From positions 64,001 through 128,000 of the IMG/VR virus record IMGVR_UViG_3300017716_001697: 64,000 nt of DNA, one strand, 5' to 3'. Below are positions 1 to 64,000 of the stretch, piece after piece. Origin of the DNA: a virus (lineage: Duplodnaviria; Caudoviricetes). How positions within the stretch are numbered: the stretch's first letter is position 1; every line of letters begins with the position of its first letter. The position numbers and the translations under genes were made by a program. The notes below the pieces were generated by a model. That model did no database searches. It was given only the letters and a program-made list of their open reading frames with translations, and was not told the origin of the DNA.

Positions 1-2
1 TA

Positions 3-404
3 ATCAGCATTGCATTAGTTGACGAAGATGAGAACTATTTTTATGCTGAACTTTCTGATACATACGAATTAAAGGATTGCTCGGAATTTGTCTTATCTAA
101 CGTACTGCCATATTTACGTGGCGGCAAATATGCAATGACATCATATGATTGCGCGTTGAGGCTAGGTGCATGGATTGAAGACCGTAATGTAGAATGCGTA
201 ATTATGACTGATGCACCTGGGTGGGATATGCCGCACGTAATTAAATTAATCGGCGATTACTGGCCTGCTAATTTAAAGAAAGAATGCATTGCTATTCGTG
301 TCCCATTTAATGTAGAACAAGAATTAGTGATTAAGTTTGACTACGATGTTCACAATGCTCTGGATGATGCAATGGTGATGAAGAAGGCAACCCTCGGTTA
401 TTGA
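3..404 (+). CDS. 3'-5' exonuclease, DEDDh family (5'-truncated by window)
   Basis: Frame is open from base 3 (ISIALVDEDENYFYAEL...); C-terminal HNALDDA ExoIII motif. Confidence 0.75.
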   Translation: MSIALVDEDENYFYAELSDTYELKDCSEFVLSNVLPYLRGGKYAMTSYDCALRLGAWIEDRNVECVIMTDAPGWDMPHVIKLIGDYWPANLKKECIAIRVPFNVEQELVIKFDYDVHNALDDAMVMKKATLGY

Positions 405-410
405 TAAATA
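403..410 (+). promoter_or_regulatory. late promoter motif GATAAATA (neck gene)
   Basis: Recurring intergenic motif, variant of the T4 late TATAAATA. Confidence 0.75.
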
Positions 411-436
411 ATGTATCACTGGAGAGATGATACGTT

Positions 437-1189
437 ATGTCCGCACAGATTACACCGAAAGTTTTGTTGAAGAAGCAAATCGAGCTTATGCTCGGTTCGC
501 AAATGGTTGACGTTGAATTAGACGTAGAGCATATTGATCTTGCCATAGCGATAGGAATCCAAAAATTGCGTCAGCAATCAGATGGATCAATGTTAGAGAA
601 GGATATTTTTCTACACATCACACGAGACATAACAGAGTATACTCTCCCTGAAGAGGTGCAAGAAGTAAGACGTCTATACCGCCGTGGTGTCGGTGCATAT
701 ACCAACGGTGGGGTAAACTTTGACCCGGTTGATGCTGCATTTTACAATATCTATTTGCTACAACCAAATAGATCTGGTGGTCTAGCAACTTGGGATTTAT
801 ATAATGGTTACCTAGAAACTGCAGAGCGTGTCTTTGCAAGTCAACTTAATTTCACTTGGGATGTCAACTCGCATAAACTGACTATTATTCGTCGTCCAAC
901 AGCCGATGAAGAAGTTTCTGTCAGAGTATATGCAAAGAAATCCGAAGACGATATTATAAACGATCCTTATACAGGTCCTTGGTTGCTAGCCTATTCTACT
1001 GCTAAAGCAAAATATATCTTAGGCGAAGCAAGAGATAAATTCCCTGGTGGATTCCCCGGCCCTAATGGAAATGTTATGTTAAATGGTGCCACCTTAAAGC
1101 AGGAGTCCCAAGTTGAAATTGACAAACTTGAAAAAGAGTTGTTAAATATGGTAACAAGTGGTGATGGATACGCATTTATTATCGGCTAA
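437..1189 (+). CDS. neck protein, T4 gp13-like
   Basis: Sequence pattern (ELMLG..VDVELD..HIDLAI; ILGEARDKF..PGPNG.V.LNG..LKQE); late motif upstream; structural context. Confidence 0.75.
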   Translation: MSAQITPKVLLKKQIELMLGSQMVDVELDVEHIDLAIAIGIQKLRQQSDGSMLEKDIFLHITRDITEYTLPEEVQEVRRLYRRGVGAYTNGGVNFDPVDAAFYNIYLLQPNRSGGLATWDLYNGYLETAERVFASQLNFTWDVNSHKLTIIRRPTADEEVSVRVYAKKSEDDIINDPYTGPWLLAYSTAKAKYILGEARDKFPGGFPGPNGNVMLNGATLKQESQVEIDKLEKELLNMVTSGDGYAFIIG

Positions 1190-1262
1190 ATAGCCTGTCT
1201 AAAACGCAAGCCCTTACGTTAAATTTTGTATAACTACATACAATTAACTTAAGGGCTTTCTT

Positions 1263-1919
1263 ATGATCATTGGGATATCGGGATTTATTAATAGTGGTAA
1301 GACAACAGTTGCAAATAGGTTAACAGAAAAATACGGATTTAGGAGAGACAGTTTTGCCACAAGCCTGAAAGACGCATGTGCAATGATATTCGATTGGCCA
1401 CGGCACTTAATTGAAGGTGACACCGGTGAATCAAGAGAATGGCGCGAACAAGTTGACGAGTGGTGGTCTGTAAAGTTGGGTATACCTAATTTTAGTCCTC
1501 GCCTAGCATTGCAGTTAATCGGAACAGATGCATTACGCAATCATTTCAACGAAGGACTATGGTTTCTTACATTAGAAAATCGTGTTCGCAAGAATCCCGA
1601 TCAGCACGTGGTTATCAGTGATGTAAGGTTTCCTAATGAGATAAAATTTATACAGGAGCATGGTGGCGCTATGGTTAAGGTAAACCGTGGCCCAACCCCG
1701 GTATGGTATGAAACTGCAATGTTGGCAAACAAGGGTAATTCTTTTGCTAAAGAAGCAATGGTTAAAACTTATTCAGGCGCACACTATAGCGAATGGGCAT
1801 GGGTGGGGACTGAGTTCGAATACGAAATTAATAATGACGGCACATTCGACGATTTAGTTGAAGGCACCGATTCGTTCATGGTGTTGTTAACTGAAGGTTT
1901 AAATCTTGCCGCTGTATAG
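1263..1919 (+). CDS. deoxynucleoside monophosphate kinase (T4 gp1-like)
   Basis: IIGISGFINSGKTT P-loop, SFATSLKD, PRLALQLIGTD, ISDVRFPNE. Confidence 0.9.
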   Translation: MIIGISGFINSGKTTVANRLTEKYGFRRDSFATSLKDACAMIFDWPRHLIEGDTGESREWREQVDEWWSVKLGIPNFSPRLALQLIGTDALRNHFNEGLWFLTLENRVRKNPDQHVVISDVRFPNEIKFIQEHGGAMVKVNRGPTPVWYETAMLANKGNSFAKEAMVKTYSGAHYSEWAWVGTEFEYEINNDGTFDDLVEGTDSFMVLLTEGLNLAAV

Positions 1920-1949
1920 ATAAATATTGCTTTATAATTGGGGAAACAA

Positions 1950-3236
1950 ATGACAAAATTAGCAGGTAGTATGAAACTTCAGGGAGTCACACTCGGCGCC
2001 ACTTCATCAATATTGACATCAGTGGGCACTGATGGCGGCACTACAGGTGGACTAACAATTAAAGGTGGGCCAGGTCCTGCTTACACCTATGCAGCAGAAT
2101 ATGAAGCATACGCTACGGACAATTATACATTGACTGCTACAGCGGTCGTGTATGCGTGGAACACATGGGTAGGTGAGAGAAGCGGCGAGTCTAATTTTGC
2201 TCACACTTACAGTTTCAACCCAAGTTACGCAATCAGTGCAATGACACAATTGGGTGTATTCCAGACAATCGGTGGATTCAATGAGGCAGTATATGCAGAA
2301 TATGTTGTTGATGCTCTTTCTACTCCGTTAGGCATCCCTGTTATGCAAGTCGGTGTAGAATCAGTTGCGGTGCCCGGCACAGGCTATCAGGCATCTTATC
2401 AGGTGTATTATACAAATGACGGGACTGTTGTTCAATTCCTAGACGGTGTAGATCAGGGCTCCTCGAGTGCGCCCACCTATGGTGCAGGTGACGTAATCGG
2501 CATGGTTGTATATCGGACTGCTTCGACATTTAGAATAACCTGGTTTAAGAATGGTGTATATGCCCAGGAGTCATTGACATTTGGCAACAATCTTGTGTTT
2601 TCAAGAACCCGCGTGAATATTGGCCAGATGGCAACCGGCTATCCGTATGGACCTATTAGGCACCCTGTTCCAACGCCTACTGTATATGCTACGATTACTA
2701 TCAGTTCTGACATAGCTGATGATTATGTCTATCCAGTGTCGTATGTAGATTGGTATCAAGGCCGCGGCCTTGCAGGGACCTATACACTTGTATCAACCGA
2801 GTTTGCTACAGGTACATCTGCGACATACTCGAATAGCAATAGATCGCTTACATATCCAGCCGCAATCGCACCATGGCCGCATGTTACGGAGATTTCCACC
2901 CGAGTTCATAGCATTGGCGACGGTACTATCTATGAAGTGCAGAACACCCCGGGTGATGCAACAACAACTATGTTAAGCAGAGTGGGCATAACAGCAACGG
3001 GTGTGGATGCATATTTTGATGCTGATTACGGTTCTGGTGGTTATGGTAACTATAATGTAGGCGACGTAATTGGTGTCGTTATTACTACTGCTGACGACGG
3101 CCTTAGCTCAACTATCTACTGGTTTGTTAATGGTGGTGCCACACCGTATACTAGCCAGGTCATTCCGAGCGCATTAACAGCATGGCAGATATATGTCGAA
3201 TTCGGAGAAGATATCTATCGTCCGCAACCAGCGTAA
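1950..3236 (+). CDS. virion protein with two SPRY/concanavalin-like repeats
   Basis: Duplicated Y..GDVIG.V....WF.NG motif; T/S/G/Y-rich; late motif at 1919; ATG 1950 follows GGGGA. Confidence 0.5.
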   Translation: MTKLAGSMKLQGVTLGATSSILTSVGTDGGTTGGLTIKGGPGPAYTYAAEYEAYATDNYTLTATAVVYAWNTWVGERSGESNFAHTYSFNPSYAISAMTQLGVFQTIGGFNEAVYAEYVVDALSTPLGIPVMQVGVESVAVPGTGYQASYQVYYTNDGTVVQFLDGVDQGSSSAPTYGAGDVIGMVVYRTASTFRITWFKNGVYAQESLTFGNNLVFSRTRVNIGQMATGYPYGPIRHPVPTPTVYATITISSDIADDYVYPVSYVDWYQGRGLAGTYTLVSTEFATGTSATYSNSNRSLTYPAAIAPWPHVTEISTRVHSIGDGTIYEVQNTPGDATTTMLSRVGITATGVDAYFDADYGSGGYGNYNVGDVIGVVITTADDGLSSTIYWFVNGGATPYTSQVIPSALTAWQIYVEFGEDIYRPQPA

Positions 3237-3298
3237 TACTAAAGGAGTTGAAGCGTATTTTAATTCGCTTCAATTACAGTGCCTTTAAGGCCATTGTT

Positions 3299-3306
3299 GA
3301 TAAATA
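3299..3306 (+). promoter_or_regulatory. late promoter motif GATAAATA (sheath)
   Basis: Recurring intergenic motif. Confidence 0.8.
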
Positions 3307-3347
3307 CTGCTAACAAGAAGAAAGTCTTCAATAGGAGTTAAACAACA

Positions 3348-5897
3348 ATGGCTACATTAGTATCACCGGGCGTAAGTATTTCAGTTATTGATCAATCGAT
3401 CAATGTAGGTGCTGGCCCCGGTACCATCCCGCTAATTTTCATAGCGACACAAGAGAATAAATCCGATCCAGCAGGTACTTCAGTTGCCCCTGGCACATTG
3501 AAAGTAAATGCCGGTAAGGTATATTCCATTACTTCTCAACGTGATTTAGTTTCTACATTCGGCGACCCTATATTCTATGATGTTAGTGGAAGTTCTTTAA
3601 ATGGATATCCATTAAACGAATACGGCCTATTAGCCGCATATTCGTATCTAGGTATTTCTAATCTTTGCCGAGTTGTTCGCGCCGATATTGACTTAACACA
3701 ACTAGAGGCAACACCACTTACACCAACAAGTCCTGCGGCTATTGGCACATATTGGTTTGATGAATCTTCTAGTGGCTCTGTATACGGATTGTTTACTCGT
3801 TCTGGTACATTCCCTAACGAAATTTGGTCTACAGCAGTTATTAATTTTAAATATAACTTTTCTACAGGCACCACAAACACTCCAGTAGCAACTGATGGTG
3901 TTGTAGGCAATCATGCAATTGTATTTCAGACACTGTCTGGTATAACCACATACTGGGTTAAAACTGGCGTAGCAACATGGACACAATTAACTGGTAGCTC
4001 TGGCCCAACAAGTGTTGTAATTCAGTCTGTATGGCCCGACCTTACAAATGTCTTAACAACACAACAATATTGGATTAAGACAACTGCTCCTGCACAAGGC
4101 GCTAACATGGTATTACGTAGAATGGATGCATCATTGGGCGCATTTGTTCAGATTGAAGCACCACTTCTTGCAAGTGATGCGGCAGCTGATACATATTATA
4201 GCACCGACGCATTAGGATCAACAGGTCAAATCTACATTAGATATACCGCTAATTCTTTCGAATTTAGAAAATCCACAGGTGCTACATTGTCTTGGGTACC
4301 GTTGACAACAATTATTGGTTCTAGTGCAGTTCCCACACAAGGTCCTGCTAATGGACAAATGTGGTTTAATGCACTTTTAGGCTTAACAAGCACCGGTATG
4401 TCGACAATTGATATTATGGTTGCCGACGGAATCGGATCATGGCAAAATATTAATCTTCCTGGATTCTCTGGATTATCGGTGCCTGTCGGCTCTGTCACAT
4501 TGTATCCACAGGCAGATGATCCTCAAGATAATGTTCCTACACCTACATTGAACAGCGGTGATATCTGGGTAAAAACTTCGGCAGATCCATATCCGGTTAT
4601 CAACCGTTGGAATGGTACAACATGGACACTTGTTAGCAACGTAGATCAGACAACACCATATGGTATTATTTTCACTGATGCAAGATCTAACCCGATGTAT
4701 CATGACGGAATCTATTCTGGACAGAACAACAGCGGCGGTGTGAATCCGGACTTAGATCCAGATGCACCACAGGCTGCATTGTATCCGAAAGGATTCATGT
4801 TGTGGAATACTCGTTATTCTTCGAACAATGTCAAGACATGGGACTCACCATATGTGTACAATGGCGTGACAGCAGAGCCAGATGATACAAACAACGGTTC
4901 CCTAGGTCGCTGGGTTAATACATCGGGTAATAATGCCGGCGGAGCACCATACATGGGTGCAACTGCACAGCAAATTGCTATCACAAAGGCCATTCAGTAT
5001 GTTATTACAACTAATGATGAAATTCGTGCAGAAGACTTATTCTACAACTTAATTGCAGCACCTGGTTTTGTCGAAGCAATCGACGAAATGCTTGTATTGA
5101 ATGACGATCGTAGAAATACTGCCTTCGTTGTAGGTGATACACCATTCACATTGAATGCGACAGGTACATCGTTACAAAACTGGGCAACGAACGCCAGTGT
5201 TGCATACGGTAACGGTCCGGATGGACTTGTATCTGCTAGCAAGTATTTTGCTACATGGTATCCAAGTGGATTGAGCACAAACGTAGACGGAACAGATGTT
5301 GTTGTACCACCATCACACATGGCATTGCGTACAATTGCATATAACGATCAAGTTTCATACCCATGGTTCGCACCAGCAGGTTTGCAGCGTGGTATTGTTA
5401 ACAATGCGGCAGCAGTTGGATATGTTAACGCAAATGGTCAATTTATCCCTACCAAGTTGAGTGAAGGTCAACGTGACATCTTGTATATCAACGGTATTAA
5501 TCCAATTCGTACAATGCCTACAGGCGGTATTGTTGTATTTGGACAGAAGACTCGTCAACCGTATGCAAGTGCTACTGATCGTATCAACGTTGTTCGTTTA
5601 GAAAACTATCTTCGTTATCAATTGAACAACTTGGCAACACCATTCTTGTTCGAGCCTAACGATACAACAACACGTAAAGCAGTTAAGGATTCGTTTGACA
5701 GATTCTTAGCAGAATTGATTACATTGCGTGGACTATATGACTTCTTGGTTGTGTGCGATTTAAGCAATAACACACCTGCAAGAATTGACAGAAATGAATT
5801 GTGGATTGATATTGCTATTCAACCAGTTAAGGCAATCGAATTTATTTATATTCCAATCCGTATCAAGAATACTGGATCTAGCTTAACATCGGCTTAA
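3348..5897 (+). CDS. tail sheath protein (gp18-like)
   Basis: MATLVSPGVSISVID N-terminus; PPSH, WFAPAGLQRG, INPI, DRINVVRL, IQPVKAIEFIYI C-terminal motifs. Confidence 0.97.
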   Translation: MATLVSPGVSISVIDQSINVGAGPGTIPLIFIATQENKSDPAGTSVAPGTLKVNAGKVYSITSQRDLVSTFGDPIFYDVSGSSLNGYPLNEYGLLAAYSYLGISNLCRVVRADIDLTQLEATPLTPTSPAAIGTYWFDESSSGSVYGLFTRSGTFPNEIWSTAVINFKYNFSTGTTNTPVATDGVVGNHAIVFQTLSGITTYWVKTGVATWTQLTGSSGPTSVVIQSVWPDLTNVLTTQQYWIKTTAPAQGANMVLRRMDASLGAFVQIEAPLLASDAAADTYYSTDALGSTGQIYIRYTANSFEFRKSTGATLSWVPLTTIIGSSAVPTQGPANGQMWFNALLGLTSTGMSTIDIMVADGIGSWQNINLPGFSGLSVPVGSVTLYPQADDPQDNVPTPTLNSGDIWVKTSADPYPVINRWNGTTWTLVSNVDQTTPYGIIFTDARSNPMYHDGIYSGQNNSGGVNPDLDPDAPQAALYPKGFMLWNTRYSSNNVKTWDSPYVYNGVTAEPDDTNNGSLGRWVNTSGNNAGGAPYMGATAQQIAITKAIQYVITTNDEIRAEDLFYNLIAAPGFVEAIDEMLVLNDDRRNTAFVVGDTPFTLNATGTSLQNWATNASVAYGNGPDGLVSASKYFATWYPSGLSTNVDGTDVVVPPSHMALRTIAYNDQVSYPWFAPAGLQRGIVNNAAAVGYVNANGQFIPTKLSEGQRDILYINGINPIRTMPTGGIVVFGQKTRQPYASATDRINVVRLENYLRYQLNNLATPFLFEPNDTTTRKAVKDSFDRFLAELITLRGLYDFLVVCDLSNNTPARIDRNELWIDIAIQPVKAIEFIYIPIRIKNTGSSLTSA

Positions 5898-5910
5898 CAG
5901 TCAAATTTTA

Positions 5911-5949
5911 AAGAATACCGCCATACTAAACCATGGCGGTATTCTTTTG
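5911..5949 (+). terminator. intrinsic terminator after sheath
   Basis: AAGAATACCGCCA / TGGCGGTATTCTT stem + T run. Confidence 0.85.
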
Positions 5950-5985
5950 TGTAATTAAACCACCGGTAAAAAAATTATCAATTTT

Positions 5986-5993
5986 GATAAATA
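5986..5993 (+). promoter_or_regulatory. late promoter motif GATAAATA (tube)
   Basis: Recurring intergenic motif. Confidence 0.8.
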
Positions 5994-6021
5994 GTATTAG
6001 CTTTTACAGCAGGAGAAACAG

Positions 6022-6636
6022 ATGGCAAATTTATCCAAATTCGGTATTCCACTAGACGGAAGCAAGCTAGGTATTCTACATCCTAAGCAGAAATATCGCT
6101 TCAGAGTAGTCTGGCAGAATTTCGGCGAGAACAACGGATTGCGAGAAATGACACAGAACGTGATGACAGTCACACGTCCAAAGGTAACATATGAAGAAGT
6201 TAAGTTAGATTCATATAATTCTGTGGCATGGATTCAAGGTAAGCATTCTTTTGATCCAGTCGAAGTTAAATTACGTGACGACATTACTAATTCTGTTATT
6301 TCGTCAGTCGGTGCACAAGTACAGAAACAAATGAATCACTTTGAACAGACAAGTGCTGTCGCAGGTATTAACTATAAGTTTGCGATGGAAATTCACTCGT
6401 TAGATGGTACAGACAACGAGCAATTAGAGTCGTGGGTATTAGACGGTTGCTGGATCCAACAAGCAACATACAGCGATGCTGATTATGCATCCGGCGATCC
6501 TAACGAAGTTACATTAACTATTAGATTCGATAATGCAACTAACGTTTCTGGTCCAAATACAAACAATGGTACAACAGTCGGCGGAAATCCATATCCAAAT
6601 ATTGCATCGCCAACCGGCGGCACAACCTTCGCTTAA
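6022..6636 (+). CDS. tail tube protein (gp19-like)
   Basis: Follows sheath; KYRFRV, RPKV.YEE, W.LDGCW, LTIRFDNA. Confidence 0.85.
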   Translation: MANLSKFGIPLDGSKLGILHPKQKYRFRVVWQNFGENNGLREMTQNVMTVTRPKVTYEEVKLDSYNSVAWIQGKHSFDPVEVKLRDDITNSVISSVGAQVQKQMNHFEQTSAVAGINYKFAMEIHSLDGTDNEQLESWVLDGCWIQQATYSDADYASGDPNEVTLTIRFDNATNVSGPNTNNGTTVGGNPYPNIASPTGGTTFA

Positions 6637-6659
6637 ACCCGAAGAAATGGAGGCTGAAC

Positions 6660-7925
6660 ATGCCTAGCTTTTCAAGCCTATTTACATCGCTGACCGGGGG
6701 AGGTTTCTATTATGAGAAATCCCCTCGTCACGCATCTTATAATTTCAATCAGGAATCTACTACCTTATATAGGAATCAGCCTAGATTCCCGTTTGAATAT
6801 TACATAGACATAAAGTTAAATAAGACAGGAACATCCGGAGAATATATCTCTAAGTATTTCAACAATGCTTCATGGGCGCAAATTGCACCACTAGTGAAGA
6901 GTGTTGAAATGCCTTCTATGAAAATTGAATCAACTATCGTAAATCAGTATAATAGAAAGCGTGTTGGTCAATCTACGTTAAAATATGAACCTATAAAGAT
7001 GGTGTTTCACGATGTAGTTGACGGTAAGACCCTGAAATTCTGGGATATGTATTATAGGTATTACTTTGCTGACGGTAACGAAGCTAAAGTAAATATGGCA
7101 CCTATACAAGAGAAGCAAAATGCAACAATGAGTGTTGAAACACTCATACACAATCTTACGCCACAGATAAATCCTAATATTGCAAATTTACCGGGTAGTA
7201 TAAAAGACCTGTTCCAGAATAAATCACCTACGGTGAGTTCTCCCACAAATACAAATGGCCAAAAAAATCAGATGCAGAATATTATTACTGATACGTTAGA
7301 TAATCATAATTTTGGATTTAACTTACCTGTGGTACAGAATGCACGAAACTTGATTCAGACTATCGACATATATCAGGTACATGCCGGGCGCTTCAACAGG
7401 GTAACATTGGTGAATCCACGTATATCTGCATTTACACACGATGTACTGAATTATGCACATACTGATAAGACGTTAGAGTTAACATTCACATTCGAGTATG
7501 AATATGTTTATTATACCATACAAAATATGAAGTTAGGTGGATCTGAAGAAAATAACGGCTCTACAATTAACCAATATACACACGGTGATTTCTTAGAATT
7601 ACCTGCGTTAGCATTCAATGCGCAGGTATTAGATTTTATAGAGTCAAATAATCCATTATTACAGTCGGATAATCCTATATTACAGGGTATCGGTAAGAAC
7701 GTGCAAGCTTCTATAGGTAATGTCACTAGTGCATTTATCTCTGATAAGATAGTGAGAAAAGTAAGCAGCAGTGTTAGTTCGCTGGCGAATACCGTGCAGC
7801 TATTTCCTAAACCGTATGTTAATAATATCGTACCGACACCGCAGGCCCGCCCATTTAAATCGGCAGCAACACCTGTAACCGGGCAATACCAAGACATAAA
7901 TAGGGCAAGTATAAAACGTGGCTAA
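6660..7925 (+). CDS. tail tube-like / baseplate-tube initiator protein (gp54/gp48-like)
   Basis: VKSVEMP, NQYNRKR, YEPIKMVFHD, LTFEYE tube-fold motifs. Confidence 0.55.
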   Translation: MPSFSSLFTSLTGGGFYYEKSPRHASYNFNQESTTLYRNQPRFPFEYYIDIKLNKTGTSGEYISKYFNNASWAQIAPLVKSVEMPSMKIESTIVNQYNRKRVGQSTLKYEPIKMVFHDVVDGKTLKFWDMYYRYYFADGNEAKVNMAPIQEKQNATMSVETLIHNLTPQINPNIANLPGSIKDLFQNKSPTVSSPTNTNGQKNQMQNIITDTLDNHNFGFNLPVVQNARNLIQTIDIYQVHAGRFNRVTLVNPRISAFTHDVLNYAHTDKTLELTFTFEYEYVYYTIQNMKLGGSEENNGSTINQYTHGDFLELPALAFNAQVLDFIESNNPLLQSDNPILQGIGKNVQASIGNVTSAFISDKIVRKVSSSVSSLANTVQLFPKPYVNNIVPTPQARPFKSAATPVTGQYQDINRASIKRG

Positions 7926-8391
7926 TTCTAACATAGCTTCTCTTGGGCGAATGAGTTCGCAGATGCTTACGTATCTCGGAACTCAACGAACAATACAGAA
8001 CGTCGGTGGATCTTATGTTAATACATTCAAGTATGTATACGGACCTACCACGTTTGTTGATGCAGGTTCGTTACTTCAGTCTAAATTGGGTGGTGGTGTC
8101 GTAGGTAATTTTTCGCCAACATCGTTTGATTCAACAATGTCTTATTTCTTAGCTAGAAGTATGGGTTCAATGTATGCAGAAACGATGACTGCATTAGCAT
8201 TGGATATTGCAGCCACAATTGGCATAAGCCCGCAAGCATTGTTAGAACGATCCGATACCAGTTTGGGAATGACATTGCCACCTAATGCTTACAGAGTCTT
8301 TAACGAATTGCGAGATCCTACACACCAAGTCGGCACAATTACCACCGTTACTAACAAACAAAGCTTGCAGGCGAGAGCGATAAGGTCGTAA
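7918..8391 (+). CDS. hypothetical virion protein
   Basis: 157-aa ORF coupled to neighbours in the tail operon. Confidence 0.5.
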   Translation: MANSNIASLGRMSSQMLTYLGTQRTIQNVGGSYVNTFKYVYGPTTFVDAGSLLQSKLGGGVVGNFSPTSFDSTMSYFLARSMGSMYAETMTALALDIAATIGISPQALLERSDTSLGMTLPPNAYRVFNELRDPTHQVGTITTVTNKQSLQARAIRS

Positions 8392-8826
8392 ATGCCATCT
8401 TATGTACAAGGCCTGTATAAACCTGTAAATCCTAGTAAATATGTAGGCACATACCCTATACATTTTAGATCATCGTGGGAATTTAAGGTGATGCAAATGT
8501 TTGATTCTAATCCTAATATAACTAGCTGGGCCAGCGAATCCCTTAAAATACCTTACAGGAATCCCTTCACCGGTAAATATACCGTGTATATACCTGATTT
8601 CGTTGTTACCTATACTGATGCTAATGGAAAGAACCGTGCAGAAATTATAGAGGTAAAGCCTGCTAAAGAAACATTTCTCGAACAGGCTAAGACAGCACGA
8701 TCCAAAGCCGCAGTAGCATTGAACGCATTCAAGTGGGCAGCAGCACAGGCATTTGCTAAAACACATGGAATGACATTCCGCGTGATGAATGAAGATAACA
8801 TTTTTAACAACCCTAAACGGAAATAA
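8392..8826 (+). CDS. head completion nuclease (T4 gp4-like, TnsA-type fold)
   Basis: YKPVNPSKYVG, FRSSWE, WASE..IPY, YIPDF, EVKP. Confidence 0.9.
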   Translation: MPSYVQGLYKPVNPSKYVGTYPIHFRSSWEFKVMQMFDSNPNITSWASESLKIPYRNPFTGKYTVYIPDFVVTYTDANGKNRAEIIEVKPAKETFLEQAKTARSKAAVALNAFKWAAAQAFAKTHGMTFRVMNEDNIFNNPKRK

Positions 8827-8828
8827 TA

Positions 8829-9341
8829 GTGACTAAGAAATTAGAGGATTTTTTTAATCTACCACCTACACAGGAAACTAGTGTCGATGAAGAGATTGAT
8901 ATAGAGACGCAGAATGCTGAATTAATGTCTGATACGTTACCTTCTTTCTCCTCTATTTCGACTGCTGAGAAAGTGGATTATGCATTACCTGTTGTTGTTG
9001 GGTTAGACACGCATGACAACGAGATGGACACAATATCTAAGAAAGCTATGCAAACGTTTGAAGATCTTATATCGTTGGGTGGTAATGTACCAGATATGCA
9101 TGCTGGAAAGATATACGAAGTCGCTGGTCAAATGCTTAAGACAGCAATGGACGCCAAAATATCAAAAGCTGATAAGAAATTAAAGATGATTGAATTGCAA
9201 CTTAAGAAGGTTCGTGCAGAGCAAATAGACTTCGATCTAGGTAACGGATCATCAAAAGGCGGCCAAGGTGGCGAATTCGACCGTAATGAACTACTCAAGT
9301 ATATCGTTAGTACAAAGAAATCAGAAAATTCTGATAAATAG
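8829..9341 (+). CDS. hypothetical protein, possible terminase small subunit
   Basis: Helical 170-aa ORF upstream of terL; the function is a positional guess. Confidence 0.4.
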   Translation: MTKKLEDFFNLPPTQETSVDEEIDIETQNAELMSDTLPSFSSISTAEKVDYALPVVVGLDTHDNEMDTISKKAMQTFEDLISLGGNVPDMHAGKIYEVAGQMLKTAMDAKISKADKKLKMIELQLKKVRAEQIDFDLGNGSSKGGQGGEFDRNELLKYIVSTKKSENSDK

Positions 9342-9363
9342 TCCTATAAACGGAGTTGCCAAT

Positions 9364-10029
9364 ATGGTAGAAAAGAAATCATTTGTTAGTTATGTAGCAG
9401 AAACGAAAACAGAATACAAATACGTGCTTAAATTTGCAGTGCATGATATGTCAAACCAAATGGTTGATATGTTAGAGGCAAGTCTTAAGAAATACGAGCT
9501 TGTTACTGCATCTGCTTTTAGGCAAACACCTATCCAGGAAAATCCACTAGATTTTCCTAATGTAAAAAACACCCCTGTATTCATTTGTAATATTACTATG
9601 GGATATCCTGCTTCGCTGGATTTCTTAAGAACCTATGTATGCAACAGTATGGGAATCTCACCGGAATTATTAGCTGTCTATTCAGAGAATGATCCACGTC
9701 AGATAGAAACTGATTTATACATTGATAGAAATTCAGAAGAATATAAGAAGAGTTACAAGGCCCGCCTTGGCACTGATTATGAACAAACTGATGCACCCGA
9801 GTACGGTGAGAAATATAACATCGGATTTTTACAGGAACTGGAGAAAGTCCGTAAAGAACGACAGGCTACTGTAGTGGATAATCCATTAAGCCCTAAAGAA
9901 AAGACAGATCATTCTACATTACCGGGTGATTACGATAGCTTTAACGATGCTAAGAATTTAAAGAAAGACGATTTGGGCTTATTCGGAAGAGTAAAGAAAG
10001 CTAATCTGCTTAAGACTGGAGTATTATAA
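9364..10029 (+). CDS. late hypothetical (probable head-associated) protein
   Basis: GGAG + ATG 9364, GATAAATA at 9333; N-terminal KSFVSYVAE resembles the T4 capsid-targeting sequence. Confidence 0.6.
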   Translation: MVEKKSFVSYVAETKTEYKYVLKFAVHDMSNQMVDMLEASLKKYELVTASAFRQTPIQENPLDFPNVKNTPVFICNITMGYPASLDFLRTYVCNSMGISPELLAVYSENDPRQIETDLYIDRNSEEYKKSYKARLGTDYEQTDAPEYGEKYNIGFLQELEKVRKERQATVVDNPLSPKEKTDHSTLPGDYDSFNDAKNLKKDDLGLFGRVKKANLLKTGVL

Positions 10030-10803
10030 ATGAACGAATTAGACAGAATGAGAAAACTTGCTGGTATACTTACTGAAAGTGTAATGGCAGTACCGGCAAT
10101 TGGAAATCAGGAAGACAATATGCAGACAGTAGGTACTATCGGTCGCGATAATGCTGACGCTTCCTTTGATGCTGCACAACCAGCAGTTGACGAAGGTGCA
10201 GGCAATCCGCTTGATGCTATGTTTAATGTATTCAACGCACGATTACAAGAGCTACTTTCGAGCGGCGTAGATCCACAGGAAGCTGTAGATGTAATTCAGC
10301 AAGAAATGGACCAAGAAGGCATCGAAGCCGATCAGCAAGATGCGATTATGGACATGTTGAATGATAGCGTTAGCAATAGTGATAGTGGTGATAATGATAA
10401 TAACACTTGTGTTGCTTGCAATGGTTCCGGCGAAGGCCAGTACGATGGCACACGTTGTTCTTCGTGTGGCGGATCTGGTGTAGATCAAGGCGAACAAGAT
10501 GACGATGATTTCGATCCACCCGATGATGACGGCGATGACTACATTGGCCCTTTTGAAGAAGCTGCGCCAGAGCACGAATTCGATGAAGCATTTGACTTGC
10601 AGAATGGGTATGATGACGAACATGACGCCAGCGGCAACGACTATTTCCCGAATGGTGCCGATAGTCCAGTTGTATCTCGTGTAGGTCCATCCGGTGCCCG
10701 CCACGGTGACAATCCTGAGCAAAAGAAAATGGCTGTTGCTGAAACACATAAAGAGCTAGTATACAATTACAGAAAGTTCATTAAGGAATCTTCTAAGAAA
10801 TAA
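10030..10803 (+). CDS. acidic late protein with DnaJ-type zinc finger
   Basis: CVACNGSG...CSSCGGSG; N-terminal ELDRMRKLAGI motif. Confidence 0.65.
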   Translation: MNELDRMRKLAGILTESVMAVPAIGNQEDNMQTVGTIGRDNADASFDAAQPAVDEGAGNPLDAMFNVFNARLQELLSSGVDPQEAVDVIQQEMDQEGIEADQQDAIMDMLNDSVSNSDSGDNDNNTCVACNGSGEGQYDGTRCSSCGGSGVDQGEQDDDDFDPPDDDGDDYIGPFEEAAPEHEFDEAFDLQNGYDDEHDASGNDYFPNGADSPVVSRVGPSGARHGDNPEQKKMAVAETHKELVYNYRKFIKESSKK

Positions 10804-10804
10804 C

Positions 10805-12379
10805 ATGGCAATTTATCAAGATGATACGTTAGTAAAGCGCGCCTACACTAAGGTATCGTATTCTACTGAGCAAATTGATCAATTAAGGGCATGTATGGAT
10901 CCGGAAACTGGTCCATTGTACTTCATACAGAATTTCATGTATGTTCAGCACCCTACAAAGGGTAAACAGAAACTTGAGTTGTTTGATTATCAGATTGAGT
11001 TATTAGAAAATTACACCAAATATAGAAAATCTGTAAACATGTTGGGGCGACAGCTAGGTAAGACTACTGTCGCATCTGGTTATTTACTTTGGTACGCTAT
11101 GTTTGTTGAAGATGCAACTATTCTTATTGCATCAAACAAGTATGATGGTGCACAGGAAATTATGCACCGTGTTAGATATGCATATGAATCTGTACCCGAC
11201 CATATTCGCGCAGGTGTAAAGACATACAACAAACGTTCCATTGACTTTGATAATGGGTCACGTATTGTAGGAACAACTACAACAGAAAATACAGGTCGAG
11301 GAATGTCCTTGTCACTTGTTTATCTTGACGAATTTGCGTTCGTTGAACCGAATATTGCTAAAGAATTCTGGACATCGCTATCTCCCACGCTGTCAACTGG
11401 CGGTAAATGCATTATTACATCAACACCGAATACCGATGAAGATCAATTTGCTGATATCTGGTTCGGTGCTAATAGGCAAGTCGATGCTAATGGTAATGAA
11501 ACAGTATTAGGTGCAAATGGATTCCATCCATTTATAACGACCTGGGTGGCACACCCTGATAGAGATCAAGCGTGGGCTGATTCGGAAATGGCTGCTTTAG
11601 GTGAGGATAGATTCTTGCGCGAACACAATTGCGAATTTATTACATTCGAAGAAACATTAATTAACCCTATAAAGTTAAATCAGTTATCTTCAATTCAGCC
11701 TATTAAGAAAACAGGACAAGTCAGGTGGTTTGCCCCTGTACACCATGATTGCACATATGTAGTTGGACTAGATCCATCAATGGGTACCGGTGGTGACAAT
11801 GCTGCTATACAGGTATTAGAATTACCGTCGCTAATTCAGGTCGCAGAATGGAGCAGTAACAAGGCCCCAATTGAAGAACAAGTTAAAACTCTTAGAAAGA
11901 TATTGCAGGATATAAGGGACGAATGTAATCCGGAGATTTACTGGTCAGTTGAAAGTAATACACTGGGAGAAGCGGCATTGGTTGTTATTAGAGATACAGG
12001 CGAAGAAAACTTTGCAGGTACTATGTTGCATGATCCTAAGAACAGGCTGCAGGGCAGGACAGGTCGTCGTGCTGGATTTGTTACAACCAATAAGTCGAAA
12101 CTAGAATGTTGCGCAAAATTAAAGTTCTTGATAGAATCTAATCGAATGAAAATGAACTCTAAGGGATTATTGTCAGAATTGAAAGTATTCGTTTCTCGTG
12201 GTAATACATTTGAAGCCCGAGTAGGACAAACCGATGACTTAATCATGGCAATGATACTTGTTGTAAGAATGCTTGATTACATATCTACATGGGACGACAA
12301 GTCTCAAGCAGCTATAAACAGCAACGTGGCAGATGCTGATGAAAGTAGTTATGATTCACCTATGCCAATTTGTATCTAG
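10805..12379 (+). CDS. terminase large subunit (gp17-like)
   Basis: RQLGKT Walker A, LVYLDEFAF Walker B, ITSTPN, GLDPS, DDLIMA nuclease motifs. Confidence 0.97.
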   Translation: MAIYQDDTLVKRAYTKVSYSTEQIDQLRACMDPETGPLYFIQNFMYVQHPTKGKQKLELFDYQIELLENYTKYRKSVNMLGRQLGKTTVASGYLLWYAMFVEDATILIASNKYDGAQEIMHRVRYAYESVPDHIRAGVKTYNKRSIDFDNGSRIVGTTTTENTGRGMSLSLVYLDEFAFVEPNIAKEFWTSLSPTLSTGGKCIITSTPNTDEDQFADIWFGANRQVDANGNETVLGANGFHPFITTWVAHPDRDQAWADSEMAALGEDRFLREHNCEFITFEETLINPIKLNQLSSIQPIKKTGQVRWFAPVHHDCTYVVGLDPSMGTGGDNAAIQVLELPSLIQVAEWSSNKAPIEEQVKTLRKILQDIRDECNPEIYWSVESNTLGEAALVVIRDTGEENFAGTMLHDPKNRLQGRTGRRAGFVTTNKSKLECCAKLKFLIESNRMKMNSKGLLSELKVFVSRGNTFEARVGQTDDLIMAMILVVRMLDYISTWDDKSQAAINSNVADADESSYDSPMPICI

Positions 12380-12421
12380 TTTCCCCAAAGATAGATAAAT
12401 AAGGGAATAAGGAACATAATC

Positions 12422-14092
12422 ATGGCTGAATTAAATACCATTGCTGAAAAGATATTCTCTCTTTTAAAGGGCAACGGGTTAAAAATCAAAATATTTGATG
12501 TAGATGGTAACGAAGTTACTGATCCATCTATGGGCCGCAGGTTTTTCATAAATGATCCGAACATTATGGTTACATTAGACGAAGAGTCTGGTGAAATCGA
12601 AATGAGCCGGGGATCAAATGTCGATGGCGCTCAAATAGATAAATTACAACAGAACATGAGACGTATTGCTGACCTAGACCAGATGAACTTTAGTACTAAG
12701 GTTTTCGGTAAATCTATTCAACCACGCGATTATGCCTACCAAGCAAAGAAACAAAAGGATACACCGATGATGGAAAATAATGCACTTAAACCACACAATC
12801 ACCAATTACTTGGTAAGGTATTGCACAAGGTAAGATTTTTCGGTGGATCACCTGCTGCTACTATTGCAGATGACTTGGGATTACCACTTAGTGATATTCA
12901 ACCTATATTAAACAAACTAGTTACCGATGGTAAGCTTTCTGCCGAACATAATGCTCATGGTGAAATAGAATACTCCGCAGCAGTTGACGAAGCAGTCATG
13001 GAAACATCGACTGAAAAATTAGCGAAGTATAAGACAGCAGCCGGCGCAGATGCTAGGAAAGCTGATGCAGAGGGTGATTACAAGCGTGGCGACAAGCGAT
13101 TTAAAGGGATTGTTAAAGCAACTAAGAAACAATTTGCTAACGATGCTAAACCAAAGCAGACAGAATCTGTATTAGAAAGTTTTAGTAGAATGTTTGGTTC
13201 TGCAAAGACATCACAGCAGACATTGGAAAACGTGCGAATTTTAGTTCGTCACAAGGTGCCTGTATCAGAAGAAGTACGTGGCTCACGTTCTCGCCATATT
13301 AGCGCAATTTTCTTAGAATGCAACGGTGAACGTATGCGCTTTAAAGAGAATTATCTGCCGGGCGCACGAGCAATGGCCCAGCATTTGGCACACGGTGGTG
13401 CAATGACTGATAAGGTGGGGTCGTATATTAGCGAGAGTACCAGTCAGTTGTTAAAGCTTCAATCATTCAACCGTTATGTGACTACCAACAAACTCATCAA
13501 CGAAGATAGTTCAGGTATTGTCGAAACAGTAAAAGAAAATATTCAGACATTAAGATCTGAATTAAAGAAACTAACCGGATCTAAGACATACGAAACAATT
13601 AAAGCTCGTTTAGAAACATTTGAACGCGAAGCTCTTGCAGAAGACGACACAAGTGGTTTGAAGGAATTGTTTACTATTCGTCGCTTCGATGAAAAGTTTG
13701 AAGAAGTGTTGCCTATTGTTAAACAACTTGTACAAGAGAAAGATACATATCATAAGCGAATCGAAGAAGCAGCAAGCAATGTAGTTGTATTACGCCGTGA
13801 AGCATTGAGCGCAGCACCTATCTTTGAATTTGCAAGCGATAATGCACGTCTTGGTTTCAAGATTAACGAATTATCTTTACGTATATCCGAAAATGAAGAA
13901 CTTGCAGGCTTCGTTAATAAGATTGGTACCAAATTGTGCAAGGAAGGTATTGTAAATGATTTCGAACGTGCTGTATTGACACAGGTATTAGAAAATATGC
14001 AAGTGGTAGACACAGTTGTTAAGAAACAAGACATGACTGAATCAACCGACATTGACTCATTCTTTGACCGATACATATTAAATTTCATGTAA
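12422..14092 (+). CDS. late hypothetical protein with embedded winged-HTH-like segment
   Basis: 556-aa ORF, GATAAATA at 12394; PAATIADDLGLPLSDIQPILNKLVTDGKL segment. Confidence 0.6.
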   Translation: MAELNTIAEKIFSLLKGNGLKIKIFDVDGNEVTDPSMGRRFFINDPNIMVTLDEESGEIEMSRGSNVDGAQIDKLQQNMRRIADLDQMNFSTKVFGKSIQPRDYAYQAKKQKDTPMMENNALKPHNHQLLGKVLHKVRFFGGSPAATIADDLGLPLSDIQPILNKLVTDGKLSAEHNAHGEIEYSAAVDEAVMETSTEKLAKYKTAAGADARKADAEGDYKRGDKRFKGIVKATKKQFANDAKPKQTESVLESFSRMFGSAKTSQQTLENVRILVRHKVPVSEEVRGSRSRHISAIFLECNGERMRFKENYLPGARAMAQHLAHGGAMTDKVGSYISESTSQLLKLQSFNRYVTTNKLINEDSSGIVETVKENIQTLRSELKKLTGSKTYETIKARLETFEREALAEDDTSGLKELFTIRRFDEKFEEVLPIVKQLVQEKDTYHKRIEEAASNVVVLRREALSAAPIFEFASDNARLGFKINELSLRISENEELAGFVNKIGTKLCKEGIVNDFERAVLTQVLENMQVVDTVVKKQDMTESTDIDSFFDRYILNFM

Positions 14093-14099
14093 GAAGTCC

Positions 14100-14128
14100 T
14101 TGACTTTACGCACAGGTTTTCGTATACT
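14100..14128 (+). promoter_or_regulatory. sigma70-type promoter (gp32)
   Basis: TTGACT-17-TATACT. Confidence 0.8.
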
Positions 14129-14287
14129 AGCTACTTGCTAGGCGAAAACCTGTTCTGCTTTTTAGACCAATAAAATGCAGTTCTTAGGCTAAAATAGATA
14201 AATATGTTTGTTAGTTAAGAAGTAACGCATTTTAACTAAAATAATGAAAAAGCAAAAAACCGCGTTCAATAAAAGGAAATAAAAATC

Positions 14288-15331
14288 ATGTCAAAAACAC
14301 TAGACGAAATCAGAAAAAAATTGCAAGCCATGGACAATCGCAAAGGTGGCGCAGCAGGCGGATTCAGTAATGATAAGTTGACTTATCCACACTGGAACAT
14401 CGCAGAAGGAACCCAATCAATTTTAAGACTATTACCAGACGGTAATGAAGAAAATACATTCTTCTGGGTGGAACGTCAACTCATTAAACTTACATTCCCG
14501 GGAATTAAGGGCCACGATGAGAACAAGGCAGTTGAAGTACAAGTACCGTGTATCGAAATGTGGGATGGCAAGAATACATGCCCAATCTTAAATGAAGTTC
14601 GTCCAATGTGGAAAGACAAAGCACTCGAAGATACAGCACGTAAGTACTGGATCAAGAAGTCTTATTTCGCACAAGGTTTCGTTAAGCAAGACGGTATCGG
14701 CGAGCAAGACGCACCAGCTAATCCTATTCGTAAGTTCATCATCAGCCCACAGATTTTCAAGATCTTCCAGGCTGCATTAATGGATGTTGATATGGAAAAC
14801 AGCCCAGTTGATTTTATCAACGGCACTGACTTTATTGTCGCTAAGACAAGCAAGGGTGGATTTGCTGATTATAGCACATCGAAGTGGGCACGTAAGGAAT
14901 CTAGCCTGACTCCAGAACAATTGGCAGCAATTGAACAATACGGTCTTGTAGACTTGAGCGAGTATCTTCCAAAGCGTCCAACTCAAGAGCATCTAGATGC
15001 AATGTTCGAAATGTTCCAAGCATCCCTTGATGGTGAATTGTATGACCCAGCACGTTGGGCTAAATTCTACAAGCCATACGGATTTGATTCTGCACCATCC
15101 GGTGATAGCGAGTCCCGTCCAGTGACACGCCCAGCACCAGCTGTGAGCGCACCAGTTACTAAGCCACTGATCGTTCGCGATCCAGTTGACGAAGATTTGG
15201 AAGCCGATTTGCAAGCCGCAGAGGCACCGGTAGCCGCACCAGTTAAGGAACTTGTTGGCGAAACAGCAGCACCTGCTGGCAAGTCACCACAAGAAATCCT
15301 TGCAATGCTGCGCAATCGCAAGACAGCATAA
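14288..15331 (+). CDS. single-stranded DNA-binding protein (T4 gp32-like)
   Basis: ILRLLPD.N...FW, VPCIEMW...CPIL, YWIKKSY, G.DF, YSTSKW; acidic/Pro-rich tail. Confidence 0.92.
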   Translation: MSKTLDEIRKKLQAMDNRKGGAAGGFSNDKLTYPHWNIAEGTQSILRLLPDGNEENTFFWVERQLIKLTFPGIKGHDENKAVEVQVPCIEMWDGKNTCPILNEVRPMWKDKALEDTARKYWIKKSYFAQGFVKQDGIGEQDAPANPIRKFIISPQIFKIFQAALMDVDMENSPVDFINGTDFIVAKTSKGGFADYSTSKWARKESSLTPEQLAAIEQYGLVDLSEYLPKRPTQEHLDAMFEMFQASLDGELYDPARWAKFYKPYGFDSAPSGDSESRPVTRPAPAVSAPVTKPLIVRDPVDEDLEADLQAAEAPVAAPVKELVGETAAPAGKSPQEILAMLRNRKTA

Positions 15332-15352
15332 TCTAAATACAGTAAGATAAAA

Positions 15353-15379
15353 AGATAAGCAACATCACGTTGCTTATCT
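15353..15379 (+). terminator. hairpin after gp32
   Basis: AGATAAGCAAC / GTTGCTTATCT 11-bp stem; weak T tail. Confidence 0.6.
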
Positions 15380-15405
15380 CACTGTAACCAAAATTTAGGA
15401 GAAAC

Positions 15406-16476
15406 ATGGCAAAACCAATAGATATTTCAAAATTTCGTAAGAGTATTACGAAAAGCATTGCCGGAATAAGTGCAGGCTTTCACGACCCAGACACGTGGAT
15501 TAGCACAGGAAACTATGCATTAAACTTTTTAATCAGTGGAGACTTTAATAAGGGAATTCCTTTAGGTAAGGTATCTATGTTTTCCGGCCAATCCGGCGCC
15601 GGCAAGAGTTACATTGTATCAGGCAATATTGTAAAGAATGCACAAGAACAAGGCATTTATTGCATTGTGATGGACACAGAAAATGCGCTAGACGAAGCAT
15701 GGTTACATGCTTTAGGAGTTGACACATCAGAGGACAAGTTACTGAAATTAAATGTATCGCAAATTAATGATGCAGCGCAGATTATCAACGACTTCGTTAA
15801 AGAGTACAAGACACAGGCGCCGGAAGACAGACAGAAGATTTTGTTTGTTATCGACTCAATCGGTATGATGTCGTCAGCAATCGGCGCAGCACAATTTGAG
15901 AAGAATGAAATGAAGGGTGACTTTGGATCAAAGCCAAAGGAATTAATGGCTCTTGTTCGTAACTGCTTGAATATGTTCGGCGACCTTAACATTGGATTGG
16001 TTTGCACCAATCACAGTTATAGTTCACAAGATCCGTATTCGCCTGATGATAAGATTAGTGGTGGATCAGGCCCAGTCTATGCGTCTAGTATTGTAATTGC
16101 TATGAAGCAATTGAAATTGAAAGAAGACGAAGACGGTAACAAGACAAAAGAAGTTGCTGGTATTAGAGCAGGTTGTAAAGTGATGAAGACGCGATTCAAT
16201 AAGCCGTTTGAAGATATTGAATTACAAATTCCTTACGATACAGGTATGTCTCCTTACAGTGGATTCTTTGACTTGATTGAGAAGAAGACTTTTGTAGTGA
16301 AAGAGGGAAACAGGTATGTATACACTGACCTTAATGGCGAACTACATAAGTATTTCAGGAAGCAATGGAATAAGAACGAAAATGGTGTTATGGATTTGGT
16401 AATGTCTGAGTTTGCCGAAAAAGTAAAGGCACAGGACGCACTGGCCACAGAATTAGAATCAGCGGAGGAAATGTAA
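15406..16476 (+). CDS. uvsX: RecA-like recombinase UvsX
   Basis: ISTGNYALN, GQSGAGKS, DTENALD, VIDSIGM, GGSGPVYASS, KTRFNKPF. Confidence 0.93.
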   Translation: MAKPIDISKFRKSITKSIAGISAGFHDPDTWISTGNYALNFLISGDFNKGIPLGKVSMFSGQSGAGKSYIVSGNIVKNAQEQGIYCIVMDTENALDEAWLHALGVDTSEDKLLKLNVSQINDAAQIINDFVKEYKTQAPEDRQKILFVIDSIGMMSSAIGAAQFEKNEMKGDFGSKPKELMALVRNCLNMFGDLNIGLVCTNHSYSSQDPYSPDDKISGGSGPVYASSIVIAMKQLKLKEDEDGNKTKEVAGIRAGCKVMKTRFNKPFEDIELQIPYDTGMSPYSGFFDLIEKKTFVVKEGNRYVYTDLNGELHKYFRKQWNKNENGVMDLVMSEFAEKVKAQDALATELESAEEM

Positions 16477-16477
16477 T

Positions 16478-16720
16478 ATGGTAAACGAAAATAACGAATT
16501 AATTATAGAATTATGGTCAAGATTGAAATCTCATATTCCTCCTAAGGAGCGTCTAGAGGTTGCTGATATTTTGATTGTCGTGTTTGACGAATTCGGAAAG
16601 GTCGACGACGATCTAATGGATGAAGACCTAGATAAAGAACTTCGTGCTGCTGTAAGAAGTCATATCGGTGACCCACTAGATGTTGAGGACGACGAGGCAC
16701 TAGATGACGACGAATATTGA
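16478..16720 (+). CDS. hypothetical acidic protein
   Basis: 80-aa ORF packed in the operon. Confidence 0.6.
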   Translation: MVNENNELIIELWSRLKSHIPPKERLEVADILIVVFDEFGKVDDDLMDEDLDKELRAAVRSHIGDPLDVEDDEALDDDEY

Positions 16721-17009
16721 TATAGGTGTAGCATTACTTGAGTCAATCAAAAGTAAGGATGCTCAGCAAGCCCTAACACAGGTCCAACAGTTTAGCGACA
16801 ATATGAGAAACGTAACTGTTGGTGCAGACTATGTTATGTGGATTACTGAGCCAGTAAATCTGACTAGTGTACATAAGGCATTAGCGGAAGACCTTGCAGT
16901 CCCTCCACGATTATTAGCGATTAGACGATCAGCGATGAGTAGAACACAGAAGGGCGCTCTGTTAGTGCAGGCAATGGTGCTGGCAATTAAAAGGGTTCAC
17001 AATTTATGA
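16704..17009 (+). CDS. hypothetical protein
   Basis: 101-aa ORF overlapping its neighbours. Confidence 0.55.
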   Translation: MTTNIDIGVALLESIKSKDAQQALTQVQQFSDNMRNVTVGADYVMWITEPVNLTSVHKALAEDLAVPPRLLAIRRSAMSRTQKGALLVQAMVLAIKRVHNL

Positions 17010-17164
17010 AATTTACTAACATTGGAATAAATGCGGATTCGGAAATCTTTGTAACTGTTGATGATAAAAATATCTTATTCTCTGATTTTATTAACGAATT
17101 AGTTGATAAAAGGGTTGCTGAAATTTTGGAAAAGAAAGAAATTAATGTCGCATTGGTATTATAA
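17006..17164 (+). CDS. small hypothetical protein (52 aa, below ORF-track cutoff)
   Basis: MKFTNIGINADSEIFVTVDDK...; ATGA-type overlap with the upstream stop; fills the gap. Confidence 0.55.
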   Translation: MKFTNIGINADSEIFVTVDDKNILFSDFINELVDKRVAEILEKKEINVALVL

Positions 17165-17606
17165 GGTAACTGGCAATCTTGGACTAATACCTGATTTTAT
17201 TGATTATTTCGAAGGCGAGTTGGTTACAGCTCGCCTCGAATTATCTCTGAAGGGCAAGAGTCTAGAGAGGCATGCGGCCGAATTACCCGGCCTAGTTGAA
17301 CAACGATATGCTCAATTGCAAGAAATTGAAGCAGTACTCGAATTCTTAAATATTAAGCTACGAAAAGATCGATCAGCTGAATTCAAAAAATTCCTAGAAG
17401 CGTATAACAAGGCACTGAGTTCACGCGATGCAGAAAAATATGTCGACGGTGTGCAGAGCATTGTTGATAGCACATATCTTATCAACGAAGTTGCATTGCT
17501 ACGAAACAAATTTCTAGCAATAACTAAGGGCTTTGAAGCAAAGAACTTCATGACTGGACACATAATTAAACTAAGGGCCGCAGGTCTTGATGACGCACAT
17601 ATTTAA
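17145..17606 (+). CDS. uvsY: recombination mediator UvsY
   Basis: Helical; YLEAYNKALSSRDAEKYVDG, KGFEAK; lies between uvsX and uvsW; likely start MSHWYY. Confidence 0.8.
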   Translation: MSHWYYKVTGNLGLIPDFIDYFEGELVTARLELSLKGKSLERHAAELPGLVEQRYAQLQEIEAVLEFLNIKLRKDRSAEFKKFLEAYNKALSSRDAEKYVDGVQSIVDSTYLINEVALLRNKFLAITKGFEAKNFMTGHIIKLRAAGLDDAHI

Positions 17607-19066
17607 TGACAAAAACAACACTACATATTATCGATGAAGTAAACATAAAATTCAGCGATCTAGATCCTGCATGCAGACGCAAAATGGTTCAGTCGCTCGA
17701 ATTTATGTTACCGTATGCCAGACACACGCCTGCATTCAAACTAGGAAGATGGGATGGTAAGATGTCATTCTGTGACATTGGCGCAAGATCGTACCTGAAT
17801 CTCTTAGATGTGTTATTGCCCATTGTTACTCAGCACGGTTACGAAGTTGAAATAGAAGATCACCGCCAACCTGCACAAGATTTTGTGTTTGATTTAGTTG
17901 AGGGAGATAGTTATTCGCACATCACATGGCCACCGGGTCATCCTAAGGCAGGCGAACCCATTGAAGTCAGGGAACACCAGCTAGATGTTATCAACTCTTA
18001 CCTAGAGAATATAACAGGCATTAACATAGCGCCAACAGGCGCTGGTAAGACGATTATAACTGCGATTTTGAGTCATAAAATCGAACCATACGGCCGAAGC
18101 ATCGTAATAGTACCCACTAAGGATCTTGTTACGCAAACTGAAGAAGATTACATCAACTTCGGATTAGATGTCGGGGTGTTCTTTGGTGATAGAAAGGAGT
18201 ATGGTAAGACCCATACTATATGTACATGGCAAAGCTTAGAAAGCCTGAACAAGCGTTCAAAAGAAACAGATTTAGAGGTCGATATAAACGATTTCTTCGA
18301 TGGCGTGGTGTGCGTCATAGTGGACGAAGTACACAAAGCGAAAGCAGATGTATTGAGAAAGCTATTATCGACCTATTTAGCAAACGCACCGATTAGGTGG
18401 GGACTCACCGGTACCATGCCAGAAGAAGAGGCAGATAAGGTCGGTGTCCGCGCCTGTATCGGTCCTATGTTAGGTCAAATCAATACAAGGGAATTACAGG
18501 ACAAAGGTATTCTTGCTAATCTGCATGTGAACGTATGGCAATTGCAGGATGTAGGACAGGCTGCTAGTGGAAATTATCAGACAGAGCTAAAATGGCTAAC
18601 TACTAATAAGAAACGCTTAGAGTATATTGCCAAACAGGCAATAACGGTAGCAGAATCCGGTAACACACTTATACTGGTTGATCGTGTCGAGACAGGTGAG
18701 ATGTTACAATCATTAATACCTGATTCTATCTTTGTCTCAGGGAAGATGAAGTCAAAGGATAGAAAAGAGGAATATAGAGAGGTACAGGAAGTTGATGGCA
18801 AAGTTATTATTGCAACGTATGGCGTTGCTTCTACTGGTATTAATATTGTTCGTATTTTTAATTTAATTCTTTTCGAAGCTGGGAAGAGTTTTGTTAGAGT
18901 TATACAGAGTATTGGTCGCGGCATCCGTGTTGCAGCCGATAAGGACTTTGTTAATGTCTACGATATCTGCTCAAATTGCAAATACAGTAAGAGCCATCTG
19001 ACTAAACGTAAGAAGTTTTATAAAGACGCTGAATATCCATTCAGTATAACTAAAATTAATTATTAA
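17606..19066 (+). CDS. uvsW: SF2 helicase UvsW
   Basis: APTGAGKT, VDEVH, GLTGT, TGINI, QSIGRGIR. Confidence 0.93.
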   Translation: MTKTTLHIIDEVNIKFSDLDPACRRKMVQSLEFMLPYARHTPAFKLGRWDGKMSFCDIGARSYLNLLDVLLPIVTQHGYEVEIEDHRQPAQDFVFDLVEGDSYSHITWPPGHPKAGEPIEVREHQLDVINSYLENITGINIAPTGAGKTIITAILSHKIEPYGRSIVIVPTKDLVTQTEEDYINFGLDVGVFFGDRKEYGKTHTICTWQSLESLNKRSKETDLEVDINDFFDGVVCVIVDEVHKAKADVLRKLLSTYLANAPIRWGLTGTMPEEEADKVGVRACIGPMLGQINTRELQDKGILANLHVNVWQLQDVGQAASGNYQTELKWLTTNKKRLEYIAKQAITVAESGNTLILVDRVETGEMLQSLIPDSIFVSGKMKSKDRKEEYREVQEVDGKVIIATYGVASTGINIVRIFNLILFEAGKSFVRVIQSIGRGIRVAADKDFVNVYDICSNCKYSKSHLTKRKKFYKDAEYPFSITKINY

Positions 19067-19389
19067 TGAAAACAGTTCAATTAGATATTGATGTAAGGCA
19101 TCATAATCTCATGAAGATATTCTTTGAAGCAAACGATTTATTTAAATTAGGCTTCACATTAGATATTGTTGATCGGGATTATGATACCCCGATGACAATA
19201 ACCTCCCCTGATGGCATTCAGCGTACCTATTCGTTTTCACAGACTAAGAAAGTATTAGAGTATACGTACGATGATGAAGACGAGTATCAGGTCGGCAAAA
19301 TAGTCGACCTTAGTCTTAAACATTTAGGATTCAACAATATGCTGCATGATTTTTTAAATAAATGTGGTGTTTCACAGCACGGCGCATAA
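19066..19389 (+). CDS. hypothetical protein
   Basis: 107-aa ORF with stop/start overlap. Confidence 0.6.
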   Translation: MKTVQLDIDVRHHNLMKIFFEANDLFKLGFTLDIVDRDYDTPMTITSPDGIQRTYSFSQTKKVLEYTYDDEDEYQVGKIVDLSLKHLGFNNMLHDFLNKCGVSQHGA

Positions 19390-19628
19390 TGCACTCAGTT
19401 CGCACAACGATTCCACGCTGGCAAGCTAGTGACTTTAGAATATTTCTAGAAGCGCACGATCTAGAAGAGCTTATAGTGGGTGATTATGAAAATATAACAG
19501 ACACATGGTATTCAACTAGACTGGTCTGTTATGCATACAGCGATTCATCTACGAAAGCCATTGCGAATATGACCTATATTACGTTAAAATACGGTAGTGT
19601 AGAAAAAGCATTCGACGAATTAACATAA
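19389..19628 (+). CDS. small hypothetical protein
   Basis: ATG overlaps the upstream stop; C-terminal ITLKYGS motif. Confidence 0.55.
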   Translation: MHSVRTTIPRWQASDFRIFLEAHDLEELIVGDYENITDTWYSTRLVCYAYSDSSTKAIANMTYITLKYGSVEKAFDELT

Positions 19629-19646
19629 TTATAAAGAGGCATTAAA

Positions 19647-20150
19647 ATTAACATCTTAACCAACGACAACGTAGCATATAATCTCGATAAGGTCCCTAAT
19701 GAGATTGAAGACATTAGATATTGTGTATTAGATTACTCCAATCCTAAAGAACCAGATTATTTCTTTATTCCGCTGATATTCCTTGAAAGTTTTTATGCAC
19801 CAGCTGTGGTATTGCAGATAGACAAGTATAAGATACAGATGCCACTCGATTGGTCGATTCTAGTATGCGATGACAGCTATAGTGATATCGAAATTATGCC
19901 ATTGACAAGTCTTAATGATCGAGGCTTTTGTACAATGGTATTTAATCCATTGAGGCATATGGTCCCTCGTCCAAAAGAAATTGCTATTACTAATGTATAT
20001 GCCGAAGTCAAATGGTTCTTCCCTAAATTAAAACACGGTAATATTCTTGTAGTACCTTTAGAAGACGGTCCATTCCCTAATTGTGCGTTATTTGTTAAAG
20101 AAGTAAACAAATTGCCTGAAGTAATTGATATTGGAGCACTCTTTGAGTAA
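19647..20150 (+). CDS. hypothetical protein, probable ATT start
   Basis: Frame open from 19635; AGAGG 7 nt before ATT 19647; reads (M)NILTNDNVAYNLDKVPNEIEDIRYCVLD... into the tracked ORF 19806. Confidence 0.65.
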   Translation: MNILTNDNVAYNLDKVPNEIEDIRYCVLDYSNPKEPDYFFIPLIFLESFYAPAVVLQIDKYKIQMPLDWSILVCDDSYSDIEIMPLTSLNDRGFCTMVFNPLRHMVPRPKEIAITNVYAEVKWFFPKLKHGNILVVPLEDGPFPNCALFVKEVNKLPEVIDIGALFE

Positions 20151-20700
20151 CGTAGAAGATTGGATCACCGGGTTCTATGAATTGAATCCTAATGCTGTAA
20201 GGCATGAGGCGCCGACGAAGGCAAAAAAGAAAGAAAGCACATTGTCGCTTTCATCTGAATTATCTGCAATGGATACGCGAGACAAAGACTTCTACGCTAA
20301 TCTAAGTGACGAACATAAGAAAGAAATTAGCCTCTGGGTGTTAATGCGTTATATGAGTTCTGCGCGTGGAGATGCCTATAATCATTTGACAACAGTGAAT
20401 GATTTGGTTAATGTTGATTTCAGCACAATAGCCAAACACCCTGAATTGCAATGGAAGTTATTAGCAATCTGTGGTACAAACAAGAAACAATTTCACGATT
20501 GGATACCACCGGGTAAGAAAGCAAAAAAGAATAAATTAGAAGAAGCATTAATAGGATTAAATTCGTTAATGAAAGATGATGAATTAGCCTTGTTTCAACG
20601 TATAAATACCCGCGAAGATTTTGAAGAATATTTTAGAGCGAATGCATTTGATGACAAAACAATTAATGAAATCTTCAAAACTGACTCAAAAGGAAAGTAG
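20143..20700 (+). CDS. clamp loader small subunit-like (T4 gp62-like)
   Basis: ISLWVLMRYMS...HPELQWKLL...FHDWIPP pattern; GGAG + TTG 20143. Confidence 0.55.
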   Translation: MSNVEDWITGFYELNPNAVRHEAPTKAKKKESTLSLSSELSAMDTRDKDFYANLSDEHKKEISLWVLMRYMSSARGDAYNHLTTVNDLVNVDFSTIAKHPELQWKLLAICGTNKKQFHDWIPPGKKAKKNKLEEALIGLNSLMKDDELALFQRINTREDFEEYFRANAFDDKTINEIFKTDSKGK

Positions 20701-21388
20701 TAAACCTGTGATACAGCAGTTTCAATGTAAATTCTGTAATATGAAATTCCATAAAGAGACTACGTTAGTGACGCATATGTGCGTCAAGAAGCGTCGTGAT
20801 ATGGAAATTAATACGCCAGCATCGAGGTTCGGTCACAGGACCTTTCAGCGTTTCTACGATTTAACAATGGCCAACAAGAAGCCTAAGACAACACAAGAAT
20901 TTATAGAGAGTCCATATTACATCGACTTTGTTAAATTCGGAAATCACTTGGCAAATCTTAGACCTGTGTATCCAGAGAAATTTATCGACTTCGTAATTAA
21001 GAACGGGGTTAAACTAAAAGACTGGACAAAGGATTTTGTATACGATATGTATATTGAGGATCTTATTAAGAAGGAACCTGCCGAGGCAGCAACTGCTCGC
21101 ACCATAGATGAAATAGTCGAATGGACCGAGGAAAATAAAGCATGTTTTAACGACTTTTTTGGCACTATTTCAGCGAATGAAGCAGCCCATATGATTAGGA
21201 CAGGTAAGATTAGTCCGTGGGTGTTATATCTGTGCGAATCTGGCGGAGAACTGATGGGAAAGTTTAATGCAGATCACGAAAGAATTATCGGTGGCGTTAT
21301 AGATCCCGGCTTCTGGATGAAGAAGTTTAAAAACAGTAAAGATGATGTGGACTATATAAGGTCTCTATTAGAGCAAGCAGGGTTATGA
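20666..21388 (+). CDS. hypothetical protein with N-terminal C2H2-like zinc finger
   Basis: FQCKFCNMKFHKETTLVTHMC; start uncertain. Confidence 0.6.
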   Translation: MKSSKLTQKESSKPVIQQFQCKFCNMKFHKETTLVTHMCVKKRRDMEINTPASRFGHRTFQRFYDLTMANKKPKTTQEFIESPYYIDFVKFGNHLANLRPVYPEKFIDFVIKNGVKLKDWTKDFVYDMYIEDLIKKEPAEAATARTIDEIVEWTEENKACFNDFFGTISANEAAHMIRTGKISPWVLYLCESGGELMGKFNADHERIIGGVIDPGFWMKKFKNSKDDVDYIRSLLEQAGL

Positions 21389-21642
21389 TTGTATTTCTGG
21401 AATTAGAGCCAATGTCTAAAACAGTTGAAGCAGCACTAGATGATGCCTATATTGCTGTGAATGAAGGTATATCGCATACATATGTTGATGGCAAATATCG
21501 AATTTTTACATTTTATGATACCGAAGATGAATTAGCCTTTACGCTAACTCACGGAAGCACATTTGTAGAATCGGAAATGTATGTGAATGGTGCCGCTGGC
21601 TTCTTTTTCTGCCCTTATATTCCATTATATCCTATAAAATGA
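21385..21642 (+). CDS. small hypothetical protein ending in a gp23-like FFCPYIPL motif
   Basis: 85-aa ORF, ATGA overlaps on both sides. Confidence 0.55.
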   Translation: MIVFLELEPMSKTVEAALDDAYIAVNEGISHTYVDGKYRIFTFYDTEDELAFTLTHGSTFVESEMYVNGAAGFFFCPYIPLYPIK

Positions 21643-22238
21643 AAATAATTACAACTGATGTAGATATCGACGTATTCGGTAGAGATAAGATCCTTCAGGG
21701 ACTAGAATGCGTCTATGGCCGAATCGACAGAGCTGACGATAAGTTTGAAAAACATCCTACAGGTATATACTTCCAAAATATCCCACGTGATCCTACTACT
21801 AACATATCTACATTAGATCATAGGATTGCATGCGAGTACGGTTATTTTAAGATTGACTTTCTTAATGTGAATATGTACGAAGGCATTAGGAGCGAAGAAC
21901 ACTTACTAGAATTACTGCATAAAGAACCACCGTGGGACTTTTTCCAGTACGAAGACATAACTGACCGATTATTTCATCTTAAGGGATACGGTCATTTATT
22001 GCAGAGACTAAAGCCCGAGTCAGTTGAGGATATCGCAATGATACTAGCAATGATCAGGCCAGCCAAATCTTATCTACAGAGTGCTAACTGGGACAAGATT
22101 CGAGTTGAGATATGGGATAAGAATTTAGACAGAACAGATTATCAATTCAAACGCCAGCATGCTATCTCATATAGTCTTGCTATTATTGTTAATCTTAACT
22201 TATTAATTGATCAATTACAGACTAGAGGCGACGAATAG
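21639..22238 (+). CDS. minimal DNA polymerase III alpha (DnaE) catalytic-core protein
   Basis: TDVDID, KHPTG, GYFKIDFL, LAMIRP, YQFKRQHAISY match the DnaE palm/finger motifs in order. Confidence 0.8.
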   Translation: MKIITTDVDIDVFGRDKILQGLECVYGRIDRADDKFEKHPTGIYFQNIPRDPTTNISTLDHRIACEYGYFKIDFLNVNMYEGIRSEEHLLELLHKEPPWDFFQYEDITDRLFHLKGYGHLLQRLKPESVEDIAMILAMIRPAKSYLQSANWDKIRVEIWDKNLDRTDYQFKRQHAISYSLAIIVNLNLLIDQLQTRGDE

Positions 22239-22257
22239 AGCTATGAATAGCTCTATT
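22234..22257. terminator. hairpin between convergent genes
   Basis: AATAGAGCTA / TAGCTCTATT. Confidence 0.65.
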
Positions 22258-22270
22258 GTGAATAGAAAAA

Positions 22271-22642
22271 TTAGTCCGCTTTTCTAATGAGTTGAATCTG
22301 ACGTTTCTTGATTCGTTTACGCATGATGTTGTTTAAGCTTGTCACAGACCCAAACATTATCTCTATGTCTTTGTTCACCACTGTCTTTAGACAGTAACGA
22401 AAATCTTGCATCTGTCCTTGAAGGAAAATATTAATAGGCAATATCCTATTACTTTCCCACCACCATGTCTCACCTAGGTGTAAGAATATCTTCTTTTCTG
22501 CAGGAGTGCGAATTGACTCGTAATCGTAGAAACTCATAATCTTATCATCGGAATTTTGAACTATGCCAATATATTCAGATGTTTGGCATCTAATCCCGCT
22601 AAGAAACGGGAATTTTTCTTTAATTTCGTGTAAATTTATCAT
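22271..22642 (-). CDS. hypothetical protein
   Basis: 123-aa ORF; TATAAATA 6 nt upstream on the minus strand; shared terminator at 22234. Confidence 0.7.
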   Translation of the reverse strand: MINLHEIKEKFPFLSGIRCQTSEYIGIVQNSDDKIMSFYDYESIRTPAEKKIFLHLGETWWWESNRILPINIFLQGQMQDFRYCLKTVVNKDIEIMFGSVTSLNNIMRKRIKKRQIQLIRKAD

Positions 22643-22724
22643 ACCAGTTATTTATACTGTTTATAACATACAAGAATTTTTTTTGATGTTATTAGTGATA
22701 AATATACTAAAAGGTGGGAAACAG

Positions 22725-23630
22725 ATGGACATTACTTTTCATAAAATGTATCTATACGAAAACGTTCGGCAGTTATTAGCCGTCGGTGACACCTTTTGCC
22801 CATGCAAGGACAACGGCCCAATGAATAAGAACACAATTAAAGCGCATAAAGGTATTGATAACAAAGTTATCTTCCGTGTATTAGGGCCAGACAGAATTCC
22901 ATTTGATGTTGGGTGTGGCCAACAGGTATATGCTCGTATTATGGATCCAGACAATAGACGTGTGGTCTTGGAACGTCTTTGCAAATTAGGTCCAGCAAAA
23001 GGTATTGTCACACTTAATTTAGACAGCGGTGACCTTGCAGAAATAGCTCCTGGTCTATACACAATGGTATTGATAAGAACAGAGAACTTCGTCTCATCAA
23101 CCACCTGTGCTGGTGGCAACGGATTACACGGTGATGCTATAGATTATTATATAGAGAAACCACTATACAGTGATATGAATGACAATGTCTCTATGCAAAT
23201 AGAAATTACTGAGCAGGCATTTAAATCTCCAATGAAGAGTATAGAGATGGGGATAAGGGATTGGACACCTGATATAAACATTGGTCAGTTTGGCCCACCA
23301 ACGCCATCGTTTTATACTGGTAGAATCCCTGGCGGCAGAATATTGAATCATATTAATTCTGTTCATTCATTCTCAACCTACACCAAAAATTTCACAGGTA
23401 TCTTACAGATATGGGGCAGTCTCGAAGAAGCACCGGACCCGTATTTGTCATCAACTAGATGGTTTAAGATATATCCTACTTCAATGTCACAAGATATTGA
23501 ATTTATTGGATACTCTGGGACACAGGCATGGACCTTCTCTGCAAACTTTATGTGGTTGAAATTTAGATATATCCCTTCTACCGCTGTGTTGGATCCGGGT
23601 ATAATGGAAAAGCTTATTGTCAGGGTGTAG
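22725..23630 (+). CDS. late hypothetical (probable virion) protein
   Basis: GATAAATA 22697, AAGGTGGG SD, ATG 22725. Confidence 0.65.
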   Translation: MDITFHKMYLYENVRQLLAVGDTFCPCKDNGPMNKNTIKAHKGIDNKVIFRVLGPDRIPFDVGCGQQVYARIMDPDNRRVVLERLCKLGPAKGIVTLNLDSGDLAEIAPGLYTMVLIRTENFVSSTTCAGGNGLHGDAIDYYIEKPLYSDMNDNVSMQIEITEQAFKSPMKSIEMGIRDWTPDINIGQFGPPTPSFYTGRIPGGRILNHINSVHSFSTYTKNFTGILQIWGSLEEAPDPYLSSTRWFKIYPTSMSQDIEFIGYSGTQAWTFSANFMWLKFRYIPSTAVLDPGIMEKLIVRV

Positions 23631-23649
23631 ATCCGGTGTCGAAACGCTG

Positions 23650-23678
23650 TTGACAAATTAATCGAAGATCATTATAAT
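23650..23678 (+). promoter_or_regulatory. consensus sigma70 promoter (primase)
   Basis: TTGACA-17-TATAAT; predicted +1 is the A of ATG 23685. Confidence 0.9.
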
Positions 23679-23684
23679 GCTATA

Positions 23685-24746
23685 ATGATCATAGATATTC
23701 TTAAGAATGCAATTCTTGCCAACGTAGGCCCGTTAAAACAGGCGCCTAAGAACTGGCATAAACGAAATTGCATGTTGTGTCACACCCAAGGACACAGTCA
23801 TGATACTCGTCACAGATTTGGCATTCAATTCAATCCTAGCTCTATCGCACTGAATTGCTTTAATTGCGGATTCTCTGCAGGATATACAGAGGGTAAGGAT
23901 TTATCGAAGTCGTTTAAGTTTTTCTTAAGGCAAATAAATTTAGACGCAGACTTCATAAAGCAATTAGAATTTGAAATATTTAAACAGAAAAACAATATAA
24001 CATCGATACGCGAAGGCGATACTGCGGTAGTCGATATCGAAGCAAAGTTTAAGACATTATTTAGTAAGTGGAAACAAGTTCCACTACCGGCTGATTCTAT
24101 GCCTATCACTGCCTGGTTGAAAGAGGGACTAGACGACCCCGACTTCCTACAAGTTGTGGAATATGCATTAGCAAGAAAGATATATGATTTAGATAACTTT
24201 TATTGGTCACCGATACACGAACACAATTTAAATCATAGGCTGATTATACCGTATCAATACAGAAACAAAATTGTGGGATTTACCGCAAGACTTTCATATG
24301 ACACAGACGGGAAAGAAATTCCGAAGTACTATCAACAGTCACCCACTGACTTTGTCTACAATCTGGACCATCAACAGGACTGGATGCGTAAATACGTGAT
24401 TGTAAACGAAGGCGTATTAGATGCATGGACTACCGATGGTGTCGGTACGCTGGGCGAAATTAATCAGTCGAAGATCGATGTTATAAATAGATTACAAAAA
24501 GATGTCATTGTTTGTCCCGACCGAGACAAGAAGGGTTGGGATTTAGTTAAAGCAGCAATTGACAATGACTGGGCAGTATCTTATCCTAAATGGGAATTTG
24601 GAATAAAAGATGCAGCCAAGGCAACAGAAAAATATGGTAGATTGCTTACTACACATTCCATTATCGCTTCAGCAGTAGCCGGTAGAGAACATATAGAATT
24701 AAAATGGAAAATAGAACAAGCAGAACGTTCAAGAAGGATACGATGA
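23685..24746 (+). CDS. DNA primase (T4 gp61-like)
   Basis: CMLC...HCFNC-type Zn finger (CMLCH...CFNCG), RLIIP, NEGVLDA and VCPDRD Toprim motifs. Confidence 0.88.
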   Translation: MIIDILKNAILANVGPLKQAPKNWHKRNCMLCHTQGHSHDTRHRFGIQFNPSSIALNCFNCGFSAGYTEGKDLSKSFKFFLRQINLDADFIKQLEFEIFKQKNNITSIREGDTAVVDIEAKFKTLFSKWKQVPLPADSMPITAWLKEGLDDPDFLQVVEYALARKIYDLDNFYWSPIHEHNLNHRLIIPYQYRNKIVGFTARLSYDTDGKEIPKYYQQSPTDFVYNLDHQQDWMRKYVIVNEGVLDAWTTDGVGTLGEINQSKIDVINRLQKDVIVCPDRDKKGWDLVKAAIDNDWAVSYPKWEFGIKDAAKATEKYGRLLTTHSIIASAVAGREHIELKWKIEQAERSRRIR

Positions 24747-26194
24747 TTAAAGAAGAAACAAACGCAAGCGAAATTGACGATTACAGCAAGGATATTGAGG
24801 ATCTGTTTATTAGCTTCATGATGAGTAAGCCAGATCTGTTTGTTCGTTGTAAGGGTATTTTGAAATCAGCATACTTCGATGATAAACAGAATAGAGACAC
24901 TATTGCATTTATCGAATCGTACAGTGTAGACTTTTCCGACATTCCCTCACTGCATCAAATTAGGGCCGTAACTCATAAGGATGTTATGATTATGGAAGTT
25001 GATGCTGAAAAGCACGACGATTGGTTTCTTAGAGAGTTTGAAAAGTTTTGTAGACATAAGGCATTGCGTGATGCTATTTTAGCTTCACCAGAATTATTAG
25101 ATGAGGGCAGATATGGCGAAGTTGAGTCAACCATTAAGGCGGCAGTACAAATCGCACTGGTCAAGGATCTCGGAACGGACTATTACGAAAATCCAAAATC
25201 TAGACTCGAGGCGATCAGGGAAGGTAAGGGTCAGTGTTCCACAGGTTGGAAAACCGTAGATGAAAAATTATACGGCGGCCTAAACAAGGGCGAAATAACA
25301 ATTTTTGCAGGTCAGTCTGGTGCAGGAAAATCTTTGTTCTTACAAAATCTTGCAGTAAACTGGGCAATGGCCGGATTAAATGTTGTGTATATTTCGTTAG
25401 AACTTAGCGAAAAGCTTTCAGCTATGCGTATTGACGCTATGCATACAGGATATGAAACACGTGAAGTTATGCGTAACATCGATGATGTGCATATGAAGAT
25501 TCGAGCATCGCAGATGAAGAGCAAAGGTAGTTTGCGAATAAAGCAATTGCCGAATGGATGTACATCAAACGATATCAGAGCATTCCTTAAAGAATACGAA
25601 ATTCAGAAGGGTGTTACTGTTGACGCAATTTTAATCGATTATTTGGATCTGATGATGCCAATGAGTAAGAAGATTTCTGCTGAAAACTTGTTCGTTAAGG
25701 ACAAATATGTAACAGAAGAATTGCGTAACTTAGCTGTTGAATTAGATATTGTTACTGTTTCAGCATCGCAGTTAAATCGTGGCTCGTATGAAGAAATTGA
25801 ATTTGATCCAAGTCACATTGCAGGTGGTATTTCTAAAGTGAATACAGCCGACAACGTTATTGGCATCTTCACAAGTGCAGCAATGAAAGAAGGCGGCCGT
25901 TACCAAATTCAATTCATGAAGACACGTTCAAGTTCGGGTGTAGGATCTAAGGTAGATTTAGCATTCAACAATAAGAGTTTGCGTATATCGGATCTCGACG
26001 AAGATGAAGATAATGCTGTTCAGGCAACATCAAAAGGCATCTACGAACAATTAAAGAAGAAGAGTGTTATTAGATCCGGTGAGAAACTAGATACGAACAC
26101 GGGCGAAGTCACAAGTATAACACCTAGACCGACGAATAAGGTGGATGCGATAGAGGGAGCCGCCAGTCTTCGAGCTTTTCTTAAGAAACGTTAA
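24743..26194 (+). CDS. replicative helicase (T4 gp41/DnaB-like)
   Basis: AGQSGAGKS, ISLELSE, LIDYLDLM, SASQLNR, KTRSSSG. Confidence 0.95.
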   Translation: MIKEETNASEIDDYSKDIEDLFISFMMSKPDLFVRCKGILKSAYFDDKQNRDTIAFIESYSVDFSDIPSLHQIRAVTHKDVMIMEVDAEKHDDWFLREFEKFCRHKALRDAILASPELLDEGRYGEVESTIKAAVQIALVKDLGTDYYENPKSRLEAIREGKGQCSTGWKTVDEKLYGGLNKGEITIFAGQSGAGKSLFLQNLAVNWAMAGLNVVYISLELSEKLSAMRIDAMHTGYETREVMRNIDDVHMKIRASQMKSKGSLRIKQLPNGCTSNDIRAFLKEYEIQKGVTVDAILIDYLDLMMPMSKKISAENLFVKDKYVTEELRNLAVELDIVTVSASQLNRGSYEEIEFDPSHIAGGISKVNTADNVIGIFTSAAMKEGGRYQIQFMKTRSSSGVGSKVDLAFNNKSLRISDLDEDEDNAVQATSKGIYEQLKKKSVIRSGEKLDTNTGEVTSITPRPTNKVDAIEGAASLRAFLKKR

Positions 26195-26230
26195 AAGTTG
26201 ATAAATAGTTGAATAACGGGAGATAGCGAA

Positions 26231-26515
26231 TTGTCCATTAATCGTAAGAGCCGATCCATTCTTGAGGAAATCAGTACATATGTTCCACAACGGAGCAAAG
26301 AAGATCTCATAGAAGCTAGGGCACAACATATTATAGTTTCTGCTATAAATCTACTTGAATCAATTGATGAAAGCTTTGACCCAGCTGCCGCAGAGATGCT
26401 GAAGAAACGCTTTGTTTCTAGCATCCGCGGCTCAGATCCCAATAGATTCACACGCATGGTAAAGCGTATTAAATTTGGTGACGATATTTTTGAGGCCAAT
26501 GATGGCGGCACCTGA
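26231..26515 (+). CDS. late hypothetical protein
   Basis: GATAAATA 26200, GGGAG SD, TTG start. Confidence 0.65.
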   Translation: MSINRKSRSILEEISTYVPQRSKEDLIEARAQHIIVSAINLLESIDESFDPAAAEMLKKRFVSSIRGSDPNRFTRMVKRIKFGDDIFEANDGGT

Positions 26516-27680
26516 ACTCACCAAGGGCTGGATACAATACCTTAAAAATAATCAGATTGTTGCTATGCAATCTGAACCATCCACCGGCAAATTAAAATAC
26601 AATCGAAAAGTAACGGCAGACGATGTAAGACACTTCTTGCAGAACAATACACAATTTGACAAGGCAGCTATAGATAAGGCACTGGCGTCAGTAAAACCGA
26701 AGACCACCTTACCTGCAACACAGCAACCTAATCAGCCAGCTGCCGGTACGCCACAACAAGGTCAACAGGCTAATCAGCCCGGACAACCACAACAGCCACC
26801 CAAGAAACAATACGACAATTCTGATGCACAGGACGTCGAGCCACGCTATGGCCCACGCCCGACATTACCTGCACCACGTAGACCAACACTGCCTGCACCA
26901 AAGCGCCCTGTAAAAGAAGCTCTAGTTGATGATTCGGGGCCAGAGATAAGCGAAGATGATGTAGAAGGTATATTCGATATGCTATCTGCTGGCGAAGCTA
27001 AACCCGAAGGTGAAGAAACTGCCCCGGCACCTGCACCAGATCGTCGAGGTGAAATTAATAAACTGAAGCGTGTTATCCGTGATCAGATGACTGAGGCACA
27101 GAGAAGATCACTTTGGGCCGCGTTAACTGATACAACAGACGCACCGCCCACACCTGAAACTGTTACTGAAAGTGAAGTAACAGGCCCAGAAATAAATGCA
27201 ATATTCAAATCGGCGGTCGAATTAAGAAATAAACCTAAATCTAAATGGGAATTTTTCAAGAAAGATAAACAACCTGTTAGCATAGAAGATTTAAAGCGCG
27301 AGTACGAAAAAGATAGACCTGATGATCTCCGAGACATACAACACATGTTAAAGAACATGGGATATGACGAGAAAGAAATAAACAAAGTCTTTAGCGATGT
27401 CTTTGGTGCAGACGATGAAGGAAGTCATAATACACCGTCAGCGAGCCCTACTATTCTCAAGATTGCGAAGTATGCAAAAGACAATAACATGGCTGAAGAG
27501 CTTGTTGCATTTATGCGTAAAGAATATCCAGAGGTATTTAGAGAGTCTGCACATCCTAGGAAAGTTATGATCAGGGACATAGAAAGGATCTTCAAAGGCA
27601 TCGTTAAAGAGAATCGCAACGGATTAATTAAGACAAACCAGGTTAACGAATATAACAGATTAGGTAGGAATAGAAAATGA
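26499..27680 (+). CDS. late hypothetical protein, Q/P-rich linkers
   Basis: GAGG SD; QQP and PTLPAP repeats. Confidence 0.65.
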   Translation: MMAAPELTKGWIQYLKNNQIVAMQSEPSTGKLKYNRKVTADDVRHFLQNNTQFDKAAIDKALASVKPKTTLPATQQPNQPAAGTPQQGQQANQPGQPQQPPKKQYDNSDAQDVEPRYGPRPTLPAPRRPTLPAPKRPVKEALVDDSGPEISEDDVEGIFDMLSAGEAKPEGEETAPAPAPDRRGEINKLKRVIRDQMTEAQRRSLWAALTDTTDAPPTPETVTESEVTGPEINAIFKSAVELRNKPKSKWEFFKKDKQPVSIEDLKREYEKDRPDDLRDIQHMLKNMGYDEKEINKVFSDVFGADDEGSHNTPSASPTILKIAKYAKDNNMAEELVAFMRKEYPEVFRESAHPRKVMIRDIERIFKGIVKENRNGLIKTNQVNEYNRLGRNRK

Positions 27681-27898
27681 GGATGGATGAAGTAGTCACA
27701 TTAAATGATGTGTTGAAAGCTGATCAGTACATAACTTTATTACGCAGGCTAAAATCTCATGCCAACAATGATATAAATGTAACACGTATCAAGAATCGTG
27801 TTATACAGTCATGGAAAAAAGGCATGAAGTCCCGTAAGCACTACGATGATCTTCTGGGATCAATTAATATAAACATAAATGACCTTATTAAGAAATAA
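27677..27898 (+). CDS. small hypothetical protein
   Basis: ATGA overlap with the upstream gene. Confidence 0.6.
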   Translation: MRMDEVVTLNDVLKADQYITLLRRLKSHANNDINVTRIKNRVIQSWKKGMKSRKHYDDLLGSINININDLIKK

Positions 27899-27921
27899 TA
27901 TAGTGGTTATTAACGGTAAAT

Positions 27922-27929
27922 GATAAATA
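27922..27929 (+). promoter_or_regulatory. late promoter motif GATAAATA
   Basis: Recurring intergenic motif; further copies are listed in findings. Confidence 0.75.
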
Positions 27930-27977
27930 AAGTTATGAATAGGACAATCCTATCACAAATTAAGGAGTAATTTTATT

Positions 27978-28559
27978 ATGACAACAAAAGTAAATGGCGC
28001 CGCATATCCAGGCGTGTGGGTTGAACGTAAAGTAGCGTTTGCCAAGATCGTTTTTAGCCAAGACATCTCTACAGTTGATGCAGCAGATTTAGTGGTACTT
28101 GGTACAGCTACACCAGCTGGTGCAGGTACTGTTGCTGATTCTACATTCGGCGTAGTTGAAAGCGCAGTTGTGCAGGCTCTTAAGACACTTGAAACAAAGG
28201 CAACAGTTCTTGCAGTAAGCAAGTATGATGCAGCTTCTTTCACAGTCGACGTAATGTTAGGTAGTTCCGAAGGTTGGTTCTCTGATGCCGCTGGTATCAT
28301 TGCTACAGGTCTTCCTGTTCTTAATGCTCAAGCAGTTGTTACAACTGCTGGTGCAGCACCAACAGCTACTCTTGGCGCTTTGGTCGGTGTTACTGCTTCG
28401 GCAATCACATTTGACATCAAGTTTGCAGCATTCAACGGTACAATGCCAGTCGGTACATTAGCTAATGGTACATTAGCAATGGGTCCTGGTGCTACTTCTG
28501 GTGCTACACCAACTAACAGCCCAACAGGCACACCTGGATACTATCCAGCACCTATCTAA
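27978..28559 (+). CDS. virion structural protein (MTTKVNG paralog 1)
   Basis: Late motif, AAGGAG SD, own terminator; A/T/G-rich. Confidence 0.6.
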   Translation: MTTKVNGAAYPGVWVERKVAFAKIVFSQDISTVDAADLVVLGTATPAGAGTVADSTFGVVESAVVQALKTLETKATVLAVSKYDAASFTVDVMLGSSEGWFSDAAGIIATGLPVLNAQAVVTTAGAAPTATLGALVGVTASAITFDIKFAAFNGTMPVGTLANGTLAMGPGATSGATPTNSPTGTPGYYPAPI

Positions 28560-28579
28560 TTTAAACATTAGGTTAAACG

Positions 28580-28604
28580 AAAGCACTCTTAGGGGTGCTT
28601 TTTT
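28580..28604 (+). terminator. intrinsic terminator
   Basis: AAAGCACTC / GGGTGCTTT + T run. Confidence 0.85.
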
Positions 28605-28660
28605 ATTGGCGGAAAGATTTGTTATATGATAAATACATGCAATTGTAGGAGATTACAAAA

Positions 28661-29173
28661 ATGACAACAAAGGTAAACGGCGGCATCATTAATGGACAAA
28701 CATTAACAGGAAGCCTTAGATATTTTAAAATGACAGGCCCATTTGCTTGGACTGTTTCGGACGGGTCGGTAAACTTACCAGTGTCCGTTTCGGGTGGTAA
28801 TATAACAGCCACTACATATTTCGAAGTGGGTAATGATAAGCCTGTTCCTAACAGTGCTGCTGAATTAGCAATGCGCGAATTATCTAAGCAATGTGACATC
28901 ACTATTATTTCTTGCCAACCTGCACTTTATGGTGCAACAACACAAATTCACTTTGCATGTTCTGCATCTGCGTTTGGATGGGGTGTGACACCTATCGGCG
29001 TACCAGAAGATCCACTTCTTGCAGCAGTAGAAATGCAGGCAGCAGTTAGATCTTTAGGCAACCAAACTGTTTATGTATCTGTTGGTGCAGCCAATCAGGC
29101 AACACCACCAGTAACAGCGGTGGCTAATATGAATGCGGTAGTGATTGCAGAAGTTCCGTTTAAATTAGCATAA
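28661..29173 (+). CDS. virion structural protein (MTTKVNG paralog 2)
   Basis: Late motif, AGGAG SD; same N-terminus as 27978. Confidence 0.6.
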   Translation: MTTKVNGGIINGQTLTGSLRYFKMTGPFAWTVSDGSVNLPVSVSGGNITATTYFEVGNDKPVPNSAAELAMRELSKQCDITIISCQPALYGATTQIHFACSASAFGWGVTPIGVPEDPLLAAVEMQAAVRSLGNQTVYVSVGAANQATPPVTAVANMNAVVIAEVPFKLA

Positions 29174-29189
29174 TATCCGAAGGATTAAC

Positions 29190-29690
29190 ATGCCAATTCA
29201 AATACATGGAGCAGCTAGTGCTATGCAGAATCTTACTGCTGATTTGCAGTATTATATCTGCTATGCATCTTCTCCGGGTGCATTCACTGATCCTAATCCA
29301 AATCCACCAGTTTCTCAAGAGCTTGCAAGGCTTGTGAACATACAGGTTACTGGGAATCCTTTAGACGAAAGTCAGAAGAATTTTGAAGTATTGCTGATGT
29401 CCATCGGTCTTAGAGCAATGCCAGTAACACTTGCTGATCCGGTGGCTGTAATTCAGCTAGCTGATTATACACTAGAATTATCGGGTGAAGGGTTTATCTG
29501 GAAGTTTGCTGTAGAACGCGGAGTACAGTTCTATAATTTCACACCCTACGGTGAACCAGGGCCAGTTGGTCTTCTAGTTGACGATTTAGATGGTGTGATA
29601 TTGCCTAGTGGCGTCAGAGTAACAACAGTCAATGGTAGTCCTACAGGGTGGGCTAAGAACATTGCATTTTCACGGACCGGATCTATATGA
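29190..29690 (+). CDS. virion structural protein
   Basis: AAGGA SD; LQYY motif loosely like the preceding paralog. Confidence 0.55.
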   Translation: MPIQIHGAASAMQNLTADLQYYICYASSPGAFTDPNPNPPVSQELARLVNIQVTGNPLDESQKNFEVLLMSIGLRAMPVTLADPVAVIQLADYTLELSGEGFIWKFAVERGVQFYNFTPYGEPGPVGLLVDDLDGVILPSGVRVTTVNGSPTGWAKNIAFSRTGSI

Positions 29691-30448
29691 AATTAAAGAA
29701 TGACCCGACAATTGCAAATCTTATGCATGACAATGTCGTTGAGAAATTAGCTAAAATAAAAGGTATTTCGTTAGATGAATCTCGCGATACCGTTAGTAGT
29801 ATGTCTTTCAGCCAGTATCATGAATTATGTGAAGCTAGCGCAGATATTCCGGCACCGTCCGGCCAGACAATTAGCCCTTCAGCAGCCGCACCTGCAACAC
29901 AACAACAGCCACAGGGAAAGCAGAGAATGTTTGTGCCCGGCCAACCAGTATTACCTGGTATGACAGTGGGTGTAAATGATGCCACTGGACGCAATAGAGT
30001 TCCTGGCACTGTTTCTAATGTAGACAAAGCAACCAATACAGTAAAGGTAATGGATCCTAAGACTGGGCAAACTACTACACACGGTATCAATGATTTAGGC
30101 GCAATTGCAGCAAAAGCCACAGTACAGCCTAATCAACAGGTAAGTCAGCAGGTAGGCCAACAAATGGCTGAAGAATTATCTAGATTAAGACAATTAGCAG
30201 GCATCGCCGAAGATGCGAGTTGTGGAGCAAGTGGTGCTGGCGGTATCGCAACAGCACCAATGCCGATGGGTAAGGTCAAACGTAGACAACCAGTTGAAGA
30301 AGTACAAGCTAAGGAATACACACCTACTGTAGCCAAGACGGTAGTTGGAGATACAAAACCTAGTCAGGCATCTGGCGAATTGTCGTCTACATTAGCTGCT
30401 AATGGAAAGAAGACAGCATCAAGGATCAACAACGGATTTAAGAAATAA
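29687..30448 (+). CDS. late hypothetical protein with ELSRLRQLAGI motif
   Basis: 253-aa ORF, coupled start. Confidence 0.6.
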   Translation: MKLKNDPTIANLMHDNVVEKLAKIKGISLDESRDTVSSMSFSQYHELCEASADIPAPSGQTISPSAAAPATQQQPQGKQRMFVPGQPVLPGMTVGVNDATGRNRVPGTVSNVDKATNTVKVMDPKTGQTTTHGINDLGAIAAKATVQPNQQVSQQVGQQMAEELSRLRQLAGIAEDASCGASGAGGIATAPMPMGKVKRRQPVEEVQAKEYTPTVAKTVVGDTKPSQASGELSSTLAANGKKTASRINNGFKK

Positions 30449-30897
30449 TGAATCGTGTAGAGCTTATAGAAAAATTAGATAAGGCAACAGATCGTGCTGC
30501 TGATTTAGCAATTCAGCGCGGTATGCCTATATCCAGTAATAAATCTAGCATGTGGGTAGGTAGCACACTCGTCAAGAAGAACACTAACGGGTTCTACGAT
30601 ATATTTTCGTTAGACAAGAAGGTATTGTTTAAAGACATTGCTGTGTTCGACATAGCAACAATTATTGCACAACGATATTCATCCGGTGAATTCAAGACGA
30701 TAGAAACAATTCTTGTATTAGAGAATAAATATTCTAAGTATCATACTGATATGTTACATTACCTACATTGCATGAAGGGCGCCAAGAAGCGCCACGATTA
30801 TGACACTATGGCGATATTAGAAGATAAATTTCAAATAACAGAGATCAGGGCTAAGAACACACGGGATAATATCTCTATCTTCAAAAGAGTTAAATAG
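30448..30897 (+). CDS. hypothetical protein
   Basis: 149-aa ORF, TAATG overlap. Confidence 0.6.
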   Translation: MNRVELIEKLDKATDRAADLAIQRGMPISSNKSSMWVGSTLVKKNTNGFYDIFSLDKKVLFKDIAVFDIATIIAQRYSSGEFKTIETILVLENKYSKYHTDMLHYLHCMKGAKKRHDYDTMAILEDKFQITEIRAKNTRDNISIFKRVK

Positions 30898-30947
30898 CCA
30901 ATCAGAATGATAAATACTAGAAATAAAACTTAACAGGAACGGTTTAT

Positions 30948-32258
30948 ATGCTTTTGAACGATATAGGTAGTGCTCATACTACTACACTTAAGAAAATTAA
31001 TCAGCATCTTGAATCAAATTATGGATTCAAGATTACTGAGGATTCTAAAGATAAAGACCTTGTTGTTATCATGGAAACAATCCAGGATGAGATCAATGAT
31101 CTAAAGATTAAAGGCGACGATGCTAGAAGCTCGCCAGAGATTTCTAAACGATTACTTGTGCTAGAGGGGTTAAAGACTCTTCGTGAATTCGCAATATTAC
31201 AATTTCAATCACCAAAATTAGAACCACTCATATCTGTATTATCAAACAAGCTAGTTGCAGAATTTAGTAAGAGTGGTAGAAGCATGTCTGATTTCGAATC
31301 AGAGTTGCGTACAATAATGAATGCATATCGCTCAAGCGAATTTAGGTTCGACGATAATTTTATCGAACAACGTGTTAAAGATGCAGCATTAGCACAATTA
31401 CAATCTAATGATGAAATTGACGATATTGCAGCAACGACCTTGGCTGGCCCCGAGCAAACGTTAGGTGAAGAAATAACAGACGAGGCTAATGTTGCTGCTC
31501 AGCACGCACGCGCCGGAGAAAACGAATGGGCAAGGGATTTGTCCAATTCATCTGCACAGCAAACAAAAGCTAAGCCTGAATCAGATGTACCAATGATTCG
31601 TGATAAACATGGCCGTATGGTGCCAGACCCATTTGCTGCACATGCAGCCGCAAGAAAAAAAGGAATTGCAATGAAAGAAAATACAAATTTAGTAAAGCAC
31701 CTACGCCAACTTCTTGAAACAGAAGTAAGCCAGGCAGAAGTAATGATGGCTGCAAAGGGATTCGCACAAGAATTGCAGGAAATGGTTGAAAAGATTGGAC
31801 GTCTACAGAACGAAGATCTTCCACCAGTTACTGACCAGATGCGCGAAACATACGGTATGGAATCTGCATCAGCATTCCAGACTCAAATTTACGGTGCGTT
31901 ACAGAGTGTTATGGATGCATTATACACTGCAAAGGGTCAGGTTGACGATGCAGTAGGTAATATGGCTTCCACAGGTCAGGTTACAGCATCGGTTGATATG
32001 GATAAAGATGTCGACGGCATGGATGATATGGACGGTATGGGTGACGATATGTCGGCAATGGATGGTAGCGATGATGCTGCCGAACTTGACTTAGATAATA
32101 TCGGTGATGATTTAGGTGCTGACGACGAGTTCGGGAGTGCAGAAGATGAAGAGCCACTAGGTCGTTCGATGAAAGAATCTGCAATTTTAAGAAAGAAAAT
32201 TGCAGAAATGAAGAAGATTGTTAACAAGGCTCGTAAGTTAAGAGAATCCAGCAAGTAA
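30948..32258 (+). CDS. acidic late protein (possible prohead core/scaffold)
   Basis: GATAAATA 30909; coiled-coil plus D/M-rich low-complexity tail. Confidence 0.55.
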   Translation: MLLNDIGSAHTTTLKKINQHLESNYGFKITEDSKDKDLVVIMETIQDEINDLKIKGDDARSSPEISKRLLVLEGLKTLREFAILQFQSPKLEPLISVLSNKLVAEFSKSGRSMSDFESELRTIMNAYRSSEFRFDDNFIEQRVKDAALAQLQSNDEIDDIAATTLAGPEQTLGEEITDEANVAAQHARAGENEWARDLSNSSAQQTKAKPESDVPMIRDKHGRMVPDPFAAHAAARKKGIAMKENTNLVKHLRQLLETEVSQAEVMMAAKGFAQELQEMVEKIGRLQNEDLPPVTDQMRETYGMESASAFQTQIYGALQSVMDALYTAKGQVDDAVGNMASTGQVTASVDMDKDVDGMDDMDGMGDDMSAMDGSDDAAELDLDNIGDDLGADDEFGSAEDEEPLGRSMKESAILRKKIAEMKKIVNKARKLRESSK

Positions 32259-32262
32259 TAGC

Positions 32263-32580
32263 ATGAGAGCTAAAGAAATATTGTATGAGGATTACACCCA
32301 GCGCCTTGAATCTGATTTAAACAATCTACTCATTGGCGCCAAAGGTAATGGCGCAACCCAGGTAGAGACATCTGCACTTGCTGATGAGCTGCAAGGGATG
32401 GGCTATTCTGTTGATGTAAACAGTCTTATGTCTTTGCTACAGAACAATCCTATTGTAATGAATGCTACTCCAGAGAATATAACACTTACTGGCCCGGAAA
32501 ATGCTAGCGGTGCTGGTCAGACACAGGACAATGCTGCTAGAGTCAGCGATATGGCTGCTAAGGCCACGAAAATAGGATAA
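32263..32580 (+). CDS. late hypothetical protein
   Basis: MRAKEILYE N-terminus. Confidence 0.6.
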   Translation: MRAKEILYEDYTQRLESDLNNLLIGAKGNGATQVETSALADELQGMGYSVDVNSLMSLLQNNPIVMNATPENITLTGPENASGAGQTQDNAARVSDMAAKATKIG

Positions 32581-32585
32581 AAAAC

Positions 32586-33755
32586 ATGTCTGATTGCTGC
32601 TCACCCGGTTCTGGATTCCCTAGTGCACCAACAATGGTGCAGATGGCAACAAACAATGCCGTAGTGTGGGCAGAAATATGTGCTATCCAACAGGCAATAT
32701 TAGCAGCATCGAGCCAATGCCAGCCGGGTGGAGGCCGCATGTGTACTATTGTTGGTGGCACTACGCCAATGACGTTCGTAACTGGTGTATCATCGGTTAC
32801 AGTAACAAATCCTGGCAACGGATATATAATAGATTCGCCATTTGTACGATTCATACCACCAGTCGGTAGTGTAGGTGCAGGTGCAACAGCAACATTAACG
32901 ACAAATGGTGGTAACATATTACAGGTTAATATGGTTACACCCGGCTCCGGCTATCAACCTCGCCCTGCTACACTTGCTGTCTCGAGCATTGCTGGTGTAA
33001 ATGCGGTATTGGAGCCGTTAATCAATGCTGCTGGACAAATTGTTTCGGTTAACATTGTTAATCCTGGCACAAACTATACAACGCTAGATTCGGTAATTGC
33101 AACAAGAGCAGTTGTTCCTAATCCTGCATATGTCAATGCAACATTCCAGATTACATCTGTTAGTTTAACGGGTGAAATTCTTGCTGTCGTGGTGACGAAC
33201 ATCGGTTCTGGCTACCAGGACAGTGTTACCACAGTTCAAATTGTATCTACATTAAGTCCTTCTGCCCCGTATCCATTAGGTACAGGCTTTATGGCCAATG
33301 CAGTGACTGACAATTTCGGATTTATTACTTCGGTAGTTGTGCTAAATCCTGGTTATGGCTACGCAGATATGAATCCTTATCTAATAATAAGCGATCCAGG
33401 CAACGGAGCGACAACCCAGGTTAACTTAGTTAATGATACTGTTGGATCTATCACAGTGTTAACTGGCGGAGCCAACTATACACAAACTGCAATTGGTACG
33501 GTAATGAATCCTGCTACCGCACCGGCACCAAATCCACCAATCTCGCCAGCGATTGTTGCCATAAATGTTCGAATCAACACATATGGTACAAATCCGGAAC
33601 TATATTACCAGGTTTGGGCGGGACTTGTGACAGATAAACCTACATCCACACAATTAAACGCAGTATTGTCGTATTTCACAGGGCTGGGTTACACAATTTC
33701 TATACAATCTAATCCATTGACTGGCAATACTATTCAGTGGAAAATTTGCTGGTAG
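32586..33755 (+). CDS. virion structural protein with repeated V.V.NPG.GY beta motifs
   Basis: About 6 copies of (V/I)xVxN(P/I)GxGY, typical of T4-like tail/baseplate proteins. Confidence 0.65.
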   Translation: MSDCCSPGSGFPSAPTMVQMATNNAVVWAEICAIQQAILAASSQCQPGGGRMCTIVGGTTPMTFVTGVSSVTVTNPGNGYIIDSPFVRFIPPVGSVGAGATATLTTNGGNILQVNMVTPGSGYQPRPATLAVSSIAGVNAVLEPLINAAGQIVSVNIVNPGTNYTTLDSVIATRAVVPNPAYVNATFQITSVSLTGEILAVVVTNIGSGYQDSVTTVQIVSTLSPSAPYPLGTGFMANAVTDNFGFITSVVVLNPGYGYADMNPYLIISDPGNGATTQVNLVNDTVGSITVLTGGANYTQTAIGTVMNPATAPAPNPPISPAIVAINVRINTYGTNPELYYQVWAGLVTDKPTSTQLNAVLSYFTGLGYTISIQSNPLTGNTIQWKICW

Positions 33756-33759
33756 TTTA

Positions 33760-33788
33760 TTGACTTGTGATACTCTGTGTATTACAAT
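33760..33788 (+). promoter_or_regulatory. sigma70-type promoter (exonuclease)
   Basis: TTGACT-17-TACAAT; predicted +1 is the A of ATG 33795. Confidence 0.85.
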
Positions 33789-33794
33789 GTGTTA

Positions 33795-34460
33795 ATGTTA
33801 ATAAACAAAAAATTCAATTACGTGCAACTTGAGCGACTCGATCACCCGAGTGGTAGACGTTACGTAGTGGGCCCCGGTCGCCCGTTGCCGTCTGTCACTA
33901 CCATTCTTGCTAAGACCAAAGATATGACATATCTAAACGAATGGATTGACGCAGTAGGTGAACGTGAGGCTGAAAGAATACGCAACGAAGCATCCACCTT
34001 AGGGACAGGCATGCACAGTAACCTAGAAAAATACATTCTTGGCGAAGCAATGTCAGGCCAGTTTATGGCAAAGGCTCTTGCCAATGTTATTATCAAGCAA
34101 GGTTTGTCTAAAGTAGATGAAGTGTGGGGAACCGAAGTAGGTTTATTCTGTGCAGAATTATATGCCGGTACAACCGACCTAGTTGGGTTACACGAGGGTG
34201 TGCCTGCAATTATGGACTTCAAAAATAGTCTGAATGATAAATCTAGAGAAATGGTTGAAGATTATTTCATGCAACTCTGCGCATATGCAATGGGGCACAA
34301 CGAAATGTATGGCACAACTATTAAGAAAGGTGTTGTAATGATTGCAACACGCGCAGGAAGATATCAAGAATTTATTATAGCTGGTGACGAGTTTACACAT
34401 TATGAAACGATGTGGGCAAACAAAGTATGCGCTTATTATGATATGGTCGCATCCGACTAA
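33795..34460 (+). CDS. PD-(D/E)XK exonuclease
   Basis: LPSVTTIL, GTGMH, YAGTTD, IMDFKNS, YFMQLCAY. Confidence 0.88.
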   Translation: MLINKKFNYVQLERLDHPSGRRYVVGPGRPLPSVTTILAKTKDMTYLNEWIDAVGEREAERIRNEASTLGTGMHSNLEKYILGEAMSGQFMAKALANVIIKQGLSKVDEVWGTEVGLFCAELYAGTTDLVGLHEGVPAIMDFKNSLNDKSREMVEDYFMQLCAYAMGHNEMYGTTIKKGVVMIATRAGRYQEFIIAGDEFTHYETMWANKVCAYYDMVASD

Positions 34461-34480
34461 ATACACAACAGGAGATTATA

Positions 34481-35317
34481 ATGTCAACAGGTACACCAGT
34501 AGTAGTTTCAAGAATACAGAATAGACGCGGCACACAGACCCAATTCGACAATCTATACCCAAAAGAATATACTTCTGCACCCGGCGCATCGTCGGTTCTT
34601 GCAGTAGTGACGGTAGATAGCACTGACGGGCTTGTGGTAGGGGCAAGACCACAAGTAATTAATGGTACTGGGCAATTTGTTCCAGGTACAACAATTCTTT
34701 CTGTGGACTCTATTACACAATTTACAGTATCTGCAGAGCCATTGATTGCACTGTCGGGCGCTATAGTTTATGTTAAGAAATATAACGGTCAAGGCGGCGC
34801 GACCGGCCCTAACATATTGCAACCCGGCGAATTAGCATTATGCACAGACACACGCCGAGTATTCATGGGCAACACGAATGGCGAATATGTAGAATTAGCA
34901 AGTATTGGCGCTGGACCTACTGATATCGTTACAACCCCATTGGTACTTTCATTGTTACCGGCGACTTGGACAGAAATTTCTGCCTTGACATACTTGCCTA
35001 CACCATTCATGGACATGTTATATAGCGTAGTTGATATTCCTACAGATAATCCTAATGATGTCGGATTAAATTTCTCTAAGAATGGCGAATTAAGAATAAC
35101 AGCGACAGGTACGGCAGCAACACTCGTGGACACATGCACAGCAATTAATGTTGCACCACTTGTGCCAAATCCTAATCCTCTATTACCCGACATACAGCCT
35201 GACATAAATTTCAAGGCAGGCTACGACGTCGGTGGCAACATTGTTGTATCATACATGCACAATTTTCCTATCCCTTTAACTTTAAGCGTAAGTTCTATTA
35301 TCTGGTCAGCACTTTAG
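34481..35317 (+). CDS. tail-associated protein with Mtd-N-like domain
   Basis: RIQNRRGT ... LQPGELALCTDTRRVFMGN. Confidence 0.65.
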   Translation: MSTGTPVVVSRIQNRRGTQTQFDNLYPKEYTSAPGASSVLAVVTVDSTDGLVVGARPQVINGTGQFVPGTTILSVDSITQFTVSAEPLIALSGAIVYVKKYNGQGGATGPNILQPGELALCTDTRRVFMGNTNGEYVELASIGAGPTDIVTTPLVLSLLPATWTEISALTYLPTPFMDMLYSVVDIPTDNPNDVGLNFSKNGELRITATGTAATLVDTCTAINVAPLVPNPNPLLPDIQPDINFKAGYDVGGNIVVSYMHNFPIPLTLSVSSIIWSAL

Positions 35318-35329
35318 AAAGTAAGTAAC

Positions 35330-35761
35330 ATGAGTTGGAACAATATTCCTAATAATGAGCGCCTTCACCTCTGGAAAAAACTAAGGGAAGACATTGCTGT
35401 CTTGTCTATCGAGCACCAGATGACTATGGTGGCTAAGTTCTTCGCCGATATGCCATTTGGGTCTAGGACTATCGATTATTACACACCGGCCGACTGGCCA
35501 ACACCGTGGGAAATCTTATTCTACGGCACCTTCTGCACAAGTTCTATTAGCATTCTGATGTTTTATACATTTGAACTTCTGCACACAAATCACCGCATAG
35601 ATCTTTACCTTGTCGAGGATAATGACGTATATTTGTTACCTGTTATAGATAACAAATTTGTACTCAATTACGAATTGGGCACGGTAAATAACTACTCAAA
35701 TATAGAAGACAACTTTAAGGTCTTACAGACATTTCATGACGAAATAAAGATGTTAAGATAA
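35330..35761 (+). CDS. hypothetical protein
   Basis: 143-aa ORF (DWPTPWEIL). Confidence 0.6.
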   Translation: MSWNNIPNNERLHLWKKLREDIAVLSIEHQMTMVAKFFADMPFGSRTIDYYTPADWPTPWEILFYGTFCTSSISILMFYTFELLHTNHRIDLYLVEDNDVYLLPVIDNKFVLNYELGTVNNYSNIEDNFKVLQTFHDEIKMLR

Positions 35762-35798
35762 TTAACACTCAAATAATAATTTTTACAAGAGGATATAG

Positions 35799-38372
35799 AT
35801 GCCAAGCACAATGTTTCAGGATTCATTTTCCAAAGAAATTTGGGAAGTAACATATAAAGACCACAATGACGCTGATATTAACCAGACGTTAAGCCGCATT
35901 GCTAAGGCAATTGCATCCGTAGAGGCAACAGACGAGCTTCGATCTACATGGGAAAGCAATTTCTACGATTTATTAACGAATTTTAAAGGTGTCCCCGGTG
36001 GCCGCATTATGTCTAATGCAGGCACAGAATGGTCCGGCACTACATTAATGAATTGTTTCGTTGGTCCTAGAGAAAAATATGACATTGATTCGCTGGAAGG
36101 CATCTATAGTCATTTGTTAAGCCAGTCGCAGACACTGAAATCCGAAGGTGGCTGGGGAGAAAACTTCTCGTATATCCGTCCACGTGGCTCATTTATTAAC
36201 GGTATCGGTGTAGAAACGCCCGGTTCTGTAAAATATATGGAATTATTTGACAAGGCATCTGAAATTATCACTGCTGGTAGTGGTAAAAAGTCCACGAACA
36301 AGCGTGCAAAAGGTAAGATCCGCAAGGGCGCAATGATGGGTGTTATGGATGTATGGCATCCAGACATTATTGAGTTTGTTACAGCTAAACAGCAACCCGG
36401 CCGACTTACAAAATTTAATATTTCGGTTAATTGTACAGATAAATTTATGTCTCGTATCATTGATATGGCTAAATTAGAATCAGATGTGGCTGCAGAGGAA
36501 ATCTCTCATGCAGATGCAGATGCGAAGCTTGCAGAATTAGATAAATGGGAACTTATTTTCCCAGAAACAACGTTTGCCAAGTATAAGGCCGAATGGAATG
36601 GCGATATTAACCTATGGTTAGAGAATGGTTACCCTGTTAAAGTACATAACACTATTTCTGCTAAGTGGTTATGGAATTTAATTATGGAATCTACATACAA
36701 TCGCGCAGAACCCGGTGTGTTGTTCCTTGATCGTGCCAACTATTTCAATCCGTTGAGATATGGTGAGACAATTTTTGCAACCAATCCGTGCGGAGAGCAA
36801 ACACTATCGCCAGGTAATATCTGTTGCCTAGGTACAATTAACCTTACACAATTTGTTACAGGTAAGACGTTCGATTTTGTTGCAATTAAGAAATATGTCG
36901 GGTACATGGTGCGTTTTCTTGATAATGTTAACTCGTATTCTTCTGCACCACTACCGCAATACATTGAGTCAATGCATAAGAAACGTCGTATTGGTTTAGG
37001 TGTTATGGGTTGGGGCTCTTCCTTGTTTATGCTTAAGACACGCTTTGCATCTGAGACTGCTGGCGCTCTGCGTGAAGAATTAATGCGTCTTGTGGCTCGT
37101 ACAGCGTATGAAACATCTATCGATCTTGCTGTAGAGAAGGGTAAGTTCGAATATTGCGACACAGCAAAGCATGCAGAGGCACCTTTCATTCAGCAACTAG
37201 GGTTGTCTGATGAATATGTTACTAAACTTAAAACAACAGGCATTCGTAATGCATCTCTAATGAGCCAACAGCCAAATGGCAACTCATCTATCATGGCTAA
37301 CGTAGTGTCGGGTGGTATCGAGCCAATCTTCATGCCAGAATATGTCAGAACGGTTATTCTTGCTATTGCACCTGCCGAAATTATCGACGTAACACCTAAG
37401 TGGTACGAAGGCGTGTGGGAAGAGACCGAGTTGTTCAAATTTGCTAAAGAAGGTGACGAAGAGATCCTTAGAGGCGTGTTTAATGGAACAACATACAAGA
37501 TTGATAAGAATCGCGGACTTACAAAAGAAGTATTATGCGAAGATTACGGTGTAAGATATTTGAAAGGCAAGAACGAATGGGATCCAAAGGCTGATTGGGC
37601 TGTAACAACTACCAATTTGACTGTTGATGATCATATTTCTGACCTAAAGGGCTTTGCACAATGGACTGATGCAGCATGTAGCAAGACATGTAACATTCCG
37701 TTTGACTACCCATACGAAGATTTCAAGAACTTGTATCTACGAGTATACGAAACTGGATTCATTAAGGGATTTACTACATACCGCTCGGGTACTATGACAT
37801 CTGTATTGTCAGCCGTTGATGAGAAGAATGCTGAGCCAGGCGACGAGGAAATTATTCTTGATACAGTGCATCTACCTGATTCTGCTCCAGCATCTATGAA
37901 GACATTAAAGGCAGAAGGTCGTAAGTGGTATCTGTCTGTGGTATGGAATGAAAATCAGACTCGACCATTTGCGTTGTTTGTACACACTAATCATCACGAG
38001 AAGACTGTATCGACATCTAATGCTGTGGAAAAACTTATCGATCTTGCTAGACGTAAGGGTATACCAGAGGTGCATGTACAGGAAGTAATTGGTAAGATTA
38101 GTGGTGATGATAATGCATCTAAAATTGCACGTATGATTTCACTTAACTTACGACACGGTGTATTAATTAAGAACATTACCGCTACATTGGACAGTCTCGA
38201 AGATGTGTATTTAGGCAGCTTCTTATTCCAAATTAAGAAGTTCTTATCAACATTCATTAAGGATGGCGAAAAAGTTCACGGTGAAGTATGCGGCGATTGT
38301 GGATCATCCAACGTGATCTACGAAGAGGGATGCAAGAAATGTGTTAATTGCGGCTCAGGTAAATGCAGTTAA
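35799..38372 (+). CDS. nrdJ: class II (adenosylcobalamin) ribonucleotide reductase
   Basis: PGGRIMSNAG, TLMNCF, TNPCGEQ, GLGVMG, SGGIEP, SKTCN, TTYRSG; C-terminal zinc ribbon; no beta subunit nearby. Confidence 0.88.
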   Translation: MPSTMFQDSFSKEIWEVTYKDHNDADINQTLSRIAKAIASVEATDELRSTWESNFYDLLTNFKGVPGGRIMSNAGTEWSGTTLMNCFVGPREKYDIDSLEGIYSHLLSQSQTLKSEGGWGENFSYIRPRGSFINGIGVETPGSVKYMELFDKASEIITAGSGKKSTNKRAKGKIRKGAMMGVMDVWHPDIIEFVTAKQQPGRLTKFNISVNCTDKFMSRIIDMAKLESDVAAEEISHADADAKLAELDKWELIFPETTFAKYKAEWNGDINLWLENGYPVKVHNTISAKWLWNLIMESTYNRAEPGVLFLDRANYFNPLRYGETIFATNPCGEQTLSPGNICCLGTINLTQFVTGKTFDFVAIKKYVGYMVRFLDNVNSYSSAPLPQYIESMHKKRRIGLGVMGWGSSLFMLKTRFASETAGALREELMRLVARTAYETSIDLAVEKGKFEYCDTAKHAEAPFIQQLGLSDEYVTKLKTTGIRNASLMSQQPNGNSSIMANVVSGGIEPIFMPEYVRTVILAIAPAEIIDVTPKWYEGVWEETELFKFAKEGDEEILRGVFNGTTYKIDKNRGLTKEVLCEDYGVRYLKGKNEWDPKADWAVTTTNLTVDDHISDLKGFAQWTDAACSKTCNIPFDYPYEDFKNLYLRVYETGFIKGFTTYRSGTMTSVLSAVDEKNAEPGDEEIILDTVHLPDSAPASMKTLKAEGRKWYLSVVWNENQTRPFALFVHTNHHEKTVSTSNAVEKLIDLARRKGIPEVHVQEVIGKISGDDNASKIARMISLNLRHGVLIKNITATLDSLEDVYLGSFLFQIKKFLSTFIKDGEKVHGEVCGDCGSSNVIYEEGCKKCVNCGSGKCS

Positions 38373-38444
38373 TGAATGACTTGTAGCATTATTAATAAAA
38401 ACTATATACAATACAGTATAATTAACTAAAACAAAGGACAGAAC

Positions 38445-38744
38445 TTGTTATTACAAAAATCACAGACACTACCGTATGTCGGAGTATTTAAACTAGGAAG
38501 CGGTGAGGAATTTATTGCTAAGGTAACTGATGAAACTATGATGGGGTTTACTATATCTAAGCCGTTATGCATGGTTGCTACAGATAAAGGTTATCAATTT
38601 GCACCGCTGGTTATGATGGGCGATATTGATGCCGATGTACTATTGCCTAAGCCAGTAATTCAGACTACACCGAATAAACAATTACTAGAACAGTACGAAT
38701 CGACAATTTCGCCTATTATCAGAGCAAGCTCTATTATTGGTTAA
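38445..38744 (+). CDS. hypothetical protein, possible Sm-like fold
   Basis: AAGGA + TTG; FKLGSGEEFIAKV. Confidence 0.55.
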   Translation: MLLQKSQTLPYVGVFKLGSGEEFIAKVTDETMMGFTISKPLCMVATDKGYQFAPLVMMGDIDADVLLPKPVIQTTPNKQLLEQYESTISPIIRASSIIG

Positions 38745-38771
38745 TACACAGAATTTATTTTAAGGAAACAC

Positions 38772-38963
38772 ATGAAACCAACTAGCAAGACCCCGTACGA
38801 AATTAGATTAGAATTGTTGCAGCTTGCACAGACGATTTTAGAAAATCAACATGCGGCTAAATCGGTATTGACGGCTGGAAAGACGTCCCCAACAACTGAA
38901 GAGATTATTTTCGAAGCCGATAAGCTTAATGCATTTGTATCAAAAGCAAATCCAGTACATTAA
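38772..38963 (+). CDS. small hypothetical protein
   Basis: AAGGA SD; KTPYEIRLELLQLA. Confidence 0.65.
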   Translation: MKPTSKTPYEIRLELLQLAQTILENQHAAKSVLTAGKTSPTTEEIIFEADKLNAFVSKANPVH

Positions 38964-38971
38964 TTGTTAAG

Positions 38972-38995
38972 AAAGCCGGCTATATGCTGGCTTTT
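38972..38995 (+). terminator. intrinsic terminator
   Basis: AAAGCCGGC / GCTGGCTTT. Confidence 0.75.
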
Positions 38996-39014
38996 CCACG
39001 ACTTAAAAATAGTC

Positions 39015-39043
39015 TTGCATATTTAAGACAGCTATGTTATAAT
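39015..39043 (+). promoter_or_regulatory. sigma70-type promoter
   Basis: TTGCAT-17-TATAAT with TG extension. Confidence 0.8.
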
Positions 39044-39062
39044 GCTCGCTAAGGAGTCAAGA

Positions 39063-39833
39063 ATGCACAATATAGCCGATCATGTAAGAGATAATTTTAA
39101 TGGAATGTTAGTTTTCGGAGATGTCCACGGCGATTTTGACTCCATTAACCGTGCATATAAGTATGCTAAGGCATACGACATGTTCTTTATGTCAATGGGT
39201 GACCTTGTCGATCGTGCTCGTATGCCATTCGAGACTGTGGAATTAATGTATAATGCTGTAGTTGATGGCGAGGCCGGATTCGTTATCGGAAATCATGATG
39301 ATAAGTTTCATCGTTATGCCAACGGATCTAAAGTTAGCTTCTCTGTCGATGCAAAACGTACATTAGAGGATGTTGGATCGGAAAGAGAAGAAGAGTTCTT
39401 CAAAATGTATGTTGGATTAATTGATTATCCAGTAGCATCTGCATTCTATCACAAGTTTGACGATATCGTACTTGTGCATGCAGCAGCTCACCCGGGAATG
39501 TGGACTAACAGTGGTTCACCAACCAAGACGGAACGGGCCAGATATCTTGTCGGTGAGACAAATAATGAAAGGTATGACGATGGATATCCTGTTAGACTTT
39601 ATAACTGGATAGATTGCATACCGATGGGAAAGACTGTCTTGGTCGGGCACGATAAGCAACCAATCGACAATATACCCATAACAGAACCTAAGACTGTGTC
39701 GAACAGAAACGGTGGCAAAACTGTTTTTATAGACACAGGGTGTGGTAAAGGCGGATTCTTATCAGCAGCGGTAGTCATGCCGAATAAATCTCGCAAGTTC
39801 GAGGTTACATCGTTTGTGAGCTTTGCTGAGTAA
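39063..39833 (+). CDS. calcineurin-like metallophosphoesterase
   Basis: GDVHG, GDLVDR, GNHD, VHA, GHD, DTGCG. Confidence 0.9.
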   Translation: MHNIADHVRDNFNGMLVFGDVHGDFDSINRAYKYAKAYDMFFMSMGDLVDRARMPFETVELMYNAVVDGEAGFVIGNHDDKFHRYANGSKVSFSVDAKRTLEDVGSEREEEFFKMYVGLIDYPVASAFYHKFDDIVLVHAAAHPGMWTNSGSPTKTERARYLVGETNNERYDDGYPVRLYNWIDCIPMGKTVLVGHDKQPIDNIPITEPKTVSNRNGGKTVFIDTGCGKGGFLSAAVVMPNKSRKFEVTSFVSFAE

Positions 39834-39914
39834 GAATTGTAGACGCTACATAAAATGTAGCGTATACTTACAACAGTTGCACAATGCAACACAATCAACT
39901 CAACTAGGAATTAT

Positions 39915-40166
39915 ATGACAAACACAAAGAAAGCATTGACAAAAATCAGCGACAAGGTTACATTTACTCCAGTTTCCGGTAGTAGCCTTGTTGAATCCTA
40001 TGCTCGCGCATCTGGAGATTTGGCAGTGCGCCTTAAGAATGGTTCTACATACATCTACAAGGGTGTTGATGAAGCTACCGTAACTGGATTCGTTAATGCT
40101 ACCTCCAAAGGTAAGTATTTCGGAACAAATATCCGTAACAAGTTCGTAGCAGAACAAGCCGAGTAA
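39915..40166 (+). CDS. KTSC domain protein
   Basis: PVSGSSLVESY...L.VRLKNGSTYIY.GV...FVNATSKGKYF..NIR. Confidence 0.85.
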   Translation: MTNTKKALTKISDKVTFTPVSGSSLVESYARASGDLAVRLKNGSTYIYKGVDEATVTGFVNATSKGKYFGTNIRNKFVAEQAE

Positions 40167-40182
40167 GCAAACAAGTAATCCT

Positions 40183-40392
40183 GTGGAATATATCGAAGAA
40201 TATAGTGATGTGTATTGCAGCAAATCTCTGTGTGGTAAATTAATACCAACGGAACACATTAACTGGGATTACTGCTTCGATTATGATGGTAACGACCGTG
40301 TACATACATACGGTCGTTACCAGTGTCCATACTGTGGGCACGATGAGTCATTTGCGACAAACGATCCTTACGAGGACGATGAAGATGAATAA
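40183..40392 (+). CDS. small zinc-ribbon protein
   Basis: CSKSLC...CPYCGH. Confidence 0.55.
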   Translation: MEYIEEYSDVYCSKSLCGKLIPTEHINWDYCFDYDGNDRVHTYGRYQCPYCGHDESFATNDPYEDDEDE

Positions 40393-40828
40393 TACAATTA
40401 TCGGTGTTACAGCAGGAAGTTTTGATTTAACCCATGCTGGCCATTATTTGATGTTTGAAGAATGCAAAGGTCAGTGTGATTACCTTATTGTGTTTCTTCA
40501 GACAAACCCACATGTTGATAGGGCTGACAAAAACATTCCTGTACAGAGTATAAATGAGCGATACCTACAAGTGCGGGCCTGCAAATTCGTAGACGAAGTG
40601 GTAGTATATGAGACTGAACAAGATTTATATAACCTCTTGTGTTCTATAAAATATGATAAACGGTTTATTGGGGCAGATTGGCAAGGTAAATCGTTCACTG
40701 GCCATGACATTCCGGGTATAACGAACAAAGTTGTGTTCAATTCCAGAAATCATGGATTCTCCACAAGCAATCTAAGAAAAAGAGTATACGAGGCCGAACA
40801 TGTCAAAAATGCTGACTTGGCGAGTTAA
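40385..40828 (+). CDS. cytidylyltransferase family protein (TagD/RfaE-II-like)
   Basis: GSFDLTHAGH (HXGH), ACKFVDEV, GADW, GFSTS. Confidence 0.88.
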   Translation: MNNTIIGVTAGSFDLTHAGHYLMFEECKGQCDYLIVFLQTNPHVDRADKNIPVQSINERYLQVRACKFVDEVVVYETEQDLYNLLCSIKYDKRFIGADWQGKSFTGHDIPGITNKVVFNSRNHGFSTSNLRKRVYEAEHVKNADLAS

Positions 40829-41090
40829 TATAGAGTACGGACCTACCGCGGCTGACTGTCATTCTATTACAGTGCTGGCTACAACTAGTAAATCTGCGTT
40901 AAAAGAGGCCGAAATCTGGGCTAAAAAACATATGGTCAAGTCACCTATGTTTAGCGAACCGTGCCCTGCGGAGATGCCGCCTGATGTGCCTAATATTGAT
41001 GACGATTATACGGAAATTTTAGAATGGACTGTCGAAGAGGAAGAAGCATTCCTGGATATCTTAAATAATTCAGTAAATAAGAAAGATTAA
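40800..41090 (+). CDS. hypothetical protein
   Basis: 96-aa ORF, GAGG SD. Confidence 0.55.
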   Translation: MSKMLTWRVNIEYGPTAADCHSITVLATTSKSALKEAEIWAKKHMVKSPMFSEPCPAEMPPDVPNIDDDYTEILEWTVEEEEAFLDILNNSVNKKD

Positions 41091-41092
41091 TA

Positions 41093-41371
41093 ATGGAACT
41101 CTTACGTTTTATTAAATGGCAATGGAATAGATTCCAGTATGACGAAATTGTACTTGGTTTCGACCTTATTGCTACATCTAGTACCTATGCATACGTGTGG
41201 TACACAAATAGTTTCTTGTTAGCATTACTAGTATCAGCGGGCGTATTCTTCGGAATTGTGCTAATTGCTGTGATTGGACAACGGATTCATAAACAGTGGA
41301 AGTTGTATATCCAGGACAGAGATAGAGAAGCACAGCGTATTGTGGATAGATTGCGCGGCGGATCGCGATAG
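41093..41371 (+). CDS. small membrane protein
   Basis: Two hydrophobic segments. Confidence 0.6.
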   Translation: MELLRFIKWQWNRFQYDEIVLGFDLIATSSTYAYVWYTNSFLLALLVSAGVFFGIVLIAVIGQRIHKQWKLYIQDRDREAQRIVDRLRGGSR

Positions 41372-41452
41372 TATATAATTTATACTGAAGACGATAAATA
41401 AAATTATGCAGAGATAGACTCTGCACTAAACAACTATTTCAAGGATTTTGAA

Positions 41453-42484
41453 ATGACAAAACAATTTGACACCCTAGTCCTAATCGGACGCTTTCAGCCA
41501 GTTCACAGTGCCCACGCAGAGATGATCCGCCGTGCGACCGAATTGGCAAAACAACTAATTATTATTGTTGGTTCTGCAAAGCAACCAAGAACCTTTAAGA
41601 ACCCCTGGTCCAGCACTGAGCGTCGAATGATGCTGCAAAACGTATGCGATACTATGCCGCAGAATAACTGTGCGATCCGCATCGAAGAAAATATCGACAC
41701 AATTTACAATAACCCGGCCTGGGCAGCTCGTGTGCAAACCATTGTTGGCAAGCATACGCAATCCGGAGATAGCATCGGTATTATCGGTCACAAGAAAGAC
41801 CCTTCAACAGAAGAATACCTCAACATGTTTCCACAGTGGGGATTACTCGAAGTTGAATTGATCCAACCACTCCATGCTACAAATATTCGGGATCTATATT
41901 TCAAAAGGAATGCAAACCTAAACTTCTTGCGTAATGTGGTACCACAGCCAGTAATGCGTTTGCTGGAAGGTTGGATTGATACTCCTGATTATCTGCAAGT
42001 CATTGCTGAACGTGAGTTTATAGAAAAGTACAAACAACAATACGCATCACTGCCGTACCCGCCAGTCTTTGTCACAGCAGATGCCGCAGTGATTCAATCC
42101 GGGCATGTATTGATGATCAAACGTCGTGCCGAACCAGGTAAAGGACTTTGGGCATTACCGGGTGGATATCTTAACGCAGATACTGACCGCAGTGTTGAGC
42201 ATACCATGTTACGTGAATTGCGTGAAGAAACTGGGCTAAAGGTTCCTCCTCCGGTTCTAAAAGGTAGCATTAAGGACCAGAGAATATTTGACGCAATTGA
42301 CCGCAGCCCACGAGGACGCATTATTACGGATTGTTTCAAGATTGTATTACCAGACGGTGCGTTACCTAAGGTAAGGGGTGATGACGATGCTGAAAAAGCA
42401 AAGTGGGTACCAATTAGCGAAGTAGATTCGAGCAAGTGTTTCGAAGATCACTACGATATGATTCAATGGGCCGTAGGAGCATAA
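41453..42484 (+). CDS. nadM: bifunctional NMN adenylyltransferase / ADP-ribose pyrophosphatase (NadM-Nudix)
   Basis: IGRFQPVHSAH, GSA..KNPW, GHKKD; Nudix box GG.L......EHTMLRELREETGL. Confidence 0.95.
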   Translation: MTKQFDTLVLIGRFQPVHSAHAEMIRRATELAKQLIIIVGSAKQPRTFKNPWSSTERRMMLQNVCDTMPQNNCAIRIEENIDTIYNNPAWAARVQTIVGKHTQSGDSIGIIGHKKDPSTEEYLNMFPQWGLLEVELIQPLHATNIRDLYFKRNANLNFLRNVVPQPVMRLLEGWIDTPDYLQVIAEREFIEKYKQQYASLPYPPVFVTADAAVIQSGHVLMIKRRAEPGKGLWALPGGYLNADTDRSVEHTMLRELREETGLKVPPPVLKGSIKDQRIFDAIDRSPRGRIITDCFKIVLPDGALPKVRGDDDAEKAKWVPISEVDSSKCFEDHYDMIQWAVGA

Positions 42485-42485
42485 C

Positions 42486-42809
42486 ATGTCCGGTATTAAG
42501 ATTAAATTAGATGATATTACCATAGGCCCTAAGGATCCGGACGAATTTCAGGCTGTGGTATGGGCATACGAATTAGATAAGCTAGGTTATCGCCGCACAA
42601 GTAATGCGTATTGTTTAATTGGTAGAGTAGACCGTGATGATTGGTATAAGGTCCTTGCTGTAAAGATGAGAGGGTGCCCTGCTGATTTCTATATGACTGA
42701 TGGTTCGGGTCTTAGTGACCGGTGGAAAGGGTATTATATCCGCCAATATACAACAGATAAACATACAGTGGCACCTGCCATTCTACGCAAGTTAAGAACA
42801 GCGCAATAA
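42486..42809 (+). CDS. hypothetical protein
   Basis: 107-aa ORF. Confidence 0.55.
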   Translation: MSGIKIKLDDITIGPKDPDEFQAVVWAYELDKLGYRRTSNAYCLIGRVDRDDWYKVLAVKMRGCPADFYMTDGSGLSDRWKGYYIRQYTTDKHTVAPAILRKLRTAQ

Positions 42810-42818
42810 GGAAATAAT

Positions 42819-43064
42819 ATGAGTTATAATTTTGATTTTGCAGTCTCAGCCACCATTTCGCAGAAGATTGTCGAAGAAATGGTTAAGAAATGTGTTGAGG
42901 AACAGACAGGTAGGAAGGTAGCAGAGATTACCTTCAAAACCAAAGGCTACAGTGACCAAATGGATAGATACACATCATATGGATGTGATGGATGCACTGT
43001 GACATTTGCTGATGCGAATGGTATCGGACAGAGCATTTCACGTGGGCACAACGGAGATAGATAA
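42819..43064 (+). CDS. hypothetical protein
   Basis: AAGGA SD, 81 aa. Confidence 0.55.
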   Translation: MSYNFDFAVSATISQKIVEEMVKKCVEEQTGRKVAEITFKTKGYSDQMDRYTSYGCDGCTVTFADANGIGQSISRGHNGDR

Positions 43065-43312
43065 TGCCATATTATGTCCGTATCAATCGAATGAATGGTA
43101 GAAATGATTTTTATAATCTTGCTAAAAATTTAGATGAACACGGATATGATGATCGAGTCGAGTATTTTAAGGGTGGGTGGATAGATAATTTAATATATAC
43201 TGCTGCTCCGCACTTAAAATTTGTGCTAGAAGAAGATGCATTAGCATACTCATTGACATATGGCACAACCTATAGTACAATTATACCAAGAGACATAAGT
43301 TTAACAGTATGA
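43064..43312 (+). CDS. small hypothetical protein
   Basis: Coupled start; FVLEEDALAYSLTYG motif. Confidence 0.55.
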   Translation: MPYYVRINRMNGRNDFYNLAKNLDEHGYDDRVEYFKGGWIDNLIYTAAPHLKFVLEEDALAYSLTYGTTYSTIIPRDISLTV

Positions 43313-43542
43313 TGTATTTTGTTTTTGGAGAAGAAGTACAAAAGAGATTTAATGTACCGGAGATTGTATCATTCAATGGTCCTTCAAAATATAGCATGCA
43401 TTATGCCGCTAATATTATGATAGAGACAACACACAATGATATTATATGCCGTAAGAATAGATATGGATCTATTGACAATTTTTCGAGGGAAGATGCTGCC
43501 TTTATAGTTTTAAAAGCAGTACCAATAAAGTCCTGGAGATAG
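43309..43542 (+). CDS. small hypothetical protein
   Basis: ATGA overlap. Confidence 0.5.
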   Translation: MMYFVFGEEVQKRFNVPEIVSFNGPSKYSMHYAANIMIETTHNDIICRKNRYGSIDNFSREDAAFIVLKAVPIKSWR

Positions 43543-43576
43543 ACTCTGGGCAATTTTTTAATAAAGGATATTTATT

Positions 43577-45049
43577 ATGTTAGAACTAATCAAATCATTT
43601 AACATCATCTTGGCTGCTGACACATACAAGTTTGATCACGCTTACGAGTATCAAGAGGATACAAAGCAATTGTACTCGGTAATGGTGCCACGCAAAGCTA
43701 GCAAGTACTCCGACAAGATTGTAGCCGTTGGTCAGACAATGGTTGCCTATCTTATGTCTAAGATCAGAGTCACTGAAGAAATGATCGACGAAGCTGAAAT
43801 CGAAATTAATCAACAAGGTTATGAGTTTAACCGCAAGGGCTGGGAAATTATCGTTCGCGAAATGGGCGGCCGCCTTCCACTTGCTGTATATGCCGTCGAA
43901 GAAGGTCGTGTCGTGACACCACAGACACCTGTTATGGGCATTATCAATACAGACGACCGGTTTGCGTGGCTTGTTTCTTATGTGGAAACATGGGTGCAAG
44001 AAATTGTGTGGAAGATGTCTACTGTAGCAAGTATGAGTCGCGCCGCTCGCGCCATGTTTAAGAAATTTATGGTGTTGACTGGCGCAGATATGTCTATGCT
44101 GGAATATAAGTACCATAATTTCGGTGACCGTGGCGCAGATAGCCCCGACGAAGCACCTATCATGGCAGCAATTGCACATGCATTGTTGTTTAGTGGTAGT
44201 GATTGTGCTCGTGCAAACAGAATGATCAAGACTTTGTACAGAACTACAAAGGCATATACCAGTTCTGTGGTGGCCACCGAACACTCAGTTATGTGCTCGC
44301 ACTCCAATGCATTAACAAGGGATGATTTTGGTGCAGCTAAAATGGCTGTAGCACGTTTACACAAGGTTGTTGAACGTACTAAGGCAGGAATCGGTATTCC
44401 GTTGATGTCTGTTGTTATTGATACATATGACAGTCGCAGATTTGTACGTGACTATATGGGTGGAACGTTCAAAGACGAAATTATTAACTCCGGTGGCAAA
44501 ATGGTAATGCGCCCTGATAGCGGTGATATCAAAGTTGAGCCAGTTATGGTAATGAAGGACCTTGATTCCACGTTCGGTGCAACACTAAACGATGCTGGTT
44601 ACAAGGTATTGCATCCTGCGGTTGCTGTTCTCCAGGGCGACGGTGTTAAGATTACTACATTAGAGGGACTTCTGCAATCAGTAGTTGATGCCAATTTTTC
44701 TATTGATAATATTGCGTGCGGTTCTGGTGCAGGCATCACACACGAAGGTGCCCGTGATGACTTTAGCTTTAGCATGAAGGCTGTTGCACGTTACGATGGC
44801 ACACAGTGGATTCGTTTGCTGAAAGAGCCTATCACAGACCTCGGTAAGAAGTCGCTCACCGGCCTTGTACGTTGCTACGAAGATGAAAACGGTAATCTTG
44901 CAGTTAAGGATTACCTTGTTAATGGTATTGCACCAATTAACTCGTTCTTGCAAGAAGGTCCGGGATGGAGATTGTGGGCTAAGGATGGGCATCAAACACA
45001 CATCCAATCATTCGACTCTGCTAGAGAGTTTGCACGCGCCGGTCTGTAA
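43577..45049 (+). CDS. nadV: nicotinamide phosphoribosyltransferase (NAMPT)
   Basis: DTYK, HNFGDRG, ATEHSVM, IDTYD, RPDSGD, QGDG, GSG, RDDFSFSMKA. Confidence 0.92.
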   Translation: MLELIKSFNIILAADTYKFDHAYEYQEDTKQLYSVMVPRKASKYSDKIVAVGQTMVAYLMSKIRVTEEMIDEAEIEINQQGYEFNRKGWEIIVREMGGRLPLAVYAVEEGRVVTPQTPVMGIINTDDRFAWLVSYVETWVQEIVWKMSTVASMSRAARAMFKKFMVLTGADMSMLEYKYHNFGDRGADSPDEAPIMAAIAHALLFSGSDCARANRMIKTLYRTTKAYTSSVVATEHSVMCSHSNALTRDDFGAAKMAVARLHKVVERTKAGIGIPLMSVVIDTYDSRRFVRDYMGGTFKDEIINSGGKMVMRPDSGDIKVEPVMVMKDLDSTFGATLNDAGYKVLHPAVAVLQGDGVKITTLEGLLQSVVDANFSIDNIACGSGAGITHEGARDDFSFSMKAVARYDGTQWIRLLKEPITDLGKKSLTGLVRCYEDENGNLAVKDYLVNGIAPINSFLQEGPGWRLWAKDGHQTHIQSFDSAREFARAGL

Positions 45050-45061
45050 ATGATCAGTCGT

Positions 45062-45088
45062 AGAAAAGGGGCTTTAAGCCCCTTTTCT
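45062..45088. terminator. bidirectional intrinsic terminator
   Basis: AGAAAAGGGGCT / AGCCCCTTTTCT between convergent genes. Confidence 0.9.
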
Positions 45089-46410
45089 TATTTCATAATC
45101 TTTTCTACAAATTCTTTCAATTTCTTACCATATTCTGTGTCAGCAAGTTTGTCAGTTGCTTTATCGATGCCACTCTGGCGTTTCTTTTCTTTAGGTGTCT
45201 CATCTGCTGTGTTATATGGCTTGTCAGCATTCTTCTTAGCAGCCTTATAACCTTCGCCGCTTGCTCTATCAGACATATCCCTGGATGATTTCTTTACATA
45301 AGACTTTAACGTGTCTTTGCTTACTTCGTTTAGAACTTCAGCCACAAATTTGCCTAATTTAGCGGCATATGTTGCCTCTACAGACTCTTGTAGTCGCGGA
45401 TCGCCCTTTGCCCTTGCATCCTTGTCAATTCGTGCATTATCTTCACGATCTTGTACCCTGCGCAGACCTTGTATGCGATTACTTGCTTGGCGCATGTTGG
45501 TAGGAACAGTATTTCGCACTTTATCCTTATAATTCTTCAATGTTTCTGAGTCGTCCTTCAATTCATTCACCTTTACTGTTTGTCCACGCCATGTATCCTT
45601 GGTGCCGTTTAACGTTTTTTCGTAACTAACATCATTAGATGGTGCAGAACGGTTGATTCCGCCCATACTGCCTTCGGATGCTACAACAGGTTTACCTGCC
45701 AGCCCTTTGAAGTTTGTATTCGCACCATGACCTAATGTCCTTCCCGATTTTCCTGACATAGCATCGCGCACTCCGCCAATATGTCTGCTACCGAAGCCCG
45801 GTTCTTCTGATTTTCTTGGGCCGTTATATGCACCCATCTTCACATTACCACCCTTGGCAACAAAATCAGCAATTGCAGGATCGTCTGTGTTATATGGTGC
45901 ACTATTATCTCTTTGTGCCGCTGGCTTATGAGCATACGAAACACGTTGGGTTGCTACTTTTGGTTGACCATTGCGATCAAGTGGTACACCACCCGGTCCC
46001 TTAACAAATCTTCCTTCGTCTACTTCTTTTGTGGTAGGTGCAGCTTTGACACCATGTTTATTCCTAATATTCATTTCGCGCTCTGCTCTACGCTCAGCCT
46101 TAGCAGTTGCTACAGGATCTTTAAAATCCATCGGTTGTTCTGAACGCCATTTCGACGCCTTTGCTGCCCATGTTTTTTCTGTACCCATGTCGAGTTCATT
46201 TATTTGCTCTTCATTTGCGGTAGCACGATCGTCTCTTTGTTGCTGCTCTGCACGATCTTGATCGGCATGATAGGCATTTCTTGCATGATCATTGCCCGGG
46301 ACTGCCGGCAAACCAGGTTTACCCTTGTGTTTCGCCAATAAATCTTTTACCCTGTTGCCGGCTTCGTCGGGAGTAGGGATGGAATTTTCGTTAATATCTG
46401 TTAGCTTCAT
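45088..46410 (-). CDS. late, modular K/R/D/E-rich protein (putative internal head protein)
   Basis: Own GATAAATA at 46433-46440 (minus), AAGGA SD, MKLTDINE start, recurrent (I/V/L)xE sites. Confidence 0.65.
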   Translation of the reverse strand: MKLTDINENSIPTPDEAGNRVKDLLAKHKGKPGLPAVPGNDHARNAYHADQDRAEQQQRDDRATANEEQINELDMGTEKTWAAKASKWRSEQPMDFKDPVATAKAERRAEREMNIRNKHGVKAAPTTKEVDEGRFVKGPGGVPLDRNGQPKVATQRVSYAHKPAAQRDNSAPYNTDDPAIADFVAKGGNVKMGAYNGPRKSEEPGFGSRHIGGVRDAMSGKSGRTLGHGANTNFKGLAGKPVVASEGSMGGINRSAPSNDVSYEKTLNGTKDTWRGQTVKVNELKDDSETLKNYKDKVRNTVPTNMRQASNRIQGLRRVQDREDNARIDKDARAKGDPRLQESVEATYAAKLGKFVAEVLNEVSKDTLKSYVKKSSRDMSDRASGEGYKAAKKNADKPYNTADETPKEKKRQSGIDKATDKLADTEYGKKLKEFVEKIMK

Positions 46411-46432
46411 ACGAATCCTTTTATCTTTTCTA

Positions 46433-46440
46433 TATTTATC
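46433..46440 (-). promoter_or_regulatory. late promoter motif GATAAATA (minus-strand gene)
   Basis: TATTTATC on the plus strand, upstream of 46410. Confidence 0.75.
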
Positions 46441-46453
46441 CGATACAGGCAAC

Positions 46454-46483
46454 TTGACTTCACAATGTAGTTTATGGTATAAT
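46454..46483 (+). promoter_or_regulatory. sigma70-type promoter (cell wall hydrolase)
   Basis: TTGACT-18-TATAAT with TG extension. Confidence 0.75.
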
Positions 46484-46537
46484 AATATTGCTAAATAATT
46501 ATTCCCTGTGAGTTAAAGGGGAATTTAGGAGAGAAAG

Positions 46538-47074
46538 ATGATAACAGCAAAAATATTGCTCGCTTATCTTCTTCAATCAGCTGACATAAGTGGTTTAACC
46601 ATTGACACACAAAAGATAGATCTAAAAGAGGCATATTGCCTTGCTGAGAATATCTATTATGAAGCTAAAGGAGAAGATATAAAGGGCCAATTTGCAGTTG
46701 CTTCTGTTACCCTCAACCGTGCAAAGGATGCACGGTTTCCAAATACGATATGTGGCGTTGTTCAGCAGTCTGCTCGCTCACGTATCACAAATGGACTTGT
46801 CTGCGCTTTTTCATGGTATTGCGAAAATGACAAGAAGGGTAAAGAAATACCTGTTAAAAATAAAGACGGATCCATCAATCAGGCGATTGTAGATCAATTT
46901 CAAGTAGCCAGTATTGTAGCGATTACTGTGCTAGGTGGAAACGTCGAAGACAATACGAAAGGCGCCACGCATTTTCATAACCCGAGTACAAGCAATCCTG
47001 CTTGGAAACATCAGTTAACGAAAACAATGACGATTGGCAATCACGCCTTTTATAGGTTACCACCAATTCGGTAG
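46538..47074 (+). CDS. cell wall hydrolase (SleB/Hydrolase_2 family)
   Basis: CLAENIYYEAKGE...VASVTLNR...FPNTICGVV.Q...FSW...GATHFH...IGNHAFY. Confidence 0.92.
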   Translation: MITAKILLAYLLQSADISGLTIDTQKIDLKEAYCLAENIYYEAKGEDIKGQFAVASVTLNRAKDARFPNTICGVVQQSARSRITNGLVCAFSWYCENDKKGKEIPVKNKDGSINQAIVDQFQVASIVAITVLGGNVEDNTKGATHFHNPSTSNPAWKHQLTKTMTIGNHAFYRLPPIR

Positions 47075-47084
47075 CATGACACAT

Positions 47085-47109
47085 AACGGGGCTTCGGCCC
47101 CGTTTCTTT
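47085..47109 (+). terminator. intrinsic terminator with C(UUCG)G loop
   Basis: AACGGGGC-TTCG-GCCCCGTT. Confidence 0.85.
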
Positions 47110-47119
47110 AGAAAGATTT

Positions 47120-47362
47120 ATGAGCTATAACGGTGCATATTGGCTTCATCCGAGCAACATTATTACACGATGGTATAAACGTAAATTTGCTATTCTCCCT
47201 GTTATATGTAATGGTGAGCGTATATGGTTTAAATTCTATTACCAGAAACACAACATGTATGGCCGCGACAAATCTGTTCCGGGCAGTACCTTTGCAATAA
47301 CTGAAGTAACATGTATTACTGAAGCAGATTATATTGTTGACAAACTAACCAACGGCTTTTAA
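47120..47362 (+). CDS. small hypothetical protein (tandem paralog 1)
   Basis: KFAILP...W...YY...EADYIVDKLTNGF. Confidence 0.6.
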   Translation: MSYNGAYWLHPSNIITRWYKRKFAILPVICNGERIWFKFYYQKHNMYGRDKSVPGSTFAITEVTCITEADYIVDKLTNGF

Positions 47363-47363
47363 A

Positions 47364-47603
47364 ATGGTGATGCCTGCCCATCCTTGGTCAAACCCTAAAG
47401 ATATTAGTTATCAAAGCGTAGAGATTGTGTACACGAAGAAATTCGCATTTTTACCTACTAAATGTAAAAACGATACGGTCTGGCTTAACTCGTATTATGA
47501 AAAAGATACATATATCTCGGAAGGCTTTATCCGCGCCCATGCCCATGGTGGTAATTTATCTGAGGCAGAGTGCATAATCGACAAACTAACCGGAGGCTTT
47601 TGA
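47364..47603 (+). CDS. small hypothetical protein (tandem paralog 2)
   Basis: KFAFLP...W...YY...EAECIIDKLTGGF. Confidence 0.6.
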   Translation: MVMPAHPWSNPKDISYQSVEIVYTKKFAFLPTKCKNDTVWLNSYYEKDTYISEGFIRAHAHGGNLSEAECIIDKLTGGF

Positions 47604-47628
47604 CTTTCGTTTAGAATTTCTGTACAAT
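47600..47628 (+). promoter_or_regulatory. sigma70-type promoter (thyA)
   Basis: TTGACT-17-TACAAT. Confidence 0.8.
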
Positions 47629-47647
47629 TGCGTATCGGGAGTAAGAT

Positions 47648-48532
47648 ATGCAAAATTTATTAGATTTAATGAGCGACGTTATACAGAATGGCGTCGACAA
47701 AGCTGATCGCACTGGTATCGGCTCAAGGGCAGTATTCGGGAGATTACTGCGATGGGATTTAGCGCAAGGCTTTCCCATTCAGACCACACGTAAAGTTCCT
47801 TTACGTATCGCCTTTGAAGAAACAATGTTCTTCTTACGTGGCGAAAGTCAGACAAAATTACTAGAAGAAAAGAATATCAATATCTGGAAAGGTAATACCA
47901 CCAGAGAATTCCTTGATAAGCGCGGTCTTGATTATCTAGAGGAAGGCGATATGGGTCGAGGCTACGGTGTACAATGGAGAAATTGGCGAACACCTAGTTC
48001 GATCGGAAGTCCCACCGTCACTGACCAGATTAAAGATCTGTTAGACGGTATTAAATCAGATCCATTAGGTCGCAGACACGTTGTAACTGGGTGGAATCCC
48101 GGAGAATTGCCACAAATGGCACTACCACCATGCCATATGCTTCAGATGCATTCGGTAGAACCACCTACGGCAGAGTTTTCTACTGATGCAGGTAAGTTGC
48201 ATACCTGTTTCGTTATGCGTAGCAACGATATTCCGTACGGATTACCATTCAACATCATGAGTTATGCATTAATTAATCACATCTTTGCGAAACACCTAGG
48301 ATTAATGCCCGGTGATTTAGTTTACATGGGATGGGATGCACATATCTATCAGAACCAGATGGATATGGTTAAAGAAATACTGACTCGTACACCGCGAGCA
48401 CTACCTACAGTTGTAATCAAGAAAGATCTACCTAATTTAAGCGATATTTTAGACTTACAATGGACAGATATTGAGCTTATTGGCTACGATCCTTATCCAG
48501 ACGTAGAGAACAAACCGGGGATGGCTGTATGA
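47648..48532 (+). CDS. thyA: thymidylate synthase
   Basis: DRTGIG, TTRKV, YGVQWR, MALPPCH, RSND.PYGLPFN, DAHIY. Confidence 0.97.
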   Translation: MQNLLDLMSDVIQNGVDKADRTGIGSRAVFGRLLRWDLAQGFPIQTTRKVPLRIAFEETMFFLRGESQTKLLEEKNINIWKGNTTREFLDKRGLDYLEEGDMGRGYGVQWRNWRTPSSIGSPTVTDQIKDLLDGIKSDPLGRRHVVTGWNPGELPQMALPPCHMLQMHSVEPPTAEFSTDAGKLHTCFVMRSNDIPYGLPFNIMSYALINHIFAKHLGLMPGDLVYMGWDAHIYQNQMDMVKEILTRTPRALPTVVIKKDLPNLSDILDLQWTDIELIGYDPYPDVENKPGMAV

Positions 48533-48852
48533 GCATACGGTTGGCATCTGATATCGAAAAATTAAAACTATTTGATCAACTCTTTAGTGCATTAACGGTA
48601 GACGAGATCAAAAATGCAATAGGTCCTGACCTAGTTGTAGGAAAATTGCGTGACTGTCCCACAACTCCGGGCCCTATCATGGAAATAGTTGACGAGCTTG
48701 TATCGTTACGGTCGGACGCAATGATGCTTAGGTCCGAATTTATGAGTATGCGGTCCGATATAGGGACAATGCTACGATGCATCGGGAAGCCCTACGAATC
48801 AATGTCGCAAAATGACATGAGTTCATTAAGACAGCGGTACGGCGTCTATTAA
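48529..48852 (+). CDS. hypothetical protein
   Basis: ATGA overlap with thyA. Confidence 0.6.
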   Translation: MSIRLASDIEKLKLFDQLFSALTVDEIKNAIGPDLVVGKLRDCPTTPGPIMEIVDELVSLRSDAMMLRSEFMSMRSDIGTMLRCIGKPYESMSQNDMSSLRQRYGVY

Positions 48853-48922
48853 TACTAAATACTGCTGTAACACAATGGTTACAAAAATCAAAAAACATAC
48901 CATCATAAAGGAAGGTTATCAA

Positions 48923-49603
48923 ATGTCATACAATAAAACAAAATGTGATCCAGAATTGGGTCAAAAAGTTCACCAGCATCTGTTAAACATGGGAGTCGAA
49001 ACTCCCACTAAGTCTACTACCACAGACCGTAAAGAGAAGATTGATTTAATCGAGAAAAGCTTTACTACAATTATGCATACGTTAGGGCTAGACTTAAGCG
49101 ACGATAGTCTAATCGATACACCGAAACGTGTAGCAAAAATGTACGTAAACGAAATCTTTTGGGGTCTTGATTACGATGCATTTCCTAAATGCACTACTGT
49201 CGACAACAAAATGAAGTACGACGAAATGGTAGTCGAGCGTAACGTGAATGTACAAAGTAACTGCGAACATCACTTTGTTGTTATCGACGGCGTAGCGACC
49301 GTGGCGTATATTCCTGACGAAAAGGTGCTAGGCCTATCTAAGATCAACCGTATTGTTGAATATTTCAGCAAGCGACCACAGATCCAAGAACGCCTTACTG
49401 AGCAAGTCTTTCATGCATTACAACTCATTCTGCAAACAGAGAATGTAGCGGTAGTAATCGATGCTCAACACTATTGCGTAAAGAGCAGGGGTGTAGAAGA
49501 CGTTGGCTCTAGCACAGTTACAAGTAAGTTAGGTGGTGTATTTAAGACCGACCCATCAGTTCGTACAGAATTCATGCGTCTAGTTGCTGTAAGGAAAGAA
49601 TAA
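48923..49603 (+). CDS. folE: GTP cyclohydrolase I
   Basis: DTPKRVAKMY, SNCEHH, GLSKINR, RPQIQERLTEQ, HYCVKSRG. Confidence 0.97.
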   Translation: MSYNKTKCDPELGQKVHQHLLNMGVETPTKSTTTDRKEKIDLIEKSFTTIMHTLGLDLSDDSLIDTPKRVAKMYVNEIFWGLDYDAFPKCTTVDNKMKYDEMVVERNVNVQSNCEHHFVVIDGVATVAYIPDEKVLGLSKINRIVEYFSKRPQIQERLTEQVFHALQLILQTENVAVVIDAQHYCVKSRGVEDVGSSTVTSKLGGVFKTDPSVRTEFMRLVAVRKE

Positions 49604-49902
49604 TGAGTAAATCGGGACTAACACCATATCAAGACGAATGTCTTGAAATCTTAGTTGAAGAATGCGGCGAAGTAATTCAGGAGAAGAGTAAGATCTTCAG
49701 ATTTAGTGCAGCAGCTACAAGTTGGCATCATCCAGAGAAGACGCATGCAGAATGTTTAGAAACCGAATTAGGTGATTTGCTTGCAATGATTGAACTTGTT
49801 CAACTAAGTGGCATTGGCGTATCTAAGGCAGGAATGGAAGTAGCAAAGCAGGCAAAATTACAAAAAGTCCTTAAATGGATGACACATAAGAAAGAGGATT
49901 AA
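49603..49902 (+). CDS. MazG-like nucleotide pyrophosphohydrolase
   Basis: LVEECGEVIQ...K...LETELGDLLAMIEL. Confidence 0.75.
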   Translation: MSKSGLTPYQDECLEILVEECGEVIQEKSKIFRFSAAATSWHHPEKTHAECLETELGDLLAMIELVQLSGIGVSKAGMEVAKQAKLQKVLKWMTHKKED

Positions 49903-49904
49903 AC

Positions 49905-50381
49905 ATGGCAAAATATATTAGCACAAAAGAATATTCCCATATTGCACCGTTGGCATATAGACAATGGAAATCTGACTCACATTGCAATCAAATTCACGGT
50001 TATGCATTAAGTTTTAAATTCGAATTCGAGTGTGACACGCTTGATGCACGTAACTGGTGTTTTGATTATGGCGGATTACGCCCATTGAAGGACTTTCTTG
50101 AAGACAAATTTGATCACGTTATGTTACTTGCACAAGATGACCCACATTATGCTGTGATCAAGCAGCTAGGTGAGTTAGGTATTGCTAAAATCACAGAAGT
50201 CGAGAAGACCGGCTGCGAAGGTCTTGCTGATTTCCTATATTGGTATGTTAACAATGAATTCTTACCTAATTGTGGCAAGGCCGAAGCAGAAAGAGTATGG
50301 TGCAGCAAGGTAGAAGTTAGAGAAACACCGGCAAACATGGCAATGAGAATCGGCCACCGAGAAGATAACGAATTCAATTAA
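49905..50381 (+). CDS. queD: 6-carboxy-5,6,7,8-tetrahydropterin synthase
   Basis: HCNQIHGY, DYGGL, FDHVML, GCEGLA, VRET. Confidence 0.9.
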   Translation: MAKYISTKEYSHIAPLAYRQWKSDSHCNQIHGYALSFKFEFECDTLDARNWCFDYGGLRPLKDFLEDKFDHVMLLAQDDPHYAVIKQLGELGIAKITEVEKTGCEGLADFLYWYVNNEFLPNCGKAEAERVWCSKVEVRETPANMAMRIGHREDNEFN

Positions 50382-50384
50382 TAA

Positions 50385-50606
50385 ATGTCGTCTGAAGAAG
50401 ATACATTTGACAGATTGCGGCGCGCATCTTATAATGAAGCGTGTGCCGCATATTCTGCAGCAATAATGTATTTGCGGTCAGGCGCACCTATCGAAGAACG
50501 TAAACAATTAGCCGACCCGGTATTAAAACCCCTTGGTTGGATAGTAGAGGATATATTCGATGAAGCAAGAAAACAACAGAGCCTACATACCCGGAAGTTG
50601 TGGTGA
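50385..50606 (+). CDS. small hypothetical protein
   Basis: 73-aa ORF (EEDTFDRLRR). Confidence 0.55.
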   Translation: MSSEEDTFDRLRRASYNEACAAYSAAIMYLRSGAPIEERKQLADPVLKPLGWIVEDIFDEARKQQSLHTRKLW

Positions 50607-50757
50607 ACCAGAATACTTCACACCCGGTCCAGAAGAACAAACAAGACTAATTTTAGAAGGTAAGTGTCCTCATAATCGAGGTTGGAGATATGACGGTCAC
50701 GGTCATAACAGTGAGTCATATAGTTGCATGGCTTGTGGCAGATCAAAGGAACATTAA
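50560..50757 (+). CDS. small Cys/His-rich protein
   Basis: CPH...CMAC; start uncertain. Confidence 0.45.
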   Translation: MKQENNRAYIPGSCGEPEYFTPGPEEQTRLILEGKCPHNRGWRYDGHGHNSESYSCMACGRSKEH

Positions 50758-51002
50758 TGAATTTAGTAAAAGAAATGAATATTACAATCGGTGGGCCCGG
50801 CGGCAATCCTGATTATTCCCGTGATGCTAAAATGTTGAGAAAGCTTCTATTAGATGCAGGTGTCGAAACTGTTGAAATAAAGGAAGATCCTTCATATAAG
50901 AAGTATACACACGACCGGCCCGACGATGAGCTGAAATTATTTCTGGGAGCAAAGCCGGACAAGGTTGTGATCAGTGTCATGCATTACCCGTGGGGAGGCT
51001 AA
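50757..51002 (+). CDS. hypothetical protein
   Basis: AAGGA SD, TAATG overlap. Confidence 0.55.
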   Translation: MNLVKEMNITIGGPGGNPDYSRDAKMLRKLLLDAGVETVEIKEDPSYKKYTHDRPDDELKLFLGAKPDKVVISVMHYPWGG

Positions 51003-51003
51003 T

Positions 51004-51270
51004 ATGTCAATGGTAGAAATTAAAAGCCCCACAAAGGGTACAATAGGATGGTTGCACGAAATCGAGCAAACTTCAAACGATAGCATACTCATATTTCAGT
51101 TACCTAGGGCAACAAGCCAAATAAATGAAGCATACATCGACGCAGCCCGTAAGGCACTGAAAGAAGTGTTTCAATCATCTAAACAGACATTATTAATTGG
51201 GTGTGATATTAACATCTATGAACTGGCCGGCCCAGATGCTGTTATATTGAAACTTAAAGGTATCATATGA
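51004..51270 (+). CDS. hypothetical protein
   Basis: GGAGG SD + ATG 51004. Confidence 0.6.
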   Translation: MSMVEIKSPTKGTIGWLHEIEQTSNDSILIFQLPRATSQINEAYIDAARKALKEVFQSSKQTLLIGCDINIYELAGPDAVILKLKGII

Positions 51271-51545
51271 CTGGAGCAGATTGGGACATAATTAGAAAAG
51301 AAATGGCTACAAAGACCCCTGAAGAATTAAGAGCATGGATAAGAAAGACAACCGGCCCCGAACATCGACGTATAGGCGGCCAGGAACGCAGCGAACTTAT
51401 GTTGATGTTCGCATTAATGACTCCTGTCAGTGAAAGCAATAATCAACGATTCATTACAGAAGAATACAATATAGCTGGCAGGGAATATCATGTTATTTAC
51501 GGCATGGAAACAGATCCAGTCGTAGAAGAAGTAATAGTAGATTAA
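51267..51545 (+). CDS. hypothetical protein
   Basis: ATGA overlap. Confidence 0.55.
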   Translation: MTGADWDIIRKEMATKTPEELRAWIRKTTGPEHRRIGGQERSELMLMFALMTPVSESNNQRFITEEYNIAGREYHVIYGMETDPVVEEVIVD

Positions 51546-51587
51546 CGATCGTAGATAAATTACGGAAAAAATAACGATAAATATTAA

Positions 51588-53246
51588 ATGATATTAGCAT
51601 TATTAACTTTATTAGCAGCCTTATCGGTTGCAGGGGTGGCAGGTTGGTTTTCTATAGTTGGCGTAATGTCAATATATGCTGGTGCACCATTACATGCTGC
51701 ATTAGTAATGGGTGTGGTGCTAGAGGTCGCCAAGCTAGTGACTACAAGCTGGTTATACAGAAACTGGGACACGTCTTCGTGGAAAATTAAGGGGCCGTTG
51801 GTATATTTTACTACCGCCCTAATGATCGCCACAAGTATTGGTGTGTTTGGGTTCTTAACCAAAGCGCATTTAGAACAAGGTGCAGCAACGGTCGATAATA
51901 CCGCTAAGGTTGAAAGACTGGATCAGCAGATCTTACGAGAAAAATCATCAATTGCCGATAATGAAAAAGTAATAGGTCAATTAGATACTGCAATTAATTC
52001 TTATCTAGGTAAAGATAATGCCGACAGGGCTTTGTCAGTACGTCGAGGACAGGCACCACAACGTAAACTATTGCGAAATGACATAGATGCGGCGCAGAAA
52101 AGAATCGACGAGTATAGCGATGAAAAATTTAAATTAACATCGCAGGTTCGGGCATTACAACTCGAGGTAGGACCTATTAGGTATATCGCCGAGTTGTTTT
52201 ATGGCAACGGTGGTGATGAAGTAACTAAGATAGAATCCGCAGTCAAACTATTTACTCTACTGATTGTGTCGACCTTAGACCCATTAGCTGTTATATTGCT
52301 AATTGCAGCAAATCATACATTTTTACGTCGTCAGAATGAAAAAGAAATCAAGAAGAAGGCAGATGATGAAATCAGCCTACGACAGGAAATACCGAAAACC
52401 ACGGTCCCTGAAGAGCAGATTCAAGGACATCCTGAAAATAATCCCGTTACGCAGCCACCGTGCAATAAACCGCCCCAGATTCAGGCAACGGTTAATGAGG
52501 GTGATGCCGAGGTGGTTAAAGAGATTTCTGTGGAAGAAGTCATCATAAATGAAGAAAAAGAAATCGTTATCGAAGCTAATAAAGAAGAAGAAACTGCTCT
52601 TAGCACAGATGTTATTACCGATAGACCGTTGGAAACTCGTCCCGTCGAGATTAAAATCGACGATGCCGAAGATTCCGTCGCCCCCGCGACCAACACCGAG
52701 ATACCTGAGGATAAAATAGTTAATGCGGAAGAAGAAATCGTTGCAGAACCTAGTGAAGAAGAAACACAGGTTATTTATCTGGCTAGACATCCCGGTAGAG
52801 AGACAGAGATTTATCCCATCGAGGCTGAAACCGGGCGTGACGAAGAGCTTACCCCGCCCACGGAGCAGACCGAGATACCGGGGGATGCAGATGAAGAAAT
52901 GCACATAGAACCCGCATTGCCGGACGTCCCTGTACTTACAGCGCCAACCGCCGCCATAATTTCGCCTGCTATTACACGAGTCTCGAGGGTAATTAAAGAG
53001 GATGTGCCTACAATAGTCCATGCAGAAACAAGTAATCAGGCACCATGGGCACATCAGGAATCAGTATTGAGAGAGTTAATAGGTAGTCAACCACATTTTG
53101 TATCAGTTCCGATAGATAATGATATTTTGCATGCGCCAACACCTGCAATCGTTGATAACAGTAATCTTAAAGATAAGATTAAAGTAGCTAATACCGGTAA
53201 ATACCCTAAAGCATTGAGCTGGGTAGAAGAATTCAAAGGGGACTAA
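51588..53246 (+). CDS. membrane protein: N-terminal TM helices, coiled coil, acidic P/E-rich tail
   Basis: Hydrophobic segments at about residues 1-90 and 220-245; low-complexity C-terminal half. Confidence 0.7.
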
Positions 53247-53247
53247 T

Positions 53248-54471
53248 ATGGATGAAAAAATCACGTGTTCATTTTGCAGTAAAGACCGTAATCAGGTTGA
53301 GCATATGATCGAAGGTCCCGTGCAGGACCAAGACAAGAAGCCTCTGTATATATGTAATGAGTGCGTAGACTTTAGTTTCGATGTCTTACACACCGTTTCA
53401 ACTGATGAGAAGCCGGTAAGGAAAAAGAAAGATAAGATTCTTGTACCTGAGCAAATTAAAGCACATCTTGATGAATACATTATTGCTCAAGATTCAGCTA
53501 AGATTGCTCTTTCTGTAGCAATATATAATCACTATAAGAGAATCAACAATAAATCCAAAGATACTGAGATTGAAAAATCTAATGTGTTAATGGTAGGACC
53601 GTCTGGATCGGGGAAAACGCTAACAGTAAAAACTATTGCAAAATTGTTTGACTTACCGTACGTAATTGCAGATGCAACATCTATTACTGAGGCAGGGTAT
53701 GTCGGCGAAGACGCAGAAAACTTAATAACACGTCTTATTTCGAATGCCGATGATGACATTGAATTAGCCCAACACGGTATTATATTCATTGACGAAATCG
53801 ACAAGAAAAGCAGGAAGAGCGAATCTTCAACTGTTCAGCGTGATGTCTCGGGCGAAGGTGTTCAGCAGGCATTACTTAAGATGATAGAGGGTACCATTAT
53901 AAAGATACCCGACGGGTATGATGATCATATCGAGTTTGATACAAAGGATGTACTGTTTATAGTAAGTGGCGCATTCGTAGGATTAGATGAGATTATTAAG
54001 AAAAATCGATCAAAGACTAGTATAGGATTTGGCGCCGTACTAAAGACACAGTCTACATTTTCGGAAATAGTGAAGACTGCTGACCCAGAAGATTTTGTTA
54101 GGTTCGGCCTTATCCCGGAATTCGTTGGTCGTTGCCCTGTTACTGTTGTGTTCGATGATTTAACAATAGAAACCATGATTAGGATTCTTAGAGAGCCTAA
54201 AAATAGCATTGTTAGCCAATTCAAGGCATTATTCAAATATGAAGGTGTTCTTTTGGAGTTTGATGATAAATACCTACAGAATGTTGCTGAAACATGTATT
54301 AAACAGAAGGTAGGTGCAAGAGGATTACGTGCTACTATGGAGCGTGATTTGCAGGGCCTACAATATATTTTACCGCGAATCGCCAAAGAGGGTGTTTCCA
54401 AAATTACAATTGACGCAACTGGAAGTGCAAAGTATATTTATAAAACACGAAAAAAGAAGGTAAATGAATGA
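53248..54471 (+). CDS. clpX: ATP-dependent Clp protease ATPase ClpX
   Basis: CSFC...CNEC Zn domain, [31 protein letters not shown] loop, GARGLR. Confidence 0.97.
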
Positions 54472-54728
54472 GTAACCGTTATAGAGATTCCCGTAAGACC
54501 CGCGGCCTAACAGTTGAAGTCAGAAATGATGATTTTGGTAGAGCACTAAGGACCTTTTCTAAGAAGATCCAAGATCTTGGCACCATGCAAGAAGTTAAGG
54601 AGCGCATGTCATACGAGAAGCCAGCAGTGGCTCGTCAACGCCTAAAGAAACAAGCGCGGAAACGTTGGGAAAGAAAGGTCGAAGATATGATCGCCAACGG
54701 ATTATGGCATAAAGACCAGCCGTATTAA
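54468..54728 (+). CDS. rpsU: ribosomal protein bS21
   Basis: [17 protein letters not shown]...[11 protein letters not shown]...R...K..ARKR. Confidence 0.9.
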
Positions 54729-54775
54729 CAGATCAATATCTCTGTGCGTACATTACGACAGAGATAAATAAATTT

Positions 54776-54857
54776 TGTGGGGTGCCCATGGTGGGGCCTT
54801 ACAAAATAACGTGCATAGCACGAACAAACTTGCTTTAACTAAGGAGTTAAAAATATG
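54776..54857 (+). promoter_or_regulatory. ROSE-like RNA thermometer in the hsp20 5' UTR
   Basis: Three hairpins; CUUGCU (54829-34) can pair with the AGGAG SD (54842-46) with a bulged G. Confidence 0.6.
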
Positions 54858-55271
54858 TCTATAAATCGCGAATTCGATCGTCTATTCGATCACCTCAATC
54901 AAGTTGCAGTTGGCTTCGGCCCTATATTTAGGGACTTCCAGCACACCTCGGCTAATTATCCTCCACACAACATCATTACTATTTCGGATAATGAATTCAA
55001 TCTTGAATTAGCTGTTGCCGGATTTAAAAAGAGTGAACTCACAATCCAGGAAGATGGTGGCGTGCTTACGATATCAGCTGATAAAGCTAATGTCGCTAGT
55101 GACTCAACCACATATCAACACCGTGGTATTGCAAAAAGGTCATTCTCTAAGTCTTTCCGTATTGCAGAGCACTTTGAAATACGTGAAGCTAACCTAGAGG
55201 ATGGGATTCTTACTATTAACTTTGTTAATAATACGCCAGTAAACCAACCTAAACTTATTGCTATAACGTAA
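54855..55271 (+). CDS. small heat shock protein Hsp20 (IbpA-like)
   Basis: NYPPHNII, LELAVAGF, HRGIAKRSF...F, A.LEDGIL.I. Confidence 0.95.
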   Translation: MSINREFDRLFDHLNQVAVGFGPIFRDFQHTSANYPPHNIITISDNEFNLELAVAGFKKSELTIQEDGGVLTISADKANVASDSTTYQHRGIAKRSFSKSFRIAEHFEIREANLEDGILTINFVNNTPVNQPKLIAIT

Positions 55272-55276
55272 TCGAG

Positions 55277-55305
55277 TTGACACAATGCCCTGTAGAGTAT
55301 ATAAT
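55277..55305 (+). promoter_or_regulatory. consensus sigma70 promoter (clpS)
   Basis: TTGACA-17-TATAAT. Confidence 0.85.
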
Positions 55306-55332
55306 AGTATTATTACTCTCAGGGCAACTAAA

Positions 55333-55644
55333 ATGGCAACACCAGACATAGAAATCATCGAGAAGATTGATGAAAGAATTAAGGTACATATCCCAAGTAT
55401 GTATAAGGTAATTCTGCACAATGACAATACGACAACCGTGGATTTTGTTATCCACGTATTGATGCGCATCTTTCATAAGACGCTCGAAGAGGCACTAGCA
55501 ATCACACAATTAGTACACGAAAACGGGCAAGGCATTGCTGGCAGTCCTTACACTAAAGAAATAGCTGAAGAGAAATCACTGGAGACAATTGGCATTGCAA
55601 GGGCAAACAATTTTCCACTGGTAGCAACCTACGAAGAAGTATAA
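55333..55644 (+). CDS. clpS: Clp protease adaptor ClpS
   Basis: YKVILHND...DFV..VL..IF...VHENG...Y.KEIAE.K...FPL. Confidence 0.93.
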   Translation: MATPDIEIIEKIDERIKVHIPSMYKVILHNDNTTTVDFVIHVLMRIFHKTLEEALAITQLVHENGQGIAGSPYTKEIAEEKSLETIGIARANNFPLVATYEEV

Positions 55645-55669
55645 ATATCTCGTACACAACGAGAACTCA

Positions 55670-56704
55670 ATGGCATCAAACTTAATTCAAATTAAAGCAT
55701 TTCTTGGAAAATATTATCCGGAATTAGCATACTCTGTAGCGCAAGACAAATATATCAAGACTGGCATAAGCAAATTTCTCGAACAAAGATTTATTATTCA
55801 GAATAATAAAACTCAGATGGTAATTGATCCCAGTCTTAAAGGGCTGGTAGCCATTGTTGCTGGCAATGAAATATTTGTCAGTAAAGAATTGTACGAACAC
55901 ACGAATGTGAACGTAACAAATTCGATGGAAACACCTAATACAAACAATAACCCTAAGAGTTTATATACACCAGAAATTTTCTCTTCGATGGCATACCTAA
56001 TTTGCCAAAATCATACTATGTTCAGCATAGTAGGGGAAATTGATGAACCGATCTATATTAGATACAGATCAGACTATGAATCATTTTATAATTCGGTAAT
56101 CATTGTAAATATTGCTGACGGAATAGACGTGGAAATTGTCGAAGAATTCGAGAGTTACTGTGCACTGAATGCTGTGACTAATTACATTCTTCAACCCAAT
56201 TCTAGGTTAACTGTATCAACCTTCTATCAGAATCACCTGTCTGCGCTGTCATTCTGCCTTAGAAATGTTATAGTACAAGACTCGGCAAAATACAGCCACA
56301 CATTGTTCGGCCGTGGCTCGTCTTGTGTGCTAGACGAAAGTAAAATTCATGCAAACGATAAGTCATCGGTTGAATTAATGGCATGTATCAATCCCGTGCA
56401 ACAAGAATTTCATACAATTATAGGTGTTCAACCCGGCGCACAAGATTACAAATTCTTGTTAGACCATAGACATGTTGTCTCGGGGAGAGGGAGAACAACA
56501 TTCACACCCGTGATCATAGGGCACCTACCGGCAGATTCCTATTCTAACATTAGCTCTATAGTGTTAGATGATGCTGACGAGGAAGTAAGGGCAATAAGGG
56601 CGAAGAATTTCTTATCGTCGATTGTCGAACGATCAACACTGGAACGAACAGTGGGAGTCGAACGATTCTACGATAATAAATCTAAGTTTCTTCAATTTCA
56701 ATAA
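55670..56704 (+). CDS. SufB/SufD-like beta-helix protein
   Basis: V.I.EEF....LNAVT..L..NSRL...repeating beta-helix pattern; divergent. Confidence 0.6.
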   Translation: MASNLIQIKAFLGKYYPELAYSVAQDKYIKTGISKFLEQRFIIQNNKTQMVIDPSLKGLVAIVAGNEIFVSKELYEHTNVNVTNSMETPNTNNNPKSLYTPEIFSSMAYLICQNHTMFSIVGEIDEPIYIRYRSDYESFYNSVIIVNIADGIDVEIVEEFESYCALNAVTNYILQPNSRLTVSTFYQNHLSALSFCLRNVIVQDSAKYSHTLFGRGSSCVLDESKIHANDKSSVELMACINPVQQEFHTIIGVQPGAQDYKFLLDHRHVVSGRGRTTFTPVIIGHLPADSYSNISSIVLDDADEEVRAIRAKNFLSSIVERSTLERTVGVERFYDNKSKFLQFQ

Positions 56705-56744
56705 ATAGTAAGTAGAATAATAATTAATTTTGCGGGGTAATTAC

Positions 56745-57074
56745 ATGTATAAAATAACAAATATAGAGACATTGGGAACAGATTATGCTGTTGCTAATCA
56801 GGACGGTAAGATACTTAAAAATATCCGTATTGTACCTCATACGGAAATTCTAGAAGCAGCATTAGGCCCATACACTGAAGAATTCGGTGATCTTAGTTCC
56901 TATATTGCGAAATCTATTGCGGTGTTGGAGGGTAATGAAGATTTGAGCCCGTATAACATATATTGGCACTCAACTGAAGATGAAGAAGTTGTGTTATCTG
57001 AAGTTATCGAATATGCAATCAAACATGGTTATGATATTATTATATTAGAGCATCTAGATCCCACAAATGAATGA
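56745..57074 (+). CDS. hypothetical acidic protein
   Basis: 109-aa ORF, GCGGGG SD. Confidence 0.6.
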   Translation: MYKITNIETLGTDYAVANQDGKILKNIRIVPHTEILEAALGPYTEEFGDLSSYIAKSIAVLEGNEDLSPYNIYWHSTEDEEVVLSEVIEYAIKHGYDIIILEHLDPTNE

Positions 57075-57258
57075 TAATGATCGGCTGCGTCCGAATGTAT
57101 GCACATGGATAGGCGACGAAGAAGGGTGTCGCCACCCCACTATATACGGTAAATCGTATTGTGAAACACATCACAGTAGAATGTACATTACACTATTTGC
57201 TGAGATGGCAGATTATATTATTGAACAAGAATTAACACACAATAAGGCAGTGCAATGA
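57067..57258 (+). CDS. GcrA C-terminal-domain-like small protein
   Basis: L....C.W.IGD...C......YC..H....Y pattern. Confidence 0.5.
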   Translation: MNDNDRLRPNVCTWIGDEEGCRHPTIYGKSYCETHHSRMYITLFAEMADYIIEQELTHNKAVQ

Positions 57259-57416
57259 CTACAGGTCACTGGTTAAACTTAACAGATCGAAAATCGCAGT
57301 CATTTACTATGCAGGCCACTACTATGTGTGCGGTAGTTATTGTGGTTACACCAATATTAGCGGCGCTAATGCTTGGTAGTATAGCAATAAAGTCAATTGA
57401 AAAAATAAGTAAATAA
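57255..57416 (+). CDS. small membrane protein (53 aa, below cutoff)
   Basis: ATGA overlap; hydrophobic VVIVVTPILAALMLG segment. Confidence 0.5.
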   Translation: MTTGHWLNLTDRKSQSFTMQATTMCAVVIVVTPILAALMLGSIAIKSIEKISK

Positions 57417-57420
57417 TCTA

Positions 57421-57453
57421 ATTAAAAAGGGTACCGTTGTGTACCTTTTTTAA
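57421..57453 (+). terminator. intrinsic terminator
   Basis: AAAAAGGGTAC / GTACCTTTTT. Confidence 0.8.
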
Positions 57454-57526
57454 TGGCTCATAGATCGGCCTTCCTTGATAAATACAATATTAGACAATAT
57501 TGTGTTAACAGATTTAGGAGCCAGTA

Positions 57527-60118
57527 ATGGATCAACGAGACGAATTTAGCAAATGGATGACATCAATTGAACAGGCTCTTACTGAAGAATCTACTGTAGT
57601 TGATGAAGAATTACTTGAACAAGGTTCTTGCGGTGGATGCGGTGCATGGGATTGCCCAGAGTGCTTCCCTGATGCAGATGGTGCCCTAGACGGTGCACAA
57701 CAAATTCCGGCAGTTATTATCATCGGTGCTACACCAGATGCACAAGGCCAATCTGTTGGTCAACCACCTGCTCCAACTGAAGAACCACCTGCACAACCGC
57801 AGGGCGTGGGGATGGCAGGAACTCATCCAGTAGATGGCGATACGTTCGACCACGACGAAGAAGACGAAATTGACGTAACAATGATGGGCCAGGACGCCTT
57901 CGCCGAGGAAGACGAAGACGACATGGAGATGACACAACAACCTCTTCCACGTTCCGGCAACGGTGGCGTCACACTTGGTCATATTGTTCAGAAATTTGTA
58001 AAGGCTGGCGGCGGTGAAGAAGGTAGTGAAGAAGAATTGTCCGAAGATGATGGCGACGCATCTGAAATGATTGGTAAGATTATGTACATGCAAGACATGG
58101 GTCTAAGCAATGGTCAACATAATTACAACGAAGCTCAATTAGGTGCATTGCCACCAGAGCAACTAAAGTTAATACACGATGAAGTTACAGGTAATGTATC
58201 TGAAAATTCGAGTAAGCCAACAAAGCCGCAAACAAAGCCGAATAACTGGGACGGGCTTGACGATATATTGAATCCTACACCAGACCAGCCTATTGCAAAC
58301 TATGATAACACTGATGACGGTGAGCATAATGACACAATGCCCGATCCAGAAGCAACACCTTCTATGCCACGTGCATCAGCAGCGTCAACAAGGGCTAAAA
58401 CACAAGGAATGACTCCATCTGATACAATGCGCGATTTCATGGGCCGTATTAATCCAGAAGCGGGCGCAGGCGAGCCAGATATTGAACCCGAAGATACAAC
58501 CAATGCATTAGTTGCTAGAACAGCAGCCGATGTTCCGGCAGTTATAAGCGCCGCGATGCGTGTGGCTGGAGTAGAGATGCCAGAATGGCATTCCGTGAAT
58601 AATTTGCCTGGTTTTTCGCAATCAAACGTTCGTGGAATGGGTCGTAAAGTGTTCAGCATGTTCACATCTACTCCGCTAGAACAAATACAGACAATTGCTA
58701 ACGTCGATGGGCAAGGCCCTAACACAGATGCAGAATTACGTTCTGTAGCATCCTGGTTAATGAACAATGCAGACGACCTCGGTGAAGTAAAATTAGATCA
58801 CGGTGCAGCTATTCCTGGATACAAACCCGATGTTAAAGAATACAGCATAAATGGCGTAAGGTTCCATGTAGTAAGAGATCCGATGGGACAGTACATTTAT
58901 GCATATCCAGATGCAGATGCAAAGACAAATACGGGCGCAGGAAGACTAGGACAAGGACAACAACCACCACAGGGCGCTATGCCTAGAATACGCGAAGGGA
59001 AAGATATGGCATTTAGATTAACAATTACAGAAGCTATTAAGTTAGATGATATTATTAGAGAAGGGTTAGCTTCGTTGATTTTTGAATCCGAAGTAGTAGA
59101 TGAAAGTTCGCTTAGTAAGGTATTGGGTAAGAATAAAGGCGGACAACAACTTGTTCGTTTCTTGCATAGCAAACACAAATTAAGTAACGAAGCCCAATTA
59201 GAGCCAGTTAAATTCAACAAAGATCTGTTGTGGTCGCAATTTAAGAGCCACCCGGACGATTTTGTGATTGTATCCGGGGCCAATGGTGCAGCAGGTATCA
59301 AGCCTTCTAAGAAGCATTTCGATGATTATGTCAAAGCAAAGCAAGATAAGGGCCAGACGCCTAATCCAGGAAGAAACAGTTCGTTACAATACCAAATTGT
59401 TGCGTTTACTGATGATGGCGAGCGTGTTGATCCGGAATTGTTACGAGTACAACCCGAGCCAGGCGACGAACCAGTGCAACGTGACGTTGATCCGACTGTA
59501 ATGCGAGCACGTATGGGTAAAAACATTGGTTCCGATCTGCAGAATGCTAATAATACATTCAGATTGTTAAATGACCAAATTGGCCCTATCACGACTGTAT
59601 GGATTTCTGGTTTTGGTGGCTATCGTGGCGACCCCGATTCAGTTAAACCAGCAGTAGGTTCCGTTGAAAGAGATAAGATGAAAGCCCGTGACGAATTAGG
59701 TGCCGGGCCAGGTCGTCAGAAAGACCAAAAGCCTATGCCCGAACGTGAATCAGTGAATGCAGTCTTTAAGATGATTCGCCCAGTTCTTAAGAAATTAACT
59801 GCTGAAGCAATGTCTCCATTAATGAATGCACGTAAGCGTGCTATTGATGCTGATAACGAAGATCAAGTCGAAAGACTAACAGCGCGAATTAAGAAAATGA
59901 AGAATTTCCTAGAGCAGATAGACACCTCCGCTGATGTTGATATCAACAGTTCCAGCTTTGGACCATCACTTAGGCTTGCACTTGCTACAGCAGCTGGTGC
60001 CCGCAGCGGATCTGAAGAATATAAGCAATATCTGTCAGCAGCCGCCCGCGGAAGTCGTGCAGCATTGAAACCTGTGCTAGATGCGCTTAGAGACGAATTC
60101 TTTGCAAAGTTGGGATAA
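57527..60118 (+). CDS. large acidic late protein (putative internal head protein)
   Basis: GATAAATA 57477, AGGAG SD; CxxCxxxxCxxC, VTLGHIVQ motif, modular low-complexity architecture. Confidence 0.65.
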   Translation: MDQRDEFSKWMTSIEQALTEESTVVDEELLEQGSCGGCGAWDCPECFPDADGALDGAQQIPAVIIIGATPDAQGQSVGQPPAPTEEPPAQPQGVGMAGTHPVDGDTFDHDEEDEIDVTMMGQDAFAEEDEDDMEMTQQPLPRSGNGGVTLGHIVQKFVKAGGGEEGSEEELSEDDGDASEMIGKIMYMQDMGLSNGQHNYNEAQLGALPPEQLKLIHDEVTGNVSENSSKPTKPQTKPNNWDGLDDILNPTPDQPIANYDNTDDGEHNDTMPDPEATPSMPRASAASTRAKTQGMTPSDTMRDFMGRINPEAGAGEPDIEPEDTTNALVARTAADVPAVISAAMRVAGVEMPEWHSVNNLPGFSQSNVRGMGRKVFSMFTSTPLEQIQTIANVDGQGPNTDAELRSVASWLMNNADDLGEVKLDHGAAIPGYKPDVKEYSINGVRFHVVRDPMGQYIYAYPDADAKTNTGAGRLGQGQQPPQGAMPRIREGKDMAFRLTITEAIKLDDIIREGLASLIFESEVVDESSLSKVLGKNKGGQQLVRFLHSKHKLSNEAQLEPVKFNKDLLWSQFKSHPDDFVIVSGANGAAGIKPSKKHFDDYVKAKQDKGQTPNPGRNSSLQYQIVAFTDDGERVDPELLRVQPEPGDEPVQRDVDPTVMRARMGKNIGSDLQNANNTFRLLNDQIGPITTVWISGFGGYRGDPDSVKPAVGSVERDKMKARDELGAGPGRQKDQKPMPERESVNAVFKMIRPVLKKLTAEAMSPLMNARKRAIDADNEDQVERLTARIKKMKNFLEQIDTSADVDINSSSFGPSLRLALATAAGARSGSEEYKQYLSAAARGSRAALKPVLDALRDEFFAKLG

Positions 60119-60119
60119 C

Positions 60120-62027
60120 ATGTATTTAGATAGTCTTATAGAGTCCTTATTACTAGAAGGTGCCACGCTGACTAAAGGTAGTCAGCGTGTAATGAATGAT
60201 AAAAAACTTGTGCCAGCATTAGCTCAGACAGTTCGCGATGATGTTGCTATCAACCCCGCATCATTTCCAGCAGGTTCTAAGAACAATTTCAAGAAAGCAC
60301 CAGACGAAGAAGTAGCAAGCTGGTTCTTGGAAAATTTAGATAACATTGAACGTGCAGGATACGATGGTGCTGTATATTCGCGTGACGGTGCAAACAGTGA
60401 CTGGATTACTCGCAGGTACATTGCCGGTTCACATAATTGGGAAGATATTACTGGTGTGCTGAATATGAATTTATTCGACTGGTATGCATTAAAGAATCGT
60501 GATGCGCTAGATGCTAACCATCAGCAGATATCAAAATTCAATAGCATTCGTCAGATCGGTTCTTATATGGTAACACATTATAGGCAAGAGCTAGAACAAA
60601 CTCGCGATGCTGCTAAGAACGCTGCAAAAGATAAGTTAGCCAAGGCTATTCCTATTCTCGATAATGACGATTATAAGATATTCTGCACACTCAACCGTAT
60701 AGCAGGATGTAAACTGGGTCGTGGCACTCAATGGTGCACAGCAAATACAACTACAGATCAACATTATCATAGATATTCTAATGAAGCTATGTTATTTCAG
60801 TTGTTTCCTAAGAACCCCGAACAGGTTAGCAAACAAACCCGTGGTGGTAGGAAGACCGAAGGATCTGAAAAATATCAATTCGGTGCAGACGATAATGGCT
60901 CGTTCATGGACATAGCTGATGATCCTGTACCGAAGAATGTAGTTAGGACAAAGTTTCCATATCTGTATTCAGATCTTGTTGATGCGTTAACAAAGAATAA
61001 GGCTAAGATTGATACTGCAACAGAAAAGTTATCAGCAGATCCTACATTGCAGACAACTGATACAAAAGTTAAGAATTATAACGTAGATGATGAAATTAGA
61101 AAATTGCATAGGTTTGTAGACCGTGGATTCTTCACTGACGAAGTGCGCCCACCGAAGACTGCAGACCCAGCATTAGAACAACCGCCTCAGGCACCCCAGG
61201 AGAATCCAATGGAAGATATGAAGTCATTAGCAAAATCTATGCTAGAAGATGTGACATTAGGGCATATTGTACAACAATATAAACCGGCTAATAGTGACGG
61301 AGAAGAATCCCCTTTAACACACGGTGATGATAATCTCGATGAAGGTGAGCCTATGATCGGCGATGCTAAATCTAGATTAGTGCAGACATTAATGAGCCGC
61401 CAAGCTGCTATCGACGAAGAAGATGCAATGGCAGCACCTGCTCCCGGCGCAGCACCGATGCCCGGTGGTGAAGTAGGCGGACAAGCACAAACTGGTGGCA
61501 CATTAGGTGGCGCTGGCGGCGGTATGGGTGGTGGCGGGCAATATGCACCAGGAACGGCGCCCACAATGCCAGAATCAATTAACCAACAAGGAAAAGTTAC
61601 AATGGAAAATGTAGATAAAGACGTAGCAGCAATGCTTAACACATTAAAGAAATATGACAAGCTTACAGAAAGTGTACTAGGTATGGCTACTGTTGGTATG
61701 GCAAACAAGCGTGTTGTCGAAGATGACAACGATGCAGATGATGCAGAAATCGATGCCGACAAGAATGACATCGAAGCAGACGAATTAGACGAATCTGGAC
61801 CAGCTAAGAAAGACGTCCCTGCATTCTTGCGTAAAGAAAAGGGTGGCGACTGGAAAACATCTAAAGATGATTTAGAAAAAGAAAAAGACGACAAGATCAG
61901 CGATCCTAAAACACTTGCTAAGAACAATGGAACAAAGGTTGATGAATCAGCTGGTGTTGATCCAGAAATTCTTGAGTGGATGGGGCGTTTTGCTAAATTA
62001 GGCAACATGAAAGGTTACGGTAGATAA
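60120..62027 (+). CDS. late protein with G.GT.WCT domain and acidic tail (putative internal head protein)
   Basis: GRGTQWCTAN...KYQF...FMDIADD; shares VTLGHIVQ with 57527. Confidence 0.65.
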   Translation: MYLDSLIESLLLEGATLTKGSQRVMNDKKLVPALAQTVRDDVAINPASFPAGSKNNFKKAPDEEVASWFLENLDNIERAGYDGAVYSRDGANSDWITRRYIAGSHNWEDITGVLNMNLFDWYALKNRDALDANHQQISKFNSIRQIGSYMVTHYRQELEQTRDAAKNAAKDKLAKAIPILDNDDYKIFCTLNRIAGCKLGRGTQWCTANTTTDQHYHRYSNEAMLFQLFPKNPEQVSKQTRGGRKTEGSEKYQFGADDNGSFMDIADDPVPKNVVRTKFPYLYSDLVDALTKNKAKIDTATEKLSADPTLQTTDTKVKNYNVDDEIRKLHRFVDRGFFTDEVRPPKTADPALEQPPQAPQENPMEDMKSLAKSMLEDVTLGHIVQQYKPANSDGEESPLTHGDDNLDEGEPMIGDAKSRLVQTLMSRQAAIDEEDAMAAPAPGAAPMPGGEVGGQAQTGGTLGGAGGGMGGGGQYAPGTAPTMPESINQQGKVTMENVDKDVAAMLNTLKKYDKLTESVLGMATVGMANKRVVEDDNDADDAEIDADKNDIEADELDESGPAKKDVPAFLRKEKGGDWKTSKDDLEKEKDDKISDPKTLAKNNGTKVDESAGVDPEILEWMGRFAKLGNMKGYGR

Positions 62028-62042
62028 TATCTATCAATCAAG

Positions 62043-62064
62043 AAGGCACTTCGGTGCCTTTTTT
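62043..62064 (+). terminator. intrinsic terminator with C(UUCG)G loop
   Basis: AAGGCAC-TTCG-GTGCCTT + T run. Confidence 0.9.
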
Positions 62065-62077
62065 AATGGCCGAAATT

Positions 62078-62106
62078 TTGACTTTCGATTAAGTAAGTGT
62101 TATAAT
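62078..62106 (+). promoter_or_regulatory. sigma70-type promoter (exonuclease X-like)
   Basis: TTGACT-17-TATAAT with TG extension. Confidence 0.85.
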
Positions 62107-62113
62107 TATTTAA

Positions 62114-62896
62114 TTGGAGGACTCAATGTCACATAAAGAAAAATTTTTAGAAGAATGTATTGTACTGGATACGGAAACAACCGGTAAAGATTACAATACG
62201 GCTGAAATTATTGAAACAGGGTTTGTTATCCGCGAAGGTGGAGAATGGATCTTATTTCAGGACTTACATAAACCTAAAGGCAAGATTCCACCAATGGTAG
62301 AGTCTATATGCTACATCACGAATAAAATGGTTGAAGACAAACCAGTCTTTGTTGATGCAAAAGAAACATTTCAAACAGTAGTCGATGGGTTTGCAAATGG
62401 GTATGCTGTAGGTCACAATTATTTCTATGATATGAAAGTATTGCAGAATCACGGTATTACAATGCCTAAGAATTCTATCTGTACATGGCGTATGGCTAAG
62501 AAGTTGTTTAATGGCATGAATGAGATTGAAAGTACAAGTCTACCATATTTGCGTTTTGCACTAGAACTAGATGTGCCAATTGATATGTACTGCCACCGTG
62601 CGGGCAACGATTCGTTTATAACCGGCAAATTACTTGAAATTATGGTGGATTTAATGGAGTCGTCTGATCTACTGGACCTAGACATGCCATACGGTCCACA
62701 AATTGCAGAATGGGCCGCAGCGCCTATTATTTACGAGCGTATGCCGTTTGGAAAACATAAGGGCGAACTAATGATCGATGTGCCACATAGCTACTGGAAG
62801 TGGGCAACACAGAATATGGATTCGCTAAACGAAGATGCTGATAACTTCGATCCCGATCTTGCGGCAAGCGTGCATAAGGCACTGGGACTAAATTAA
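62114..62896 (+). CDS. DEDDh 3'-5' exonuclease (exonuclease X-like)
   Basis: LDTETTG, VGHNYFYD, HRAGND, C-terminal MPFGKHKG. Confidence 0.88.
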   Translation: MEDSMSHKEKFLEECIVLDTETTGKDYNTAEIIETGFVIREGGEWILFQDLHKPKGKIPPMVESICYITNKMVEDKPVFVDAKETFQTVVDGFANGYAVGHNYFYDMKVLQNHGITMPKNSICTWRMAKKLFNGMNEIESTSLPYLRFALELDVPIDMYCHRAGNDSFITGKLLEIMVDLMESSDLLDLDMPYGPQIAEWAAAPIIYERMPFGKHKGELMIDVPHSYWKWATQNMDSLNEDADNFDPDLAASVHKALGLN

Positions 62897-62897
62897 A

Positions 62898-63071
62898 ATG
62901 GCTACAGCTAGAAATGATATCACTGGAGACTCACTAGCATCAAAGTCATCCACCGACGCCTATCGTAAAGGGTGGGAAACAACGTTCGGGAATAAGGCAG
63001 CAGAACTAGCTGTAGAGACTAAATTATCTGAGCAGACAGATCCGTCTGACGCAGAAAGTAACGACCTATAA
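62898..63071 (+). CDS. small hypothetical protein (57 aa, below cutoff)
   Basis: MATARNDITGDSLASK...YRKGWETTF; fills the gap. Confidence 0.6.
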   Translation: MATARNDITGDSLASKSSTDAYRKGWETTFGNKAAELAVETKLSEQTDPSDAESNDL

Positions 63072-63121
63072 TTTGGTCAGTGCACAGGGCACTAAAAATT
63101 AAAACACAAAAGGAAATATAA

Positions 63122-63313
63122 ATGTCAACATTACAATCAATCAAAGAAGCAATGGCAGCACTGGAAACAGAAGATGCAAAATTTACAGCTGGCAATTCTG
63201 CTGCTGGCACCCGCGCTCGTAAGGCACTTGGTGATCTACAGAAACTTGCTAAGGTACGCCGTAATGAAATTACTGAAGAAAAGAACGCACGTAAAGAAGC
63301 AAAAGCTGCTTAA
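63122..63313 (+). CDS. histone H1-like (Hc1-family) basic protein
   Basis: KF..GNSAAGTRARKALGDL.K...R.EI; AAAGGA SD. Confidence 0.7.
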   Translation: MSTLQSIKEAMAALETEDAKFTAGNSAAGTRARKALGDLQKLAKVRRNEITEEKNARKEAKAA

Positions 63314-63700
63314 TTACTGACCGTTATTATTTTTAGCGCCATCCATTTCAGAAGACATCACAGCAGGTGCAAACGGCTGGTACTTCTGAACATGGTGGTC
63401 GTACGGTAAACCAGCGTGTGCTAATGCATATTGCAAACCCCTGAATCCAGGACTTTGTAATTTAGTACCCTCTGGTTTATTATTATATTTCGCCTGAGGC
63501 TTATCTACTGGCTTCGTAAATACAGGCACAACATCTTCTTTAAACCACTCTTTAAAATGCTCGTCATAGTACTCAGCATTCTTCTTTTTATACTTAACAT
63601 CATCGGGATTATAGAATTCATCGTAATCCTTGCTTGCTTCTTTGTAGAATCGTGCTACAATGTCTGTTGCACTCTCGTTGAGTATATCTTTAATTTTCAT
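63314..63700 (-). CDS. late protein (putative internal head protein)
   Basis: MKIKDILNES start; GATAAATA 5 nt upstream on the minus strand. Confidence 0.65.
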   Translation of the reverse strand: MKIKDILNESATDIVARFYKEASKDYDEFYNPDDVKYKKKNAEYYDEHFKEWFKEDVVPVFTKPVDKPQAKYNNKPEGTKLQSPGFRGLQYALAHAGLPYDHHVQKYQPFAPAVMSSEMDGAKNNNGQ

Positions 63701-63705
63701 AATAC

Positions 63706-63713
63706 TATTTATC
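63706..63713 (-). promoter_or_regulatory. late promoter motif GATAAATA (minus-strand gene)
   Basis: TATTTATC on the plus strand, 5 nt from ATG 63700. Confidence 0.7.
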
Positions 63714-63959
63714 ATGTCGTCTAGGTATCTTCCAGTTAAACATAATGCACAATGGTGGAATCACTGGTCTGCATTTTACAAATACTGCGATTCCTATAAA
63801 TCAGGGCAGGCATACTGTGACGAGATGAACTTAATAGCAAGGAAATTAAGAAAGTTCAACGGAACGATAGTATATAATACGGTTAATCCTCCGGGTATAA
63901 TCGGATTAGAATTTAACACCGACGAAGATTTACTAATTTTCAAATTAACATTTAACTAA
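63714..63959 (+). CDS. small hypothetical protein
   Basis: C-terminal FNTDEDLLIFKLTF motif. Confidence 0.55.
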   Translation: MSSRYLPVKHNAQWWNHWSAFYKYCDSYKSGQAYCDEMNLIARKLRKFNGTIVYNTVNPPGIIGLEFNTDEDLLIFKLTFN

Positions 63960-63970
63960 GGAAACACAAA

Positions 63971-64000
63971 ATGCAAAATGCTTTAATCCCAATGGTCGTA
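63971..64000 (+). CDS. clpP: probable ClpP protease N-terminus (truncated by window)
   Basis: AAGGA SD + MQNALIPMVV, matching the ClpP start ALVPMV; only 10 codons visible. Confidence 0.6.
   Translation, partial: MQNALIPMVV

Follow-up and report, generated by a model that had tools for sequence, protein, structure and literature searches.

A 199-residue DnaE-like protein of an uncultivated freshwater phage as the probable C-terminal half of a split minimal DNA polymerase III alpha

The 199-residue protein analyzed here (Table 1) very probably represents one part of a split minimal DNA polymerase III alpha, namely the C-terminal half that binds Mg2+ and the template. This split enzyme is typical of group 2.2 jumbo phages and was described computationally by Iyer, Anantharaman, Krishnan, Burroughs and Aravind (2021, Viruses 13:63; PMC7824862). 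The arrangement is already published in that article, and the phage studied here represents a further instance of it and no new principle. The source is an uncultivated freshwater phage, whose virus record is 364,576 bp long and has direct repeats at its termini; the window, i.e. the whole stretch of 64,000 nucleotides that was analyzed, corresponds to positions 64001-128000 of this record. The earlier note on this DNA had presented the gene product as a stand-alone mini-DnaE and had proposed, among other options, that it might be the core of a split polymerase. The first description had to be abandoned, because the GRGS half of the palm is absent from the protein and is encoded by a 171-aa gene located 49 kb downstream, whereas the second is supported by the finding of this N-terminal palm half in the same genome.

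No smaller version of the fold of the bacterial replicative polymerase is known than the family to which both halves belong, and it sits in phages that otherwise replicate with a family B enzyme of the archaeo-eukaryotic type. With its 320 clusters at 50% identity, it is widespread in environmental giant phages; selection on it is very strong, and it constitutes an attractive biochemical target. The present analysis adds that the two halves are paired in all the genomes examined, that rare and apparently secondary single-chain fusions exist, and that the family is present in a phage of 141.6 kb.

Table 1. Coordinates of the two halves of the split polymerase and of neighboring features (window positions unless the genome is specified)
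Feature	Position	Strand	Characteristics
gp32-like single-strand DNA-binding protein	14288..15331	+	phrog_1192, E 1.5e-59
phrog_11058 gene, 240 aa	20621..21388	+	N-terminal C2H2-like zinc finger; E 7e-59
Small upstream ORF, 85 aa	21385..21642	+	stop overlaps C-half start; no PHROG/Pfam family
C-half of split minimal Pol III alpha	21639..22238	+	199 aa, intact ORF
Hairpin over C-half stop codon, between convergent genes	~22231..22259	.	perfect 10-bp, -12.4 kcal/mol, z -3.3
phrog_11637 gene, 123 aa, convergent	22271..22642	-	syntenic marker; E 2e-30
DNA primase	23685..24746	+	phrog_47, E 2.5e-20
DnaB-like replicative helicase	24704..26194	+	phrog_19, E 1e-72
N-half of split minimal Pol III alpha, 171 aa	genome 135632-136147	+	PF07733, 30.3 bits (cut-off 23.9); phrog_11127, E 3e-44

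Family, fold and conservation of the C-terminal half

The open reading frame encoding the C-terminal half (C-half) is present and intact as the earlier note had described it, and the five motifs listed there were all found in DnaE order, i.e. TDVDID (residues 6-11), KHPTG (38-42), GYFKIDFL (68-75), LAMIRP (136-141) and YQFKRQHAISY (168-178). The protein possesses the metal-binding aspartates D7, D9 (and D11) and K71/D73, the RP motif R140-P141, and K171 and H174 of the FKxxH motif. The proposed coupling of the start is also evident from the sequence, since the ATG of the C-half overlaps the TGA of the upstream 85-aa ORF in the tetranucleotide ATGA (21639-21642). The claim that the gene has its own terminator hairpin stood only in part: a hairpin does cover the stop codon, but it has no T-tract, is absent from the list produced by the terminator scan, and is not a canonical intrinsic terminator.

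In the PHROGs collection the C-half belongs to phrog_11778 ('DNA polymerase'; E 3e-61, residues 5-192 of 199). Of the Pfam models tested (PF07733 and PF17657), neither reached its curated cut-off with the C-half, the only match being that of PF17657, the Pol III alpha finger domain, with 17.1 bits against a cut-off of 22. When single sequences of either half were compared with the PDB, all the matches were DnaE but non-significant (E 0.3-1.5). Because these matches fell short of significance, a profile search was needed, and the profile was built from 93 representatives of 50%-identity clusters. This C-half profile retrieved DnaE chains only, in a collinear alignment with an E-value of 2e-5, in which the DiDiD strand corresponds to 'PDIDTDF' of Thermus aquaticus, KiDfL to 'KFDFL' of E. 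coli, the RP motif to 'FRPGP', and FKKSHA to 'FNKSHS' of DnaE.

The structural comparisons led to the same family. The AlphaFold (AF2) model of the C-half showed a pLDDT of 95.7, and the best twelve PDB matches obtained with Foldseek were all Pol III alpha (E 2e-3 to 0.16, TM 0.34-0.44), none of them at E <= 0.001. In the VIA structural comparison, 15 DnaE/PolC chains ranked on top with Z values from 9.8 to 6.4, 187-198 residues aligned and an rmsd of about 4 Å, and the next, unrelated chain after these 15 C-family polymerases had a Z of 3.6. The DnaE-like identity proposed in the earlier note is therefore upheld by profiles and by a confident fold that match C-family polymerases only.

According to the VIA alignment, residues 4-196 of the C-half model are equivalent to residues 399-784 of E. 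coli DnaE. In the single-sequence and profile alignments with PDB chains, residues 28-58 replace E. coli 424-539, and residues 143-154 replace E. coli 641-739. These alignment coordinates indicate that the thumb and a large share of the fingers have been deleted, the C-half having about 85 thumb and about 87 finger residues fewer than E. coli DnaE. The thumb domain is absent between the DxD strand and the KHAGG strand, where the model contains short strands only. Moreover, the protein stops at the equivalent of E. coli residue 784, without the HhH/beta-clamp-binding domain and the OB fold. Hence the C-half lacks PHP, thumb, beta-binding and OB domains, as the earlier note had stated, and it can be described as a miniaturized nucleotidyltransferase of family C that keeps the catalytic residues and whose activity is predicted from its sequence.

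Residues D7, D9 and D73 are the equivalents of D401, D403 and D555 of E. coli DnaE, as deduced from the collinear HMM alignment, the junctions of the naturally fused forms (see below) and the structure; the junctions, which read 'ADFDID' and 'PDVDLE', set the register of D7 on D401 and of D9 on D403. Both K71 and D73 are invariant in the 93 diverse C-half representatives, at least 90% of which keep D7, D9, D11, H39, G42, R140, P141, K143, K171 and H174, and a realignment of the C-half relatives with MAFFT gave a similar picture of conservation. H174 aligns with E. coli H760, the sugar steric gate of DnaE, and may have the corresponding role. Thus, the three catalytic aspartates that had been thought to be kept are indeed retained.

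A word-indexed search yielded 582 close homologues of the C-half, those listed being 194-211 aa long, and a HMMER search of a library of 1.84 billion proteins led to 320 clusters (50% identity), in which most proteins measure 180-216 aa. A megablast comparison of window positions 19000-24000 with phage records revealed no near relative, and the nearest proteins from isolates, those of the PA5oct group, were 48.5% (C-half) and 45.8% (N-terminal half) identical. The C-half gene was also compared with that of a 96%-identical relative (metagenomic locus L017, 818-1417), from which it differs by 91 synonymous and 9 non-synonymous substitutions (pS 0.77, pN 0.019, pN/pS about 0.025). Synonymous sites were saturated in every C-half pair tested, and such a saturation at 96% protein identity indicates that the seemingly close environmental relatives are old lineages under very tight constraint.

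These data bear on whether the gene might be a decaying remnant of a captured bacterial dnaE, a reading to which the shortness of the protein and its scores below the Pfam cut-offs would lend themselves. However, hundreds of relatives share its length and its catalytic residues, and protein identity of 96% persists where synonymous sites are saturated. Because catalytic residues and length are conserved under strong constraint, the C-half is not to be regarded as a remnant, and the probability of this alternative is practically negligible. This agrees with the view of the earlier note that the gene is not a decayed fragment.

The N-terminal half and its pairing with the C-terminal half

The DxD strand forms the very start of the C-half, from which the part of the palm that comes before this strand, with the GRGS nucleotide-binding loop, is missing. 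A search of the whole genome with PF07733 gave one match outside the window, namely the 171-aa ORF designated here N-half, which lies 49.4 kb downstream of the C-half gene and 7.6 kb beyond the end of the window. The statement of the earlier note that no other dnaE piece lies in the window is accordingly true of the window, the N-half being located just outside it. The C-terminus of the N-half reads '...GVGRGSS...DYLK', and G139-R140-G141-S142 are invariant among its relatives. In its structural model (pLDDT 84.9), residues 71-171 superimpose on residues 278-393 of E. coli DnaE with Z values of 10-12 and an rmsd of 2.1-2.5 Å. The break within the palm thus lies between the equivalent of E. coli residue 393, at the end of the N-half, and that of residues 397-399 (approximately), at the start of the C-half, and since neither half has residues to spare at this point, a split intein could not be accommodated.

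Nothing in DnaE structures matches residues 1-70 of the N-half. This segment (genome 135632-135841; 1219-1428 in locus L001) is highly conserved among close relatives, and in the co-fold described below residues 1-29 and 65-77 contact the C-half. The first 70 residues may represent a replacement for a missing domain. Two genes downstream of the N-half, a 116-aa ORF (L001 2109-2459; genome about 136.5-136.9 kb) appears by eye to resemble GroES/Hsp10 co-chaperonins.

The possibility that further dnaE pieces might be found elsewhere was followed up at Pfam sensitivity over the 364.6-kb genome, with models of the PHP, beta-binding (HHH_6), finger and N-terminal palm domains. PHP and HHH_6 gave no match at E <= 1, and the finger model matched the C-half gene only; of the pieces sought, the N-terminal palm half was the one that was found. 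The lack of PHP and HHH_6 matches indicates that the genome does not contain the absent accessory domains in the form of a conventional split DnaE.

To what extent the two halves go together was judged from their co-occurrence. An N-half of 169-182 aa, encoded by an open frame of its own, was found in all five of the diverse C-half phages considered (Turkey3, the PA5oct-like Ettore, Atu_ph07, the 141.6-kb Slickus01 and RsoM2USA), at distances of 4.5-182 kb from the C-half, so that with the source genome both halves were found in 6 of 6 genomes examined. In addition, rare natural single-chain forms join the N-half and the C-half exactly at the break point; they are 375, 376 and 376 aa long in one lineage, recovered from three samples, and 353 aa long in another. 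Two of the three fusions with usable flanking DNA are placed in the C-half locus. In these two loci (L008 and L020) the fused gene is followed by a convergent gene, as in the window; this gene is only partly contained in the contig of L008, and in L020 it encodes a 119-aa homologue of the 123-aa protein of the window (pairwise E 2e-6). In the C-half tree, for which the midpoint root was used for drawing only, each of the two fused lineages branches from within the split forms (SH-aLRT 99 and 83-88). This nesting would fit secondary fusions better than an ancestral unsplit state.

When the two halves were folded together, the score was 0.87, and the best of three controls reached 0.45, the halves being pieces of a fold that has been solved as one chain. 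The pair thus passed its controls. Of 80 solved complexes 58 attained that mark, as did 2 of 110 mismatched pairs, counts that are only a rough reference because alignments made for this analysis were used. Three co-fold runs agreed in at least 91% of the contacts with a partner pLDDT of at least 87. Since the halves belong to a fold solved as a single chain, the score may come from likeness to DnaE structures, and the modeled co-fold is to be taken as showing likeness, not binding.

A divergent single-chain mini-DnaE of 353 aa lies in a 3.9-kb metagenomic contig (L009), where its gene (1705-2766) comes directly after, and overlaps, that of a 493-aa DUF5906 protein (231-1712). This arrangement suggests that a replication module of another kind also includes the minimal enzyme.

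Gene neighborhood and predicted role

The T4-type neighbors reported in the earlier note are present. Apart from the gp32-like protein, the primase and the DnaB-like helicase (Table 1), the cluster in the window also contains genes for a large terminase, UvsX, a UvsY-like protein, a UvsW-like helicase, and a phrog_11758 protein, for which the annotation in phage Turkey3 reads clamp-loader small subunit. A common gene order was found in Turkey3, Ettore and Atu_ph07, and in a shortened form in Slickus01: helicase, small genes, clamp-loader small subunit, zinc-finger gene and mini-DnaE C-half, followed by the convergent gene of about 120 aa, a structural gene, primase and DnaB-like helicase. The phrog_11637 gene occupies the corresponding position in these four phages. 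As to the synteny and selection that the earlier note had proposed to check, the locus order is kept in distant phages and the C-half shows 91 synonymous versus 9 non-synonymous substitutions. The order is also kept in close metagenomic relatives, with homing-endonuclease insertions at varying places. The homing-endonuclease-like genes (faint NUMOD3 and weak SegE GIY-YIG matches) are found at L017 1891-2481, L018 1384-2118 and 3286-4032, and L019 150-806 and 6027-6632, and none of them was seen at the corresponding positions of the window.

The genes flanking the C-half were considered as additional DnaE pieces and were discarded, PHROG, Pfam and Atlas giving no support. The zinc-finger protein of phrog_11058 has a weak zf-C2H2_2 match, below the cut-off, and in Atlas it falls in phage hypothetical clusters only; the Atlas matches of the 123-aa protein (eukaryotic carboxypeptidase fragments, score 0.88) were below the trust level and were disregarded. 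A small ORF upstream of the C-half is also present in close relatives and beside fused forms. The 85-aa ORF of the window evolves fast (66% identity where the C-half shows 96%), and a comparison of the upstream small ORFs detected no homology across lineages, on which grounds its role as a third subunit was rejected. Farther upstream, the phrog_11279 gene (19647-20150, + strand) has an apparent ATT start at 19647, with AAGAGG 7 nt upstream; its frame is open from 19635 and contains no ATG, GTG or TTG before 19806, and the profile expects about 55 more N-terminal residues.

The earlier note had regarded the flanking genes at 19647 and 20666 as possible partners of the C-half, and a related reading would be that the 199-aa protein works alone or with the products of flanking genes. 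The conserved gene order with phrog_11058 and phrog_11637 and the translational coupling of the start to the upstream small ORF would be in line with it. In contrast, the GRGS half is absent from the C-half and invariant in the N-half, the N-half co-occurs in every genome examined, and the natural fusions join exactly these two halves; furthermore, the upstream small ORF is not conserved across lineages, the zinc-finger gene belongs to a phage family annotated without function, and the flanking genes carry no DnaE-related signal. This reading is considered very unlikely, and the flanking genes are improbable partners.

The family B polymerase with which, according to the earlier note, such T4-type neighbors normally work was also found in the genome, as a 993-codon open frame matching PF00136 at genome positions 160.5-162 kb. 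Another gene of the window (62114-62896, + strand) encodes a 260-aa exonuclease of the DEDDh (DnaQ/ExoX-like) type, which stands alone (PF00929, E 3e-15) and carries 'FGKHKG' in an extension at its C-terminus. This protein was rejected as a proofreader of the mini-DnaE, with which it is co-resident and to which nothing links it; that it acts as proofreader for some polymerase is possible.

Returning to the split polymerase, its two products would assemble non-covalently to give a palm plus partial-fingers nucleotidyltransferase of about 370 residues. The N-half would supply the GRGS triphosphate-binding loop, the C-half would contribute the site for the two metals together with residues that face the nascent base pair, and the resulting enzyme would add dNTPs to a primer on a template. 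A low intrinsic processivity is expected because there is no thumb, clamp-binding or OB domain. The most economical reading is that the enzyme would play an auxiliary role, such as primer extension, gap filling or repair, beside the T4-type family B replicase. Given that the thumb, HhH/beta-binding and OB domains are absent, templated synthesis on duplex DNA is an assumption of this scheme.

A more precise function can be proposed by analogy with DnaE, which hands over to PolC in Bacillus, and with Pol alpha in eukaryotes. The mini-DnaE would then be a dedicated primer-extension or hand-off polymerase extending the products of the primase before the family B replicase takes over. Such a function, which we put forward tentatively and as rather improbable, is compatible with the strict conservation of the gene and with its fixed place next to those of the primase and the helicase. 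If it were true, a thumb-less palm with partial fingers, of about 370 residues, would be sufficient for templated synthesis.

The same domain losses allow for a different activity, in which the split enzyme would be active as a template-independent or non-DNA nucleotidyltransferase that might, for example, be a terminal transferase, synthesize a nucleotide signal or act against host defence. Such activities occur in other members of the Pol-beta-fold superfamily, and besides the missing thumb, beta-binding/HhH and OB domains and the two deletions in thumb and fingers relative to E. coli, this alternative is favored by the full family B replicase that the phage already has and by the N-half extension of 70 residues that lacks a DnaE counterpart. 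Nevertheless, the DnaE-specific finger motifs that face the nascent base pair (RP and FKKSH) are kept in at least 90% of the representatives, phages that are very distant from one another have the gene in a fixed position between those of the clamp loader, primase and helicase, and no defence-related match was seen in the family searches made here. A non-templated activity is therefore judged unlikely, and an auxiliary polymerase beside the family B replicase is preferred.

Comparison with known systems

Concerning the literature on the family, the article of Iyer et al. was found, and no experimental or biochemical study; similarly, no expression data for the PA5oct homologues of both halves were found in the literature. 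In some GenBank records the halves already bear the name 'DNA polymerase' or 'DNA polymerase III alpha subunit'. As in the published system, the polymerase of the source phage consists of two small proteins whose genes lie far apart, one being the N-terminal module for NTP binding and the other the C-terminal module for Mg2+ and template binding. Its jumbo genome of 364.6 kb also encodes a family B polymerase and the proteins of a T4-type replisome, with no other Pol III domains at the Pfam sensitivity used here (PMC7824862). The two cases differ only in the host genome, here that of an uncultivated phage. Iyer et al. considered a possible cooperation with the family B enzyme, in the synthesis of one strand or in repair, and proposed the family as a model of the ancestral Pol III module (PMC7824862). 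Single-chain fusions nested among split forms go unmentioned in the passages of the article that were consulted. The PHROG families of the split enzyme are here 11778 (C-half) and 11127 (N-half), the gene order around the C-half is identical to that of the Rak2-type Turkey3, the PA5oct-like Ettore and Atu_ph07, and the presence of the family in the 141.6-kb phage Slickus01 extends it beyond jumbo phages.

Like DnaE (E. coli 2HNH, T. aquaticus 2HPI/3E0D, M. tuberculosis 5LEW) and PolC (3F2B), the split enzyme has a Pol-beta-like palm with DxD and KxD, the GRGS loop (in the N-half) and the RP and FNKSH-type finger motifs, all in matching order. Unlike them, it is devoid of PHP, thumb, HhH/beta-binding and OB domains and of the tau-binding tail, and it comprises about 370 residues in two chains, compared with about 1160 residues in one chain for DnaE, with 13-25% identity. 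The 70-residue N-terminal extension of the N-half further distinguishes it from DnaE, and it differs from the intein-joined split DnaE of cyanobacteria in having no split-intein halves at the break.

Replisomes with two polymerases are found in Bacillus subtilis, which uses PolC and DnaE, and in eukaryotes, which use Pol alpha and Pol delta/epsilon. By analogy, the source phage would combine a main replicase with a second polymerase of smaller role within its replication module. In contrast to those replisomes, the main enzyme belongs here to family B and the second one is a cut-down member of family C, for which hand-off and primer extension are hypothetical.
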